A DNA stretch of 64,000 nucleotides, taken from the NCBI GenBank assembly GCA_023247255.1, contig JAHFGV010000002.1:33835-97834 (forward strand). The letters are read 5' to 3'. The stretch's first letter is position 1, and every line of letters starts with the position of its first letter. The notes below the pieces were generated by a model that saw nothing but the letters and a program-made list of their open reading frames with translations, was not told the DNA's origin and made no database searches. Source of the DNA: Candidatus Omnitrophota bacterium. Lineage in GTDB: Bacteria; Omnitrophota; Gorgyraeia; Aquiviventales; Aquiviventaceae. The translations under genes and the position numbers were made by a program. Below are positions 1-64,000 of this stretch, in pieces.

Positions 1-863
1 CGCGACAAACACCGGGATTTTCAGGAGCGGATTTAGCCAACCTCGCTAATGAAGCGGCGTTGCTTGCGGCCCGTCGGAATAAAGACGGTGTGAGTACGAA
101 AGAACTGGAAGAAGCTATCGAGCGCGTCATTGCCGGACCCGAGCGAAAGACGCGCGTATTGAATGAACGGGAAAAAAAGATCACCGCCTTTCACGAATCA
201 GGCCATGCGCTGGTCGCTCTTCTGACGCCGGATACCGATCCGGTGCATAAGGTGTCGATCATTCCCCGGGGGGCGCATGCTTTGGGATACACCATGCAAC
301 TGCCCATCGAAGACCGTTACACGATGAGTAAGACGGAGCTGCTCGCCCGCATGACGGTCATGATGGGGGGACGCGCGGCCGAGGAGATTGTCTTTAATGA
401 GATCACCACAGGGGCGCAAAATGACATCGAGACTGCAACCGAGATGGCTCGCCGCATGGTATGCGAATTTGGCATGAGCGAGCGTTTGGGTTCTCTCACC
501 TATGGCCGTCGGGAACGGCAGATGTTTTTAGGAAGAGATCTGTTTGAGGACCGCAACTACAGCGAGCAAACCGCCGTCCTCATCGATGAAGAAATTCGGA
601 GGTTGATCGATACCTGCTATCAGCGCGCCAGTCAGCTATTACTCGACTATCGTCCTCAGTTGGAAAGCCTGGCTCAGGCCTTGTTGGACAAGGAGGTGTT
701 GGATGGGGAAGCCGTCAAGCGCATCGCAGGAGTGACTACCAGCGCCGGCTCCTCAGGATCTGCTACTCTCTCAGGTGATGTTCTCCAGCCGCCCCATCTT
801 AAATCACTCCCGGAGAGTCTTTCATCTTCCAAAACAAACTCAGGCTGCAATAAGAGTGCCTAA
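1..863 (+). CDS. ftsH: ATP-dependent zinc metalloprotease FtsH, C-terminal part (5' truncated by window)
   Basis: Frame reads TPGFSGADLANLANEAAL...AFHESGHALV (HExxH), SIIPRG.ALGYT, TTGAQNDIETAT. Confidence 0.97.
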   Translation, partial: RQTPGFSGADLANLANEAALLAARRNKDGVSTKELEEAIERVIAGPERKTRVLNEREKKITAFHESGHALVALLTPDTDPVHKVSIIPRGAHALGYTMQLPIEDRYTMSKTELLARMTVMMGGRAAEEIVFNEITTGAQNDIETATEMARRMVCEFGMSERLGSLTYGRRERQMFLGRDLFEDRNYSEQTAVLIDEEIRRLIDTCYQRASQLLLDYRPQLESLAQALLDKEVLDGEAVKRIAGVTTSAGSSGSATLSGDVLQPPHLKSLPESLSSSKTNSGCNKSA

Positions 864-1067
864 CTGGGCTTTTGCAAAAATAGCCAACACGTTGACGGAG
901 CGTTGTGTCATGTTTCATGTGTCACGAGTCATGGAAAGCAAAAGGAGCCCTTTGGCCATACTTGAGGTGCCTATTTATTTTCTGCTTTTTCATGACACAT
1001 AAACCATGAAACATGACACAGACGTGAGCACTACCACTAACCGCGATGCATTTTGCAAAACCTCAGT
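863..1067. mobile_element. MITE/REP-like palindromic element, family A copy 1
   Basis: Terminal IR actgggcttttgcaaaa / ttttgcaaaacctcagt, internal IR tgtgtcatg / catgacaca; homolog at 62400-62621. Confidence 0.75.
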
Positions 1068-1208
1068 GCCGACATAATGAGCACATGGCCGCGATCATTA
1101 TGTTAGGCACTTTAGTCTGTATCTTCTTCCACTCATACAAACGAACGCATTCGTGATACATCCTAGAGTTCGTTTTGCGTTTGTATGAGTTGACACCACT
1201 TTTTACGC

Positions 1209-2165
1209 ATGCCCACCGGTGTTTGGCACGCAACGATGTCATCCCCGCACTCGCCTGAAGATCAGGCCGCAGGTTTAAGGTTTCAAGACCGCATCATCCC
1301 TTGCGCTCATAGCAAGCAGCTTGCCTATCGAGGGTTTCCGCTGGTCATGGGTATTCTCAACGTCACCCCTGATTCATTCAGCGACGGCGGCCGGTTTGCG
1401 ACACTGGAAGGCGCGCGACAGCGAGCCCAGAAGATGATTAGCGAAGGGGTCGATTTGATCGACGTCGGAGGCGAATCTACCCGACCCGGCGCAAGTTTTG
1501 TTCCGCTTGAGGAAGAGCTGCAGCGGGTGATTCCGGTCGTTGAACGTCTGGCGCGGATATTACACGTGCCTATTTCTGTGGATACTCACAAAGCTGAAGT
1601 CGCCCGTCAGTCCCTGGATGTGGGTGCGTGTCTCATCAACGACGTGACGGCATTCCGGGGCGATTCCCAAATGATCTCGGTGATTGTCCGTGCCAAGGCT
1701 GCCGTTATTTTGATGCATATGCGTGGCACACCTCAGACGATGCAGGATCAGCCCCGTTACGGCCAGCTCGTTCCGGAAATCAGCGGGTGGCTTTCCCATG
1801 CGGCTCAACAGGCTGAGGTTGCTGGCGTGGAGCGCTCACGTATTCTCATTGACCCTGGCCTGGGATTTGGAAAAACACTTGAGCATAACCTTCAACTGAT
1901 GCGAGGACTCGACGCTTTTGTGGCGCTGGGTTATCCGGTCGTGGTCGGGCCTTCCCGTAAATCGTTTATTGGAAAGACGCTCGATTTGGATGTCGAGGAC
2001 CGGCTAGCGGGAACGCTGGCCTGCGTGGCTTATGCGCAGTTGCAGGGAGTGCACATCGTTCGGGTCCACGATGTGCCGCCGGCTGTTCAAGTTATTCAGA
2101 TGATTCGGGCGATTGAGGAATCTCAAGGATCAGAAAAAGCAGATGCGCTTGGGTGTCAACGTTGA
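1209..2165 (+). CDS. folP: dihydropteroate synthase (start uncertain)
   Basis: MGILNVTPDSFSDGG, DVGGESTRPG, IDPGLGFGK, SRKSFIG, VRVHDV. Confidence 0.96.
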   Translation: MPTGVWHATMSSPHSPEDQAAGLRFQDRIIPCAHSKQLAYRGFPLVMGILNVTPDSFSDGGRFATLEGARQRAQKMISEGVDLIDVGGESTRPGASFVPLEEELQRVIPVVERLARILHVPISVDTHKAEVARQSLDVGACLINDVTAFRGDSQMISVIVRAKAAVILMHMRGTPQTMQDQPRYGQLVPEISGWLSHAAQQAEVAGVERSRILIDPGLGFGKTLEHNLQLMRGLDAFVALGYPVVVGPSRKSFIGKTLDLDVEDRLAGTLACVAYAQLQGVHIVRVHDVPPAVQVIQMIRAIEESQGSEKADALGCQR

Positions 2166-2862
2166 TCATATTGCGACCTTAAGGCAGGCCCGGAAAACTT
2201 CAAACCCGGATCCGAAAGATGCTGCTCGAATATGTGAGCAGGCCGGGGCCAGCAGCATCGTGTGTCATCTGCGGGAAGATCGGCGTCATATTCAAGACAC
2301 AGACGTTTGGCGACTGCGGCAGTCCATCACCACTCGCTTGAATCTGGAGATGTCTATCGCCAAAGGGATTGTCGCCATCGCCCTTGCGGTCAAACCCGCA
2401 CAGGTGACTCTGGTTCCCGAGCGTCGGCAGGAACTGACGACAGAAGGTGGCCTGGATATTGTCAATCTGCGGGGCCGTCTCAAGCGGGTGGTTCGAACGT
2501 TTCAGGAACGTGGGATTGAAGTCAGCTTATTTGTGGATCCCATCATCCGTCAGTTGCAAGCGGCGCAGGACCTAGGGGTTGAAATGATTGAGCTGCACAC
2601 GGGACGATATGCCGAGGCTTCAGCACCGCGTCTGCGTTTGCATCAGTTGAGGCAACTTTCCAAAGCGGCACAGGCAGCAAGGAAACTGGAAATTTCCGTC
2701 GCTGCAGGCCACGGTTTGGACTATGACAACGTCTCTGCGGTTGTCGAGATCCCTGAGATTGAGGAACTTAACATTGGCTATGCGATCATCAGGCGAGCGC
2801 TGTTTGTCGGTCTTCAGGATGCGGTCAGAGAAATGGTCGGGTTGGTTTCTGTCCCGTCATAG
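2143..2862 (+). CDS. pdxJ: pyridoxine 5'-phosphate synthase
   Basis: LGVNVDHIATLRQAR, HLREDRRHIQ, LVPERRQELTTEGGLD, AGHGLDY. Confidence 0.97.
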   Translation: MRLGVNVDHIATLRQARKTSNPDPKDAARICEQAGASSIVCHLREDRRHIQDTDVWRLRQSITTRLNLEMSIAKGIVAIALAVKPAQVTLVPERRQELTTEGGLDIVNLRGRLKRVVRTFQERGIEVSLFVDPIIRQLQAAQDLGVEMIELHTGRYAEASAPRLRLHQLRQLSKAAQAARKLEISVAAGHGLDYDNVSAVVEIPEIEELNIGYAIIRRALFVGLQDAVREMVGLVSVPS

Positions 2863-3078
2863 GACCCGGCCTTTGGCTGTGGACCGATGGTTTCGTTGGG
2901 TCTTTAGCCAAAAGCAAAAGCCCCGGGTTCTCGAGCAAACGGGTGTTTTTCCGCAGCCTGTGAGGTGCTCTTAATGCGAACCTTGCGACGTCCGTCGAAG
3001 TATCTTTGGAATAGCTCGCCTTCGCGGAATCGCAGACGTCACAAACACCCAGCTAAAATTTTAGCAAATTCCGAATCG

Positions 3079-3498
3079 ATGGCGATTGGTTGTGGAGTCG
3101 ATGTCGTGGAGTTGGATCGATTCAAGGAAGCGCTCAGACGAGGGGGGGCGGCTTTTCTCCGAAGAGTCTTTACGGCTCAAGAGGTGACTTACGCCAAGGC
3201 AAGAAAGCGAACGGTCCTTTTGCATCTGGCTGCCCGGTTTGCCGCCAAGGAAGCAGTAATCAAAGCCGTCTCGCAGATCGCTCCCCGTCGGATGCTGGCC
3301 ATGAACCAAGTCGAGGTTTGTAACGATTCGTTAGGACGGCCGCACATTTTTCTCCATGATGATCGACATCGAGGATCGACGCCGCTGACTCTATTGGTCA
3401 GCCTTTCACACACAGAGCGTGTCGCGGTGGCAAACGCCATCGCTTTTCAGAAAGGCTTTCTCCCTCACCAACCCTGCGCTCAGAAAGGCCGAAGATGA
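3079..3498 (+). CDS. acpS: holo-[acyl-carrier-protein] synthase
   Basis: GCGVDVVE, LAARFAAKEAVIKA, SLSHT; follows pdxJ. Confidence 0.94.
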   Translation: MAIGCGVDVVELDRFKEALRRGGAAFLRRVFTAQEVTYAKARKRTVLLHLAARFAAKEAVIKAVSQIAPRRMLAMNQVEVCNDSLGRPHIFLHDDRHRGSTPLTLLVSLSHTERVAVANAIAFQKGFLPHQPCAQKGRR

Positions 3499-4361
3499 TC
3501 CCGGCAGGATTGTTTCCCCCACGTAGTCCTCAGACCCACAAAGGGGATGTCGGGCGTGTTTTCATTGTTGCAGGTTCTGTCGGATTAAGCGGAGCCGCAG
3601 CCCTCTGCGCTCAGGGTGCCTTGCGTATCGGTGCGGGGCTTGTCACTCTGGGCATTCCCCGCAGCCTTCATGATTCGATGGCGGCCAAACTGACAGAGGT
3701 GATGCTCAGGGTTTTGCCAGAGACACAAGCCGGCAGCCTAGCCCTTCAGGCCTTGCCCGAGTTGATGGCTATTGTAGAGTCGATGGATGCCGTCGCCCTT
3801 GGCCCTGGACTGTCGCAGAATCCGCAAACCAAAACACTTGTTTCTCGGCTGTTGCCCAAGGTTACCCACCCCTTGGTGCTCGATGCGGATGGACTCAATG
3901 CCCTTGCCGAAGACATAGGGCTATTAAAGAAACTTCCGCTTCCGATTGTTATCACGCCACATCCCGGTGAGATGGCGCGTTTGATTCGGCAATCAGCCGC
4001 AGAGGTCCAACGAGATCGTCAACGCATTGCCGTAGAGTTCGCTAAGCGGTATCGTGTCGTCGTTGTTCTCAAAGGACACCAGACGGTGGTGGCGGATGTG
4101 GACGGTTCTATCTATGTCAACGACACCGGCAATCCTGGTATGGCCTCAGGGGGTTGCGGTGACGTATTGACAGGAATCATCGTCGGCCTTTTGGGTCAGC
4201 GTTTGTCGCTCTTTGACGCAGCGCGTCTTGGGGTGTACCTGCATGGTTTGACCGGAGACCTCGCAGCCAGCGTTCGAGGCCCAATCGGCTTGATTGCATC
4301 CGATCTGCTGGATAGAATACCCCAAGCCATCCGACAGTATCAGGCCTTGAGTCCATCTTGA
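3495..4361 (+). CDS. nnrD: ADP-dependent NAD(P)H-hydrate dehydratase (YjeF C-terminal domain)
   Basis: HKGDVGRV..AGS, LVLDADGLN, ITPHPGEMARL, NPGMASGGCGDVLTG. Confidence 0.93.
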   Translation: MIPAGLFPPRSPQTHKGDVGRVFIVAGSVGLSGAAALCAQGALRIGAGLVTLGIPRSLHDSMAAKLTEVMLRVLPETQAGSLALQALPELMAIVESMDAVALGPGLSQNPQTKTLVSRLLPKVTHPLVLDADGLNALAEDIGLLKKLPLPIVITPHPGEMARLIRQSAAEVQRDRQRIAVEFAKRYRVVVVLKGHQTVVADVDGSIYVNDTGNPGMASGGCGDVLTGIIVGLLGQRLSLFDAARLGVYLHGLTGDLAASVRGPIGLIASDLLDRIPQAIRQYQALSPS

Positions 4362-4383
4362 TCGTTACAGAACAGAATAAGAT

Positions 4384-4455
4384 GCTGGCGTAGCTCAATG
4401 GCAGAGCAACGGTTTTGTAAACCGTGGGTTGGAGGTTCAATTCCTCTCGCCAGCT
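4384..4455 (+). tRNA. tRNA-Thr(TGT)
   Basis: Cloverleaf GCTGGCG/CGCCAGC, anticodon arm ACGGT-TT-TGT-AA-ACCGT, GGTTCAATTCC T-arm; CCA not encoded. Confidence 0.97.
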
Positions 4456-4642
4456 TATTTCTCGTCTTGCGAGAGGAATTGAAGGGAGCGCCGACTCAGT
4501 TTAAGGGCGCTGCGACGGGCAGGAGCAGCGACATTCCTTTGGAGGCGCGGGTGGCCGACCCGGAGCGAGTCGAAGACGAGCGGAGGGCGCCAATTCCTCT
4601 CGCCAGCTTATTTCTCGTCTTGCGAGAGGAATCGAAGGGAGC
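4438..4642 (+). mobile_element. tRNA-Thr-anchored 153-bp element bounded by a 52-bp direct repeat of the tRNA 3' end
   Basis: caattcctctcgccagcttatttctcgtcttgcgagaggaat(t/c)gaagggagc at 4438-4489 and 4591-4642. Confidence 0.8.
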
Positions 4643-4671
4643 CGAGCCTTCGGTCAATCAAGAGAGCCGAG

Positions 4672-4747
4672 GGAATTGTCGATTGCCGATTTTCGATTGA
4701 ACGAAGGTTTTTCAATCGACAATCCAAAATCGACAATCGACAATTCC
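4672..4747. repeat. Palindromic heptamer module ggaatt-(tcgatt..)n-loop-(aatcgac)n-aattcc
   Basis: Related copies at about 5180-5241, 32349-32430, 32888-32967, 43046-43117, 48215-48302, 48360-48423, 51664-51746, 52232-52313, 58566-58645, 63225-63281. Confidence 0.85.
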
Positions 4748-4916
4748 AAGGCTGTTTCATGATCCCTTAGTCGAGGCGGGTGGCCGACCCGGAGCGAGTC
4801 GAAGACGAGCGGAGGGCGCCGATTCCTCTGGCCATCTGAGTTAGCCTCACGAGGAGTTATGGTATGGTAGGAGTTCTTAGATATTCCAGTTCTGTGCGCT
4901 GATTGCTGTTCTTCAA

Positions 4917-5002
4917 GGGCAGGTGCCGGAGTGGCCAATCGGATCAGTCTGTAAAACTGACGGGCTTACCGCCCTACCCAGGTTCGAACCCTGGCCTGCC
5001 CA
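4917..5002 (+). tRNA. tRNA-Tyr(GTA)
   Basis: GGGCAGG/CCTGCCC acceptor, TCAGT-CT-GTA-AA-ACTGA, long variable arm, GGTTCGAACCC. Confidence 0.96.
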
Positions 5003-5285
5003 TCGTTTTCAAGATATGCTTACATTTTGCCACAGGCCGGTATTTGTGAAGGGAACCCGTTTGTTCCTGCAAGAAGGGGAGGGTTCGAAGGCCGAACGCC
5101 CACCGCGTTCGGCATTCCGCGGCTGCCCCGATGACAGCCGCTGCAGGAGCCGAGCCGTCGATCAATCAAAAGAGCTGAAGGAATTGTCGATTTTCGATTG
5201 AATGAAGGTCTTTCAATCGACAATCCAAAATCGACAATTCCAACAGCTTGTCACTTGTAACTTGCTACTTGTCACTATTCTTAAT

Positions 5286-5356
5286 GCGGGTGTAGCACAG
5301 TGGTAGTGCGCTAGCCTTCCAAGCTAGTCACACGGGTTCGATTCCCGTCACCCGCT
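5286..5356 (+). tRNA. tRNA-Gly(TCC)
   Basis: GCGGGTG/CACCCGC acceptor, CTAGC-CT-TCC-AA-GCTAG, GGTTCGATTCC. Confidence 0.97.
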
Positions 5357-5537
5357 TTTTTGTCTTGTGACGGGAATCGAAGGGAGCCGCGACACAGATT
5401 AACGTCGATCCGACGAATAGGAGGATCGATATTCCTTAGGAGCGGCGGGTGGCCGACCGAAGCGAGCCGAAGGCGAGCGGAGGCGCCGATTCCCGTCACC
5501 CGCTTTTTTGTCTTGTGACGGGAATCGAAGGGAGCCG
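5339..5537 (+). mobile_element. tRNA-Gly-anchored 148-bp element bounded by a 51-bp perfect direct repeat of the tRNA 3' end
   Basis: cgattcccgtcacccgcttttttgtcttgtgacgggaatcgaagggagccg at 5339-5389 and 5487-5537. Confidence 0.8.
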
Positions 5538-5785
5538 AGCCTTCGGTCAATCAAGAGAGCCGAGGGAATTGCCGATTGTCGATTTTCGATTGAATAAAGC
5601 TATAAGAATCGGTATTGTTTGGGCTGACCTCCTTTTGCTCCCAACGCGCATTTACTCAGGAGAGCGGAAAATAGGTTGCATTACCGCCATGCCGATTCGA
5701 CGCTGCACTCAGCGCAAGGGGCAACCTTTCATTCGCTCCGCTCAGTAAGATTTAATATGAGTCAACGCGTGCGATGGCCCTGCCG

Positions 5786-5814
5786 TTGACAGTGGGCTCA
5801 AAAGATGCTAGAGT
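5786..5814 (+). promoter_or_regulatory. putative sigma70 promoter for rplM-rpsI
   Basis: TTGACA-17 nt-TAGAGT, 14 nt before the likely rplM ATG. Confidence 0.6.
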
Positions 5815-5827
5815 GATACCCTTTAGA

Positions 5828-6265
5828 ATGACGACGACATTCGCCAAAGAAATAACCGCGAAACGCCAGTGGTTGGTCATCGACGCCAAGGATCAAGTTC
5901 TGGGTCGTTTAGCCAGCCGTATCGCCCTCATTCTGCGTGGGAAGCACAAAGTTGCTTACACGCCGTTTATAGATACGGGGGATTTTGTGGTGGTGATTAA
6001 CGCCTCGAATATCGCTGTGACGGGAAACAAGCGTACTCAGAAACTTTATCAACGATATTCAGGGTATCCAGGAGGACGGAAGGTGCAGACGCTGGGTGAG
6101 GTCCTGGATACTCATCCCGATCGTGTGATTCGCCTGGCTGTAAAGAGAATGATGCCCGAAGGACCATTGAGCCGACGGATGCTGAATAAGCTTAAAATCT
6201 ATCCTGGGCCGGATCATCCGCATGTGGCGCAGCAACCGAAACCCATTTCAATAAGCAACGGTTAA
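5828..6265 (+). CDS. rplM: 50S ribosomal protein L13
   Basis: WLVIDAKDQVLGRLAS, LRGKHK..YTP..DTGDFVVVINA, HPHVAQQP. Confidence 0.98.
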   Translation: MTTTFAKEITAKRQWLVIDAKDQVLGRLASRIALILRGKHKVAYTPFIDTGDFVVVINASNIAVTGNKRTQKLYQRYSGYPGGRKVQTLGEVLDTHPDRVIRLAVKRMMPEGPLSRRMLNKLKIYPGPDHPHVAQQPKPISISNG

Positions 6266-6275
6266 GAGCTAACCC

Positions 6276-6761
6276 ATGCCTGATTTCCTAGAGTCTGCAG
6301 GGGTTGTAGAGCCTGAACCCCCAAAGACTAAAAGTCCACAGGACCCAACTGAAAGGGAAGAGCACCCAGCTGAAATGAAAGCCTCAGCCGGGACCGGACG
6401 TCGCAAGACTTCCATTGCACGCGTGCGGCTCATTCCAGGTACTGGGACCATTACGGTGAATCATACGCCTTACGAACAATGGTTTCCGCGTGAGTCGCTG
6501 CGCTTGAGCATTCGGGAACCGTTGCTGCTCACACGGCAGATTGGAAGGTATGACGTTTTCGCAAACGTGAGCGGAGGCGGTTTAAGTGGCCAGGCCGGTG
6601 CCATTCGATTAGGCATTGCGCGGGCCCTCCTTCAACTCGATCAGACCAACCGCTCGGGATTGCGCAGCGGTGGATTCTTGACTCGTGATCCTCGGATGAA
6701 GGAACGTAAGAAATACGGTCGGAAAGGCGCTCGGAAGCGATTCCAGTGGACCAAGCGGTAA
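6276..6761 (+). CDS. rpsI: 30S ribosomal protein S9 (N-terminal extension)
   Basis: [44 protein letters not shown]. Confidence 0.98.
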
Positions 6762-6799
6762 GGCAATCAATTTTCTGCACGAAATGTCTGCTGGTGTTA

Positions 6800-7088
6800 A
6801 GAGTGCGTCCCAGAATCTCCCGTGCCCTGCGCTGGGCCTAGCTGCGAGACCCGCAAGGCGCGAGGATCGCCGCGTACCAGCTCCTGCGGTACGCAAGCGA
6901 CGAGCAACGCCGCGGGACGACGCAGATCGGCCCAGCCAATGGGCAGACTCAGGGTTGCGGCGCCAGACGGCCATCTGCGGCGTCGCTTCTCCTCGACGTA
7001 CCACGGGGGGTACGCCGTCGTCGTCGCTCCTTGCATCTGGCCGTCTGGCGCCGCAACGCAGGGTACGCGAGATTCTGGGACGCACTCT
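6800..7088. mobile_element. ~290-bp MITE-like structured element, family B
   Basis: 20-bp terminal IR agagtgcgtcccagaatctc / gagattctgggacgcactct; internal core shared with 55494-55800 and (inverted) 22120-22282. Confidence 0.75.
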
Positions 7089-7114
7089 AAGATGACAGTT
7101 ACCAATCCTTATAG

Positions 7115-8152
7115 ATGTCCAAGCTGCGAATCGCCATTGCTGGGGCGACTGGATATGCGGGAGAAGAGCTTATCCGGATCCTTCAGCACCATCCCTTCGT
7201 TGAGCTTACCCAATTGGCGGCTTCAGCCAAATGGGACCGCCCAGTCCCATTAGCCGAAGTCTTTCCACGCTTTGCCCACCCACTGGACTTGGCGATTGAA
7301 TCCTACGATCCCCAAACGTTTGCCCAGAAAAGCGATATCGCTTTTCTGGTCCTGCCCCATGGACTCTCGATGGATTTAGTGCCTATCCTGCTCAGGGCTG
7401 GCCTTCGCGTGATCGATTTGGGAGGGGATTTCAGGCTCAAGGATCCATCGCTGTTCAACCAATGGTACGGCAGAGTTCACGGCCATCCGGAATTTCTGGC
7501 GGAGGCAGTCTATGGTCTGTCGGAGCTCAATCGAGAGTCTATTGCACAAGCTCGTTTAGTGGCCAATCCGGGGTGCTATGCAACGTCGGTTATCTTGGCC
7601 GTTGCCCCTTTGCTCCGTGCAGGGATGGTGGAACCGACCGGGATGATTGTGGATGCCAAGTCAGGGCTCACCGGGGCTGGGCGAAAGGCAGAGACATCCT
7701 TAATGTTTGCCGAGATGAATGAAAATCTGTGGGCCTATAAGGTCAATCACCATCAGCACCAGCCGGAGATTCAACAAGCGCTGCGGCCTTTCACGACAGC
7801 GCAGAAAATCTCTTTGTGTTTTGTTCCTCACGTCGTGCCGCTGAATCGGGGGATTTTTTCCACCATTTATCTGCGTCTGGCCCGGTCCTGTCGTTGGGAG
7901 GATATCGATTCCGTGTATCGGGATTTTTATCGAGACACCCCATTCGTGCGCATGCGTCCCGCGCAGTCCTGGCCCAAGGTGAGTGACGTGGCGGGCACGA
8001 ACTTTTGCGATCTGGCTTTTACCGTTGATACCGACCAGCGCTTGGTGGTGGTCGGCGCAGTGATCGATAACTTAACCAAAGGAGCTGCGGGCCAGGCCGT
8101 GCAGAATCTGAATCTTATGGCTGGCTGGTCCGAGACGATGGGTCTGTTGTGA
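7115..8152 (+). CDS. argC: N-acetyl-gamma-glutamyl-phosphate reductase
   Basis: GATGYAGEELIRIL, VANPGCYATS, DAKSGLTGAG, IDNLTKGAAGQAVQNLN. Confidence 0.97.
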   Translation: MSKLRIAIAGATGYAGEELIRILQHHPFVELTQLAASAKWDRPVPLAEVFPRFAHPLDLAIESYDPQTFAQKSDIAFLVLPHGLSMDLVPILLRAGLRVIDLGGDFRLKDPSLFNQWYGRVHGHPEFLAEAVYGLSELNRESIAQARLVANPGCYATSVILAVAPLLRAGMVEPTGMIVDAKSGLTGAGRKAETSLMFAEMNENLWAYKVNHHQHQPEIQQALRPFTTAQKISLCFVPHVVPLNRGIFSTIYLRLARSCRWEDIDSVYRDFYRDTPFVRMRPAQSWPKVSDVAGTNFCDLAFTVDTDQRLVVVGAVIDNLTKGAAGQAVQNLNLMAGWSETMGLL

Positions 8153-9351
8153 TGAGGCAGGTTTCTGGAGGAGTCACAGCGGCGAAAGGGTTTGTAGCGT
8201 CTGGAACGAGTGCCGGGATTAAACGGGGTCGTAAACCAGACGTTGCGCTTGTGGTCTCAGAATGGCCGGCAATCGTCGCTGGTGTTTTCACCAGAAACCG
8301 GGTGCAGGCAGCCCCCGTGCGCATCAGCAAAGACCGTGTGCGCAAGGCTAAGGCACGCGCGGTGTTTTTAACGAGTGGCTGTGCCAACTGTTTGACGGGA
8401 GTGCAGGGATGGCAGGATGCGCGGCTGCTTGGCCGAGTGGTTGCCCGTCACCTGGGATTCCCTGAGGACGAAGTTCTGTTGGCATCCACAGGAGTTATCG
8501 GACGTCGATTGCCTGTGCCAAGAATTCTACGGGTGATTCCCCAGTTAGTCCAGCGGCTCGATCGCGCGCATCATCGCGCGGCAGCACAGGCGATTCTGAC
8601 GACGGACCTCAAACCCAAAGAAGTGGCCCTGCAGACGACGATTCAGGGTCGGCGCTGCCACGTTGGAGGCATGGCGAAAGGTGCCGGTATGATTGCGCCT
8701 TCGATGGCGACGCTGCTTTCCGTGATTACCACTGATGTCGGCATGAGCCCGAGTGTGCTGCAGGCGATGCTTCGCGAGGCTGTCGCGCAGACGTTCAACC
8801 GTATCAGCGTTGACGGCGATAGGAGTACCAACGACACGGTGTTCGCGCTGGCCAATGGAGCTTCTGGGCTGAGCGTGAAGGCCATGACGCGCGACGCCAA
8901 GATCATCTCAGAGATGTTGCATCAGGTCTGCAAGGAGTTGGCCCAGCGGATTGTCGAGGATGGAGAAGGAGTCAGCCGTCTGATGGATGTCCAGGTATTG
9001 GGGGCACGCAGCCAAAGAGAGGCCGAAGCTTGTGTGCGGCAGGTCGCCGGCTCTAGTTTGGTGAAAACCATGTTGGCTGGTGCGGATCCTAATGTGGGTC
9101 GTATCGCGGCGGCGGCTGGCGCTTCCGCGGCTCGTTTTGATCCTTCGCAGATGGAGGTATTCATTGGAGGCCGACGAGTCATCGCCCAGGATAGGGTGTT
9201 GCCCTTGGACAAAGCTGTAGCCAAACGTCTTTTAGCCCCTTCTCGGGTTGCGGTGCGCATCGATCTGCACGCAGGCACGTTCCAGGCGCATCTTCTGACC
9301 TGCGATCTTACCGAAGATTACGTGAAGATCAACGCCGGCTATGCAACGTAA
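8149..9351 (+). CDS. argJ: ornithine acetyltransferase / N-acetylglutamate synthase
   Basis: GVFTRNRVQAAPV, ASTGVIG, GMAKGAGMIAPSMATLL, DGDRSTNDTV, DGEG. Confidence 0.96.
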   Translation: MMRQVSGGVTAAKGFVASGTSAGIKRGRKPDVALVVSEWPAIVAGVFTRNRVQAAPVRISKDRVRKAKARAVFLTSGCANCLTGVQGWQDARLLGRVVARHLGFPEDEVLLASTGVIGRRLPVPRILRVIPQLVQRLDRAHHRAAAQAILTTDLKPKEVALQTTIQGRRCHVGGMAKGAGMIAPSMATLLSVITTDVGMSPSVLQAMLREAVAQTFNRISVDGDRSTNDTVFALANGASGLSVKAMTRDAKIISEMLHQVCKELAQRIVEDGEGVSRLMDVQVLGARSQREAEACVRQVAGSSLVKTMLAGADPNVGRIAAAAGASAARFDPSQMEVFIGGRRVIAQDRVLPLDKAVAKRLLAPSRVAVRIDLHAGTFQAHLLTCDLTEDYVKINAGYAT

Positions 9352-9367
9352 TAAGCATGGCCAGCCT

Positions 9368-9493
9368 GTTAGGGTGTTAACGAGTGAGCGTGTCAGCGAG
9401 TATGCGGGTTTGTGAAATAGATTGTAACGGGCAAACGCGCCAACTCCCCAACTCGCTAACACGCCAGCACGCCAACTGGCTAACGCGCTAACT
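9368..9493. repeat. Inverted pair of degenerate 8-mer tandem arrays
   Basis: gttagggt gttaacga gtgagcgt gtcagcga ... actcgcta acacgcca gcacgcca actggcta acgcgcta; related tract at 22283-22320. Confidence 0.65.
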
Positions 9494-9496
9494 CTA

Positions 9497-10345
9497 ATGC
9501 AAGACTCTATACGAAAAGCCGATATCCTGATCGAGGCGCGGCCTTATCTGCAGGCATTCCGGGGTAAGGTGATCGTCGCTAAATATGGTGGCAGCGCGAT
9601 CGATAATCCAACCGCTATGCGCGGCATCCTGGAGGATCTCGTATTCCTGAGCGTGGTAGGGATTCGTGCGGTGTTGGTTCATGGGGGTGGCCCTGCGATT
9701 GCCCGCAAACTGGATTCACTCGGAAAGCAAAGCCGATTCGTGGATGGCATGCGCGTTACGGATCGGTTTACCCTGCGTGTGGTGAATAAAACCCTGGAAG
9801 AAATCAATCGCAGGCTCGTGAGTCAGATTCATCAGCTCGCAGGAGAGGCTGAAGGCCTGACGCCCAAACAAGAGGTCATCGTGGCCGAGCCTCATCTTCG
9901 GGCAGGCGAGTTGGGATACGTCGGTTCGGTGGCCTGGGTGCATACAGGCAGCATCCGTCGGGTGTTTGCACGACAGGCCATTGCCGTCATCTCACCCGTC
10001 GGGGTGGGTAACGGACAGCTTTACAACGTCAACGCGGATGACGTGGCCAGTGAAGTTGCCGCCAGTCTAAAAGCAGAAAAATTAGTTCTTTTGACCAATG
10101 TGCGCGGCATACTCAGCAAACCGGCTGATAGCGGATCGTTGCTGTCGACGCTGTCTGTTCGTAAAGTGACCCAGCTTATCCAGAAGGGAACCATCCAAGC
10201 AGGGATGATCCCAAAGGTCAATGCATGCGTCGAGGCGCTGCGGCGAGGGGTAAAGAAAACGCACATCATCGACGCGGCTTTGCCGCATGCGATGCTTCTT
10301 GAGATATTCACCCAACGAGGGATCGGGACGGAGATTATTCGATAA
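9497..10345 (+). CDS. argB: acetylglutamate kinase
   Basis: KYGGSA, VHGGGP, GMRVTD, NVNADD, GMIPKV, EIFTQRGIGT. Confidence 0.97.
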   Translation: MQDSIRKADILIEARPYLQAFRGKVIVAKYGGSAIDNPTAMRGILEDLVFLSVVGIRAVLVHGGGPAIARKLDSLGKQSRFVDGMRVTDRFTLRVVNKTLEEINRRLVSQIHQLAGEAEGLTPKQEVIVAEPHLRAGELGYVGSVAWVHTGSIRRVFARQAIAVISPVGVGNGQLYNVNADDVASEVAASLKAEKLVLLTNVRGILSKPADSGSLLSTLSVRKVTQLIQKGTIQAGMIPKVNACVEALRRGVKKTHIIDAALPHAMLLEIFTQRGIGTEIIR

Positions 10346-10475
10346 AATGAGGGGGCAAGAGACACGGAGCAAGTTATCATTTCGAATTTCGGATTTTTGA
10401 TTTCTTTTCAATCCGCCACTCGCAATCCCAAATCCGAAATTGAAACTTGCCCCATTCTCCTGAGTGTGTGTTTCA

Positions 10476-11666
10476 ATGGCTTCCCAGACCCAGAAGGTGA
10501 TTGAACAATACGAACGCTACGTGATGAACACCTACGTGCGCAGCCCCCTGGCATTGACGAAGGGCAAGGGTAGCCGGCTGTGGGATGTGGAGGGGCGAGA
10601 GTATCTGGATTTGTTTCCCGGTTGGGGCGTCGGTATCTTGGGCCACAACCATCCTTGGGTGATGAGCGCCTTGCGGGGACAGACCCGGCGTCTCATCCAT
10701 GTATCCAACAACTACTACCACCCGCTTCAATGGCAGGCAGCCAAGCGTGTCGTTGAAGCCTCCTTTGACGGAAAAGTCTTCTTTTGCAACAGCGGGGCAG
10801 AGGCGGTTGAATCGGCGGTGAAATTGGCGCGGCGCTGGGGCGCGGGGCGTTATGAAATTATTGTGATGGAACGTTCCTTCCACGGTCGCACGATGGCCGC
10901 CTTGAGCGCGACGGGACAGTCCAAATACCAGCAAGGCTTCGAGCCGCTATTGCCTGGGTTCATCCGAGTTCCGTTCAATGATTTGGAAGCGGTTCGCCGC
11001 GCGATTACGCCGAAGACCTGCGCGGTTTTGGTGGAGCCGATTCAGGGTGAGGGGGGACTGCGCGTCGGCACCGATGCATTTCTGCAAGGGCTTCGACAGC
11101 TCTGCGATGAGCACAGGTTCTTGCTCATCATGGACGAGGTCCAAAGCGGCATGGGACGAACAGGCAAATGGTTTGCCTATCAGCATACAGGCATTACGCC
11201 GGACGTGATGGTGCTTGCAAAGGCCCTGGGCGGCGGATTTCCAATTGCCGCCATGATAGCCAGACGCTCGGTTGCCGATACCCTGACACCGGGAAGCCAT
11301 GCTTCGACGTTTGGCGGAAATCCCTTGGGATGTGCAGCCATCGTGGCGGTCTTTGAAGCCATAGAAAAACAGGCTCTTCTTCAAAAAGTCAACACGCTCA
11401 GTCGAGTGATCTTTGAGCGGCTGAGGAAACTCGCGACGCGTTGCCCGATTATTCAAGAGGTGCGGGGGCGGGGATTCATGATTGGGATCGAGCTTACTGT
11501 CGCGGGACGGCCATTGGTGAGTGCCGCTTTGGACGAACGACTCCTGTTGAATTGTACCCAGGATACAGTTCTGAGGTTGCTTCCAGCCATGACGATTGCC
11601 AAACTTGAGCTCAACCGTGCGCTTTCGATTCTCGAGGGGATACTCTTGAAGAAGGCTCAAGGATAG
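10476..11666 (+). CDS. argD: acetylornithine aminotransferase
   Basis: FFCNSGAEAVE, SFHGRT, EPIQGEGG, DEVQSGMGRTG, AKALGGGFP, HASTFGGNP. Confidence 0.95.
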   Translation: MASQTQKVIEQYERYVMNTYVRSPLALTKGKGSRLWDVEGREYLDLFPGWGVGILGHNHPWVMSALRGQTRRLIHVSNNYYHPLQWQAAKRVVEASFDGKVFFCNSGAEAVESAVKLARRWGAGRYEIIVMERSFHGRTMAALSATGQSKYQQGFEPLLPGFIRVPFNDLEAVRRAITPKTCAVLVEPIQGEGGLRVGTDAFLQGLRQLCDEHRFLLIMDEVQSGMGRTGKWFAYQHTGITPDVMVLAKALGGGFPIAAMIARRSVADTLTPGSHASTFGGNPLGCAAIVAVFEAIEKQALLQKVNTLSRVIFERLRKLATRCPIIQEVRGRGFMIGIELTVAGRPLVSAALDERLLLNCTQDTVLRLLPAMTIAKLELNRALSILEGILLKKAQG

Positions 11667-11698
11667 CCCAGCGGAATTGAGAATAGGCCTCATTGAGA

Positions 11699-12637
11699 AT
11701 GACGTCACGCCATTTTCTGACCTTGCAGGATGTGAGCGAAGACGAATTGCGCGGCTTGCTGTTGGAGGCCTCGCGCATGAAGTCGGACCGAAGCCGGGCG
11801 CAAAACGTATTGAAGGGCAAGACGGTCGCGTTGATTTTTCAAAAACCGTCCATGCGAACTCGCGTTGCCTGTGAAGTTGCCGTGCAGCAGCTGGCAGGCT
11901 CGGTGATCTATCTGGGCAAGGAGGATATCCAACTCGGGCAGCGAGAGCCGATCAAGGATGTAGCGCGGGTAATCTCGCGATATGTCGATGGCGTTGTGGT
12001 GCGCATGTTCGCGCATCGTGAGGTTGAAGAATTCGCCCGCTACGCCACGGTTCCTGTAATCAACGGCTTGTCTGATTCGGCGCATCCCTGTCAGGCGGTC
12101 GCGGATTTGTTGACCATCCAAGAACAGATGGGTCGTCTGCGGGGGGTTCGACTGGCCTATATCGGTGACGGGAACAATGTGTTGCATTCGTTGATGAACG
12201 GATGCGCGATGCTGGGGGTCAATCTGGCAGTAGCGACTCCGACGCGGTATCGGCCGGACCGAGGAATTTGGGAACAGGCCAGGCAGTCCGCCCGCAAGCA
12301 TGGTGGCAGCCTTCGATGGGAAGAAGATCCCCGTGAAGCTGCCCGAGGGGCCCAGGTGGTCTACACAGACGTCTGGATCAGCATGGGTCAGGAGAGGGAG
12401 CGTGCGGCGCGTCGCCAGGCATTTGGTCGCTATCAGCTTAATCCAACGCTGCTTAAACGGGCATCTGTGGATTGCCGGATCATGCACTGCCTTCCCGCTC
12501 ATCGTGGGGAGGAAATCACAGAAGAAGTTATGGAAAGTTCTGGTTCAGTGATCTTCGATCAAGCAGAGAACCGTCTTCATGTTCATAAGGCGATTCTGGT
12601 TTTCTTGATGACAAAACGAAAGAAGCATACTCGTTAA
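11699..12637 (+). CDS. argF: ornithine carbamoyltransferase
   Basis: FQKPSMRTR, HPCQAVAD, YTDVWISMGQE, MHCLPAHRGEE, FDQAENRLH. Confidence 0.96.
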   Translation: MTSRHFLTLQDVSEDELRGLLLEASRMKSDRSRAQNVLKGKTVALIFQKPSMRTRVACEVAVQQLAGSVIYLGKEDIQLGQREPIKDVARVISRYVDGVVVRMFAHREVEEFARYATVPVINGLSDSAHPCQAVADLLTIQEQMGRLRGVRLAYIGDGNNVLHSLMNGCAMLGVNLAVATPTRYRPDRGIWEQARQSARKHGGSLRWEEDPREAARGAQVVYTDVWISMGQERERAARRQAFGRYQLNPTLLKRASVDCRIMHCLPAHRGEEITEEVMESSGSVIFDQAENRLHVHKAILVFLMTKRKKHTR

Positions 12638-12650
12638 AAACACAGGATCG

Positions 12651-13853
12651 ATGATGAAAACAGTTGTCTTAGCCTATTCCGGAGGATTGGACACATCGGT
12701 GTGCGTGAAGTGGTTGGCCGAGCGGGGCTATCGTGTCGTTGCGTTCATGGCGGATGTCGGGCAAGGTGAGCCTTCCACCGCAGCCATCCGTCGAGCCAAA
12801 ATTGCCGGCGCCGATTCGGTGATCATCCGCGATCTGCGTCAGGAGTTTGTGACTGACTTCTGCTGGCCGGCGCTGAAGGCCCATGCGGTTTATGAAGGGG
12901 CTTACTTGTTGGCGACGGCACTGTCGCGTCCTTTGATCGCCAAGCATCTGGTGGCTGTCGCGCATCGACTGAAGGCAAAAGCGATCGCCCATGGCTGCAC
13001 GGGCAAAGGCAATGATCAGGTTCGCTTTGAAGTGACGGCGAGGATTTTAGATCCTTCGCTTCAGATCATTGCTCCGGTCCGCGAGTGGGAATTTCGCAGC
13101 CGAGAAGAGGAAGTGGAGTATGCCTTGCGCCATCGTATTCCTATCGAGGTTTCCAAACGCAGCCCTTACAGCATCGACCAGAACCTTTGGGGAACAAGTA
13201 TTGAAGCCGGGGTTTTGGAGGATCCTTGGACGGAGCCGCCGGAAGAAACCTACCGGTCCATTCGTTCTCCCCGTCGGACATCTTCTCAACCGACGGCTGT
13301 GACGATCGGATTTGCAAAAGGCAATCCGATCAGTCTCAACGGTGAACGTTTGAAAGCGGTACCGCTTGTGGAGCGACTCAACCGACTCGGGGCCTTGCAC
13401 GGCGTTGGGCGCTGCGATATGATCGAAAGCCGAGTCGTGGGCATTAAATCCCGTGAGGTTTACGAATCACCGGCCGGGACGATTTTGCTTGGCGCGCATC
13501 AAGAACTGGAACGGTTGGTGTTGGATCGCCAGCTATTTCAGATGAAACAAACCTTGGGTATTAAGTACGCCGAGCTTGTCTATGGTGGACTCTGGTTCAC
13601 ACCGCTTAAAACAGCCTTGGACGCTTTTATCGATGAAACCCAACGCACCGTCACCGGGGAAGTCCGCCTGAAACTCTTCAAGGGGACTTGTCAGGTCGTT
13701 GGACGCCGATCCCCGCATAGCCTCTACCGAGAACATTTAGCTACTTACTCAGCCAAGGATCGATTCGACCCGCGCGCCTCAACAGGATTCATTAAATTAT
13801 TTGGACTTCCCTATGAAGGTAAAATGTGGAAGGTGGAGGATGGAAAGCGATAG
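12651..13853 (+). CDS. argG: argininosuccinate synthase
   Basis: LAYSGGLDTS, HGCTGKGNDQVRFE, SIDQNLWG, GIKSREVYE. Confidence 0.97.
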   Translation: MMKTVVLAYSGGLDTSVCVKWLAERGYRVVAFMADVGQGEPSTAAIRRAKIAGADSVIIRDLRQEFVTDFCWPALKAHAVYEGAYLLATALSRPLIAKHLVAVAHRLKAKAIAHGCTGKGNDQVRFEVTARILDPSLQIIAPVREWEFRSREEEVEYALRHRIPIEVSKRSPYSIDQNLWGTSIEAGVLEDPWTEPPEETYRSIRSPRRTSSQPTAVTIGFAKGNPISLNGERLKAVPLVERLNRLGALHGVGRCDMIESRVVGIKSREVYESPAGTILLGAHQELERLVLDRQLFQMKQTLGIKYAELVYGGLWFTPLKTALDAFIDETQRTVTGEVRLKLFKGTCQVVGRRSPHSLYREHLATYSAKDRFDPRASTGFIKLFGLPYEGKMWKVEDGKR

Positions 13854-13888
13854 GCCCATGCGTGAGTCTGGTCTGCTTTTTATTGCAA

Positions 13889-13923
13889 TCACTGGTCACT
13901 GGTCACTGGTCACTAGCCACTGA
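13889..13923. repeat. heptamer tandem repeat (tcactgg)n
   Basis: tcactgg tcactgg tcactgg tcactag ccactga immediately before argH. Confidence 0.8.
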
Positions 13924-13924
13924 T

Positions 13925-15316
13925 ATGGGTATTTCTCACACTAAGTTGTGGGGCGGACGTTTCCGAAAACAGACGGATCCGCTAGTCGAGGGGTACACGT
14001 CCAGCATTCGAGTGGATTATCGTCTGGCGCGCTATGATGTGATCGGTTCCATCGCTCATGCAAAGATGCTGGGTCGTTGTCAGATCATCGGTCCGAAAGA
14101 TTGCCGCAAGCTTGTCCGTGGCCTTGAGCGGATCCTTCGCACCATCGAGCAGGGTGACTGGCAAATGGATCCTTCCGCCGAGGATGTTCATACGCAGATT
14201 CAACAACAGTTGGAACGCCGGGTAGGTTCTGTCGCGCATAAGCTTCACACCGCACGCAGCCGTAACGATCAGGTCAGCTTGGATCTTCGACTCTATTGCC
14301 GGGATGCGGTTATCCAACTGGCCCAAGTAATCGGTATCCTTCAACGCGCCCTGATTCGATTCGCCGCAAAGAGTCAGAAGATTGTGATTCCAGGCTACAC
14401 GCACCTGCAACGGGCGCAGCCTGTCTTGTTCGCGCATCATCTTCTGGCCTACGTCGAGATGCTCCAGCGCGATGCCCAGCGCCTGGAGGATGTTCAGCGA
14501 CGCATCCAGGTGTTGCCTCTAGGTGCGGCGGCACTTGCGGGAACTTCCTTGCCGATCGATCGGCATTACGTGGCCAAGCTTCTGGGTTTTCCCCGGATAG
14601 CAGCCAACAGCCTGGATGCTGTTTCCGACCGGGACTTTGCTTGCGAGCTTATCGGTGTACTTGCCGGATTGCACGTTCATCTGTCTCGTTTTGCACAGGA
14701 CTGTATTCTTTGGGCGACGGAAGAATTTGGCCTCATCCGTCTGGATGACGCCATCGCGACAGGATCCAGCCTGATGCCGCAGAAGAAAAATCCGGATGTC
14801 CTTGAACTCATACGCGGACAAGCAGGACTCATCATCGGGAATCTGAGCGGATTCTTGACGGTGATGAAAGGCCTACCCTTGTCGTACAATCGAGACTTGC
14901 AGTGGGATAAGCGTTTTGTCTTCGAGTCGGTTGAGGCAAGCGTGGATGCCTTGACGGTTCTTGAGCGGTTCGTCTGCCATCTAAACGTTCGTCCGGAGGG
15001 AATCGCGCATCTGTTGGAATCGGACTTTATCTGCGCGACGGACTTGGCTGAATACTTGGTTGAGAGAGGCCTTGCGTTTCGTCAGGCCCATGAAGTCGTG
15101 GGACGCCTGGTTGCCTTCACCGAGACGCAGGGAAAGCGTTTGAAGGATCTATCCTTGGCGCAGCTTCGGCGTTTTTCCAAACGATTCGATGAACCAGCGC
15201 TGCGTTTGGCTGACCCTTACCGGTCGGTTGAGCGCAAACGCAGCTTCGGCAGCACCCATCCGGCTCAGGTCCGTCGAGCGCTGCGTCAATGGCGGCTTCG
15301 ATTGGGAATGCGGTGA
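13925..15316 (+). CDS. argH: argininosuccinate lyase
   Basis: LWGGRF, LHTARSRNDQV, PGYTHLQRAQP, TGSSLMPQKKNPD. Confidence 0.97.
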   Translation: MGISHTKLWGGRFRKQTDPLVEGYTSSIRVDYRLARYDVIGSIAHAKMLGRCQIIGPKDCRKLVRGLERILRTIEQGDWQMDPSAEDVHTQIQQQLERRVGSVAHKLHTARSRNDQVSLDLRLYCRDAVIQLAQVIGILQRALIRFAAKSQKIVIPGYTHLQRAQPVLFAHHLLAYVEMLQRDAQRLEDVQRRIQVLPLGAAALAGTSLPIDRHYVAKLLGFPRIAANSLDAVSDRDFACELIGVLAGLHVHLSRFAQDCILWATEEFGLIRLDDAIATGSSLMPQKKNPDVLELIRGQAGLIIGNLSGFLTVMKGLPLSYNRDLQWDKRFVFESVEASVDALTVLERFVCHLNVRPEGIAHLLESDFICATDLAEYLVERGLAFRQAHEVVGRLVAFTETQGKRLKDLSLAQLRRFSKRFDEPALRLADPYRSVERKRSFGSTHPAQVRRALRQWRLRLGMR

Positions 15317-15382
15317 CTGCGTATAAGCTCACTGATGAGGCTGTTGTGAGAAATTGTCGATTCTTGATTAACGATCGTTGCT

Positions 15383-16696
15383 ATGTTCTATCCGCATGAC
15401 TTTCATCGCGTAAAGGGTGATCTTTATTGTGAAGGCGTATCCGTCGAGCGGATTGCCCAGGCCGTGGGTACGCCGGTCTACGTCTACAGCTACAAGACGA
15501 TCGTGGAGCACTTCCGAAAGCTCAAAGGGGCTTTCAAGAGCATTCGTCCTTTGATCTGTTTCTCCGTCAAGGCCAATGGTAATTTGGCTATCCTCCGCCT
15601 GTTGGTGCGTGAGGGGGCGGGTTTGGACATCGTTTCCGGAGGCGAGTTATACAAGGCACGGAAAGCCGGCTGTTTTGGCTCGCGTATCGTGTATGCTAGC
15701 GTTGGTAAAAGGCCAGATGAAATTCGGACAGCGCTGGGGGCCAAGATATTCTGTTTTAACGTGGAATCCGCGCCGGAGTTGGAAGCGATCGATGCGGCTG
15801 CGCGTCGGATGCATACCGTTGCCCGGGTGGCGTTGCGTATCAATCCGAATGTCGAGGCGCATACCCACAGGCACATTACGACAGGCATTGCAGAAAGCAA
15901 ATTCGGCATCGATTCAAAGACAGCCTTGAGTCTGATTCGCCGTCACGCAGGCTTTCCAGGAATACGCATGATCGGTCTGCATGTTCATATCGGCTCTCAG
16001 ATCAGCCGTGCGCAGCCTTTCATCCAGGCGATTCGTCGTCTGGCTCCTCTGATTCACAAGGCGCGTCGTTTGGGTGTAGGGCTGGAATGGCTCAATCTGG
16101 GTGGGGGCTTGGGGATCGTCTATCAAGAACACGAGCAGCCGCAGACGCCTCAGGCGTTTGCGAAAGCGGTGCTTCCTCCGTTGCGCCGGTTGCGTGTGCG
16201 ATTGATTCTGGAGCCTGGGCGTTTTATTGTCGGTAACGCCGGGGTGTTGGTGACACGAGTGCTTTATGTAAAATCGGGTTTTGCGACGGATGATTCCGTC
16301 CAAACTCAGGCAGGCAGGCAATTTGTGGTGGTGGACGCAGGGATGAACGATTTGATCCGGCCGGCGCTCTACGATGCTTACCATGAAGTGATTCCTGTTA
16401 AGGCTCATCGCCAAACGCTCAACGGTCAACGACGGTATCACATCGTAGGGCCGGTTTGTGAGAGCGCGGATGTGCTGGCGCGTGATAGGGCTCTGGGAGA
16501 GCTGATGTCTGGAGATTTCTTAGCCATCTTGGGAACCGGTGCCTACGGCTCTACGATGAGTTCCAACTATAACGGTCGCCCGCGGCCGGCGGAGGTTCTG
16601 GTGCGCGGCAACGAATGGGCTTTGATCCGTAAGCGAGAGACGCTGCGCGATCTCATTCGGCAGGATGTCGTTCCGACTCAGATTTTGGGTAGATGA
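15383..16696 (+). CDS. lysA: diaminopimelate decarboxylase
   Basis: FSVKAN, SKFG, HVHIGSQ, LGGGLG, EPGRFIV, GPVCESAD, MSSNYN. Confidence 0.97.
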   Translation: MFYPHDFHRVKGDLYCEGVSVERIAQAVGTPVYVYSYKTIVEHFRKLKGAFKSIRPLICFSVKANGNLAILRLLVREGAGLDIVSGGELYKARKAGCFGSRIVYASVGKRPDEIRTALGAKIFCFNVESAPELEAIDAAARRMHTVARVALRINPNVEAHTHRHITTGIAESKFGIDSKTALSLIRRHAGFPGIRMIGLHVHIGSQISRAQPFIQAIRRLAPLIHKARRLGVGLEWLNLGGGLGIVYQEHEQPQTPQAFAKAVLPPLRRLRVRLILEPGRFIVGNAGVLVTRVLYVKSGFATDDSVQTQAGRQFVVVDAGMNDLIRPALYDAYHEVIPVKAHRQTLNGQRRYHIVGPVCESADVLARDRALGELMSGDFLAILGTGAYGSTMSSNYNGRPRPAEVLVRGNEWALIRKRETLRDLIRQDVVPTQILGR

Positions 16697-16731
16697 CAGG
16701 TGCCACTTGAAAGGTGCTAGGTGAGAGGTGA

Positions 16732-17721
16732 ATGAAAAATAAGGTGAAAGCCGCAATCCGCAATCCGCAATCCCCGATTCAAGGCGTTTCGTACACTAAA
16801 TTATCGGGCACAGGCAATGATTTTGTGCTGGTGGATACGCTCCATACGCAAACGGGCCGAGCGCATGTGAGCTGGCCGAGGATTGCCCAGCGTCTATGCA
16901 ATCGCAGCCAGGGGATCGGAGCGGATGGCCTGTTGGTATTGGGACGCTCGCGTGTCGCGGATGTTCGGATGAGAATTTTTAATCCGGACGGCTCAGAACC
17001 TGACATGTGCGGAAATGGGCTGCGGTGCCTGGCTTGGTACGCTACGCGATCGGGACAGGCTCGGGAGGGAGGAACTCTGACCATCCAAACCAAGGCCGGA
17101 ATCAAACAGGCCACCTTTGATAGTCCTAATCATGTTCGGGTTGATTTGGGAGTGCCTCGGTTTATTCGGCACTTCCACCGATTCGTCGTGGAAGGGCGGA
17201 GGGTTTTTCATATGGACGTTGTCAACTCCGGGGTTTTCCATGTCGTGTGTTGGGTATCGGATGTATCTCGGATCGATGTCCGGAAGCTCGGACGTTATCT
17301 GCGAAACCATCCCCGGTTTCGACCGCAAGGAGCCAATGTCGATTTCGTGGAATGGGTTTCTATGACTCAGCCCGCACGCCCGTTCGGAAATGAGCGGCCT
17401 TATCGAATCCGATTGAAGATGAGGACGTATGAACGCGGGGTGGAAGCCGAGACGCGTGCGTGTGGCACGGGGGCCGTGGCATCTGCGGCTGCTGCCATCC
17501 ATCATGCGTTGAGCCGTGAAACCCAAAGAACCTCTTCGGATATGCATCGTCCATTCGCTGTCGAGGTTTCTGTTCCGGGGGGAGTGCTTCGGGTCAATCT
17601 TGAGGCTAAAAGCCACTGCCTGCGGCAGAAGCAGAAATGGAATCTCGGCCATGCGTGGCTTGAAGGCAAGATCACACGACTCGACAGGGGAGTTTTTACG
17701 TTTGCCAACGGGAGAGAATAA
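16732..17721 (+). CDS. dapF: diaminopimelate epimerase
   Basis: GTGNDF, GIGADG, FNPDGSEPDMCGNGLRC, RTYERGVEAETRACGTG. Confidence 0.95.
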   Translation: MKNKVKAAIRNPQSPIQGVSYTKLSGTGNDFVLVDTLHTQTGRAHVSWPRIAQRLCNRSQGIGADGLLVLGRSRVADVRMRIFNPDGSEPDMCGNGLRCLAWYATRSGQAREGGTLTIQTKAGIKQATFDSPNHVRVDLGVPRFIRHFHRFVVEGRRVFHMDVVNSGVFHVVCWVSDVSRIDVRKLGRYLRNHPRFRPQGANVDFVEWVSMTQPARPFGNERPYRIRLKMRTYERGVEAETRACGTGAVASAAAAIHHALSRETQRTSSDMHRPFAVEVSVPGGVLRVNLEAKSHCLRQKQKWNLGHAWLEGKITRLDRGVFTFANGRE

Positions 17722-17723
17722 AA

Positions 17724-18638
17724 ATGATTCAGTGGCGCGGGTCCATGGTCGCACTCGTCACACCCTTTCGTGATGATCGAATTGACGAAAGCGTCCTCAA
17801 GCAGCTCGTCCAGATGCATGTCGAATCCGGCACCAGCGCCTTGGTGCCTTGCGGAACCACAGGCGAATCTGCCACCCTCTCTCACGAGGAACATGATCGC
17901 GTGATCGAAGTGACGGTTCAGGCCTCACGCGGCCGGATTCCGGTAATTGCCGGAACCGGATCAAACAACACGCGTGAAGCCGTCCGTCTGACCCAACATG
18001 CCCAACGAGTGGGTGTCGATGCCGCCTTGTTGATCAGCCCTTACTACAACCGCCCGACCCAACAGGGACTCTACCTTCACTTTAAAGCGATCGCTGAATC
18101 GGTGGATCTGCCTCTTGTGGTTTACAACGTTCCCTCTCGAACGGCGGTCAACATTGAACCAGAAACCCTCGCGAGGCTTACGGAATTTCGTAACATCGTG
18201 GCGGTCAAAGAAGCCAGCGGCAATCTCCAGCAGATGAGACGGATATTGGAACTCACCCAGGGAAAGCTGGCACTTCTATCCGGCGATGACTCCCTGACCT
18301 TTCCCGTGCTAGAGCTTGGGGGAAGAGGGGTGATCTCCGTCGTTGCAAATATCGTGCCGGCCGATGTGGCTGCGATGGTGGCTGCTTCAGAAGTCGGGAA
18401 AAGGCAACGGGCCAACGAGTGGCATGAACGCCTGCTTCCCTTGGCCAAGGTGCTGTTTCTTGAGACCAATCCGATTCCCGTTAAGACCGCCATGGGAATG
18501 CTAGGGATGATTCAACCGGAGTTGCGACTTCCCCTGTGCGCGCTGTCCGAGTCGAATCAACAAAGACTGCGCCAAGCCCTCCAAGCGTATGGGCTCCTCA
18601 AAGCAGGTGAAAGGTGCGAGGTGAAAGGTGCGAAGTAA
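17724..18638 (+). CDS. dapA: 4-hydroxy-tetrahydrodipicolinate synthase
   Basis: ALVTPF, CGTTGES, YNVPSRT, VKEASG, ETNPIPVK. Confidence 0.97.
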   Translation: MIQWRGSMVALVTPFRDDRIDESVLKQLVQMHVESGTSALVPCGTTGESATLSHEEHDRVIEVTVQASRGRIPVIAGTGSNNTREAVRLTQHAQRVGVDAALLISPYYNRPTQQGLYLHFKAIAESVDLPLVVYNVPSRTAVNIEPETLARLTEFRNIVAVKEASGNLQQMRRILELTQGKLALLSGDDSLTFPVLELGGRGVISVVANIVPADVAAMVAASEVGKRQRANEWHERLLPLAKVLFLETNPIPVKTAMGMLGMIQPELRLPLCALSESNQQRLRQALQAYGLLKAGERCEVKGAK

Positions 18639-18727
18639 TAGGTGCGAGGTGAGAGGATATCGTGCTTCATTACTCCCCTGTCGTTCTTGTGAACGGCATA
18701 ATACTGTGTGCTGAGGGAAAATTTGGC

Positions 18728-19510
18728 ATGTCTCTAAAACTGACGATTGCAGGTTGTTGCGGACGGATGGGCCAGCGCATTGCGCGTTTGGCTCTCCAAG
18801 ACTCTAGATATATTCTTGCCGCCGTTTTTGAATCTCATGCGCATACGGCTATCGGCCGCGTGCTTGCAGAACTTCTGCCTGAGTCAAAGGCTCAAGGGCT
18901 GACGATTCAGGGCGATGCGAAAGCAGCGATGGCTCAAGGCCATGTGACCATCGACTTCACGTCGCCTGAGGCCACTGACGAACACGTCCAGTTGGCTGTG
19001 CAACTCGGCAAGGCAATGGTGATCGGAACGACGGGGCTTTCCCAACAGCAGGTGGCTTCTGTACGTCAAGCGGCTCAAAGGATCCCCATCGTTATGAGTC
19101 CCAACATGAGCCTTGGGGTTAATGTTCTCTTTGATCTGGCTCAGTTGGCCGCTGTGCGGCTGGGAACTTCTTTTGACGTCGCGATCGTAGAAAGCCACCA
19201 TAAACATAAAAAAGACGCCCCCAGCGGAACGGCAAAGCGATTGGCACAAGTAGTGGAGTCTGCTCGAAAAGAGCAAACAAACGCAGTCGCCATTCACTCG
19301 GTAAGGGCTGGTGAGATTATCGGAGATCACACGGTGATTTTCTCAGGTCCTTCGGAATGTTTGGAGCTCACGCATCGGGCGCAAACACGCGAGACCTTTG
19401 CCGAAGGAGCACTGGTCGCCGCTGAATTTGTGCACAGCCAACCCCCGGGTCTGTATGACATGTCTAATGTGATTAAATGGAGGGCGGCTTCAACGGTGAG
19501 TAGGGAATGA
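18728..19510 (+). CDS. dapB: 4-hydroxy-tetrahydrodipicolinate reductase
   Basis: GCCGRMG, IDFT, IGTTG, ESHHKHKKDAPSGTA. Confidence 0.96.
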   Translation: MSLKLTIAGCCGRMGQRIARLALQDSRYILAAVFESHAHTAIGRVLAELLPESKAQGLTIQGDAKAAMAQGHVTIDFTSPEATDEHVQLAVQLGKAMVIGTTGLSQQQVASVRQAAQRIPIVMSPNMSLGVNVLFDLAQLAAVRLGTSFDVAIVESHHKHKKDAPSGTAKRLAQVVESARKEQTNAVAIHSVRAGEIIGDHTVIFSGPSECLELTHRAQTRETFAEGALVAAEFVHSQPPGLYDMSNVIKWRAASTVSRE

Positions 19511-20694
19511 TCCCAGACACAGAAGCACGTGTGAACTTTGAAGAGGCCACACGCTTGAAACAATTGCCTCCCTATTTATTCGTGGAGATGGATCGTGTCA
19601 AGCGCATGCATTTGGCAGCAGGCAAAGACGTCATTGATCTAGGTATCGGCGATCCGGATCTTCCCACACCGGCGCCTATCGTGGCGAGGCTCAAAGAAAC
19701 CGTCGAGGATCCCCAGAATCATCGCTATAGCTTGACGGAGGGATTGCCTCAGCTACGCCAAGCGATTGCCCAGTGGTACCATCGTCGGTTTGGCGTCAGC
19801 CTCGATCCCCAGACAGAGGTTCTGCCTTTGTTGGGATCTAAAGAGGGCATCGCTCATTTTCCATTGGCTGTGGCCAATCCGGCAGACGTCGTGCTTGTTC
19901 CGGATCCTTGCTATCCTCCTTATTGCAGCGGCACACTCTTTGCGGGTGCTGAAGTGGTTTCGATGCCATTGCTTGAAGAAAACGCCTTCTTTCCAGATCT
20001 GGGAGCGGTTAGCCAGAAGGCCGTTCGCCGAGCCAAGGTTTTATTCCTGAATTATCCCAACAACCCGACGGCTGCGGTAGCCACGCGTGAGCAATTTCAA
20101 GAAGCCATTGTCTTGGCTAAGGATTATTCCATTGCTATCGCGCATGACGCCGCTTATTCGGAGATTGCTTTTGACGGAAATCGTCCGATCAGCTTTCTTG
20201 AGCTGCCGGATGCGAAATCCGTAGGCGTTGAGTTTCACAGCCTTTCCAAGACTTATCAGATGACCGGCTGGCGGATCGGCTGGGTCTGCGGCAATGCGCG
20301 ACTGATTGCTGCTCTGAGCAAACTCAAGGCCAATGCCGATTCTGGAATTTTTCAACCGATTCAGTGGGCAGGGATTGCAGCCCTTGAAGCAGACGAGGCG
20401 ATTCTCAGACAGACCGTCGCCACCTATCAACAGCGACGGGATTTGTTGGTCGATGCCTTGGGTGAGGCAGGCTGGAAAGTGCCCAAGCCCGCAGCCAGCT
20501 TTTATGTTTGGGCGCGGCTTCCCACGCAAGAATCGTCCATGGCTTTTGCCTCGCGGATCCTCGAACAGGCTCAAGTCGTTCTGACTCCCGGCGTGGGCTT
20601 TGGCCCTTCGGGGGAAGGTTACATCCGTATGTCCTTGACCGTTGCTACCGAGCGCCTTCAAGAAGCCGTCGCTCGTATCGTTAGGATACTCTGA
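19507..20694 (+). CDS. dapL: LL-diaminopimelate aminotransferase
   Basis: LPPYLF, LLGSKEGIAH, NYPNNPT, HDAAYSE, FHSLSKTYQMTGWRIG; lies in dap cluster. Confidence 0.85.
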   Translation: MIPDTEARVNFEEATRLKQLPPYLFVEMDRVKRMHLAAGKDVIDLGIGDPDLPTPAPIVARLKETVEDPQNHRYSLTEGLPQLRQAIAQWYHRRFGVSLDPQTEVLPLLGSKEGIAHFPLAVANPADVVLVPDPCYPPYCSGTLFAGAEVVSMPLLEENAFFPDLGAVSQKAVRRAKVLFLNYPNNPTAAVATREQFQEAIVLAKDYSIAIAHDAAYSEIAFDGNRPISFLELPDAKSVGVEFHSLSKTYQMTGWRIGWVCGNARLIAALSKLKANADSGIFQPIQWAGIAALEADEAILRQTVATYQQRRDLLVDALGEAGWKVPKPAASFYVWARLPTQESSMAFASRILEQAQVVLTPGVGFGPSGEGYIRMSLTVATERLQEAVARIVRIL

Positions 20695-20710
20695 CGAGCA
20701 GGCTGCTGAT

Positions 20711-21223
20711 ATGGCACGCGTTTTCATCGGCGTAGGATCTAACGAGGGGGATCGGCTGTGGAATATCTCCAGGGCCATCCAAGCATTGAGCCAGACGTCT
20801 GGAGTCGGAGTGGCGAACATGGCGACGATCATCGAGACAAAACCGGAAGGTGGGCCGGTGCAGGGTCCTTACCTGAACACAGTAGTGGAAGTCGAAACCA
20901 GCCTGGATCCAGATTCGTTACTTGAGATTCTCCAAAACATTGAGCGTTTGCTGGGACGTGTGCCTTGCGCAATCCGTTGGTCCGCACGTCCGATCGATTT
21001 GGATTTGTTACTCTACGACGATCGCGTCATCCAGCAGCCGAGACTGATTGTTCCTCATCCGCGAATGCACCTGCGCATTTTCGTCCTGGAACCTCTGGCT
21101 CAACTGGCTCCTGATTTTCTCCATCCGGTCTTGCGGCAGCCGATCTCGGCCCTTGCCGAAGCGGTTGCCCGTGTTTCAGACTCTTGCTCATTTGTCCTGC
21201 AATCCTCCGGCGAAAACTCCTAA
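20711..21223 (+). CDS. folK: 2-amino-4-hydroxy-6-hydroxymethyldihydropteridine diphosphokinase
   Basis: IGVGSNEGDR, YLNTV, RWSARPIDLDLL, VPHPRMHLR.FVL.PL. Confidence 0.96.
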   Translation: MARVFIGVGSNEGDRLWNISRAIQALSQTSGVGVANMATIIETKPEGGPVQGPYLNTVVEVETSLDPDSLLEILQNIERLLGRVPCAIRWSARPIDLDLLLYDDRVIQQPRLIVPHPRMHLRIFVLEPLAQLAPDFLHPVLRQPISALAEAVARVSDSCSFVLQSSGENS

Positions 21224-21226
21224 GCT

Positions 21227-22075
21227 ATGCGCCTGATCCGTTCGGTTCAGCAAATGGCCGCCTTTTCACTGAGTCTCAGACGGCATGGAAAATCAATAGG
21301 CGTGGTACCCACCCTGGGGGCGCTCCATGAAGGCCACCTATCGCTGATCCGCAGGGCGGTCGAAGAAAACGAGATTGTGATTGTGACGATTTTCGTCAAC
21401 CCGCTGCAATTTGGACCCGGCGAAGATTTTGCCCGCTATCCTCGGAACCTCAGGCGTGACCTTGGATTGATTGCTGCCACAAAGGCAACGATCGCTTTTG
21501 CTCCGACGGCTCGCAGCTTTTATCCCGATGATTTTCAAACCACCCTTGACGTCGGGAAACTTACCGAGCTTTGGGAAGGCCGCTTTCGGCCGGGTCACTT
21601 CAAGGGTGTCGCTACCGTCGTTGCCATCCTGTTTCACCTGACATGTCCGACGCGCGCTTACTTCGGACAGAAAGACTACCAGCAGGTTCTTGTGATCAAG
21701 CAGATGGTGAAGGATCTTTTGCTTCCGATCTCCATTCGAATGCTTCCGACGGTGCGTGAGCGAGATGGCCTTGCCCTGAGCTCGCGCAATCAATACCTGA
21801 GTCCCACCGAACGTCATCAGGCGGCGGCTCTTTTCCAAGCGCTTTCCGTCGCCCGTCGGCAGATTCGATCCGGGCAACGCAACGTCGCTCGGCTTCTTGC
21901 GACGATGCGAGCGCAGATCCGCACTCAATCCAAGGCCCGCGTCGATTATGTCGCCATCGTGGATGCCCAGACGCTCAGAGCCATTCCCCGCATTCGAGGA
22001 CGCGTGGCTTTGCTGGCTGCCGTTTGGATTGGACGCACACGACTGATTGACAATCTCCTCGTCGAGGTGTCATAA
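21227..22075 (+). CDS. panC: pantothenate synthetase
   Basis: PTLGALHEGH, FVNPLQF, RPGHF.GV, FGQKDYQQ, GLALSSRN, RLIDN. Confidence 0.97.
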   Translation: MRLIRSVQQMAAFSLSLRRHGKSIGVVPTLGALHEGHLSLIRRAVEENEIVIVTIFVNPLQFGPGEDFARYPRNLRRDLGLIAATKATIAFAPTARSFYPDDFQTTLDVGKLTELWEGRFRPGHFKGVATVVAILFHLTCPTRAYFGQKDYQQVLVIKQMVKDLLLPISIRMLPTVRERDGLALSSRNQYLSPTERHQAAALFQALSVARRQIRSGQRNVARLLATMRAQIRTQSKARVDYVAIVDAQTLRAIPRIRGRVALLAAVWIGRTRLIDNLLVEVS

Positions 22076-22119
22076 TAGCCCTCGTTCAAAGACGCTCAGC
22101 CAACTGAGCGCGTGGGCTA

Positions 22120-22282
22120 AGGGTTCGTTAAGAAATAACTGCATCAATTTGATCGGGGGCTTTTGACTCATGGCTGCGTTGCTCATCGCTTACATCCTCG
22201 TCGCGGATGCTCGCTCTTCGCGCCTTGCCCTGAGTCAAAATCCCCAACGGCCAAATAGCGCAGTCATTTCTTAACGAACCCT
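22120..22282. mobile_element. MITE-like palindromic element, family D
   Basis: IR agggttcgttaagaaat / atttcttaacgaaccct; left half repeated at 58713-58792. Confidence 0.7.
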
Positions 22283-22327
22283 AACCCGTAAACCGGCAGA
22301 CTCGCTAACACGCGAACGCACCTTACC

Positions 22328-22750
22328 ATGCTACGAACGATGTGCCAGTCCAAAATCCACGGGGCGGTTGTCACACAGGCGAAGCTGGAATATGAAGGCA
22401 GCCTCACGATCGACGCCCATCTCATGAAAGCGGCCGGCATCCTTCCTTACGAACAAGTCCACGTGGTGGATATCACCAACGGCGCGCGGCTGGTAACGTA
22501 CTGCCTGGAAGGACCATCCGGCTCCGGGATGGTCTGTATCAATGGGGCTGCGGCACGCTTGGTTGCCGTCGGGGATCGTATCATCGTGATCACCTACGCC
22601 CAAATGAGTCCAGAAGAGATCACCCGTTTTGTCCCGACTGTTCTATTATTAGAGCAGGGAAATCGGATTCGGCAGGTCATCCGCAGTACCGATGAATTTC
22701 TTTCTACGCAGGATCCTCTGTGTGAAATTTCCTCTGGGGCATCAGCGTAA
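22328..22750 (+). CDS. panD: aspartate 1-decarboxylase
   Basis: SKIHGAVVT...YEGS, NGARLVTY, INGAAAR. Confidence 0.97.
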   Translation: MLRTMCQSKIHGAVVTQAKLEYEGSLTIDAHLMKAAGILPYEQVHVVDITNGARLVTYCLEGPSGSGMVCINGAAARLVAVGDRIIVITYAQMSPEEITRFVPTVLLLEQGNRIRQVIRSTDEFLSTQDPLCEISSGASA

Positions 22751-23580
22751 TGGTTCGAGTGGGTCTTGTCGGTTGCGGTACCATTGGCCGACGATTGGCT
22801 CAAACCCTCCGACGCTCTTACCCGCACCTCGCCCGCCTGAGTGCCATCCATGATGGGGATATGGCCCAAGCCATCGCCCTGCGACGGTTTCTTAGGTCTT
22901 CGGTGCGTATCGTGTCTCTGAACGAGCTCATTCGCCGTTGTGAGCTTGTGATCGAAGCGGCGTCTGCCGATGCGGCTGTCGATGTGGCAGTGCGAGCCCT
23001 GCGTGCCCATCGGGATGTACTCATCATGAGTGTCGGTGGCCTTCTACGAAATAATGCTTGGCGAAGGATTGCCCGTCGATCCCAAGGAAGTGTGTGGATT
23101 CCCAGTGGAGCCCTCGCCGGTTTGGATGGGGTGAAGGCTTTAGCTGTCGGGACGATCAAAAGGGTTTCGTTGACGACGCGTAAGCCCCCACAGGCACTGG
23201 CCGCCGCCCCTTATATCCTTCAGAACCGCATCGAACTCGATTGTCTGAAGGTTCCGAGGCTCCTGTTTGAAGGCTCGCCGCTTGAGGTTGTGAAAGCCTT
23301 TCCCCAAAACACAAACGTTGCTGCCACCCTCGCCTTGGCAGTAAGTGGCCAGGCTGAACCAAAGGCAAAGAAAGGCTCGCCACCGATTTTGGTTCGGGTG
23401 ATTGCGGATCCCACACTCAGCGCGAATGTGCATGAGCTGGAAGTGGAGGGGGATTGCGGCCGCATTCACTGTCGGGTTGAGAGTCGTCCCAGCGCGAATC
23501 CTAGAACGAGTGAGCTGGCTGTGCGCTCCGCCATAGCAACTTTATCTCGGATATTCGAGCCTATTCGATTGGGGACTTGA
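22750..23580 (+). CDS. nadX: L-aspartate dehydrogenase
   Basis: GCGTIG, IEAAS, MSVGGL, PSGALAGLD, TTRKPP, FPQNTNVAA, NPRTS.LA. Confidence 0.88.
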   Translation: MVRVGLVGCGTIGRRLAQTLRRSYPHLARLSAIHDGDMAQAIALRRFLRSSVRIVSLNELIRRCELVIEAASADAAVDVAVRALRAHRDVLIMSVGGLLRNNAWRRIARRSQGSVWIPSGALAGLDGVKALAVGTIKRVSLTTRKPPQALAAAPYILQNRIELDCLKVPRLLFEGSPLEVVKAFPQNTNVAATLALAVSGQAEPKAKKGSPPILVRVIADPTLSANVHELEVEGDCGRIHCRVESRPSANPRTSELAVRSAIATLSRIFEPIRLGT

Positions 23581-23648
23581 GCCGCTGATAGAGCGTTATC
23601 GTCGGCGTTATGTCAGGGCTCATAGAAATAGAAAGGGGGTGAGTTTCA

Positions 23649-23783
23649 GTGGCAGAGAAGGTGGCAAAGGTTGGCATCAAGAAGGAACGGGGTTACCTTT
23701 ACTTCATTGACAAGCAGGGAGACATCTCGAGAGCGAAAATGGCTCGGGGTGGCCAGCGCCGCAGCCGTAGCAAACGGCGATAA
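23649..23783 (+). CDS. 44-aa basic small protein (missed by ORF track)
   Basis: Strong RBS aagggggtga then GTG; MAEKVAKVGIKKERGYLYFIDKQGDISRAKMARGGQRRSRSKRR. Confidence 0.75.
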   Translation: MAEKVAKVGIKKERGYLYFIDKQGDISRAKMARGGQRRSRSKRR

Positions 23784-23980
23784 ACCGCATTGTTGGGAAT
23801 TCTTGACCCCTTGCTTTCGGGACGTTGGCCATCGACAGGGTAAACGCAAATGCTCGATGGCCTGTGTTCTCGGAAGCAGGGGGTCTTGTGTTATAATCGA
23901 ACAACCGACGTATGGAAGACTGTTTCATGAAACCTGACACAATCCTCATTACTTCCCTTGGAATATGACACAGCATTCGA

Positions 23981-26929
23981 ATGGCATCTTCTGATAGCGC
24001 CATCGTGATTCGAGGCGCAAAGGAACACAATCTTAAACAAATCGACTTGAGGATTCCCCGCAACCGCTTGGTTGTGATCACCGGGCTTTCGGGATCAGGG
24101 AAATCCTCTTTGGCCTTCGATACCCTCTACGCCGAGGGTCAGCGCCGGTACGTGGAAAGCCTCTCGGCCTACGCCCGGCAGTTTCTGGAACGCCTGGAAA
24201 AACCGGACGTTGAATCCATCGAGGGTCTATCCCCGGCGATTGCCATCGAGCAACGTACCGCAGGCAGCAATCCCCGCTCGACGGTGGCGACCCAAACGGA
24301 AATCTATGACTACCTCCGGGTGCTGTTTGCCCGGATCGGCCTGCCCCACTGCCCTCGGTGCCGTGTGCCCATCAGCCAGCAATCCGCTCAGGAGATTGTG
24401 TCTCAGGTGCTTACACTGCCTGCCCAGACGCCCCTGACCGTTCTGGCCCCTGTGGTGCGCGGACGCAAAGGCCAGGCGTTGGAAATATTCCGCCAGATCA
24501 AACGACAGGGTTTCGTGCGTGTTCGTGTGGATGGCGTCCTTCACGATTTGGATGAATCCATCGATCTGGACAAGAAACGCGCGCATACGATTGAGGTTGT
24601 GGTGGATCGGCTTACCATCGAGCCGGACATCAAGTCTCGCCTGACGGAATCCATTGAGAGCGCCCTCAAGCTGGGCAAGGGGATCGTCATTATTAATACC
24701 AGCTCCAGAGGCGAGGGCCCAGCGGCAAGGGCGAAAAAATCCTCGGTTTCAGGGGTCAAAGCCCGTGATGAGTTGATCTTCAGTGAGCTCTACGCCTGTC
24801 CCACCTGCGGGTTCAGTTTTGAGGAAATCTCTCCTCGGGTTTTTTCATTCAATTCCCCTTATGGCGCTTGCCCCACCTGCGATGGACTAGGAACGCGCCT
24901 TGAGATCGATCCGGAGCTTGTGGTTCCTGATCGCGATAAAACGCTCAGCGAAGGCGCCATTGAGCCGTGGAAACGTGGCGGGCTGCATATGGTGATGTAC
25001 TACAATCGTCTGCTTCGCGAAGCGGTTCGATACTACGATGTTAGCTTGAATGCGCCCTTTAAGTCGTTGGACCGAAAGATTCAGAGGATTCTTCTGTATG
25101 GTTCTGCGGATGAGGTGTGGGGAAATCCCTTTGAGGGTGTGATTCCCAATCTGGAGCGGCGATTCCGGCACACGGATTCGGACTACGTTAAAGAAGAAAT
25201 CGCTCGATACATGAGTGTGCTGAGCTGTCCCACCTGTGGCGGAACGCGCCTGAAGCCGGAATGCCTCTCTGTTGTTGTCGACGGCCGTTCGATTGCCCAG
25301 GTGACTTCGGATTCTATCGTCGCTGCTTGGCGCTGGATCAGCCAGGTGCCTATTCCTCGACAGTTACAGGCGGTAGCCGAGCCGATCGTCAAAGAAATCG
25401 CCAACCGTTTGCAGTTTCTGATCGACGTGGGCCTGGGATATCTGACGCTGGATCGGCCCTCCGGCAGTCTCTCGGGTGGGGAAGCGCAGCGGATTCGCTT
25501 GGCCACGCAGGTGGGATCCGGATTGGTGGGGGTGCTTTACATTTTAGACGAACCGTCGATCGGGCTTCACCAGCGTGATAACGAGAAACTACTCAACACG
25601 CTCCAGCGGCTGCGCGATCTGGGAAACACCCTGTTGGTCATCGAGCATGATGAGGCTACCATCCGACGCGCGGACTACATCATCGACTTGGGTCCTGGGG
25701 CAGGCAAGCATGGCGGAGAAGTCGTAGCCGCCGGCACCCTTGAAGATATCCTCCGAGAGAGCAAAAGCCTAACGGGACAGTTTTTAAGCGGCAAGCGGCA
25801 CATTCCGATTCCTGCCGTCAGACGGCCCTCGACGCGCCGGATGAGTCTGATCGTCAAGGGAGCGTCCGAGCACAATCTCAAGCGGATCGACGTGAGATTT
25901 CCATTGGGATGTTTGATCTGTGTCAGCGGTGTTTCAGGTTCCGGAAAATCGACGCTGGTGGATGACATTCTTTATCGCGCCTTGGCTCGACGGCTCTACG
26001 GCAGTCGGCAACGTCCCGGAAGGCACGAGCGCATTAGCGGTATCGAGCACATCGACAAGGTGATCGTGATTGATCAGTCCCCGATTGGTCGCACCCCGCG
26101 TTCCAATCCCGCGACCTACACGGATGCCTTCGGCCCGATTCGAGAGCTCTTTAGCCAGACGCCAGCCGCAAAGCTGCGAGGGTTCAAACCCGGCCGGTTC
26201 AGTTTCAACGTCAAAGGAGGCCGTTGCGAGGCCTGTCAGGGGGATGGCATCAAGCGCATTGAGATGCATTTTCTCTCTGATGTTTACGTTCGTTGCGAGC
26301 TCTGCAAGGGCCGGCGATTCAACGAACAAACGTTGGAGATTACCTACAAGGGACGTTCCATCGCCGATGTGCTGGCCATGACGGTGGATGAGGCGCTGGA
26401 GTTGTTTGAGCCGATTCCTGCGATTCGGCAGAAGCTCCAGACGATCCAAGCGGTCGGTTTAGGGTATCTGGAGCTGGGCCAATCAGCAACGACTCTGTCC
26501 GGGGGTGAGGCCCAGCGCATCAAGCTGGCCAAAGAGCTTTCGCGCCGCGCGACAGGACGCACCCTCTATCTGTTGGATGAGCCAACGACCGGTTTGCATG
26601 TCGCCGACATCGAGAAACTGCTCAGGGTTTTGCATCAGTTGGTCGAACACGGCAATACGGTTGTGATTGTCGAGCACAATCTCGATGTGATCAAGACGGC
26701 GGATCATGTCATCGATCTGGGCCCTGAAGGTGGGGATGCGGGAGGAGAGCTGGTGGCTTGCGGGACTCCGGAGCAAATCGCCGCCGAGCCGAAATCGGCG
26801 ACGGGACAATTTTTGAAGCGACTCCTCAACGGCCCACGGGGTAGCCTCGCCCTGTCCAGTCAAATGTCGGACGTCTTCGCGTTTCCCAGAAACAATGCTC
26901 TGGCGCTTCGCAAAAATAATGGGAGTTAA
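23981..26929 (+). CDS. uvrA: excinuclease ABC subunit A
   Basis: [14 protein letters not shown], two ABC modules, LSGGEAQRI twice, zinc fingers. Confidence 0.98.
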
Positions 26930-26999
26930 GAGTGCGTCGATTTCTGCGAGGCGCAATCCCATTGAGGTTCGCCAGTGTCCATTCATTATGCGGACATCA

Positions 27000-29192
27000 A
27001 TGGAACCTACAGCTAGCCCACAGCAGCGTGGGGTGCTGGGACAAATGATTATTTCATGGGTGGCCTGTGTATGGGTGGCCATGAGTTTTCCGTGTCGGGC
27101 CGCGGAAACGACGCCGCTGATTGCCACATACGATTCTGTTCGTACCGCTTTCTTGCGCGAGTCTTTCGAGGAGGTGACGACTTTGGCCCAGAGCTTTGTC
27201 CATCAATCGCAAGTCCTCCCCGATGAAGTGGCAAGGGTCCGGTGTTGGTGGGCGCTTAGTCTGGACCGGCTTCAACGACCGCATGAAGCTCTAAAAGTGT
27301 TAGATGTTCTTAAGACGGAACTTTCCGCAGACGATCCCTTCTGGGCGGAAGTGCTCTTCTGGGAAGGGGAAATCAGCCGGCGCGCTTTTCAAATGGTTCG
27401 TGCCCGGTTGTCTTACCAACAGTTGCTTGAGCGTGCGCCGCGTTCGATATGGGCGGCGCAGGCTCGAGTTGGGCTTGGGAAGGTCCTCATCCATGAACAG
27501 GCATTGACAGAGGCTCTCGAGCAGTTTCAAACGGTTGCGGCACAGAAAGAGAATCAGACACTCGCTCAAGATGCCGCTCTTTTAGAGGGATTCTGTCTTG
27601 TGCAACTTAAGCGGTTTCAGCAAGCCACTCGGGTTCTTCAGGATTTGCTGGATCGATCCCAGAACCCCGACACAGTGGCTCAGGTCGCTTTCTATTTGGG
27701 GGAGAGCTTAACCGGGTTGGATCGTTTCGAACAAGCGCAGCAAGCCTATCAGCGTTCGATTGACGTAAAACCCGATTCTCCATGGGCGTGGGCGTCTGGG
27801 TTTGGTTTGGGATGGGTTCAGTATCAATCCGGCGACTGTGAAGCCTGCCTGCATACCTTGGAGCGCTATCTCACTCCAACGACGAAGGACCGCAACGCTT
27901 CCTATCAAACCGAAGCGCGCTTCGCTCAAGCCGGTTGCCTCATGCGGCTGGGACGGGAGCCGGAGGCCTTGACTTTGTTTGAGCGGATTCTTTCCGACGA
28001 TTTCAAACATCCCTTGGCCTTGCAGACTGGTTTGACCCTGGTGGACATCTATCGCCGTCACGGGGATATTCTGCGCGCTGTGGGAGTGTTGGAAAGCCTC
28101 TCTGATCGTCCGCTCGATCCGATCCCTCGCGCTCAACTTCAGCTGAAAGCGGGAAGCATCGCCTTGGATCAGGGGCAGTTCCTGCAGGCCAGACGTTTTT
28201 TCAAGCTCGCATCCGAGGTGGGACAGTTGGCGATCCGCCAGGTGTCTTTGGCAGGGTTAGCCGACGTCGAAATGTTCCTGGGCAACGTCGGTCAAGCGCA
28301 GGTTTATTATGAACAGGGGATAACGCTCTCACCCCAGACGCCAGAAGCCGCTTATGCTTCCTATCAACTGGGTCGTTTGAATCTAGAATCCGGCTCCTTT
28401 GACCAGGCGATGGAGATCTTTCAACGACTGACATCCAGCACCGACGCCTCGATAGCACAGGATGCTGCTTTGGCATTGGCCCTGGCGCACGTTCGTCGCG
28501 GTGAGAACCGTCTGGCTCGGGGTTATTTGCAAGCCCTTGCGCAGCAACAAGGCAATCCCACAGCTACCGCCCGGACTTTTTATTACCTTGCGTTGCTCGC
28601 CATCGATGAGGCCGATGAAGAATCGGCAAGCGCCTTCTGCCAGCAGACCATTCAAGGAGCGCCGGATTCCGAAGAAGCCCTCGAAGCCCGGCTTCTGCTT
28701 GCGGAGCTGACGGCTCGTCAGTCTACGGATGCGTCGGTTCAGGAGTTGCAAAGGGTGTATGCGACGGAGAAATTACCGCTTCGTCATCGGGCTCGTGTGG
28801 CTCAGCGATTGGGGGATATTACTCATAAAGACGGCAGATATGCAGAAGCGATCCGTTGGTACGAGATTGCGTATGAGGTTTTTCCGAATATCGAGGGAGA
28901 ACTTGGGTATTCCATCGCCAGTTGTTACGAAGAGGCGGCAGATATCGAGTTAGCCATTCATCGTTATCAAAAGCTGAAACAGGCTCCTTGGCGCGTTCGT
29001 GGCCAACTGGCTGCAGCCAGGCTTCTGGAACGCCAAAACCAGTTGGATCAGGCCAAGGCGATCTATATCGCCCTTGCCCAAGAGCCGATTCCAGAGGCAA
29101 AGGTCCTTCAGGAACGATTGGCTTTTTGGGATCAGCAGACATGGCAGCAGCCCCAACGCATGTCCGTTTCTGGGGATGTCTACAAGGAGTAG
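27000..29192 (+). CDS. exported tetratricopeptide-repeat protein (start uncertain)
   Basis: Signal-like N-terminus (...FPCRA-AE) followed by many TPR helices (AFYLGESL, ARFAQAGCL, ASYQLGRL). Confidence 0.8.
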   Translation: MEPTASPQQRGVLGQMIISWVACVWVAMSFPCRAAETTPLIATYDSVRTAFLRESFEEVTTLAQSFVHQSQVLPDEVARVRCWWALSLDRLQRPHEALKVLDVLKTELSADDPFWAEVLFWEGEISRRAFQMVRARLSYQQLLERAPRSIWAAQARVGLGKVLIHEQALTEALEQFQTVAAQKENQTLAQDAALLEGFCLVQLKRFQQATRVLQDLLDRSQNPDTVAQVAFYLGESLTGLDRFEQAQQAYQRSIDVKPDSPWAWASGFGLGWVQYQSGDCEACLHTLERYLTPTTKDRNASYQTEARFAQAGCLMRLGREPEALTLFERILSDDFKHPLALQTGLTLVDIYRRHGDILRAVGVLESLSDRPLDPIPRAQLQLKAGSIALDQGQFLQARRFFKLASEVGQLAIRQVSLAGLADVEMFLGNVGQAQVYYEQGITLSPQTPEAAYASYQLGRLNLESGSFDQAMEIFQRLTSSTDASIAQDAALALALAHVRRGENRLARGYLQALAQQQGNPTATARTFYYLALLAIDEADEESASAFCQQTIQGAPDSEEALEARLLLAELTARQSTDASVQELQRVYATEKLPLRHRARVAQRLGDITHKDGRYAEAIRWYEIAYEVFPNIEGELGYSIASCYEEAADIELAIHRYQKLKQAPWRVRGQLAAARLLERQNQLDQAKAIYIALAQEPIPEAKVLQERLAFWDQQTWQQPQRMSVSGDVYKE

Positions 29193-29198
29193 AAAAAC

Positions 29199-29882
29199 AT
29201 GATTGCGCGTATGGTGCAGACCATTCTCTTCGTTGTCGTGGCCGCCATTGTAGGCACAGTGCTGTATTGGTATATCGACATTATCCACAGAGGCGGCGTT
29301 GTGATGATTCCCATCGTCATGTGTTCCATCTTTGCCGTGGCGATTGCCATCGAGCGATTTGTGTATTTCTTTGGGACAGGCCCCGACACAGATCAGTTCA
29401 TCGTGCAATTGCGCAGCCACGTACAATCCGGTCACTGGCAGGAAATAGAGGCCCTGTGCCAGAACACAAAAGGATCAGTGGCTCGCGTGACTCATGCGGG
29501 ACTGTCGGTTCGTGAACGCCAAGCCCTTGAGATCGAGCGGGTCATGGAAGAAGCGGCACGGGAAGAACTTCCCCTGGTTGAACGTCACCACCGTTGGCTG
29601 GCTACCCTGGCACAGACTGCCACCCTTCTGGGACTTTTAGGAACCGTGACCGGCATGGTGAATGCTTTCCAGGTCATTCAAAGTAAAGCGACCTTAACCA
29701 ATCCGGTCAACCCTGCGGATCTAGCCGGTGGGATTTGGGAAGCGCTGATTACGACGGTGGCCGGTCTTGAGGTGGCGATTCCTACCATCCTGGTCTACAA
29801 TTATTTTGTCGGCCGCTCGGTTGAGGTTCAATCTCAGATCGAGCGGGTAGCAGGTATTGTGGCTCACTGGCGTCGCTCCTAG
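29199..29882 (+). CDS. MotA/TolQ/ExbB proton channel family protein
   Basis: LLGLLGTVTGMV.AF, LAGGIWEALITTVAGL.VAIP. Confidence 0.92.
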   Translation: MIARMVQTILFVVVAAIVGTVLYWYIDIIHRGGVVMIPIVMCSIFAVAIAIERFVYFFGTGPDTDQFIVQLRSHVQSGHWQEIEALCQNTKGSVARVTHAGLSVRERQALEIERVMEEAAREELPLVERHHRWLATLAQTATLLGLLGTVTGMVNAFQVIQSKATLTNPVNPADLAGGIWEALITTVAGLEVAIPTILVYNYFVGRSVEVQSQIERVAGIVAHWRRS

Positions 29883-29891
29883 TGATTTCGG

Positions 29892-30287
29892 ATGGCCTTG
29901 CACTTGAGAAAATCTTCAGCGGAAGCAGTGCCCATTGACATCGCTCCCCTGATTGATGTTGTTTTTCAATTGCTTTTGTTTTTCATGCTCACCTCCAGCT
30001 TTGTCCTGCATCCTGGAATCCGCGTGGCCCTGCCAAAAGCGACGACAGGCCGGAGTGTGACGTCTTCCACAGTCATCCTCACATTGACCAAAGATCATCT
30101 CATTTATTGGAATGATGAGTTGGTGACGCTTCAAGAATTGCGTCGTAACCTGAAGGAAACTAACGGGCAGCAGTCGATCTTAATTCGTTGTGATCGGCAT
30201 GCCTACGTCGATAAGCTCATTGCCCTTTGGGATCTTTGCCGTGAGGTAGGTGCCACGGAAGTCCATATCGCGACACTGTCTGAGTAA
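29892..30287 (+). CDS. ExbD/TolR family protein
   Basis: IAPLIDVVFQLLLFFMLTS, V.LPKA. Confidence 0.92.
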   Translation: MALHLRKSSAEAVPIDIAPLIDVVFQLLLFFMLTSSFVLHPGIRVALPKATTGRSVTSSTVILTLTKDHLIYWNDELVTLQELRRNLKETNGQQSILIRCDRHAYVDKLIALWDLCREVGATEVHIATLSE

Positions 30288-30318
30288 CATCTGTACACCT
30301 TGACTCTGACACGGTACA

Positions 30319-30415
30319 CTAGTGCCGTCTACATCGAACTGACGGATAGTCCGCTGCAATTCATAGCCGACTTTAGTATCGGCGACCCGTCATTTCAATC
30401 TGGATGGAGCACTAG
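30319..30415. mobile_element. CTAG-flanked palindromic MITE, family E
   Basis: ctagtgc...gcactag; second copy at 57366-57531 with a nested insertion. Confidence 0.7.
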
Positions 30416-30456
30416 CCGGGGGCTCGAAGTGCCTACGGCCAATTAAGGAGGTTTCT

Positions 30457-30657
30457 ATGATTACGGAAATTGGGATTGTGGCAGGAGAGATCTGGCATTA
30501 TCTGGATGAGCATGGAGAGGTGCTGTTCTCCCGTCTGATGGCTGGCATTGAGCGTCCTAAGGAATTGGCCTTGATGAGCCTGGGCTGGCTGGCACGTGAG
30601 GGGCATGTCATCGTTCGCCAAGAAGGCCAGGATTTCCAGGTCGTTCTGCGTCGGTGA
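30457..30657 (+). CDS. small winged helix-turn-helix protein (DUF2582-like)
   Basis: EIGIVAGEIWHYL...LMSLGWLAREG; RBS aaggagg. Confidence 0.8.
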   Translation: MITEIGIVAGEIWHYLDEHGEVLFSRLMAGIERPKELALMSLGWLAREGHVIVRQEGQDFQVVLRR

Positions 30658-30669
30658 AGCTAAGGCAAG

Positions 30670-31014
30670 ATGCACCGATTGGGGAATGCGAAACGGTTTG
30701 TCGTGGTGATGGTTAGCTGTCCTACACTGCTGGTGGCCCGTCGGATAACCAGGCATATTCTCGATCGTCGTTTAGCTGCTTGCGTCAATATCATTCCTGG
30801 GATCGAGTCGAATTTCTGGTGGCAAGGGAAGATCGACCGCTGTCGGGAGCACTTATTGATCATCAAAACTGCAGATAGTCACTTCCAAAAGCTCAAGCAG
30901 GCCATCATTGCCATTCATCCCTATGAAGTACCTGAGGTCCTCGCACTTTCCCTAGCAAGCGGCCATACCCCTTATCTGGAGTGGGTTCTCCAAAACCTCA
31001 TCTCCAGGCCATAA
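30670..31014 (+). CDS. cutA: divalent-cation tolerance protein CutA
   Basis: RLAACVNIIPGIES.FWWQGKI, HPYEVPE, YLEWV. Confidence 0.93.
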   Translation: MHRLGNAKRFVVVMVSCPTLLVARRITRHILDRRLAACVNIIPGIESNFWWQGKIDRCREHLLIIKTADSHFQKLKQAIIAIHPYEVPEVLALSLASGHTPYLEWVLQNLISRP

Positions 31015-31027
31015 TTCAGGGCTCCAC

Positions 31028-31057
31028 TTGACACAATTAAAATGGCTCAGGCATACT
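31028..31057 (+). promoter_or_regulatory. putative sigma70 promoter for riboswitch/pilus operon
   Basis: TTGACA-18 nt-CATACT in an AT-rich intergenic stretch. Confidence 0.5.
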
Positions 31058-31101
31058 TTATGTAGTTGATATTTAAATATTTACTTACGCTTTACATGGT
31101 A

Positions 31102-31230
31102 CTGGCGAAAGGGCAAATCCACCGTGAGGTGGAGACCCCCGAGAAATTAGCTTCGGGGCCGCGGGTCTGAAATCAGGACAAGACGCGGGCAAAGCTACGG
31201 GTCTCACGAGACTGCCGAGCTGCCGACCAG
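31102..31230 (+). promoter_or_regulatory. c-di-GMP-I (GEMM) riboswitch with 52-nt insertion
   Basis: GGGCAAA-tccacc-GTGA-ggtgga-GAC...GCAAAGC-tacgg-gtctcacgagac-tgccg-agctgccg; P1 ctgg/ccag. Confidence 0.8.
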
Positions 31231-31266
31231 AAAAACGGCGCCGATGGAGAATGAGACCGCCGAGCT

Positions 31267-31297
31267 ACCGAACCAGTGGTGAAGGTTCGGTTTTTTT
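31267..31297 (+). terminator. intrinsic terminator (riboswitch expression platform)
   Basis: accgaacc-9 nt-ggttcggt followed by a T-run. Confidence 0.8.
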
Positions 31298-31335
31298 ATT
31301 TACTATCACCTGTCATTTATCTGAGACCTAACAAG

Positions 31336-31710
31336 ATGGCTTCTGAAATGGTTTCTCACAGATCCCTTCTTCTCTCAGAACGTGGAGCTATCCTCGGATT
31401 AGTGACCGTCATGGCGCTTGCTTGTGCCATTGCGTCCTACACGGTTTTGATGATGGCTGGAAGCGATGTCCGGCAGGGTGGATTCTACGAAGGGCGCACG
31501 GAATCCCGCTATGCTGCGGAAGCAGGTCTGATATGGGCCATGCAGCAGTTGTGGGTGGATCCGTATTGGCAGTCGGCCGCCGGCACTACCGACGTCACAG
31601 TCGATGTCAACGGCAGGCCGGTGAACGTAGACATTATCATGCCCAGTTGTGGGGTGGTAGCGCCGACTCCATGTCCTCCCCGCAGTCTCCAAGCCAAGGT
31701 GGTGTACTAA
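31336..31710 (+). CDS. PilX-like minor pilin
   Basis: ERG|AILGLV hydrophobic helix, RYAAEAGL motif typical of PilX N-termini. Confidence 0.7.
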   Translation: MASEMVSHRSLLLSERGAILGLVTVMALACAIASYTVLMMAGSDVRQGGFYEGRTESRYAAEAGLIWAMQQLWVDPYWQSAAGTTDVTVDVNGRPVNVDIIMPSCGVVAPTPCPPRSLQAKVVY

Positions 31711-31714
31711 TACA

Positions 31715-31765
31715 ATACAAACGAATTATCTAACGCGACAGTGCCAGAGGATAATTCGTTTGTAT
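31715..31765. repeat. REP-like hairpin, family G
   Basis: atacaaacgaattatc...gataattcgtttgtat; near-identical copy at 49148-49199, related stem at 1131-1190. Confidence 0.75.
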
Positions 31766-31773
31766 ACTAAAAG

Positions 31774-32328
31774 ATGCATTCTGCGAGCGTTTATTCTAAG
31801 ACAGTTATGCGCTCAAGGCTCAAGGCTCAAGGCTCAAGGCTATTTCCTACAGCCTACAGCCTACAGCCTACAGCCAATAGGGATTTTAAAGCATACCCTT
31901 GTGAATCTCGATGGATTTCATTCGTTTCTCAATATGGCTATACGTTTATGGAGGTTTTAACCACTGTCGTCATTCTCTCGGTTTTAATGATGATGGGCCT
32001 GCCTCAGTATCGCAAGGTGATCGAGCGCGGCTACTGGGACAGCGCCCGCGACGTTCTTTTAGCGATTTACGCAGGTGAGCAAACTTATGTGACGGTGAAT
32101 GGCACGTACAAAGGCGGCTTGGGAACGGCAAGCAGCATGACTGACTGGAGGGCAATCTATGTGGACAAACCGGCCGCTGCAGGGGAGCCTGTGGAATACA
32201 GTGTCACCGCGGCGGGACCTCCACCGACATTCACCGCAACGGCCAAGCGTATCGGTGGATCGTTTGACAGCAAGACAATAACGATCGATCAAGACAAGGC
32301 ATGGGGCGGAACATGGGCCAGGCCATGA
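31774..32328 (+). CDS. PilE-like type IV pilin (long leader contains heptamer repeats; start uncertain)
   Basis: G|YTFMEVLTTVVILSVL...LPQY; FTATAKR. Confidence 0.8.
   Translation: MHSASVYSKTVMRSRLKAQGSRLFPTAYSLQPTANRDFKAYPCESRWISFVSQYGYTFMEVLTTVVILSVLMMMGLPQYRKVIERGYWDSARDVLLAIYAGEQTYVTVNGTYKGGLGTASSMTDWRAIYVDKPAAAGEPVEYSVTAAGPPPTFTATAKRIGGSFDSKTITIDQDKAWGGTWARP
31811..31876. repeat. (ctcaagg)x4 plus (tacagcc)x4 heptamer arrays
   Basis: Read directly from sequence. Confidence 0.9.
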
Positions 32329-32873
32329 GGGGGTACCCGTGGTGTCTATCGTCGATTTTCGATTTTCGATTGTCGATTGAAAGCCATAGCGTTATCGATC
32401 GACGATCCACAATCCACAATCGACAATTCCATAGAGGTATCCGTGGTTTCACCATGATCGAGGTTCTCATCGCCTCAGTCATTGCTTCCATAGTCATCGG
32501 GGGAACGATGACAGCCTTTGTGACGGCAAGCCGGATGACGCGTCAGCAAAGCGGACCGGCCAATTCCGATGCCGCTTTGTATGTCCAGCAGCTTTTGGAG
32601 GCGATTCGCAATCACGTGGCTGCCGACTCGACATGGTTCAGCACAAGGGTCGGGCCGGTTCCCGCTACGTGGGCGGCTTGGCGAAACGATGATCCCCCAT
32701 TGTCGGCGTCCTGTCCCTCGGCATCTATCGTTTGCCGGACAGATGTGAACAATGGGCGGAAATATTTTATCACCTATGTCGACGACACCTGTGATGATGA
32801 CGGCGATACCAGTGATTGTTACTACGCCGTGACCGTGAGGGTCTGTTGGGATGAGCCGGCCTCGTCATGCTAA
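32325..32873 (+). CDS. PilV-like minor pilin
   Basis: ATGA-coupled to upstream stop; RG|FTMIEVLIASVI; C-terminal VTVRVCW. Confidence 0.8.
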   Translation: MRGYPWCLSSIFDFRLSIESHSVIDRRSTIHNRQFHRGIRGFTMIEVLIASVIASIVIGGTMTAFVTASRMTRQQSGPANSDAALYVQQLLEAIRNHVAADSTWFSTRVGPVPATWAAWRNDDPPLSASCPSASIVCRTDVNNGRKYFITYVDDTCDDDGDTSDCYYAVTVRVCWDEPASSC

Positions 32874-33606
32874 ACAAGCGTATCCTTTTCGATTGTCGAT
32901 TGTCGATTTTCGATTGAAAGCCATAGCATTGCCAATCGACGATCCACAATCGACGATCGACGATTCCATTGTAGGTATGACTCTGATTGAGGTTATGGTC
33001 TCCCTGACGCTGGCGATGATCGTTCTGCTTGCGGTAACCAGCATCGATGTGACGCGGGTGCGGATTCACGAAGAGCTTCGTGATCGCTCAGGAATTGCAA
33101 CGCCGGAGCATGGGGAGGCTTCCTTGGCTGCTCTCTCTATAGAAAAAGACATCGAGCAGGCCGATCGGATCAATATCATTGCGGATGGCATTCAAGTGCG
33201 GATTCCCGATATGACGATCGCAGGATGTACGGGGACTGTTCCTGATGCCAGTTGCTTTGATGCTGCGGCCAACTACCGCTGGGACCAATACCGGCTTGAC
33301 GCTGACCAGCTGCTTTATTACCGCGGCACCCAAGTGGCCTGCCCCACTCCCACAGTGCTGGCTGAACAGATTGCGGATTTATCGTTTCAGTACGTGAATG
33401 AAGCCCCCGCTCCTCCTGGAGGCGATCCGGCAAACCAAGACAACAACCTGCTTGCCTACACGGTGAAATGGGATAACGCAGATGGGCTAAGCCATGAATT
33501 TCAGGGGGTGGTCAGTCTCAGAGCCTCTGCCTACACGGATGTTTCGACAGGGCTTCAGGCTCCCAATGGAACAGACATCAGTCCACCGCCTACGGTATGT
33601 TCGTAG
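32851..33606 (+). CDS. PilW-like minor pilin (start uncertain)
   Basis: G|MTLIEVMVSLTL, IEKDIEQA, LAEQIADLSFQY. Confidence 0.8.
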   Translation: MSRPRHAKQAYPFRLSIVDFRLKAIALPIDDPQSTIDDSIVGMTLIEVMVSLTLAMIVLLAVTSIDVTRVRIHEELRDRSGIATPEHGEASLAALSIEKDIEQADRINIIADGIQVRIPDMTIAGCTGTVPDASCFDAAANYRWDQYRLDADQLLYYRGTQVACPTPTVLAEQIADLSFQYVNEAPAPPGGDPANQDNNLLAYTVKWDNADGLSHEFQGVVSLRASAYTDVSTGLQAPNGTDISPPPTVCS

Positions 33607-33878
33607 AAAAGTTAGGAACTCGTGATTAGTGGCTAAAGAGAAAAGTAGCTAAGTGGGGATTCAAGAAGAAGAGGTGAGCGATGAACGGATTTCCGCAAGG
33701 CGAAGATTTATCGTTTGGCGAAGAAGGCAAACATCTCTTGGATGAGGTTGGCTCTGACACGTTCGATCTTAGCTTCAACCTGGGTGAGCCGTTTCTCAAA
33801 CTCCTTTTTTCTTCCACGCGAAGAGGATAATGCTCAGCACCAAGCAGCCGATGCCGAGCGCGACAAAGCCATCCTGCA

Positions 33879-34286
33879 CTATTGGGAGATGATAAGGTTC
33901 TGACGAGGGAAATCGAGATGGACACTGACGTGTTTGAGGAAATTCAGTCCCAAGAGACCGCGCACTGGACTTTGGGATGGGAGATCGTGAGCGACGATCT
34001 ACAAGTGGGGGATTCGGATGCCGAGCGCTTGCACGCTCCGGAGCGTCACGATGGGTTTGAACTCTACACTTCCCGCAGCGATGAACTCTACCCGCGCTTT
34101 CGATGCAGCCGGATCGTAGCCGATAGCTCGCAGGGTGTGAATGGGTGCCATCGTGTAGGTGGCACCTGTATCCAGAGCCATGCGGACAAACTGACGGCCA
34201 TTGGGTCCTTCAAGAAGGACATCCACAGGAATGATTGGCTTGGCAGGATCCAGTGGGAAGGAAGAAGGGCTAGAAGGCAGCGGCAT
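33879..34286 (-). pseudogene. retropepsin-like aspartyl protease with internal amber stop
   Basis: MALDTGATYT active site; TAG at 33999-34001, then frame continues IVAHDLP...RGLLGLNFLKH to stop at 33879. Confidence 0.8.
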
Positions 34287-34506
34287 ATCCCTGCGGGAGG
34301 GTGTCGCTTCCATAGACAAGATAAATCAAACCCTTCCGATGAGTCACTTCTTGCTCAAGTGTATCCCGCAGCTTGGAGTGGGCGAGAAGCCGCCCGGTCA
34401 GAGGCGTGGTGGTTTGGGGATCAAACTGATCCACTTGAACGAGTAGCCACTCATCAGAGAATCTGCGACGTAACTTTTGGATGGGTTGACTCTGTTGACG
34501 TTTCAT
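34270..34506 (-). CDS. 78-aa small protein (DUF5678-like partner of the aspartyl protease)
   Basis: FSDEWLLV...GRLLAHSK; overlaps protease start. Confidence 0.6.
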   Translation of the reverse strand: MKRQQSQPIQKLRRRFSDEWLLVQVDQFDPQTTTPLTGRLLAHSKLRDTLEQEVTHRKGLIYLVYGSDTLPQGYAAAF

Positions 34507-34507
34507 T

Positions 34508-34821
34508 AAAAATCTGCGCCGCATACCCCGCCCATGGGTGGGGAGGAGGCGCAGCCTTTTGATGCCAGCAGTATAACACGAGGTGAGGTTATGTTCAATA
34601 CAGGTGTAAGCTTTCCCCGTCGGCGAGCAACCCGCACTGGTTTGCGAGTCACAAGCGACGAGCGACGAGCAACGATACGTGGGGTTTTTGTAACCATTCT
34701 ATATTTCTGTGGTGTGTTCCTCAGCCTTGCGCCTGCGACGGGGGCGGAAGACGTCACGGTGACGACCTACTACCCCTCTCCGCGCGGAGTCTACGATGAG
34801 CTGCGCACAACCGGCGATGTG
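34508..34821 (+). repeat. Cassette head repeat copy 1 (hairpin, antisense promoter, RBS, signal peptide, TYYPSP motif)
   Basis: Near-identical to 36605-36930 apart from 9-bp and 3-bp indels and a few substitutions. Confidence 0.9.
34570..34598 (-). promoter_or_regulatory. antisense sigma70 promoter (second copy at 36667-36695)
   Basis: Minus strand TTGAAC-17 nt-TATACT with TGn extended -10. Confidence 0.65.
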
Positions 34822-36198
34822 AGAATTGGGACGACTTCTGCTCCTGCGGCACGGTTGCACGTGGTCCAGACAAACGCACAAAACGCCTTTCGGGTCGATG
34901 ATGCGAATCCAGATACGACCCCATTCGTCATCGATCAGAATGGCAATGTCGGGATCAAGACGGCAAGCCCTCTGGCTGATCTCCATGTACGAGATGACGC
35001 CGATATAGTAAATCTTCGTGTCACATCGGACAATGAGCGAGCCGGAATTTCTTTATTGTCAGACAATACCGGTGAAGTATTAATCTATACCGAAGACGGA
35101 TCAGATGATTTGCGCTTTCAGGTTGGTGGTACAGATCGTATGACTATTGAAAGTGCCGCTGCTGAGACAAGCATTACGGGTGAGCTAGGGATAGGGACGG
35201 CGAATCCAGAGAGTCCCTTACACATTGTCACTCCAGCTGGGTCCGGTATAAATGAAGTACGTCTTGAAGAGACAGGTGGATCTACCCTGAGTCTGAGCGC
35301 TGGAGGTGGAGTGACCAGGATTGCCTCTAGCGATAATCTACAGATAGAAGCTCCAGGAGGAACCACTCGTATGATCGTGTTGGGCACAGGCAATGTTGGT
35401 ATAGGCGCAGGGAACCCATTGTCCCGTCTCAGCGTAGGAGCTGATGGGTTCGCGGCAACGGCTATTTATGGAGAAAGTGGAGGAGCAGGATCGGGTGTGG
35501 CTGGAAAGGGGGGTGGAAGGGGAGTGGAAGGATGGGCGAGCCTAGGAGCGGGAGCTGTTGCGGGCGTAGCTGGTACTACCATCGATCCAGCGACAATTCC
35601 TGGGGGAGAAATTCCGAATGGTGCGGGTGTATTTGGTTATGGACATACCTATGGAATCCGGGCCGTAGCGACGGACGCCGGGGGCACAGGGGTTTATGGA
35701 AAAGGGCCGGCTTGGGCAGGGGATTTTATAGGCGATGTGCGTGTATCCGATGACCTCTTTGTTGGTAATGATGTAGATGTTCAGGGGGATATTTCGGTAA
35801 CGGGGAACATCACAGGCGATGTTTCAGAACATGTGGATTGTTCAGGGTGTGAAGCGACCGATGTGGTGGTGATCGATCCTGACCACGACCAGCGCCTGCG
35901 CCCATCCAGCAAGGCCTATGACTCGACGGTGGCCGGCGTGATTTCAGAGAAACCGTCTCTAAAGATCGGCGGCAGCCAATCCGAGATCGCCAAGCCCTTG
36001 GCGCTTGCCGGGCTGGTTCGTGTGAAAGCGACGACGGAAAACGGGCCGATTCATCGGGGGGATCTACTCGTGACTTCATCAAAGCCTGGGCATGCCATGC
36101 GGGCCGATCCTGATGCGATCAAACCAGGGATGCTGCTGGGCAAGGCGCTGGAGCCTCTTTCCGAAGGCGATGGGGCGATAGTGATCTTGGTGGAATGA
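34591..36198 (+). CDS. secreted TYYPSP-motif fibre/adhesin-like protein 1 with peptidase G2-like intramolecular chaperone C-terminus
   Basis: RBS gaggtgagg; signal peptide ...APATGA|EDVTVTTYYPSPRGVY; GNVGIG.P...LHV repeats; Gly-rich beta repeats; GDVSE...AGVISEKP...ALAGLVRVK...GDLLVTS...GKALE. Confidence 0.75.
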   Translation: MFNTGVSFPRRRATRTGLRVTSDERRATIRGVFVTILYFCGVFLSLAPATGAEDVTVTTYYPSPRGVYDELRTTGDVRIGTTSAPAARLHVVQTNAQNAFRVDDANPDTTPFVIDQNGNVGIKTASPLADLHVRDDADIVNLRVTSDNERAGISLLSDNTGEVLIYTEDGSDDLRFQVGGTDRMTIESAAAETSITGELGIGTANPESPLHIVTPAGSGINEVRLEETGGSTLSLSAGGGVTRIASSDNLQIEAPGGTTRMIVLGTGNVGIGAGNPLSRLSVGADGFAATAIYGESGGAGSGVAGKGGGRGVEGWASLGAGAVAGVAGTTIDPATIPGGEIPNGAGVFGYGHTYGIRAVATDAGGTGVYGKGPAWAGDFIGDVRVSDDLFVGNDVDVQGDISVTGNITGDVSEHVDCSGCEATDVVVIDPDHDQRLRPSSKAYDSTVAGVISEKPSLKIGGSQSEIAKPLALAGLVRVKATTENGPIHRGDLLVTSSKPGHAMRADPDAIKPGMLLGKALEPLSEGDGAIVILVE

Positions 36199-36207
36199 TG
36201 CCCAGAA

Positions 36208-36604
36208 CTAAGACCGTAGCACAGAAAGCCCAGGGATGTTTGCGAAGTCGATCCGATCATAAGGTTAAGAGGGCTGCTCCTGATTCAATGGCGGTGGCGG
36301 CAATAAGGGCATCCGGGATCTTGCGGCGTTGTCGGCTATACCGTGAGACAAACAGCTCTGCGGCACGATCGATAATCGGTTGGGAGAGTCCAATGGGTTT
36401 TAGGGCTTCCAACAAGGTGTGCGCTCGCTGATGGTGGGCTACTTCTGGGGTGGCAAGCAGTTCGAAACGCGTGATCAGGCTGTAACCGATTACTGTACTT
36501 GCGTCCATCGATTCCAACAGCTGCTTCGCCTCTTGGCCCCTCGGGGTTGCTTCCAACAGGTCGATCAGCACATTGGTATCGAGGACGATGAGATTCGCTA
36601 CCAC
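36208..36604 (-). pseudogene. PIN-domain (VapC-like) nuclease with +1 frameshift near the C-terminus
   Basis: IVLDTNVLID, ITRFEL, IPDALIAATAIE; after LLT an extra base gives TGA at 36257; the shifted frame reads YDRIDFANIPGL. Confidence 0.8.
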
Positions 36605-36930
36605 AAAAATCTGCGCCGCATACCCCGCCCATGGGCGGGGAGGAGGCGCAGCCTTTTGATGCCAGCAGTATAACACGAGGTGAGGTTATGTTCAATACAG
36701 GTGTAACAGGTGTAAGCTTTCCCCATCGGCGAGCAACCCGCACTGGTTTGCGAGTCACAAGCGACGAGCGACGAGCGACGATACGTCGGGTTTTTGTAAC
36801 CATTCTATATTATTTCTGTGGTGTGTTCCTCAGCCTTGTGCCTGCGATGGGGGCGGAAGACGTCACGGTGACGACCTACTACCCCTCCCCGCGCGGAGTC
36901 TACGATGAGCTGCGCACAACCGGCGATGTG
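36605..36930 (+). repeat. Cassette head repeat copy 2
   Basis: Near-identical to 34508-34821. Confidence 0.9.
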
Positions 36931-38367
36931 GGGGTGGGGGTAACCGGTCCGGTACTCGGCAAGCTGCACGTGGTGCAGACTGCTATCGCTCCTGCCTTCC
37001 GTGTGGAGGATGAGGCTACTGCAACTGAGGTGACGCCTTTTTTGATTGATTTTGATGGAAATGTAGGTGCGGGTACCGGGGCCCCTGGGGCTAAGCTCCA
37101 CGTTGTGCAAGATAACGCTGCGAATGCATTTCGCGTGGATGATGAGGTTCCTCCGGATACCACGCCATTTCTGATTGACCAGAATGGCAGCGTAGGCATT
37201 CAAACAATACCTACAACCACATTGGAGATTGTCGATAACGATGCCAGTGGTGACTCGGTTGTAAAGATCGTCAGCGATGATACAGTCTCTGCCTTTCTTC
37301 AGTTTGTGTATGATGACGCGGTTGATCGGGACTGGAGGTTCTACATCAATGTGGATGGGAAATTGTACGTAGCAGATCAAACAGACGGCCTTAACGTGAT
37401 GATCTTTAATAATAATGGACGCGTGGGAATTGGAACAGATACCCCAGCAGCTGGTTTGGAGGTACAGCCATTTGTAGGGGTCACTGGTGTTAAGGGTGAG
37501 GGGGATGGGGCTGTGGGTGTGCATGGTGTGAGTAATAACAATGTAGGTGTTTTAGGTCAAAGTGCTACTGGTACTGGTATTGGGGTTTCTGGATCCTGCC
37601 CAGGCTGTCTTGGAGTCAAAGGGCAAGGTGCAACTGGTGTGGTTGGGGAGAGCACCAATGTGGGTGGTTTTGGCGTTTCCGGGCAGGTAGCCGATGGAAT
37701 TGGTGTTCAAGGTATCGTGACAGATGGAACTGGTGTTGTAGGTACCTCTACAAATGGTGTAGGAGTTATGGCTACAGGTGGGATTGGGTTTGGAGATGCG
37801 GGATTGATTGCTGAAGGAACAGACGGTGTTATAGCGACAGCAAAAGCAGTCGGAGGAGCTGGTATTCATGCGCTTGATGATGGTGATCCGGCCAGATTAG
37901 CTGGACGCTTTGATGGAGAAGTGGAAGTCAATGGATTGCTTGATGTGAATGGAAATATCGAAGTCAGTGGTAGTATTACCGGAGGAGACGTTGCAGAGTT
38001 TATGGACTGCGTTGGGTGTAAGCCAACCGATGTGGTCGTCATCGATACAGAGCACAATCGGTACGTAAAGCCATCCAGCCGGCCCTATGATTCGACTGTT
38101 GCTGGTGTCGTCTCAGAGAAACCTTCGCTTAAGATCGGAGGCAGTGACTCGGAAATCGCAAAGCCCTTGGCTCTGGCTGGCCTTGTGCGTGTAAAAGCGA
38201 CGACGGAAAACGGGCCTATCAAGCGGGGGGATCTGCTCGTAACTTCATCAAAGCCAGGCCATGCGATGCGGGCGGATCCGGAGCGGATCAAGCCTGGGAT
38301 GCTTTTGGGAAAAGCGCTGGAGCCACTTGAGGAAGGTGATGGAACGATTCTACTCCTTGTCGAGTAA
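36688..38367 (+). CDS. secreted TYYPSP-motif fibre/adhesin-like protein 2 with peptidase G2-like C-terminus
   Basis: Same N- and C-terminal modules as protein 1 (GDVAE...GKALE) with a divergent middle rich in GV.G.S repeats. Confidence 0.75.
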   Translation: MFNTGVTGVSFPHRRATRTGLRVTSDERRATIRRVFVTILYYFCGVFLSLVPAMGAEDVTVTTYYPSPRGVYDELRTTGDVGVGVTGPVLGKLHVVQTAIAPAFRVEDEATATEVTPFLIDFDGNVGAGTGAPGAKLHVVQDNAANAFRVDDEVPPDTTPFLIDQNGSVGIQTIPTTTLEIVDNDASGDSVVKIVSDDTVSAFLQFVYDDAVDRDWRFYINVDGKLYVADQTDGLNVMIFNNNGRVGIGTDTPAAGLEVQPFVGVTGVKGEGDGAVGVHGVSNNNVGVLGQSATGTGIGVSGSCPGCLGVKGQGATGVVGESTNVGGFGVSGQVADGIGVQGIVTDGTGVVGTSTNGVGVMATGGIGFGDAGLIAEGTDGVIATAKAVGGAGIHALDDGDPARLAGRFDGEVEVNGLLDVNGNIEVSGSITGGDVAEFMDCVGCKPTDVVVIDTEHNRYVKPSSRPYDSTVAGVVSEKPSLKIGGSDSEIAKPLALAGLVRVKATTENGPIKRGDLLVTSSKPGHAMRADPERIKPGMLLGKALEPLEEGDGTILLLVE

Positions 38368-38469
38368 TGGCTTAAGGGGCAGGGGGTGTGGGATAGGGGA
38401 CGTGAGAGAAGCAACCAGAGTGAGTGGTTGTCGGTTCACTCTATTAAGAAACGGCGAGGAGAGCCTGAG

Positions 38470-39939
38470 ATGCCGATAGCCGAGAGATTTCGGACAGCCG
38501 GCATAAAACGATCCATTCGAGTAGGGCTCGTGGCTGCTGGTCTGGGGCTGATGATGGGCTTGGCCCTACCACAGATGGCATGGGCGGCTGTGGGAGATGC
38601 CTGTTCTGCGGTGCTTCCTTGTCCAGAATGTCAGACCTGTAGCGCTGCGGTTTGTATCGCAAGTACTGGATCTTTGTGCGCCGGGACCACCGATTGCAAC
38701 GATCTAGACTCCGACTGTAGGAACTATAGCGGTTCGGCCACAAACCGATGCGATGCCGCTGGAACGTGTCAGCCTTACTATGCAGGTTGTACGACTTACA
38801 CGGATGCTCCTTCAGGTACTTTATGTCCTGGCACTACGGATTGTGACTCACTTGACGTCACCTGTCGTAATTACAACGACGTGAGCAATGTCTGCAATGG
38901 ATCGGGCGGTTGCGGAAGCGGCAGTTGCACTAGCTACACGAATAATGATGGGATTCACTGTAACACCAGAAGCTGCGGCTTTTCAAAAGGCGATCATTAT
39001 TATCAGACAGGGGTGAATGGGGCGCTAGTCACAGAGACTGATGTCTGTAACCTGCATGACGTCGAAGACCGACTCAGTTACTGTAGCGGGGGAAGCTGTC
39101 CCAGCCCACCCGCTTGCGATCCGGCTAGTTATACTGATCAGCTTAACTTGTATTCTTGTGGGGCCTGTAAATACATCAAAGATGCTGTCGATTGTATAGG
39201 CTCGACTTATGGATCATGCACCAACTCTCCCAATCATTCGGTGTGTGATAGCAGTTGTACCATTGCAACTGACGCGACGACGGCAACAAAATGTGTGAGT
39301 ACCGGTCCGCCACCGACAAACAGTGGTTGTAGGCTTAAGTGCGACAATGGCAATCCAAAAGAATGCGATACCTCCGGAAACTGCCAAGCATCCTGCCCCC
39401 GTACCAGTAGCGTGAACTTCGATACAGACGCGGACGGCTGGCAGCCGGCTCCCTGCGGGGATTGTAACAATGACAACCTCGTGATACATCCCGGAGTGTC
39501 GAATCGGTTCTGCGATTGCGACTCCTTAACCGGCTATAGCGCTTTGTTTGAGAACGCGTCTACCAACCCAACCGATCCTTGGGCAGGATACCCGGAGACG
39601 ACGAATTGTATAACGGGATCTGATTTTGAATTTAGCTCAACTTGTTTCTGTAACAACGGCAGGGATGATGATTGCGATGGGGCCATCGATGATGCAGACA
39701 GCGATTGCCCCAGCGCAGCGAATGACCTCATCATTGATCCTGGAGCCGGAAACACGGTGACACTGAGTCACGATGCTGCTTTCTGTGGGTTGCATGTTCT
39801 CAGTGGGACGTTACGGATTCTTTCAGGTGTGACATTGACGCTCGATGATGATGATGGGCTACATTCGCATTCTACGGCAGGTGCGGTGGACCTACAAAGT
39901 AACACTGCTGTGATTGATCTTATCGAACGCTGTCCATAG
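38470..39939 (+). CDS. secreted cysteine-rich protein with MopE/myxobacterial-type DxDxDG..DC..HPG..CNG.DDDCDG motif
   Basis: Signal peptide ...PQMAWA|; about 46 Cys by manual count; internal repeat LC.GTTDC..LD..CRNY twice. Confidence 0.75.
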   Translation: MPIAERFRTAGIKRSIRVGLVAAGLGLMMGLALPQMAWAAVGDACSAVLPCPECQTCSAAVCIASTGSLCAGTTDCNDLDSDCRNYSGSATNRCDAAGTCQPYYAGCTTYTDAPSGTLCPGTTDCDSLDVTCRNYNDVSNVCNGSGGCGSGSCTSYTNNDGIHCNTRSCGFSKGDHYYQTGVNGALVTETDVCNLHDVEDRLSYCSGGSCPSPPACDPASYTDQLNLYSCGACKYIKDAVDCIGSTYGSCTNSPNHSVCDSSCTIATDATTATKCVSTGPPPTNSGCRLKCDNGNPKECDTSGNCQASCPRTSSVNFDTDADGWQPAPCGDCNNDNLVIHPGVSNRFCDCDSLTGYSALFENASTNPTDPWAGYPETTNCITGSDFEFSSTCFCNNGRDDDCDGAIDDADSDCPSAANDLIIDPGAGNTVTLSHDAAFCGLHVLSGTLRILSGVTLTLDDDDGLHSHSTAGAVDLQSNTAVIDLIERCP

Positions 39940-40016
39940 ACTCCATGAATTCAACGGACAGCAGATGGCAATTAGCAGATAGCACATAGCAGATAGAAGA
40001 AGGGGACGGCTAGTAA

Positions 40017-41753
40017 ATGAAGCTGGCGTTGGCGAAAATAGCGGCGGGACTGGTCATACGCACCTCTGAGGTGGAGTTGCTTGCGCGGCAGGCAACGCGG
40101 ATCGTCAGCCGTATGCGCGTTCCCATTGAGGCAGATAACCAGCAGAGTTTGGTCCGCGCCATTCAGCAGGCGGTCAGCGTTGCTAGCAACCTGAACACCA
40201 ACCGCTTCGCTGTTTCCATCTTGACCCAGGATATAGTCTTTCGGTTTTTCACGATTCCGGCGATTCCGAAGAATGACTGGGATTCGGCGGTGCAGTTTGA
40301 GGCCCGCAAATACATTCCCTTCAAGATTGATAAATTGGTTTGGGACGCCGTGGTGGTTCCTTCTCGCATGCCGCAACGGCTCGATGTAATTTTCAGCGCC
40401 ATCCCGCGAGAAATCTTTGACGCAATCCAGGTCGCTTTGAAGGAGGCCGGGGTAGTACCGACGGTCATTGAGCCGCGGACGGCGAGTCTGGCCCGATTGG
40501 TGGGACACTCAACCGTACAGGCAACGGCCGGCTCGAAAGCGGCCGGGGTTGCGGCAAACACGGATACGTTTGCGTGTCTGGTCGATATCGACCGGGATAC
40601 GGCACACTTGGCGATCGTGAAGAATCGCTTGCCTTACTTGGCACGGGATATTCATCTGGTGCCCAGCAAGGAGGCGCGTTTGGATAATCTATATCTCTAT
40701 GCGGGGGTTGCCGATCCACCCGTTCAGCCGGTAGTCAATGAGCCAGCGTCAGGCCCTGCGATTGCGACAGGGGAAGGATCGACGGGTGTTCCTTTAAAGC
40801 CTCCGATCGCCCTGGAGGTGCCTCAATCCGTGGATCCCAAGATTCAGAAGCTGCTGAGCGAGTTGCGGGTTTCGATTGATTTCTTCACTCGGGAGCATCC
40901 TTCAGCGACTATTGAAAAGGTGTGGCTCTTTGGGGAGGATTCGGTAATCGGGCAGTGGCAACAGGCGTTGTCTGAACAGCTTCAAGGGACCGTTGACGTT
41001 GGCCGTAGCCTCCTCAATCAACGGTTTGAAGGGGGACTGCCTGTGTCTTTTGCCTCCGCGGCAGGGCTTTTGGAAGACAAAGAAGGACTGTCGATCAATT
41101 TTCTGAAACGCAGCATCGGCAAAAGCTCAGGCAACAACTTAAAAGAGATTCTCGCAGATCGGTTTCAGATCGACTCCAGCCGATTAATCGCCATGCTGGA
41201 CATGCGGCAGTTGGTCGTATGTGCGGCCGTTGCGGTGGCCCTGTTGGTCGGTTTATGGACTTTAGGATATCGACGGGTGAAAGAGGCCAAACAGCGCCTT
41301 CAGGTGGCTATTCAGGAAAGACAGGATGTCGGCTGGGACCTTAAGGGGAAGACCGAAACGGAAATAAAGCCGATTCAGGAGAATGCGAAAGCCCAACTCG
41401 CTTTGCTCAGTCAGGTGATCAATGGGCGGTCCCAATCGGCATTGGTGTTGGATCAACTGGCGCGATCTTTGCCGGATGGCGTGTGGCTGACCAGCCTGAC
41501 GTTTGAAGATCAATCCATAAAATCCGGAAAGGGGCAGTTTACGCTGATCGTCCAGGGTGCCTGTTTTCTGGGTTCCCCTGGCCAGGAGGTCAATGCGATT
41601 CAGGCATTCGAGGATCGCATGAAGCATAGCCCGGTCATTTCTTATATGCGGAACATTCGTGTGGATGCGATTAATGCTCAGGTAAGCCAGAACTATACCT
41701 ACCGGACATTTCAGTTGCAGTATCAATCGGATCGGATGGATCGGAGGCTGTAG
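40017..41753 (+). CDS. PilM-PilN fusion-like type IV pilus alignment protein
   Basis: AVQFEARKYIPF and ELRVSIDFF (PilM), TM segment, then LDQLARSLPDGVWLTSL (PilN). Confidence 0.8.
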   Translation: MKLALAKIAAGLVIRTSEVELLARQATRIVSRMRVPIEADNQQSLVRAIQQAVSVASNLNTNRFAVSILTQDIVFRFFTIPAIPKNDWDSAVQFEARKYIPFKIDKLVWDAVVVPSRMPQRLDVIFSAIPREIFDAIQVALKEAGVVPTVIEPRTASLARLVGHSTVQATAGSKAAGVAANTDTFACLVDIDRDTAHLAIVKNRLPYLARDIHLVPSKEARLDNLYLYAGVADPPVQPVVNEPASGPAIATGEGSTGVPLKPPIALEVPQSVDPKIQKLLSELRVSIDFFTREHPSATIEKVWLFGEDSVIGQWQQALSEQLQGTVDVGRSLLNQRFEGGLPVSFASAAGLLEDKEGLSINFLKRSIGKSSGNNLKEILADRFQIDSSRLIAMLDMRQLVVCAAVAVALLVGLWTLGYRRVKEAKQRLQVAIQERQDVGWDLKGKTETEIKPIQENAKAQLALLSQVINGRSQSALVLDQLARSLPDGVWLTSLTFEDQSIKSGKGQFTLIVQGACFLGSPGQEVNAIQAFEDRMKHSPVISYMRNIRVDAINAQVSQNYTYRTFQLQYQSDRMDRRL

Positions 41754-41759
41754 ACTCTG

Positions 41760-42305
41760 ATGAAAGGTTTCAACCCGACAGCGATCGTTGGAGGAATTGG
41801 AGTTGTCTGCATAGGCATCTTGGGGTATCATACCCTCTATGCGCGCCAATTGCAGCAGGTGCGAACCATTGAAGCACAAGTTGCTCAAGAGCACCGGGAT
41901 CAGCAGGTTCAACAAGAGGTAGCCAAGCTGCTGGAGCAACTGGAGCGCCAGCGAAAACGACTGCCCCCCGAGCCGGATCCTTCATGGCTAGTGCGGGAAG
42001 TGGTTTCCCATGGTCAACAGGCAGGTCTTCAGTTGACGAGCATCACCCAGCAACCTTCCGAACAACAAGCCTCAGCCCTTCGTCTTGCCGTAAATCTCCA
42101 GGTCCAGGCTTCCTACCATCAATTGGGAAGGTTTCTCGACTCTCTGGAGCGCTCCGAGTCTTTTATCAAAGTGGACAAAATCGAATTATCCAATCCCAAC
42201 GATAATGGCGTTGCCGTGGCGCGACTGATGTTGAGCACTATTTACCTTCCTCCGGTTACGCAAGCGTCTGCGCCTACTATAAGGAAAAAGGAAGATCTAG
42301 GGTGA
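41760..42305 (+). CDS. PilO-like protein
   Basis: N-terminal TM, coiled coil, LP, ASYHQLGRFLDSLE. Confidence 0.8.
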   Translation: MKGFNPTAIVGGIGVVCIGILGYHTLYARQLQQVRTIEAQVAQEHRDQQVQQEVAKLLEQLERQRKRLPPEPDPSWLVREVVSHGQQAGLQLTSITQQPSEQQASALRLAVNLQVQASYHQLGRFLDSLERSESFIKVDKIELSNPNDNGVAVARLMLSTIYLPPVTQASAPTIRKKEDLG

Positions 42306-42306
42306 A

Positions 42307-42990
42307 ATGGACACTGTGAAACGCGCCAATTTCGAAAAACGTCTGGTATTAATCCTGGTGATTCTGTTTTCCTTCACATTGCTTGGCGCTCTGAAGAATG
42401 CCGGCATATTGAAGATCCCAGGATTTGTTAAGGCCGCGACGGCTGCGAGTCCCAAGCAAACAACAGCCCCGCTGGCTGCGGCGGATTCTTCTCCATCGGC
42501 ACAGGCAGAGCCGGTCGCGCCGCTTGAAGTTCAAACGTCCGTTACAGAGCCAAAGCGCTCGAGTGCCTCGCAGGCTGTGGCAGGCTATACGGCTCAAGAC
42601 CTGCGCGATCCCCTGAAAGATTTGCTTCCGCAACCTTCTCGAGGTCCTACTCAAACGGTTTCGACCAGCTCTTATGGAGGATCGAACGCTTCATCGACTT
42701 TGAATCCTTCCGTTTCATCTACAAGACCGCTTGCCATTTCTGAGCTGAGCCTGCAAGGCCTGATATGGGGAGGCCCTCAACCTCAGGCGATCATTAACCA
42801 TCAAACCTATAAAGTGGGTGATCGACTACAGAGCGGGCGGATCGTTTCCATAACCCGTCAGGGGGTCGTCATTGAACAAGCCGGGGATAATACTCTGTTG
42901 TCCCCCAGCTCTTCGGATCAGTCTTTTTCTTCGATGTCGGTCACAAACAGCTTGCAGATACCGACGCATCAGCAGGGGGTTCGCCAATGA
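42307..42990 (+). CDS. PilP-like protein
   Basis: TM, low-complexity linker, RDPL, LSLQGLIWG...AIIN...YKVGD. Confidence 0.7.
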   Translation: MDTVKRANFEKRLVLILVILFSFTLLGALKNAGILKIPGFVKAATAASPKQTTAPLAAADSSPSAQAEPVAPLEVQTSVTEPKRSSASQAVAGYTAQDLRDPLKDLLPQPSRGPTQTVSTSSYGGSNASSTLNPSVSSTRPLAISELSLQGLIWGGPQPQAIINHQTYKVGDRLQSGRIVSITRQGVVIEQAGDNTLLSPSSSDQSFSSMSVTNSLQIPTHQQGVRQ

Positions 42991-43167
42991 TGCTAATGAC
43001 GTTTTCATTTACAAAGCCTGTCTCTGTGAGTTTTGGGCTTAACGAATTGTCGATTGCCGATGGATAGGATCTGGACGGTTTTCAATCCACAATCCAAAAT
43101 CGGTAATCGAAGATTCAATGGACCGCTAGCCTTTAGCTGCCAGTCTCATTTATTCTTGAAACAAGCT

Positions 43168-43318
43168 CTAGCAGGCTGCGGGAAAACCCTTCGTAGTTCT
43201 GGGTTGAGGGTTCAGGGTTCGGGGCAAATACACCATGGCTCATCGGTGAGACGGGTTCTGGCCCCCAGCCCAGAGCCCAGGACCCTGAACCGACTGGCGT
43301 TTTTCAGCATCCTGCTAG
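43168..43318. mobile_element. CTAG-flanked MITE with IS5/IS1182-like ends, family F
   Basis: ctagcaggctgc..aaaa / ttttcagcatcctgctag; internal gggttca/ctgaacc heptamers; partial copy at 49040-49147. Confidence 0.7.
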
Positions 43319-45006
43319 TGCGGGGGATCGGCTTCTGTGTCTGGCTTTTATGTATCGCAGGTCTGGGGGCTCAGGAGAGCGTTCATTCTTTGGAGGTCTC
43401 AGAAGCAGCATCGCCATCCGAAGAAGACTCTCTTTCTTTGAATGAACCGGACACGTTAGACCTGGCTTCGTCCTCAGAGGGGGCTTTCTCCTATGAACCC
43501 CTACGGCTTTCGATGGAATTTCAAGACGCTAACCTAAAGGACGTTTTGAAGATTTTTTCTCAGCAAACAGGCATCAACGTGATTACGAGCGCTCAGGTGG
43601 GTGATCAACCGGTCACTATCTACTTGGAAGATGTGGAAGCTATGGATGCGTTGGATCAAATCCTTCTCGCCGCTGGACTGACTTATGAACGGCCTGCTGG
43701 CAGCGAGATCTATATTGTGAAGCCCATCGAGCTACAGGAAACGGGTGTGACGACGATGACGCGGGTCTATCGACTACGATACGCGCGTGTCTCGAGTACT
43801 CCATTGGCTCAGGCGGCCGGCAAGCTCATAGCCGGCGGTAGCCTTGGGGGAGGGGGAAGTGGAGGGGGAGGTGGTGGAGGGGGTAGCGGAAGCTCCGCAG
43901 GTGCGGGCTCTTCCGGAGGAACCGGTGGAGGCGGTAGCACGGGTGGTGGCGGTGGTGGTGGAGCGACAGGTGGTGGAGGAGGTAGTGGCGTCGATACTGT
44001 ATTGACCGGACTTTTGACTTCTCAGGGAAGTATCGTAGTCGATGGCCGCACGAATAGTTTGATCGTGACCGATGTGCCCGAAAACTTTCCCCGTTTGGAG
44101 GCGGCGTTAGCGGCCCTGGATATTCCAACGCAGCAGATTATGATTCACGTGGAGATTATCGAGACTACCTTAGGAAAAGATAAAACCCTGGGTTTTCAAT
44201 GGGGCACAGGCGCCGATGGGGATATGCTCACCCTTACCCCGGGCTCTCGGACCACTCGATTTCCTTTTGGATTGCTTCGGGACGGGATTTCCCCCACAGG
44301 CCCGACGCCTTTTTCAACCAGCACCCTCTCTGCGCAAAGAGCGGCCGGACTCCTTCAGGCTTTGGAAAGCGATTCCGATACCAAGATCCTTGCCAGGCCG
44401 AAGATCTTGACATTGGACAACGAAAGTGCGGTGATTCGCTTGACGACGGATCAAGCGATTGGATTTGCTTCGAGCAGCCAGCAGTCCACAGGCACGACGA
44501 CTTCAGAGCCAGAGCGCCAAACCACCGGAGTCCTATTGACAGTCACCCCGCAAGTGAACGAGAAGAAATACATCACGATGGTGCTGGAGCCCGCGATTAC
44601 CAAAACCGTCGCTTCCCAGATTACCGCACCTTCGGGCCAATCTACCCCGATTGATCCTAAAACGCGCAGTTCCCGGACGGTGGTTCGGGTGCGCGGTGGA
44701 GACACCATTGTGGTCGGCGGCCTCATTGATCAAAGCGATCAAGAGAGTCACAAGCGGGTGCCTGTGGTGTCCGGTATTCCATTCTTAGGCGAAGTGTTTA
44801 AGCATAAAGAAGTCAACAGCTCCATAAGCGAGCTTTTAGTGTTTGTGACTCCCCAACTTCTTGAAGATGCTCAACAGGAGGATCAACACGGGATGTTGGC
44901 TTCCAAAGACCCAAAGGCTAGATTTCCCCAACAACAGGAATCCACACGCTCCAGACACACGTTGATGGAAGAGACGTTGAACGTGTTGGAGCGGCGTGAT
45001 CATTGA
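43318..45006 (+). CDS. secretin (PilQ/GspD family); ORF open from 43033, start uncertain
   Basis: SMEFQDANLKDVL, VDGRTNSLIV, ILARPKILTLDN, GVLLTVTPQV, VPVVSGIPFLG.VF, ELLVFVTP; Gly-rich spacer. Confidence 0.9.
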   Translation: MRGIGFCVWLLCIAGLGAQESVHSLEVSEAASPSEEDSLSLNEPDTLDLASSSEGAFSYEPLRLSMEFQDANLKDVLKIFSQQTGINVITSAQVGDQPVTIYLEDVEAMDALDQILLAAGLTYERPAGSEIYIVKPIELQETGVTTMTRVYRLRYARVSSTPLAQAAGKLIAGGSLGGGGSGGGGGGGGSGSSAGAGSSGGTGGGGSTGGGGGGGATGGGGGSGVDTVLTGLLTSQGSIVVDGRTNSLIVTDVPENFPRLEAALAALDIPTQQIMIHVEIIETTLGKDKTLGFQWGTGADGDMLTLTPGSRTTRFPFGLLRDGISPTGPTPFSTSTLSAQRAAGLLQALESDSDTKILARPKILTLDNESAVIRLTTDQAIGFASSSQQSTGTTTSEPERQTTGVLLTVTPQVNEKKYITMVLEPAITKTVASQITAPSGQSTPIDPKTRSSRTVVRVRGGDTIVVGGLIDQSDQESHKRVPVVSGIPFLGEVFKHKEVNSSISELLVFVTPQLLEDAQQEDQHGMLASKDPKARFPQQQESTRSRHTLMEETLNVLERRDH

Positions 45007-45218
45007 GAGAAGAACTGAAGGTCGTGTTGTGTTTCAAGAGAAGTAATAAGGATTGTGTCATGCTTTATGTGTCATGAGTCATGGAACGACAGCAGACATG
45101 GGAAGTCTTTCATGACACATAAAACATGACTCATGAAACAAACGTGAGTACTGGGTCTTAGAATCATGACTCATGAAACATGACACAAACGTCGTTGTTT
45201 GAAGCTGAGGAAATCAAC

Positions 45219-46946
45219 ATGTCCGTGCTGAAGACGACCCAAAAAATCGGCGATCTTTTGATCAAAGCCGGCGTGCTCTCGAAAGAACAACTGGACAAGG
45301 CTCTTGAGGTTCAGCGCGGAACGACCAAGCGGATCGGTGAAATCTTGGTGGAGTTGGGACTAGCGACAGAGCTTGAGATTGCTTCCGCTTTGAGCAAGCA
45401 GCTTGGAATTCCCTTTGCCTCCGGCGCATCCGGTTTGCTCAACCCGAAGGAAGACGAAGGACTGGAACAACTGGTGCCTGAGGAGTTTGCCCGGACTCAT
45501 TTGATCCTTCCACTATCCAAGACCCTTCATTCGCTTACGATCGCCTGCGTCAATCCATTGGATCTGATCGCCATAGATAACCTGAGCCGGATCTCTCGCT
45601 GCGAGATCAATCCCGTGGTCACTACCAAGGTAGACGTGGAACGGGCCATCGACAAGTTCTACGGCCATGATTCCATGCTCAGAGAAGCGGTCGGCCACTC
45701 GTATGAGCTGGCTCAAGAAGAAGGATTTACGACTGACGGCGATCAGTCTTTGGATCTGGGCCGTTTGAAGGAGGCGGCGGAAGAAGCCCCGGTCATTCGT
45801 CTGGTGGATCTGATTCTTCGCCAGGCGATCAAGGATAGAGCCAGCGATATCCATATCGAACCGTTCAAGGACCGTATCAGCTTGCGCTACCGGGTCGATG
45901 GCGCTTTGTGCGAGGTCACCTCGCCTGCGAAGTCTTTCAACGCGGCGATCGTTTCGCGTATCAAGATTCTCTGTAAGATGGATATCGCGGAAAAGCGATT
46001 GCCTCAAGATGGAGCCTTCATGATGACTATGGAGGGGCGATCCATCGATTTTCGCGTCAATAGCGTCCCGACGATTTATGGCGAGAAAGTCGTCATCCGG
46101 ATTCTCGACAAGTCGCCCGCTTTGTTGGATTTAAGTCGCCTGGGTTTTGACGAGCGTTCCCTTACCGTTTTTAGAGAGGCCATCCACGATCCCTACGGTC
46201 TTATCTTGATCACAGGACCAACCGGATCCGGAAAGTCCACGACGCTCTATGCGGTCCTCAACGAGATTAACGCTCCCTCCAAGAATATTCTCACCATCGA
46301 AGATCCTGTGGAGTACCGACTGTCCGGGGTCAATCAAATTCAGGCCAAGACGGATATCGGCCTAAGTTTTGCGGCAGGGTTGCGCGCGTTCATGCGCCAG
46401 GATCCGGATATCATCATGGTGGGAGAGACCCGGGACAAGGAGACCGCGGAGATTTGCATCCGGGCTTCATTAACCGGACATTTGGTGTTCACCACGTTGC
46501 ATACCAACGATGCCCCCAGCGCGGTTACTCGATTGGTGGATATCGGCATCGCGCCTTATCTGCTTTCCTCGACCCTTCGTCTGGTGGTGGCCCAACGGTT
46601 GCTGCGCAAGCTGTGCGACCATTGCAAGGAAGCGTATGAACCGATCGATCCTCTTCGAAAACAATTCGGGATCATGGAGGAGCTTTTGTACCGTCCTAAA
46701 GGTTGCGATCAGTGCGCGTCCTCCAGCGCCAACAAAGGCTACCGAGGGCGTATCGGCGTTTATGAAGTGATGCCCATCACACGGGAAATTCGTGATGGGA
46801 TCGCCAAAGGTGTCGCACCGCATACGCTCAAAGATCTTTCTGTAGCCTCAGGCATGAGCACCCTGTGGTCCGATGGCCTGCGCAAGGTGCGGCTTGGGAT
46901 CACAAGCCTTGAGGAATTGGAAGGCGTCGTCTTGTTGGAGGCTTAG
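45219..46946 (+). CDS. pilB: type IV pilus assembly ATPase (PilB/GspE family) with N-terminal MshEN-like motif
   Basis: KIGDLLIKAG...RIGEILVELG, ASDIHIEP, EKRLPQDG, GPTGSGKSTT, RQDPDIIMVGE, TLHTNDA. Confidence 0.9.
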   Translation: MSVLKTTQKIGDLLIKAGVLSKEQLDKALEVQRGTTKRIGEILVELGLATELEIASALSKQLGIPFASGASGLLNPKEDEGLEQLVPEEFARTHLILPLSKTLHSLTIACVNPLDLIAIDNLSRISRCEINPVVTTKVDVERAIDKFYGHDSMLREAVGHSYELAQEEGFTTDGDQSLDLGRLKEAAEEAPVIRLVDLILRQAIKDRASDIHIEPFKDRISLRYRVDGALCEVTSPAKSFNAAIVSRIKILCKMDIAEKRLPQDGAFMMTMEGRSIDFRVNSVPTIYGEKVVIRILDKSPALLDLSRLGFDERSLTVFREAIHDPYGLILITGPTGSGKSTTLYAVLNEINAPSKNILTIEDPVEYRLSGVNQIQAKTDIGLSFAAGLRAFMRQDPDIIMVGETRDKETAEICIRASLTGHLVFTTLHTNDAPSAVTRLVDIGIAPYLLSSTLRLVVAQRLLRKLCDHCKEAYEPIDPLRKQFGIMEELLYRPKGCDQCASSSANKGYRGRIGVYEVMPITREIRDGIAKGVAPHTLKDLSVASGMSTLWSDGLRKVRLGITSLEELEGVVLLEA

Positions 46947-46974
46947 CGTGTCATGTTCCAAGAGGTAGAGTAAC

Positions 46975-48207
46975 ATGCCGACTTTTGTCTACAGTGCAAG
47001 AGACCAACGCGGGGTCGTCCAAACCGGCCGTCTGGATGCCGTCAATGAAGATGACGTGATTGCCCAGCTCCAGCATCGAGGCCTTCTCATTACCTCTGTG
47101 GAGCGGAAGGACTCCCAGCAGGGCGTTAAGACCATCCATCGCTCCAGAAAACCCCGCCGCATGCACGCGGGGGTTAAGACCGAGGATCATGTCATATTTT
47201 GCCAGCAGCTTGCAACCATGGTTGAGGCCGGTGTTCCACTCTTGAAGGGTCTTCGGGTCGTATCCTCTCAGGTGGAAAGTCGCAAGATGCTTCTCGTTTT
47301 GGAAGAGGTTCGTCGGGATGTCGAGGCCGGACGCACCTTTCGGGAGGCTTTGGCCAAGCACCCCGCTGTTTTTTCCTCTCTCTGGCTGAATCTCGTTGAA
47401 ACCGGAGAGGCCAGCGGACATCTGGCTCAATCCCTTCAGCAGTTGTCTCGCCATTTTGAGGCTGCCCAGCATCTTCAGAATGAGGCAAAGACCGCCATGA
47501 CCTATCCGGCTTTTCTGATGGTGGCTGCCGTCGGGGTGCTTGCGTTTTTTGTATACTGGCTCATCCCCAAGTTCACCGCCATCTTCGCCTCTATGGATCT
47601 CGATCTGCCTCCCCTCACCCGTGCGGTCATTACTTTCAGTGAAGCTGGCCGTCGGTATTTCGTGTTCATCATCTTGGGAATCGCCGGGTTGGTCTATTTA
47701 ATCCGCCGTTATCTGCGCACAGAAGCAGGGCAATGGATGCGGGACCGCGCCATGCTGCGCCTGCCTTTGTTTAACACCCTTTTTTCCTACATTCACCTTG
47801 CCGAATTTTCCCGCGGTCTTTCCACGCTTTTAGAAAGCGGCGTTCCTCTTCTGTCTGCCTTGACGATTTTGGAGAATAGTGCTACAAACAAAGTTTATGG
47901 CGCAGCAGTCACTCGCGTGAAGCAAGCGGTTCAGGAAGGCCAGACCATGGCCGATCCCATGGCTCAAGAAGACATCTTCCCGCCTATGGCCGTTCAGATG
48001 GTGCAGGTCGGCGAAGAGGTGGGTGAGCTTTCCAAGATGGCGGATCGCATTGCCAAGTATTACGAAGGCCGGGTGGAGATTTTCATCGGCCGGATGACGC
48101 GGCTCTTTGAGCCTATCGCGATTGTGGTCATGGGCGCGATGGTCATGGTCATCGTCCTTTCGATCTTCATGCCCATCTTCAAGATGGCAGGCTCCTTTAA
48201 AGGATAA
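46975..48207 (+). CDS. pilC: type IV pilus platform protein (PilC/GspF family)
   Basis: MPTFVYSARD, QLATMVEAGVPLL, GEASGHL, AMTYP, VGEEVGEL, EP. Confidence 0.92.
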   Translation: MPTFVYSARDQRGVVQTGRLDAVNEDDVIAQLQHRGLLITSVERKDSQQGVKTIHRSRKPRRMHAGVKTEDHVIFCQQLATMVEAGVPLLKGLRVVSSQVESRKMLLVLEEVRRDVEAGRTFREALAKHPAVFSSLWLNLVETGEASGHLAQSLQQLSRHFEAAQHLQNEAKTAMTYPAFLMVAAVGVLAFFVYWLIPKFTAIFASMDLDLPPLTRAVITFSEAGRRYFVFIILGIAGLVYLIRRYLRTEAGQWMRDRAMLRLPLFNTLFSYIHLAEFSRGLSTLLESGVPLLSALTILENSATNKVYGAAVTRVKQAVQEGQTMADPMAQEDIFPPMAVQMVQVGEEVGELSKMADRIAKYYEGRVEIFIGRMTRLFEPIAIVVMGAMVMVIVLSIFMPIFKMAGSFKG

Positions 48208-48505
48208 AATCTGAGGAATTTTCGATTGTCGATTTGCGATTGTCGATTGGAAAAAAGTTTTTGGCTGTGAATCGAGAATCCGGAATTGGCAATCGACGAT
48301 TCATCAGTAAGTTATGACAACAGAAAGGAGGGAGAACACACATCAGAGATAGAATGTGGTATTTTCGATTGTCGATGGGTTAGGATAGAAAGGTTTTTCA
48401 ATCGAAGATCTAAAATCGACAATAACTAAGTAGTGGTTTATTGTTCGGCTCATTGTTGAGGATGGCTTCTTAGACATGACAATAGGAAGAACCTAGGAGG
48501 AAACA

Positions 48506-48964
48506 ATGAAGAGAAAAAGCGGGTTTACGTTGCTTGAGTTGTTGATGGTCGTCATCATCATTGCAATCTTGGCTTCCATCGCTTTGCCTCAGTTCATGCG
48601 TGCGTCCGAGCGCGCCCGTGCCACCGAGGCGATTCAACTACTCGGCCAGATCCGCACGGCGGAAAATCGATACAAGTCCCAGAATGATCTAAACAACTAC
48701 TCCGATGTCGTGGGTGATCTGGACTTTGATCTGCCGACATCAACTCGGTTCTGGAATTGGACGGGTGCTGCAGTAGGTGTAGCTCCTGCATTCAATGTCA
48801 ATGAGACGAATGCAGCGGCTGGAACCCCAGCAACAGGCATGGCAGAAGCAGCTAGAAGTTCAGGGCAGTATATAGGAGAAATCGTTGGCATCCAATTTGG
48901 GACGGGGACCATTTGTGGTAACTTTACTCCCATGATGCCGCTAGTGGCTTGTGTGGAGGACTGA
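48506..48964 (+). CDS. type IV pilin paralog 1
   Basis: RBS aggagg; KSG|FTLLELLMVVIIIAILASIALPQF. Confidence 0.92.
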   Translation: MKRKSGFTLLELLMVVIIIAILASIALPQFMRASERARATEAIQLLGQIRTAENRYKSQNDLNNYSDVVGDLDFDLPTSTRFWNWTGAAVGVAPAFNVNETNAAAGTPATGMAEAARSSGQYIGEIVGIQFGTGTICGNFTPMMPLVACVED

Positions 48965-49346
48965 TCCGTTTCAAGAGAATTGCGTAAGCACGCGATTCTG
49001 GCAAGCAAGAGAATCTTGCCATGGTGGTTGGACTTCTAGGCTCTGGGTTGAGGGTTCAGGGTAAATACACCACCGCTCATCGGTGAGACGGGTCCTGGCC
49101 CCCAGCCCAGAACCCCGAACCGACTGGCGTTTTTCAGCAGCCTGCTGATACAAACGAATTATCTAACGCGACGATGCCAGAGGATAATTCGTTTGTATCA
49201 GTGGGTATGAGTGGAAGGTTACGTAGACAAGGGCTTTGAGAAAGGTAGTCTGCTAGGGGGAGGTGAGCCTGTTATTGAATCTCGCAGAATCATTTGGTAC
49301 GATCTCTCAACGATAAATCAGTTTCATTCCTTCCGTGAGCTGCAAT

Positions 49347-49826
49347 ATGATTAAAATTAGGGTTAGAAGAAAGGGCGGCTTCACTCTCCTTGAAATGCTA
49401 ACAGTCGTTATCATCATCGCCATCCTTACCTCGATTGCCCTGCCGCAGTTCATGCGGGCTTCCGAGCGCGTCCGTGCAGCAGAGGCCATTCAAATATTGG
49501 GTCAGATTCGCGGCTCCCAGCATCGGCACAAGGCTATGAGTCTCGCCAACGACTATACCAACGACGTGACAGCATTAGATGTGGACTTACCTCAAGATAA
49601 GACAGGTGCTCCGATTACCAATATCTGGGATTGGACCCCTGCGATCCTGAATAGCAACATGTCCGTAAGCCATACTGCTCCGTTCTTCGCCACAGGCTAT
49701 GTAGCGGTTCCAAGAAATAGTGGTCAGTATAAGGGTGAGCTCTTAGGTATACAATTCGGGACAGGAACATTGTGTGGTGATTTCACCCCTTACGGAGGCA
49801 CAATCATCGCCTGTGGTGAGGATTAA
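49347..49826 (+). CDS. type IV pilin paralog 2
   Basis: KGG|FTLLEMLTVVIIIAILTSIALPQF. Confidence 0.9.
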   Translation: MIKIRVRRKGGFTLLEMLTVVIIIAILTSIALPQFMRASERVRAAEAIQILGQIRGSQHRHKAMSLANDYTNDVTALDVDLPQDKTGAPITNIWDWTPAILNSNMSVSHTAPFFATGYVAVPRNSGQYKGELLGIQFGTGTLCGDFTPYGGTIIACGED

Positions 49827-49923
49827 ATCAGTGACCAGTGAGAAGCTCTGCGAGAATACACTCCACGCAATTCAAAAGAGGCGGATCACGGAAGGACTCA
49901 CCAGAAAGAGGAGGTGATTCAAG

Positions 49924-50412
49924 ATGAGGAGACTGGGTTTTACCTTGATTGAGCTTCTGACTGTCGTCATCATCTTGGGTGTTTTAGCCGCTGCCGCCCT
50001 GCCACAGTATATGAAAGCCGTAGAGGCATCCCGTGCCGGTGAGGCGCTGAGCATGCTTACGGCGTTGCGTCGTGCCGCCCTTCGTTACCAGCTCCAGCAT
50101 GATCAGGCACACTTCCCAATAGATTCAGAAGTCACTAACGGCATATTGGATGTTGAATGGTACATTGATACTACTACGAATGGCAAGTTTGATGCCGGTG
50201 AGACACTACTCATGCAGTATTGGACATTTAATCCGAGTACTGACTACGATGTGGATAATAGCGTTTCTCCCAGTATAGGACATATCCAAACGGTACGTAA
50301 AAGTGGTACGAACATAGGTAAAACCATTGGTGTTGAACTTAACAGTGGGGATACCTGTGGTGATTTTCCTGCAGCTTCGATTGTTGCACCCGGTGCTTGT
50401 GCCAATAACTAA
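49924..50412 (+). CDS. type IV pilin paralog 3
   Basis: RBS gaggaggtg; RLG|FTLIELLTVVIILGVL. Confidence 0.9.
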   Translation: MRRLGFTLIELLTVVIILGVLAAAALPQYMKAVEASRAGEALSMLTALRRAALRYQLQHDQAHFPIDSEVTNGILDVEWYIDTTTNGKFDAGETLLMQYWTFNPSTDYDVDNSVSPSIGHIQTVRKSGTNIGKTIGVELNSGDTCGDFPAASIVAPGACANN

Positions 50413-50424
50413 TCCTCCAGAGAG

Positions 50425-50898
50425 GTGAAGAAAATGGGAAGGAGATCTTTTACACTACCAGAACTATTAGTAGTAGTCGTTGTCCTTGCTGTTCTAGCAT
50501 CAATGGCCATTCCAGAGTACATCAAAGCGGTGGAGAAAAGCCGCGCCGCTGAGGCCCTGGATGCCTTAGGAGCGATTCGCCAATCTGTGAAACGTTACCG
50601 TTGGGCCAATTCTACTGGTATATATCCAGATAACGCTGCTGATCTTGACATTGGTGCGACCAATCTGAAGTATTGGGATAGCCTTAATCTTGACAACAAT
50701 AGCGATGGTACTGGTGCCAGTGCTAAAGGCTACGCAGACTACCAGCGCAATGGCGGTAACTTTGACAATAGACACCTGGGAATAACCTTTGGGACCGGTA
50801 TACTTTGTGGAGACTTTGTGCCTATGGGACTGATTCTAACCGCTGGTAAGACATGGCAGGACGACCCCAACGTAGGCTGTGTTACAAAACGCAATTGA
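50425..50898 (+). CDS. type IV pilin paralog 4
   Basis: RRS|FTLPELLVVVVVLAVL. Confidence 0.88.
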   Translation: MKKMGRRSFTLPELLVVVVVLAVLASMAIPEYIKAVEKSRAAEALDALGAIRQSVKRYRWANSTGIYPDNAADLDIGATNLKYWDSLNLDNNSDGTGASAKGYADYQRNGGNFDNRHLGITFGTGILCGDFVPMGLILTAGKTWQDDPNVGCVTKRN

Positions 50899-50933
50899 TA
50901 GAATAGGGTATGAGTTAGGTGGGGATTTATCCC

Positions 50934-51374
50934 ATGCCGAAAGGCTTAGCTGGTTTTACCCTGCTTGAGCTATTGAGTGTGGTGATTATCATCGCTGTCC
51001 TTACGACGGCAGCGATTCCGGAGTACATGAAGGCGGTTGAGCGCTCGCGCGCGGCGGAGGCCCTGACCCTTTTGGGTGCGATTCGCGTTTCTGAGCAACG
51101 CTACAAGGCCCAGTCCCCAGGCGATACGTATACGGCCGCCTTTAGCGAGTTGGACATACAGTTTCCTGTCGGTGGTACACAAAGCTGGGGTGCTGAAACT
51201 CCTGCCGGTGGGAATCCTCCAAATCCTCCAGAGAACTTCAGCCTTACGACTTCTCGTGCTCGGCTGACACGCAAGGGGGGGACCTACAACGATCAAGTGC
51301 TGGGAATGATTTTTGATACTGGCGCTCTGTGCGGCGACTTCGTCCCCCTCAGCGTGAGCGTCGGCTGTCCTTAG
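50934..51374 (+). CDS. type IV pilin paralog 5
   Basis: LAG|FTLLELLSVVIIIAVL. Confidence 0.88.
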   Translation: MPKGLAGFTLLELLSVVIIIAVLTTAAIPEYMKAVERSRAAEALTLLGAIRVSEQRYKAQSPGDTYTAAFSELDIQFPVGGTQSWGAETPAGGNPPNPPENFSLTTSRARLTRKGGTYNDQVLGMIFDTGALCGDFVPLSVSVGCP

Positions 51375-51889
51375 TTCTTCCTGCTTTCCTCCTGCATGTT
51401 CAACCTCCCAGTTTTGTAGAAGCATAGGTATCTATGCTACAATCGTTCGAGCCGAAGTAGATTTGGAAGACGGCTGTTCAATCGAAAATCGACAATCATC
51501 AATCGACAATTCCATGGGGGAGACATCCCGCCCACCCGATCGTTGAAGCAAACCAACTGGGCCCATGCCTTCGGCTGTGGGCCCGATGGCGGGGAGGAGT
51601 CCCACAAGATGAGTTTGTGGCACTGATAACCTCTCCCCTCTCAAGGAATCATGAAACTGCCTTGGAATTTTCGATTGTCGATTTTGGATTTTCGATTGGA
51701 AGACGGCTGTTCAAACGAAAATCGACAATCGTCAATCGACAATTCCACGGAATGAGTTTGTGGCATTCAAGAACACGCTCCGCGTGGGTCGACATCCCGC
51801 CCACCCATTGGCTGTTCTGCCGTGTCACCTACGGCTTTCGGCGTGGCGCAATGGCGGGGTCGAAATTAATTCGCGGAGGCAAAATTCTT

Positions 51890-51962
51890 GGGGCAGTAGC
51901 TCAGTTGGGAGAGCGCGACATTCGCATTGTCGAGGCCAGGGGTTCGATCCCCCTCTGCTCCA
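51890..51962 (+). tRNA. tRNA-Ala(CGC)
   Basis: GGGGCAG/CTGCTCC with G3:U70, CGACA-TT-CGC-AT-TGTCG, GGTTCGATCCC. Confidence 0.95.
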
Positions 51963-52141
51963 TTTCTAAACGTCTTGGGGATCGAAGGGAGCCGAGCCTT
52001 CTTTCCTCAACGTCGCCGCGACTTATGGGAGCGGCGACAATCCACTTGGCGAGGCGAGTGCCCGACCGGAGCCCGAACGAAGTGAGGGCGAAGGCGGCGA
52101 TCCCCCTCTGCTCCATTTCTAGACGTCTTGGGGATCGAAGG
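51945..52141 (+). mobile_element. tRNA-Ala-anchored 153-bp element bounded by a 44-bp direct repeat of the tRNA 3' end
   Basis: cgatccccctctgctccatttcta(a/g)acgtcttggggatcgaagg at 51945-51988 and 52098-52141. Confidence 0.8.
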
Positions 52142-52544
52142 TCAAGCGCCCGTCGCGCTCGACATTCCGCGGCTGCCACGATGGCAGCCGCTTCAGGAGC
52201 ACCGAGCCTTCGACCAATGAAGAGAGCCGAAGGAATTGTCGATTGATGATTGTCGATTTTCGATTGAACGAAGGTTTTTTAATCGACAATCCAAAATCGA
52301 CAATCGAAAATTCAAAAAGGGAACGCCGACAACCGAGGCCGAAGGCCAAGGAAGTACCGCAATCAGGCAGACGATTGCGGTACCTCCGCTGCTCCACCCT
52401 GCTTAACATAGGTTGCAATATATTATACTACGACCCTCGTTTCACGTTCGTGACGGCCCACGCTAATAAAAACTCTTGAGGTCACATCCGTTCATTGACG
52501 ACTACAGCACGGACATGCTACCCTTTCAAGCAGGAGGAAACGCC

Positions 52545-52739
52545 ATGAGCACAAGCGTAGAGGAGCAGTACGTGATCAATCCAGCTGGCAAGAAGACTGC
52601 GGTCATCTTGTCACTTAAGCAGTACCAGCGCATACAGGAAGATCTTCACGACTTAGCAGTCGTTGCTGAGCGTCGAGAGGAAAAAGCCATTAGCCTAAAG
52701 GAGATGGAACGGCGACTGAAGAAGGATGACCTCTTATAG
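52545..52739 (+). CDS. putative antitoxin (RelE partner)
   Basis: RBS aggagg; QYVINPAGKKTAVIL...EDLHDLAVVAERREE; overlaps toxin start. Confidence 0.75.
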   Translation: MSTSVEEQYVINPAGKKTAVILSLKQYQRIQEDLHDLAVVAERREEKAISLKEMERRLKKDDLL

Positions 52740-52992
52740 TCTCGTCTTCAAGCCGTCGGTCGAAAAGGATTTCCGCTGTCTCTCCCATGAAGTTGTACCC
52801 CGCCTGACGAAGAAGGTCGAAGAGCTCCGGACAAATCCTTTTCCCCATCAGGCCGAGAGGCTCTCGGGTGCCGAACGGCTCTATCGGATTCGTATCGGAG
52901 ACTAGCGGGTTGTCTACGAGGTCGACACGCATCTCAAGCAGATCACCATCCATCACATACGGCACCGCCGAGAGGTCTATCGAGCACTATGA
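52726..52992 (+). pseudogene. RelE/ParE toxin with internal amber stop
   Basis: MTSYSLVFKPSVEKDF...YRIRIGD*RVVYEVD...IRHRREVY; TAG at 52903-52905 in place of the usual Tyr. Confidence 0.85.
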
Positions 52993-53729
52993 TGCCGCGT
53001 GTGTTTATCCCCACACATCAAATCCACGGCTCCGTCATAACGATTGATGATGCGCGACAGATCCATCATCTTCGCGATGTGCTGCGTCTGAAGATGGGCG
53101 ATGGCATCATTTGTTGCGACAGTCAGGGAACAGAACACAGGGGTCTGATCCGCTTTGAGTCCAAAGACCGACTGGAAGTCGAACTTCAAGGATCTAGCCT
53201 TGTTGCGAAACAGTCCGTTTCCATCTGGTTGGCTGCGGCCCTCATCAAAGCGAATCGCTTCGATTGGTTGGTGCAAAAAGCGACAGAGTTAGGCGTTTCA
53301 AGAATCAGCCCTCTGGTTACTCGTTACACCGTGATTCGTCTTAGACAAGAACAGGCAAGATCAAAGTGCGCACGGTGGCAACGCATCGCCCAAGAAGCCG
53401 CCAAGCAATGCGGTCGGAAGACCCTGCCCATCGTCGACGTCCCTGAGCCCATGGGACGACTGCTTGAGCAGACTAAGCAAAGCCCTCTTGTGCTTATCCC
53501 CACCTTGGTCAAGGAGGCCATTCCTCTTTCGGAGGTTTTGAAAAGCTCGGGTGCCGCTCGTGAAGTGGTGGTTTTCATCGGGCCGGAGGGGGATTTTAGT
53601 GAAGAAGAGCTGCGCCTGGCCCGATCCTTCGGTGCAAGGCCCGTGTCCTTGGGATCTCTGACGCTGCGTTCGGAGACCGCCGCTGTTGCCGCAGTTGCGA
53701 TTCTACAATACAGCCTGGGGGGCCTGTGA
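52989..53729 (+). CDS. rsmE: 16S rRNA (uracil1498-N3)-methyltransferase
   Basis: HHLRDVLRL, QKATELGV, EAAKQCGR, IGPEGDFS, LRSETA. Confidence 0.95.
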   Translation: MMPRVFIPTHQIHGSVITIDDARQIHHLRDVLRLKMGDGIICCDSQGTEHRGLIRFESKDRLEVELQGSSLVAKQSVSIWLAAALIKANRFDWLVQKATELGVSRISPLVTRYTVIRLRQEQARSKCARWQRIAQEAAKQCGRKTLPIVDVPEPMGRLLEQTKQSPLVLIPTLVKEAIPLSEVLKSSGAAREVVVFIGPEGDFSEEELRLARSFGARPVSLGSLTLRSETAAVAAVAILQYSLGGL

Positions 53730-55393
53730 GTTTTTCCCGCCGCTGGATGCGTTGGTTGCCTTGGCTGAGTCTGGCTGCGTTCAGTTCCTTATGGCTTGCC
53801 CACTGGCCGATCTTTCCTCTGGTGTTGGATCCCTACTACCACCTGCTCATCGCCCGGCAAGTGGCTGAGGCAGGCGGTCCCATCGTTTATGAATGGTGGC
53901 AATATGCCCCCATCGGGAGATTTCACCTCTATCCACCCTTTCTTCATCTTCTCCTTGCAGGATTTTTGAAGTTGGGAATTCCAGCGATTACGACGATCCG
54001 CATTGCCAGTGTTGTTTTGTTACCGGCGCTTTTGTTGAGCCTTTGGCTTGTCATGCGACGGCTGCTCGGCCCTTCCATCGCGCTGGCCAGTCTGTGGGTA
54101 GGCATGGTGCCGTTTTCCTTTCATCTTCACAGCGTCATTACGATGGCGGCGACATTATCCCTGATCGAGTGGTTATGGTTGATGGATGCGTTGGAGCACG
54201 GTCGCATTCTGGCGGCTGGCTTATTGTTGGCCTTGTTGTGTTATACGCACTTAGGGCTTCCTTGGATAGTTCTGGTGACGATTGGGATTTGTGGATGTCT
54301 GCGGCCCGATTGTTGGAAACGATGGCTGAGGGCATCTTGGGGGCTTCTGCTGGTTGTTCCCTGGTGGTGGCATTTATGGAGTCATCGGATGAGTTTGGTG
54401 CCTTTTCCTCGGGACGAGAATAGAATGGTAGAATTGATGCCTTTGGTTTATCTTGCGGCTGCCGTTGGCGTCTGGCGGTGTTGGGTCGGCAAGGGAGCTT
54501 TTAGGTGGCTGCCTGCCTGTTGGCTCGGATTTTCGTTGTTGGCTTTTGAGTACCGGTATCGTTGGCTCAGCGGCGAGGGGTTGTTTGCGGTTATTCTCCT
54601 TGCAGGAGTCGGGGTCGATTGGCTTGCGGGATGTCTGGCTGCTTGCGGACAACGTCTCAGGATCGCGCCCTCTCAAAGATCAGGCCGGGATGATCGATTG
54701 ACGAGTCGCGAGACAGGAAATGGAGGACAGAATTCAGGGAAGCAACTGCTCTGGGCGGGTGCGATCGTGGGACTGCTGTTATGTTCTGGCACCTTGGCTT
54801 TCGAGGAAGACCATCTGAGGTGGCGATGGCCGGATAGTGGGCTGGCGCATCTGGCAGGCATTCGCGGCGTTCAGGAAAAGGATTTGGACCAGGGTCTCTA
54901 CACGCCTGTGATGGAGCGATTGATCCGGGTGGTTTCTGAACAGACCCAACCGCTTGAGATCCTCTGGTCGAACGCCCCTTACGTGCTCGGTCTCATTGCC
55001 GCTGTTGTCGGACGTCCGATGTCTTCAGCGATGCTTAATGAGGTTAGGCCAGAGAGGGCTTTCGATTCGGTAGCGGCCGCCCATTGGATCGTTTGGTTTA
55101 AATTCGATCAGCCTCCTGAGTTGAGTCTTCTTAAGCAGATCCAGCGATACCCTTTGCGTCGGGTATACGAAGAAGATCTAGCCATCGTTTTCCGACAGGA
55201 ATCCCCCATCCAACCGGCTCACCCGCCACAAGCTATCCTTCCCGTCGGAATGGCGTTTGGGATTCTTGGCGTCGTCTTGGGACTGGTTGTTTGGGATCTG
55301 CGAATGGGCGCTCCACAGCGCTACACCCAGGGAGCGTCCATGACCGATATTTCGCTTTGTCGTAAAAATGTCGGATATGAAGGAATCCCTTAA
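53726..55393 (+). CDS. polytopic membrane protein, GT-C fold (ArnT/STT3-like) candidate
   Basis: TM1 followed by LDPYYHL..AR and YPPFLH, about 10 hydrophobic segments, soluble C-terminal domain. Confidence 0.55.
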   Translation: MSFSRRWMRWLPWLSLAAFSSLWLAHWPIFPLVLDPYYHLLIARQVAEAGGPIVYEWWQYAPIGRFHLYPPFLHLLLAGFLKLGIPAITTIRIASVVLLPALLLSLWLVMRRLLGPSIALASLWVGMVPFSFHLHSVITMAATLSLIEWLWLMDALEHGRILAAGLLLALLCYTHLGLPWIVLVTIGICGCLRPDCWKRWLRASWGLLLVVPWWWHLWSHRMSLVPFPRDENRMVELMPLVYLAAAVGVWRCWVGKGAFRWLPACWLGFSLLAFEYRYRWLSGEGLFAVILLAGVGVDWLAGCLAACGQRLRIAPSQRSGRDDRLTSRETGNGGQNSGKQLLWAGAIVGLLLCSGTLAFEEDHLRWRWPDSGLAHLAGIRGVQEKDLDQGLYTPVMERLIRVVSEQTQPLEILWSNAPYVLGLIAAVVGRPMSSAMLNEVRPERAFDSVAAAHWIVWFKFDQPPELSLLKQIQRYPLRRVYEEDLAIVFRQESPIQPAHPPQAILPVGMAFGILGVVLGLVVWDLRMGAPQRYTQGASMTDISLCRKNVGYEGIP

Positions 55394-55493
55394 TACAAAA
55401 GTGTCAAGGGGGCATCCATCCCTATGAAGACAACAGTGGCCAACGCAAGTATAATACGATACCGTGTTTTTCATCGCATGCGAGTGATTCCTT

Positions 55494-55800
55494 AGAGCAC
55501 CTAACATAATGAAAACGTGACTGCGCTGGGATTAGATGCAAGCTGCGCAAGGCGCTCGCCCTTGACAAGCTTGTCAAGGGCGAGGAGGAAGGCATATCAT
55601 GCGGCAAGCGATATGGCGACGACGAGCAACGCAGCGAAGCGAAGCAGATAAGCCCAGCCCTTCGGGTTGCGGCAAAAACTGCCCATCTGCTGCGTCACTT
55701 CTTCTCTGCGTATCGCTAGCTTTACGCCATCGTCGTCGTTCCTTGCATCTGGGCAGTTTTCGCCGCAACGCAGCCATGTTTTCATTATGTTAGGTGCTCT
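55494..55800. mobile_element. ~307-bp MITE-like element, family C
   Basis: 23-bp IR agagcacctaacataatgaaaac / gttttcattatgttaggtgctct; core homologous to 6800-7088. Confidence 0.75.
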
Positions 55801-55812
55801 TAGAAAGGACGT

Positions 55813-57369
55813 ATGGAGAAGATGGCAAAGGTAAGAGAAATCTTGATCAGCGCAGATGCGCAAGAGACGCGCGTTGCGGTCACCGAGGACAAGCGCCTTG
55901 AGGAATATTACGTGGAGCGCCCATCGGATAGTCGGATGGTGGGCAGCGTCTATAAAGGACACGTAAGTTCTGTGGTGCCTGGAATCAACGCGGCGTTTGT
56001 GGATATCGGGTTGGGGAAAAACGGTTTTCTCTATGTGTCCGATATCGTAGAGCCCAAGCCCGATGAAGAGGTAATCTTGGAAGGGGAAGTGTCTCCAGGG
56101 GTGTCACAGGCTGCAGGGGTGCATCGCGAGCGGCAACGTTCTGGAGCTCGCCATCAGAGGCACTCACGGATCGAGGACGTGGTTAAAAGCAATCAAGAGA
56201 TTCTGGTGCAGGTGGTTAAAGAGCCCTTCGGAACCAAAGGCGCTCGGCTGACGACCCATTTAAGCCTTCCCGGCCGCTACATGGTTTTGATGTGCAATGA
56301 CGCGCGGCTGGGAATTTCAAAACGGATTGAAGATCCGCAAGAGCGCAGCCGTTTGCGTGAAATACTTCCAAAACTGCGATTCTCGGAAGAAGCGGGACTC
56401 ATCATCCGGACCGCGGGGGTGGGCAAAACGGAGAAAGATTTTATCAGGGATGTCCGGTATCTATCCGGGATTTATCAGCGTCTCAAGCGACTCGGTGCCC
56501 GATCCAAAGCGCCGGCTTGTCTGTATCAAGAGTACGAATTACCCCAACGGGTCATCCGAGACAGCTTTACAGAGGATGTTCAACGCATCGTGGTGGATTC
56601 CAAAGGGGTGTTCCATCGGCTGCGACGATTTCTCAATGTGCTGATTCCCCGCGTCAGGGTTCGCATGGAATTGTACCGAGGAGAGGAACCTTTGTTTGAG
56701 GCGGTTGGGTTGGATGAACAGATCGCTGCTCTGTTTGATAAGCGGGTACAACTGCCCTCCGGAGGATCGATTATTGTGGAACCTACCGAGGGAATGGTTG
56801 CGGTTGACGTCAACACCTCTAAGTTTACTGGGCGCCGTAATCTTGAAGAAACGGCGTTTCAGGTTGATAAAGAGGCGGCCATTGAAGTGGCCCGCCAACT
56901 GCGCTTGCGTGATATCGGCGGCATCGTTGTGATCGACTTTATCGATCTGGATGTTGCCGCACACCGTCGAGAGCTGGTGAAAACGTTGGAACAAGCCTTG
57001 GTGCGTGATCGTGCCAAGACCAATCTCGTTTCTTTTTCTGAGATCTGCGTTGCAGAACTGACACGCCAGCGCATGCGGCGTTCCGTTGAGACCGTAAGCT
57101 ATCAAAGCTGCCCCTATTGTAACGGGCGGGGAACAGTCAAGTCCGTTCAGACAATGGCCATCGAAGCCATCCGTCAGGCCAAGCGCGCCCTTAAGAATAT
57201 CCAGCATAAGACCCTGGAATTGCTGGTGCATCCTCAGGTGGCCGTCCGGCTGCTTCAAGAGGACCGACCCAGCTTGACTACGTTGGAGAATCAGAGTCAT
57301 TCTAAAATCCTTGTGCTGTCCGATCCCAGCTTGCACGTCGAGCAGATCAAAGTCCAGGTATCGGGCTAG
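55813..57369 (+). CDS. rng: ribonuclease E/G family (RNase G-like)
   Basis: VYKG.V..VVPGINAAFVDIG, VQVVKEP.GTKGARLT, DVNT, RLRDIGGIVVIDFID. Confidence 0.9.
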   Translation: MEKMAKVREILISADAQETRVAVTEDKRLEEYYVERPSDSRMVGSVYKGHVSSVVPGINAAFVDIGLGKNGFLYVSDIVEPKPDEEVILEGEVSPGVSQAAGVHRERQRSGARHQRHSRIEDVVKSNQEILVQVVKEPFGTKGARLTTHLSLPGRYMVLMCNDARLGISKRIEDPQERSRLREILPKLRFSEEAGLIIRTAGVGKTEKDFIRDVRYLSGIYQRLKRLGARSKAPACLYQEYELPQRVIRDSFTEDVQRIVVDSKGVFHRLRRFLNVLIPRVRVRMELYRGEEPLFEAVGLDEQIAALFDKRVQLPSGGSIIVEPTEGMVAVDVNTSKFTGRRNLEETAFQVDKEAAIEVARQLRLRDIGGIVVIDFIDLDVAAHRRELVKTLEQALVRDRAKTNLVSFSEICVAELTRQRMRRSVETVSYQSCPYCNGRGTVKSVQTMAIEAIRQAKRALKNIQHKTLELLVHPQVAVRLLQEDRPSLTTLENQSHSKILVLSDPSLHVEQIKVQVSG

Positions 57370-57531
57370 TGCTCCGTCTACATCGAACGGATGGATAGTC
57401 CGCTGCAATTCATCGCCTACTTTATTGATGCTCGCGCAATTGTATGACAGGCTTCACCGTCGATAAATACTGTCATACTGATTTGCGAGACTCAATAGTA
57501 TCGGCAACCCGTCATTTCAATCTGGCTGGAG
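57366..57531. mobile_element. family E MITE copy with nested ~75-bp hairpin insertion
   Basis: Matches 30319-30415 except for the insert at 57423-57497. Confidence 0.7.
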
Positions 57532-57816
57532 ATCTGCTGGAGTGTGGGACCGCTCGTGGCAACAGTGCTGTCCTGATGGGACCAGCGCTTAAACAAATGG
57601 GTGATCGCCGTCGGCTCTGGGTTTTGATATGAGAGCGTCAAGACCTGTTTGGATTGCCTCTATGATTGGGTCAGTCCGGGATGAGTGATTCAGATCGATG
57701 ATTACGGCCATTGGCAGAGGGCTCGGAAAGCGGTGGATGACTTTCTTAAGCAGCGTTCAATGACTATCCCACTGCGCTGGCTTGATTATACTGGACGACA
57801 ATGGGGCAAATCTTGA
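57522..57816 (+). pseudogene. TylF/MycF/NovP-family O-methyltransferase remnant
   Basis: GDLLECGTARGNS...RRLW joined by a deletion to YESVKTCLDCLY..VSPG*VIQIDDYGHW..ARKAVDDF. Confidence 0.7.
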
Positions 57817-57894
57817 AAAACCCTTGACCGGACACGAGGATTCAGCCAAAATAGAGCCTACTTTTTGACGCCATATAGATGAGGGAATAGGCTC

Positions 57895-58227
57895 ATGTAC
57901 GCTATTGTTGAAGTGGGAGGAAGACAGTGGAAGGTAGAATCAGGAACACATTTGGATATCAATCGTGTTTCCTTTGAGGTGGGGGCAAGACACACCCTGG
58001 AGCATGTGTTGTTCGCACGGCAAGAGGAACAGGTGCATATTGGACATCCTTACGTGCCCAATGCTCAGGTTGTTTGTGAAGTACTTGAGCATCGGCTGGG
58101 TCCTAAGGTCGTTTCCTATCACTACCGGCGACGAGAGAACTGGCGCAAGACCGTGGGACATCGTCAACCATTGACCCGGTTGGTCGTGAAAGAGATTAAA
58201 ATCGGTTCAATGGCTCCTCGGCAGTAG
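57895..58227 (+). CDS. rplU: 50S ribosomal protein L21
   Basis: MYAIVEVGGRQWKV, GHRQPLT. Confidence 0.95.
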   Translation: MYAIVEVGGRQWKVESGTHLDINRVSFEVGARHTLEHVLFARQEEQVHIGHPYVPNAQVVCEVLEHRLGPKVVSYHYRRRENWRKTVGHRQPLTRLVVKEIKIGSMAPRQ

Positions 58228-58265
58228 GCAGTAAGCAGCAATAGTAAACAGTAACAGGTGAAACG

Positions 58266-58511
58266 ATGGCGCATAAAGCAGGTGCTGGGTCGACAAAGAA
58301 TGGACGTGATAGCTGTGGAAAACGGCTGGGTGTGAAGTGCTACGCAGGACAGAAGGTTTCAGCAGGATCAATCCTCGTGCGGCAACGGGGAACACCGTTT
58401 AAACCAGGATGGTTCGTCGGAACTGGAAGCGATTGGACCCTCTATGCCGAGATTGATGGAATTGTCCGCTTTCCAAAACCTCGCGTGGTCAGTGTGGAGC
58501 CCCAGGGGTAG
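58266..58511 (+). CDS. rpmA: 50S ribosomal protein L27
   Basis: [30 protein letters not shown]. Confidence 0.96.
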
Positions 58512-58904
58512 AGCCCGTGGCACTAGTAACTTCTCCCTTGCCAAGGCATCATGAAACTACCTTTGAATTTCCGATTTTCGATTTTGGATTGTCGATTGAA
58601 AGACCTCTGTTTAATCGAAAATCGACAATCGTCAATCGACAATTCCTTGAGCCCTCTTGTAGTGAAGGCCGTGGCGCAATGGTGGGGTTGAGCCAGCCCC
58701 TACCAGTGGCTAAGGGTTCGTTAAGAAATAACTGCATCCATTTGACCAGGGGCTTTTGACCCATGGCTGCCTTGCTCATCGTTTACATCCTCATCAAGGA
58801 TGGAAGCGTATCCATTCGATACTGAAAGCTCAGTAGGCCCAGCGCAGGGCACGGGAGATTCTGGAACGCACTCTTAGCCACTGGGTCACGTGACCACTCT
58901 TTTG

Positions 58905-59894
58905 ATGTGGTTTGTCGACCAGGCCCAGATTACTGTGAAAGCTGGCGATGGCGGACGGGGATGTTCCGCTCTTGCCCAGCCCCCTTATACGCGTTATCCC
59001 TTTCCTGACGGCGGCGACGGGGGTGATGGTGGAGACGTCACCCTACTTACCGACCCCAACCTTGCAACCCTTCTGGATTTCCATTTTCGCCACGAATTTG
59101 CCGCCCAGCGAGGGACCCATGGCGGCAGCAATCGAAAAACCGGAAAGCGCGGGCAGGACTGTTTGATTCGCTTGCCAGTGGGCACGGTCATTCGTGATGC
59201 AGAGAAGGGGAACATTCTCCAGGACATGAGCCGGCCTGCAGAAAAGGTACTGATTGCCAAAGGTGGGCGGGGAGGATTGGGGAACGCCACGGCTAAAGAA
59301 GCCACAGACGGGCGAAGGGGACAAATCCGCCAGTTGATTTTAGAACTGAAACTGATTGCGGATGTGGGGATTGTGGGTTTTCCCAACGCCGGCAAGTCTT
59401 CACTGCTGTGCCGGATTTCAACGGCTCGACCCGCCATTGGGGCCTATCCGTTTACGACCCGTTTTCCGGTCTTGGGCGTTGTTCGGATGGATGCGGAGCG
59501 TTCCTTTGTGGTCTGTGACATCCCTGGGTTGATCGAAGGGGCTCATCAGGGTCGTGGGTTGGGGATTGAATTTCTGCGGCATATCGAGCGGACGCGCCTT
59601 TTGATCCATCTTGTGGATATGGCCGCAGTGGATCAACGAGATCCGGTGGATGCCTATGCGCATATCAACCAAGAACTGATCGCTTATGGGCAGGGGGTGG
59701 CGTCGAAACCTCAGGTAGTGGTGGCGAATAAAATAGATCTGCCAGAGGCTCAGGCGAATCTCGGACGATTTTCCCAAGCGTACGGTCATCTGAAAGTTTG
59801 GCCGATTTCCTGCGTAACCGCTCAGGGTATTGCTGAGATGCTCCAGGGGCTATGGCAGGCTCTGAGTATGACGAAACCTTCCGCGAATGTCTGA
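58905..59894 (+). CDS. obgE: GTPase ObgE/CgtA
   Basis: FVDQ..I.VKAGDGG, ELKLIADVGIVGFPNAGKSS, YPFTT, DIPGLIEGA, NKID. Confidence 0.95.
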   Translation: MWFVDQAQITVKAGDGGRGCSALAQPPYTRYPFPDGGDGGDGGDVTLLTDPNLATLLDFHFRHEFAAQRGTHGGSNRKTGKRGQDCLIRLPVGTVIRDAEKGNILQDMSRPAEKVLIAKGGRGGLGNATAKEATDGRRGQIRQLILELKLIADVGIVGFPNAGKSSLLCRISTARPAIGAYPFTTRFPVLGVVRMDAERSFVVCDIPGLIEGAHQGRGLGIEFLRHIERTRLLIHLVDMAAVDQRDPVDAYAHINQELIAYGQGVASKPQVVVANKIDLPEAQANLGRFSQAYGHLKVWPISCVTAQGIAEMLQGLWQALSMTKPSANV

Positions 59895-61002
59895 GCCGAA
59901 ATTCCATCTCTCACGTGTGGTAGTCAAAATTGGCTCCAGCGTCTTGACGGATGCCGCCGGACGATTGTTGCTCGAGCGTTTCAAATCGATTGTCAAGCAG
60001 GTAGCCGCTTGTGTTCCGGATGCTCCTCAAACCATCCTGGTTTCATCAGGGGCCATTGCCTGCGGCATGGCGATTCTGGGCCTTTCCAGCCGTCCGAAAG
60101 CGCTCGCCCAGCTTCAGGCCTGCGCGGCGGTTGGCCAAGGCCATTTGATGCAGTGCTATACAAAAGCGTTTGGGCAATACGGTATGACCCCCGCCCAGGT
60201 TTTGCTGACGCAGGAGGATTTGGCCGATCGGGGACGATTCCGGAACGCTAAACAAACGCTCCTGACCTTGTTGCACCATCGGGTGGTTCCGATTGTCAAT
60301 GAAAACGACACCGTGTCCGTTGAGGAGATTACCTTTGGCGATAACGATCGGCTCGCGGCACTGTTGAGCGTAGCCGTCGATGCCCAGTTGTTAATCATCT
60401 TATCGGATGTGGATGGGTTTCTGGAAGACGGCCGTCTCATTGAGCGGATCGACACCCTTAATGAGCGTCATCATGCGGCGATTCACGGCAGAGCCAGGGC
60501 TACGACCCGAGGAGGGATGTTTTCGAAGCTGGAGGCCTCGCGCATCGCTGGGCATCATGGCATTCCCGTGGTCATCGCCAACGGCACCAAGCCCTCGGTG
60601 TTGCAGGATCTTTTGGCCGGCCGTCCCGTAGGCACTTTGCTCGTGCCTCCTCGCGAACGTCTGAGTCCTCGAAAATGGTGGATTGCGTTTTCGTTGCGTC
60701 AGCCAAAAGGGCAGTTAGTCATCGATGCTGGCGCTTCCCAAGCCTTGCTTGAGCGTGGCAAAAGCCTGCTCGCCTCCGGTATCTTGGAGGTCAAAGGGCA
60801 TTTTCAAAAAGGTTGCTGTGTCGCCATCACCGATGGCCAACACAGGCAGCTCGCGCGAGGCATCGTCAATTTTTCATCGGCGGAGCTTTTGCGGATTCGA
60901 GGATTGCGCAGTATGGACATCGCTCGGACCTTGGGGGATGCAAGCGTCAGGGAAGTCGTTCATCGCGACCAGTTGGTATTTGCTCGGGATATGCACTCAT
61001 GA
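59887..61002 (+). CDS. proB: glutamate 5-kinase
   Basis: VVKIGSSVL, VSSGAI, NENDTV, FGDNDRL, PUA domain. Confidence 0.96.
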   Translation: MSEPKFHLSRVVVKIGSSVLTDAAGRLLLERFKSIVKQVAACVPDAPQTILVSSGAIACGMAILGLSSRPKALAQLQACAAVGQGHLMQCYTKAFGQYGMTPAQVLLTQEDLADRGRFRNAKQTLLTLLHHRVVPIVNENDTVSVEEITFGDNDRLAALLSVAVDAQLLIILSDVDGFLEDGRLIERIDTLNERHHAAIHGRARATTRGGMFSKLEASRIAGHHGIPVVIANGTKPSVLQDLLAGRPVGTLLVPPRERLSPRKWWIAFSLRQPKGQLVIDAGASQALLERGKSLLASGILEVKGHFQKGCCVAITDGQHRQLARGIVNFSSAELLRIRGLRSMDIARTLGDASVREVVHRDQLVFARDMHS

Positions 61003-62285
61003 ACGCCACAGATGTATCCTCAGCGAATGCAGGGATTGAAGAGACAATCGTTGAGGTGGTGAAGAAATCCCGTGAGGCTTCGCGAGCGATTGCCTGTGCG
61101 CCGACGTCGCAGAAGAATCAGGCTTTGTCCCTGATGGCCCAGATGTTGCGCAGCCAAAATCAGCAGATCCTAAAGGCCAACGCCGAGGACGTGGCAGCGG
61201 CAAAAGCGTCCGGGCTTTCCAAAGCCTTGGTGGATCGCCTGAGTTTGACACCGCAGCGTCTGGAGGAGATGGTTCGATCCATAGAGGCGGTCATAGAGCT
61301 TTCCGATCCGGTCGGAGAATTAATCCGCAGTTGGCGGCGTCCGAATGGCCTGGAGATTCGAAAACTTCGGGTTCCATTGGGAGTGGTCGCTATCATCTAT
61401 GAATCTCGGCCCAACGTCACCAGTGACTGCGCCTCGTTATGTCTTAAAAGTGGAAATGCCGTGGTTCTACGCGGGGGCTCCGAGTCGTTTCGATCCAATC
61501 AGGCTATCGGCAGCGTCCTGAAAGAGGCCCTACGTGCGGCGAAACTTCCGGAAGCCACAGTGAGTCTGATCCCGACCGCAGATCGAAGGGGTGTGGACAT
61601 CATGCTGCAACTGGATGCATACATCGATGTCGTGATCCCTCGGGCAGGGGAGGATCTGATTCGCAAAATCACGAGCTCCTCCCGGATTCCTGTCATCAAA
61701 CACGCCAAGGGGATCTGTCATGTCTACGTGGATGCGGACGCGGATTTAGAAATGGCCAAGCGGATCGTGCATAATGCCAAGTGTCAACGGCCCGCTACCT
61801 GCAATGCGATGGAGACCCTTTTAGTGCACAAGAAAATCGCCCAACGTTTCCTGCCGGAGATGATTCGTCAACTGCGAGATTCAGGGGTTGAAATCCGTGG
61901 CTGTCCCCAGACTCAGGCAATGGCTGGCGGGATTATCGAGGCTACCGAACAGGATTGGCAGACCGAGTATCTCGATTTGATTGTGTCGGTAAAAATCGTC
62001 GAATCCCTACAGGAGGCGATTGCGCATATCGGACGATACGGATCGGCACATTCCGATGCCATCGTCACTCAAAATGAACAAACGGCGAACCGTTTCCTCA
62101 AAGAAGTAGACTCGGCGGCTGTTTACGTCAATGCCTCGACACGATTCACCGATGGATTTCAGTTCGGCCTTGGGGCGGAAATCGGCATCAGTACCGACCG
62201 GCTGCACGCCCGTGGGCCGATGGGGCTTGAGGAGCTCACTACCTACAAATACGTTGTGATTGGAAGCGGCCAGTTGAGGGAATGA
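60999..62285 (+). CDS. proA: gamma-glutamyl phosphate reductase
   Basis: VPLGVVAIIYESRPNVT, CNAMETLLVH, NASTRFTDG, LHARGPMGL. Confidence 0.96.
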   Translation: MNATDVSSANAGIEETIVEVVKKSREASRAIACAPTSQKNQALSLMAQMLRSQNQQILKANAEDVAAAKASGLSKALVDRLSLTPQRLEEMVRSIEAVIELSDPVGELIRSWRRPNGLEIRKLRVPLGVVAIIYESRPNVTSDCASLCLKSGNAVVLRGGSESFRSNQAIGSVLKEALRAAKLPEATVSLIPTADRRGVDIMLQLDAYIDVVIPRAGEDLIRKITSSSRIPVIKHAKGICHVYVDADADLEMAKRIVHNAKCQRPATCNAMETLLVHKKIAQRFLPEMIRQLRDSGVEIRGCPQTQAMAGGIIEATEQDWQTEYLDLIVSVKIVESLQEAIAHIGRYGSAHSDAIVTQNEQTANRFLKEVDSAAVYVNASTRFTDGFQFGLGAEIGISTDRLHARGPMGLEELTTYKYVVIGSGQLRE

Positions 62286-62399
62286 GTACTCCTGTGTCAA
62301 GACCCACTTGCATTGATGCTGGAAGCTGAGCATGTGAGTGAAGGTATGCGTCGAGCAATACCCTCAAGATTCTGGAATAATTTCTAGAGCTTGGTGATG

Positions 62400-62621
62400 A
62401 CTGAGGTTTTGCAAAATGCATCGAGATTAGTGGCAGCGCTCACGTCTGTGTCATGAGTCATGGAAAGCAAAAGGCGTACTTTGGCCGTGCTTGAGATGCC
62501 TGTTTATTTTCTGCTTTTTCATGACAGATGACTCATGAAACATGACACAATCCTCATTACTTCTCTTGGAATAGGACACAACACTCGGTCAACGCGTTGG
62601 CTATTTTTGCAAGAGCCCAGT
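62400..62621. mobile_element. family A element copy 2
   Basis: Arms are the reverse complement of 863-1067. Confidence 0.75.
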
Positions 62622-62622
62622 G

Positions 62623-63213
62623 ATGAGTATTAAGGTGATAATTCGGCTCGGTATCTTTGGGGGAACGTTCAATCCCATTCACTGGGGCCATCTGCTGTTG
62701 GCGGAGACGGCGCGTGAAGCCTACACTCTGGACCGGGTCCTGTTTGTTCCCACGTGGCAACCCCCACACAAAACCTCACGAGGACTCTTGCCAGGGTCGG
62801 TTCGATTTAAGCTGGTGGAGTTGGCGATCCACGATCATCCGAGTTTTGTGGCTTCAGACATTGAGCTGAAACGAGGAGGAACTTCCTATACCATTGATAC
62901 GGTCAAGACACTCAAGAAACAATTGCCGAATGCTCAGTTGTTCCTATTAGTGGGGCAAGACCTGTTGGGGGTTCGGTGGTTGGCGTGGGAAGAGATCAAG
63001 CGTTTGTGCACGGTGGTGGTCGCTCATCGGCCAGGATTTCAAAATCCCAAACGCCCCTCCAAGGTTAAATGGCTCCAGATGCCTCCGGTTGCCATTACCT
63101 CTTCCGAGATTCGCAAGCGGGTCCAAGCCGGACGTTCGATTCGTTACCTTGTGCCAACGACCGTAGAGCGTTATATCCAGCAGCATCAGCTCTACCAACA
63201 GGGCAGGGGATGA
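62623..63213 (+). CDS. nadD: nicotinate-nucleotide adenylyltransferase
   Basis: GIFGGTFNPIHWGH, PPHK, SYTIDT, ITSSEIR. Confidence 0.96.
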   Translation: MSIKVIIRLGIFGGTFNPIHWGHLLLAETAREAYTLDRVLFVPTWQPPHKTSRGLLPGSVRFKLVELAIHDHPSFVASDIELKRGGTSYTIDTVKTLKKQLPNAQLFLLVGQDLLGVRWLAWEEIKRLCTVVVAHRPGFQNPKRPSKVKWLQMPPVAITSSEIRKRVQAGRSIRYLVPTTVERYIQQHQLYQQGRG

Positions 63214-63292
63214 TCCCACCTTTCGAATTTTCGATTGTGGATTGTCGATTGTGGATTGTCCGTTCGATCAATCCGCATTCCACGGTGGTGGG

Positions 63293-64000
63293 ATGATTCA
63301 TTCTTACCTTCGTAACGTCGATGGGACGATTGAAAAGGACGTTTCGACAGGGCGCTTTCGGCAGGTCCTGGCTAGTAATAATGAAGAATGCCTGCTCTGG
63401 GTGGATATCGAAGGGCCGGAGGATGATGAGATTGAGCTGTTGCTGGAAGTTTTTGGGCTGCATCCCCTCACGGTCGAAGACTGCATTATGCCCAATGTCC
63501 GACCCAAGCTGGAGGAATTTGAACATTATCTTTTCGTGACGCTTCAAGGATTGGCTCGTTCCGAGTCAGGGGGTCTGCGGGCGGTTGAATTGGACGTTTG
63601 CCTTGGAAAGAACTTTCTCATCACGATTCGCAGCGAGTCGATCCGGAGCATCGAAGAAGATCGTGCCCGAGTAGAACGTAAATCCCCGATCTTTTTTCGG
63701 GGAACTGATTTTCTTTTCTACGCGATCGTCGATTCGTTGATTGACAGTTATTTTCCGATCTTAGATGAGGTGGAATCCCGTGTCGATGAATTGGCCAGCA
63801 AGCTTCTGTCGGATTCCACCCAGGGTACGGTGCGTGAGTTTTTCAGCGTCTATCATGAGCTGGTGTTGCTTCGTAGAACCTTGGCTCCTCACCGGGACAT
63901 CCTGAGCCGATTCAATCGGGGGCAACTGTCATTCATCCAACCGGCGAACGCCATCTATTTTCGAGACATCTATGACCATCTATTGCGGATGAGCGATCTG
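63293..64000 (+). CDS. corA: magnesium/cobalt transporter CorA (3' truncated by window)
   Basis: LWVDIEGP, FGLHPLTVEDC, RPKLEEF, YAIVDSLIDSYFP, YFRDIYDHL. Confidence 0.92.
   Translation, partial: MIHSYLRNVDGTIEKDVSTGRFRQVLASNNEECLLWVDIEGPEDDEIELLLEVFGLHPLTVEDCIMPNVRPKLEEFEHYLFVTLQGLARSESGGLRAVELDVCLGKNFLITIRSESIRSIEEDRARVERKSPIFFRGTDFLFYAIVDSLIDSYFPILDEVESRVDELASKLLSDSTQGTVREFFSVYHELVLLRRTLAPHRDILSRFNRGQLSFIQPANAIYFRDIYDHLLRMSDL

Follow-up and report, generated by a model that had tools for sequence, protein, structure and literature searches.

Behind the genes for tRNA-Thr, tRNA-Gly and tRNA-Ala in the stretch of DNA analysed here (the window, 64,000 nucleotides in total), the same arrangement is found: the intact tRNA gene is followed by a spacer, an arm antisense to the T-arm of this very tRNA, a core and a second copy of the tRNA 3′ end (Table 1). 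This common layout, put forward in a preliminary description of the sequence, was confirmed, and the periods of 153, 148 and 153 bp (Thr, Gly and Ala, respectively) were reproduced. The arms, described as tRNA-specific, match exactly over 15, 15 and 10 nt and fit their own tRNA better than the other 43. The duplication begins at C56 of the T-loop, as had been proposed, with the identity to the tRNA stopping there in leftward direction at all three loci. At each of them a second arm follows the copy, so that the arrays are longer than first noted, and the Thr array includes a complete second unit and a third, degenerate copy.

Table 1. Features of the tRNA-associated units in the window.
Feature	Position	Strand	Remarks
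tRNA-Thr(TGT), intact target	4384..4455	+	T54 = 4436, junction base C56 = 4438
T-rich spacer with terminal GTCTT, Thr locus	4456..4468	+	
Thr antisense arm, 15 nt	4469..4483	+	exact reverse complement of Thr positions 54-68
Thr type A core, 107 nt	4484..4590	+	three covarying stems, tandem G-A motifs, GAA triloop
Second copy of Thr 3′ end, from C56	4591..4608	+	
Second Thr spacer and second arm (4622-4636)	4609..4636	+	arm agrees with distal copy at position 57
Long type A core, Thr second unit, 183 nt	4637..4819	+	palindromic repeat inserted, about 4672-4747
Third Thr 3′ end copy, degenerate	4820..4836	+	3 differences
tRNA-Tyr(GTA)	4917..5002	+	
Tyr T-loop antisense arm, 10 nt	5080..5089	+	next comes a different hairpin module; downstream copy absent
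tRNA-Gly(TCC)	5286..5356	+	C56 = 5339
Gly spacer and 15-nt antisense arm (5367-5381)	5357..5381	+	
Gly type A core, 105 nt	5382..5486	+	
Second Gly 3′ end (5487-5504), spacer, second arm (5515-5529)	5487..5529	+	
Gly truncated long-type core	5530..5595 (end approximate)	+	
tRNA-Ala(CGC)	51889..51963	+	C56 = 51945
Ala spacer and 10-nt antisense arm (51977-51986)	51964..51986	+	
Ala type A core, 111 nt	51987..52097	+	
Second Ala 3′ end (52098-52116), spacer, second arm (52130-52139)	52098..52139	+	followed by an alternative module as behind Tyr

The genes flanking the units are housekeeping genes (ftsH, folP, pdxJ, acpS, a gene of the carbohydrate-kinase family, rplM and rpsI), in agreement with the earlier statement that no gene for a responsible enzyme lies nearby, and Rfam searches at the gathering score gave nothing but tRNAs in the window. 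The third module type, located at 5090-5150 after the Tyr arm and at 52140-52200 after the second Ala arm, also occurs behind tRNA-Met (contig C27) and tRNA-Arg(CCG) (L018). Palindromic repeats are present in the window at 4672-4747, 5173-5248 and 51660-51750; in the whole genome, such repeat families account for 218 matches (ATTGTCGATTTTCGATTG-like) and 234 matches (CATGACACATAACACAT-like), inserted in cores as well as elsewhere. Between 48506 and 51374, behind a PilC-like gene, five tandem open reading frames with type IV pilin-like N-termini were read from the translations.

Independent unitigs from the sequencing runs X1 and X2 cover the positions 4450-4576 and 5360-5516 with 0 differences and at 12-14x, which equals the depth of the flanks; both runs belong to a single study, perhaps the source itself, and past the junction the Gly unitig continues for only 30 letters. 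The Thr and Gly duplications are thus reproduced in two runs, and the layout recurs in dozens of unrelated assemblies, so that an assembly artefact was rejected as far as testable. One contig of run X4 carries a one-unit Thr allele in which 4546 is joined to 4776 (depth 4.6, 45 shared letters at the joint). On this contig, array length varies between strains.

An antisense arm, defined by at most 2 mismatches in 11 nt and a subsequent module start, was detected behind 28 of the 44 tRNA calls and behind the tmRNA of the window's genome (2.18 Mb, 90.7% complete), with one to three units per locus. The cores are non-coding and typically about 105 nt long, with a range of 105-195 nt, and two types can be distinguished. 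Type A cores begin with GGGAG, end with GGCGC and have their junction at C56; type B cores begin with CCCTGAAGG, and their copy takes in GGTT. In genome G000 (contigs C12, C27 and C29), type B cores were observed behind the tRNAs Arg(CCG), Gly(CCC), Ser(CGA), Arg(GCG) and Ser(GCT), where they alternate with type A units within the same arrays. In the same genome, tRNA-Pro(TGG) is followed some 2 kb further on by a second, degenerate copy (C43:36208-36286), and tRNA-Pro(CGG), at a distance of about 1.5 kb, by the remnant of a Pro-like T-arm that has an arm and a unit of its own (C32, near 39250), each of the two possibly the end of an older island. An orphan Leu-like end with spacer and arm but no upstream tRNA adjoins a glycine-cleavage H-like gene (C12, near 21200).

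From 16 type A units, a covariance model (R1) was constructed; it gave matches in 24 of 41 relatives and in 72 of 141 genomes of the phylum, the presence of a tRNA having been checked for only part of them. With a strict pattern, 20 loci were obtained from a species collection, half of them from Candidatus Omnitrophota or Omnitrophica; 18 are units, of which 17 follow a called tRNA and one lies at the edge of a contig, and the other two (L036 and L050), located at no tRNA, were treated as chance matches. The same pattern gave 36 loci in metagenomes and 0 matches in viral contigs. The sequence GTCTT had been regarded as a conserved motif of the family. This view was not upheld, as GTCTT precedes 7 of the 28 arms in the window's genome (six by computation, that of Arg(GCG) read from the sequence) and 1 of 67 arms elsewhere, and is therefore a lineage motif local to this genome. 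The units themselves are real, widespread and strongly matched to their targets. A literature search, with subscription papers outside its reach, retrieved no description of this family, and PMC8144298 was the only relevant paper.

The position of the junction is nearly invariant. When copies were searched for with A58 as the anchor, 124 of the 146 located downstream proved to start at C56, with the loci partly selected via model hits, and in the window's genome 20 of 24 copies show no leftward extension past this base. The copies comprise 18-19 nt from C56; in a comparison of 17 nt, 66 of 83 show no difference from the live tRNA. Blocks of foreign origin are found within arrays: the Glu(CTC) array of the window's genome contains an Ala-type end and arm, with a spacer as at its Ala(GGC) locus, and the Tyr array at locus L176 contains a foreign Tyr-allele end with an open reading frame of 165 aa between two junctions. 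Cores are likewise exchanged between loci. For 45 cores, in a comparison that left out L085 and L088, the nearest relative was located in the same genome in 20 cases, at the same tRNA elsewhere in one case and at other places in 24; cores with 98% identity reside on different tRNAs, namely Trp and Thr(GGT) in the window's genome and Ala and Leu in G037. Since the nearest core is found in the same genome and rarely at the same tRNA elsewhere, the core is retargeted. These results support the proposal that one non-autonomous family with a fixed junction at C56 of the T-loop targets many unrelated tRNAs.

Tracking of the cognate tRNA by the arm was assessed with 83 units parsed behind 80 of 255 scanned tRNAs of the window's genome and its relatives, with loci partly picked by module hits and four low-identity rows kept in the count. 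At the variable positions compared (57, 59, 60 and 63-66), arm and tRNA agree in 474 of 581 cells, while 2000 shuffles gave a mean of 253 and a maximum of 297. When shuffled within isoacceptors (without L085, L088 and L164), 137 of 159 polymorphic cells agree, against a mean of 79 and a maximum of 117. In a separately fetched metagenome set, in which 33 of 39 matches have a called tRNA upstream, agreement was found in 202 of 231 cells, unusual T-stems included, compared with a shuffled maximum of 135. As kin are not independent, these shuffle comparisons are not to be read as probabilities. Units were also found at 3 of 30 tmRNA loci; there, a TG loop goes along with an arm ending in CA (two cases) and a TT loop with AA (one case), and the corresponding positions 54-55 fall outside the duplicated segment. 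The two arms ending in CA may represent one event. The expected covariation of arms with their cognate tRNAs across genomes was thus found, down to the alleles of isoacceptors.

Tracking is imperfect, with 87 non-matching cells at the positions 56-65 of the 83 units, just 13 of which are G-T. Of 14 tRNA cases with a difference between upstream end and downstream copy, 10 have an arm that agrees with the former and four an arm that agrees with the latter; with the tmRNA L239, whose arm also matches the downstream copy, 5 of 15 informative cases are of this second kind. In unit 2 of the Ser(GGA) array, an anti-Ser(CGA) arm is flanked by local ends, and at L167 an old arm is retained behind an old end. 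Differences in the first copy peak at the positions 57 and 59, which vary naturally, so that they look like displaced alleles. The non-pairing spacers are as similar within isoacceptors as between them (0.30 vs 0.29), and spacer lineages by isoacceptor are unsupported overall. Hence, of the earlier proposal on the arm, the match to the target stands, whereas a role as guide or an origin in the insertion step itself does not follow: arms often lag or mismatch, five of the 15 informative ones fit the downstream copy, and the Ser(GGA) arm is foreign.

The core has a conserved fold. RNAalifold with the 16 units gave 33 pairs, 23 of them with compensatory change. In 88 distinct matches from other genomes, 94.4% of the cells are paired and 533 change on both sides, exceeding 500 of 500 shuffles and all slid controls, with the pair counts resting on an alignment fitted to the covariance model. 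One pair links the core to C56 itself, and the neighbouring pair covaries. Facing GA dinucleotides were read from the alignment in every stem, and the terminal loops of the 83 units include C(GNA)G in 34 cases, GNRA in eight and UNCG in none. In the stems of the cores, G-T accounts for 51 of 2783 cells and mismatches for 5.6%; for the tRNA stems of these loci, the values are 3.0% (G-U) and 0.2% (mismatches). In DNA, particular stability is a property of both GNA triloops and tandem G-A pairs. Judged by sequence, loop and wobble statistics lean towards a single-stranded DNA substrate, although decay would give mismatches too, and, set against these statistics, an RNA-processing role for the units appears weakly disfavoured.

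A tyrosine recombinase, an IS110-type recombinase and TnpA/RAYT had been named as possible mobilising enzymes. The search for them led to nothing beyond Xer-like recombinases and Y1 genes without flanking modules. In detail, the window's genome (90.7% complete) gave no match for IS110 (PF01548), reverse transcriptase or Cas1; it contains two tyrosine recombinases, with best matches to families of the XerC/XerD type, nine Y1 matches and two GIY-YIG matches. Type A modules are absent beside the 12 loci tested, i.e. 8 of the 9 Y1 genes, both GIY-YIG genes and both recombinases, with no R1 match better than E 0.49 at Y1. By inspection of 41 genomes, the number of units shows no visible link with the number of Y1 or GIY-YIG matches; for instance, G020 has four units and no Y1, and G027 has two units and 11 GIY-YIG matches.

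In relatives, small GIY-YIG genes are often located within about 300 nt of tRNAs. Long intervals behind 292 tRNAs yielded the cargo reading frame of L176 and, behind tRNA-Asp at L130:1300-2330, two identical units of 491 bp, each consisting of an 18-nt tRNA end, hairpins and a GIY-YIG gene. The latter units have neither a matching arm nor a type A core, and their copy begins at A58. GIY-YIG genes that follow type A units sit outside the last copy (L117 and L087), and in the relatives none of these genes turned up within a type A unit. At L131, L132 and L138, the 5′ end of the tRNA is duplicated, often together with a palindrome, and a small GIY-YIG gene separates this duplicate from the intact tRNA. 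L073 and L037 were rejected as longer autonomous copies, their intervals merely spanning neighbouring tRNA genes. Between two tRNA-Ser genes with the same 3′ half, L073 (344-1405) carries a reading frame of 353 aa for which Pfam gave no match; an intein-bearing ATPase model matched it weakly, and it is likely LAGLIDADG-like. A mobilising enzyme was not identified by these searches.

Among known systems, the tRNA-linked repeats (TLRs) of E. coli, comprising the RtT units of tyrT/tyrV, units of the lysT cluster and RrA/B/F, come closest in layout. According to the text of PMC8144298, they lie behind tRNA or rRNA genes as tandem arrays of one to five units, and every unit closes with 18-19 bp copied from the 3′ end of the gene; 22 of them occur at ten loci, and they have been known since 1978 with “no known function”. 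The units described here share the position directly downstream of the tRNA, the end copy of 18-19 nt and a tandem number within one to five. In the E. coli tyr and lys TLRs (fetched as L069 and L070), antisense T-arm segments with 10 of 10 and 9 of 10 matching bases as well as hairpins with GNA loops are present; the tyr arms end in GAGAA, a variant shared by six of the 83 and three of the 39 arms examined in the unit family. The main text of PMC8144298 mentions neither an antisense arm nor mobility, and its Supplementary Figures 1-2 could show the arm. Differences concern the start of the copy, which is A58 or A59 in E. coli and C56 here (2-3 bases apart), and the extent, with 28 of 44 tRNAs and the tmRNA here against the ten loci given in PMC8144298. 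None of six modules matched the Rfam family RtT (RF00391) at E<=5, while E. coli units scored 47-138 bits, and R1 found three tyrV-distal E. coli units merely at E 0.45-0.86. The units are therefore TLR-like in layout and not members of RtT. By these sequence comparisons, the two families appear not to be homologous and to share a layout, arm included.

Integrative elements that target tRNA genes bring a replacement 3′ end and displace the original one downstream (attL/attR). The units differ from these by their size of about 150 bp, the lack of an integrase between the repeats, tandem stacking, the internal antisense arm and the use of nearly every isoacceptor. Integron cassettes (attC) and IMEX of the CTXphi type are folded single-stranded DNA substrates of tyrosine recombinases; the crossover of integrons lies between G and TTRRRY, that of attI or dif between G and TT. 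By analogy, the units would resemble these in their proposed working, with a folded single-strand donor, single-strand exchange, stacked cassettes and an occasional cargo reading frame. In contrast to integrons, no IntI was found (both recombinases are Xer-type), the crossover between TT and C is located inside the tRNA gene, and the site sequence varies with the tRNA. HUH systems such as IS200/IS605 and REP-RAYT use single-stranded DNA hairpins and choose targets by base pairing, with guides of 4-5 nt and no target duplication, whereas the units duplicate 18-19 bp, have arms of 10-17 nt and are absent from the flanks of the tested Y1 genes. For IS110 elements with bridge RNA, the DEDD recombinase gene was not found in the window's genome. 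Ssn GIY-YIG nucleases are, according to PMC11893778, small site-specific nucleases for single-stranded DNA tied to NTS/SRM hairpin repeats; the likeness lies in the related small GIY-YIG genes by tRNAs of relatives, none of them inside a type A unit.

To account for these data, we propose that the units are non-autonomous single-stranded DNA cassettes, each composed of tRNA 3′ end, spacer, arm and core, which are exchanged between T55 and C56 by a trans-acting enzyme and whose arms are rewritten by copying the adjacent tRNA end. We give this reading about an even chance of being correct. Direct observation covers the common layout, the junction at a fixed base, arms that track their tRNAs, stems that covary, cores exchanged among loci and blocks of foreign origin in arrays; to this the proposal adds a circle, an enzyme and an arm-rewriting step that we infer. 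The top strand of one period would exit as a circle, the fold of which would let the arm make its own tRNA end double-stranded. A single top-strand exchange between T55 and C56, or at an internal junction between GC and C, would then be resolved by replication, putting the end of the unit on the tRNA, leaving the gene intact and displacing the old end downstream. As the last two bases of the arm would pair with the intact target only (positions 54-55), insertion would be favoured. For retargeting, a unit would come to lie next to the end of another tRNA, where the hairpin, now imperfect, could be rewritten by template switching during replication; cores could be swapped through recombination between arrays.

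The occurrence of the same GTCTT before seven different arms in the window's genome counts in favour of the cassette proposal. Against it, no empty site was seen in a same-species genome and no enzyme was found, and the arms that equal the downstream copy, like the foreign arm in Ser(GGA), fit a target-site duplication better. Moreover, for a tRNA present in single copy, the acquisition of a foreign end would be lethal, and first colonisation would therefore need an extra step.

According to the duplication reading, only spacer, arm and core would be mobile, and staggered nicks with subsequent repair would generate the 18-19 bp of tRNA end, the nick being made by a small Ssn-like GIY-YIG nuclease. 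The large share of downstream copies identical to the live tRNA agrees with this, as do the GIY-YIG genes near tRNAs, the tandem units of L130 and, as described in PMC11893778, the cleavage of single-stranded DNA by SsnA next to hairpin repeats. Yet the L130 units differ from type A in arm, core and start, the other GIY-YIG genes lie outside the last copy or in 5′-end duplications, the foreign 3′ ends within arrays are left unaccounted for, and the word tRNA does not occur in PMC11893778; we consider this explanation unlikely.

Two further explanations dispense with current mobility, and we regard both as quite improbable. The units could be host RNA elements co-transcribed with the tRNA, in which the arm switches between live tRNA and copy to control processing, or the excised core could be a small RNA like RrA/B/F of E. 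coli. In the predicted precursor RNA, the arm pairs preferentially with the live tRNA and outcompetes its cloverleaf, with a margin of some 5 kcal/mol in the case of Thr and Gly, the two forced folds for Ala being equal; the core has GGA motifs, and PMC8144298 reports that RrA/B/F are transcribed, processed and bound by CsrA and Hfq. This idea is difficult to reconcile with the patchy presence in genomes of the phylum and on tRNAs of the window's genome, with the many units that are decayed, truncated or broken by other repeats, and with stems that do not favour G-U pairs and loops in which RNA tetraloops are rare, and a regulator would need neither a junction exact to one base nor foreign blocks. 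Alternatively, the units may be old scars without a dedicated enzyme today, their arms and copies kept matched by slippage, gene conversion and quasi-palindrome correction. Such a history would suit the failure to find an enzyme, the near-identical cores at neighbouring loci and the one-unit allele of run X4, whose 45 shared letters at the joint are expected from homologous deletion; it does not account for the colonisation of 28 tRNA genes and the tmRNA at the same base, for compensatory change throughout the core or for cargo-bearing foreign blocks with the same junction bounds.

A bolder form of the cassette proposal would be self-programming, DNA-guided insertion, in which a protein-free cassette copies its guide from the adjoining tRNA end and directs one enzyme acting in trans to T-loops, whichever tRNA or tmRNA they belong to, a process that would underlie the TLRs of E. 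coli, too. We hold this version to be rather doubtful.

The unit family presents the TLR layout in a genome where most tRNA genes are reached. With a junction defined to one base, an arm that follows alleles, a covarying fold of DNA type and cargo blocks, an old curiosity becomes a testable hypothesis on mobile DNA. If the reading as single-stranded DNA cassettes is true, the tRNA-linked repeats of E. coli would be explained as well, and, should the arm truly serve as a guide, the enzyme would amount to a compact insertion tool, programmable by DNA, that spares its target gene.
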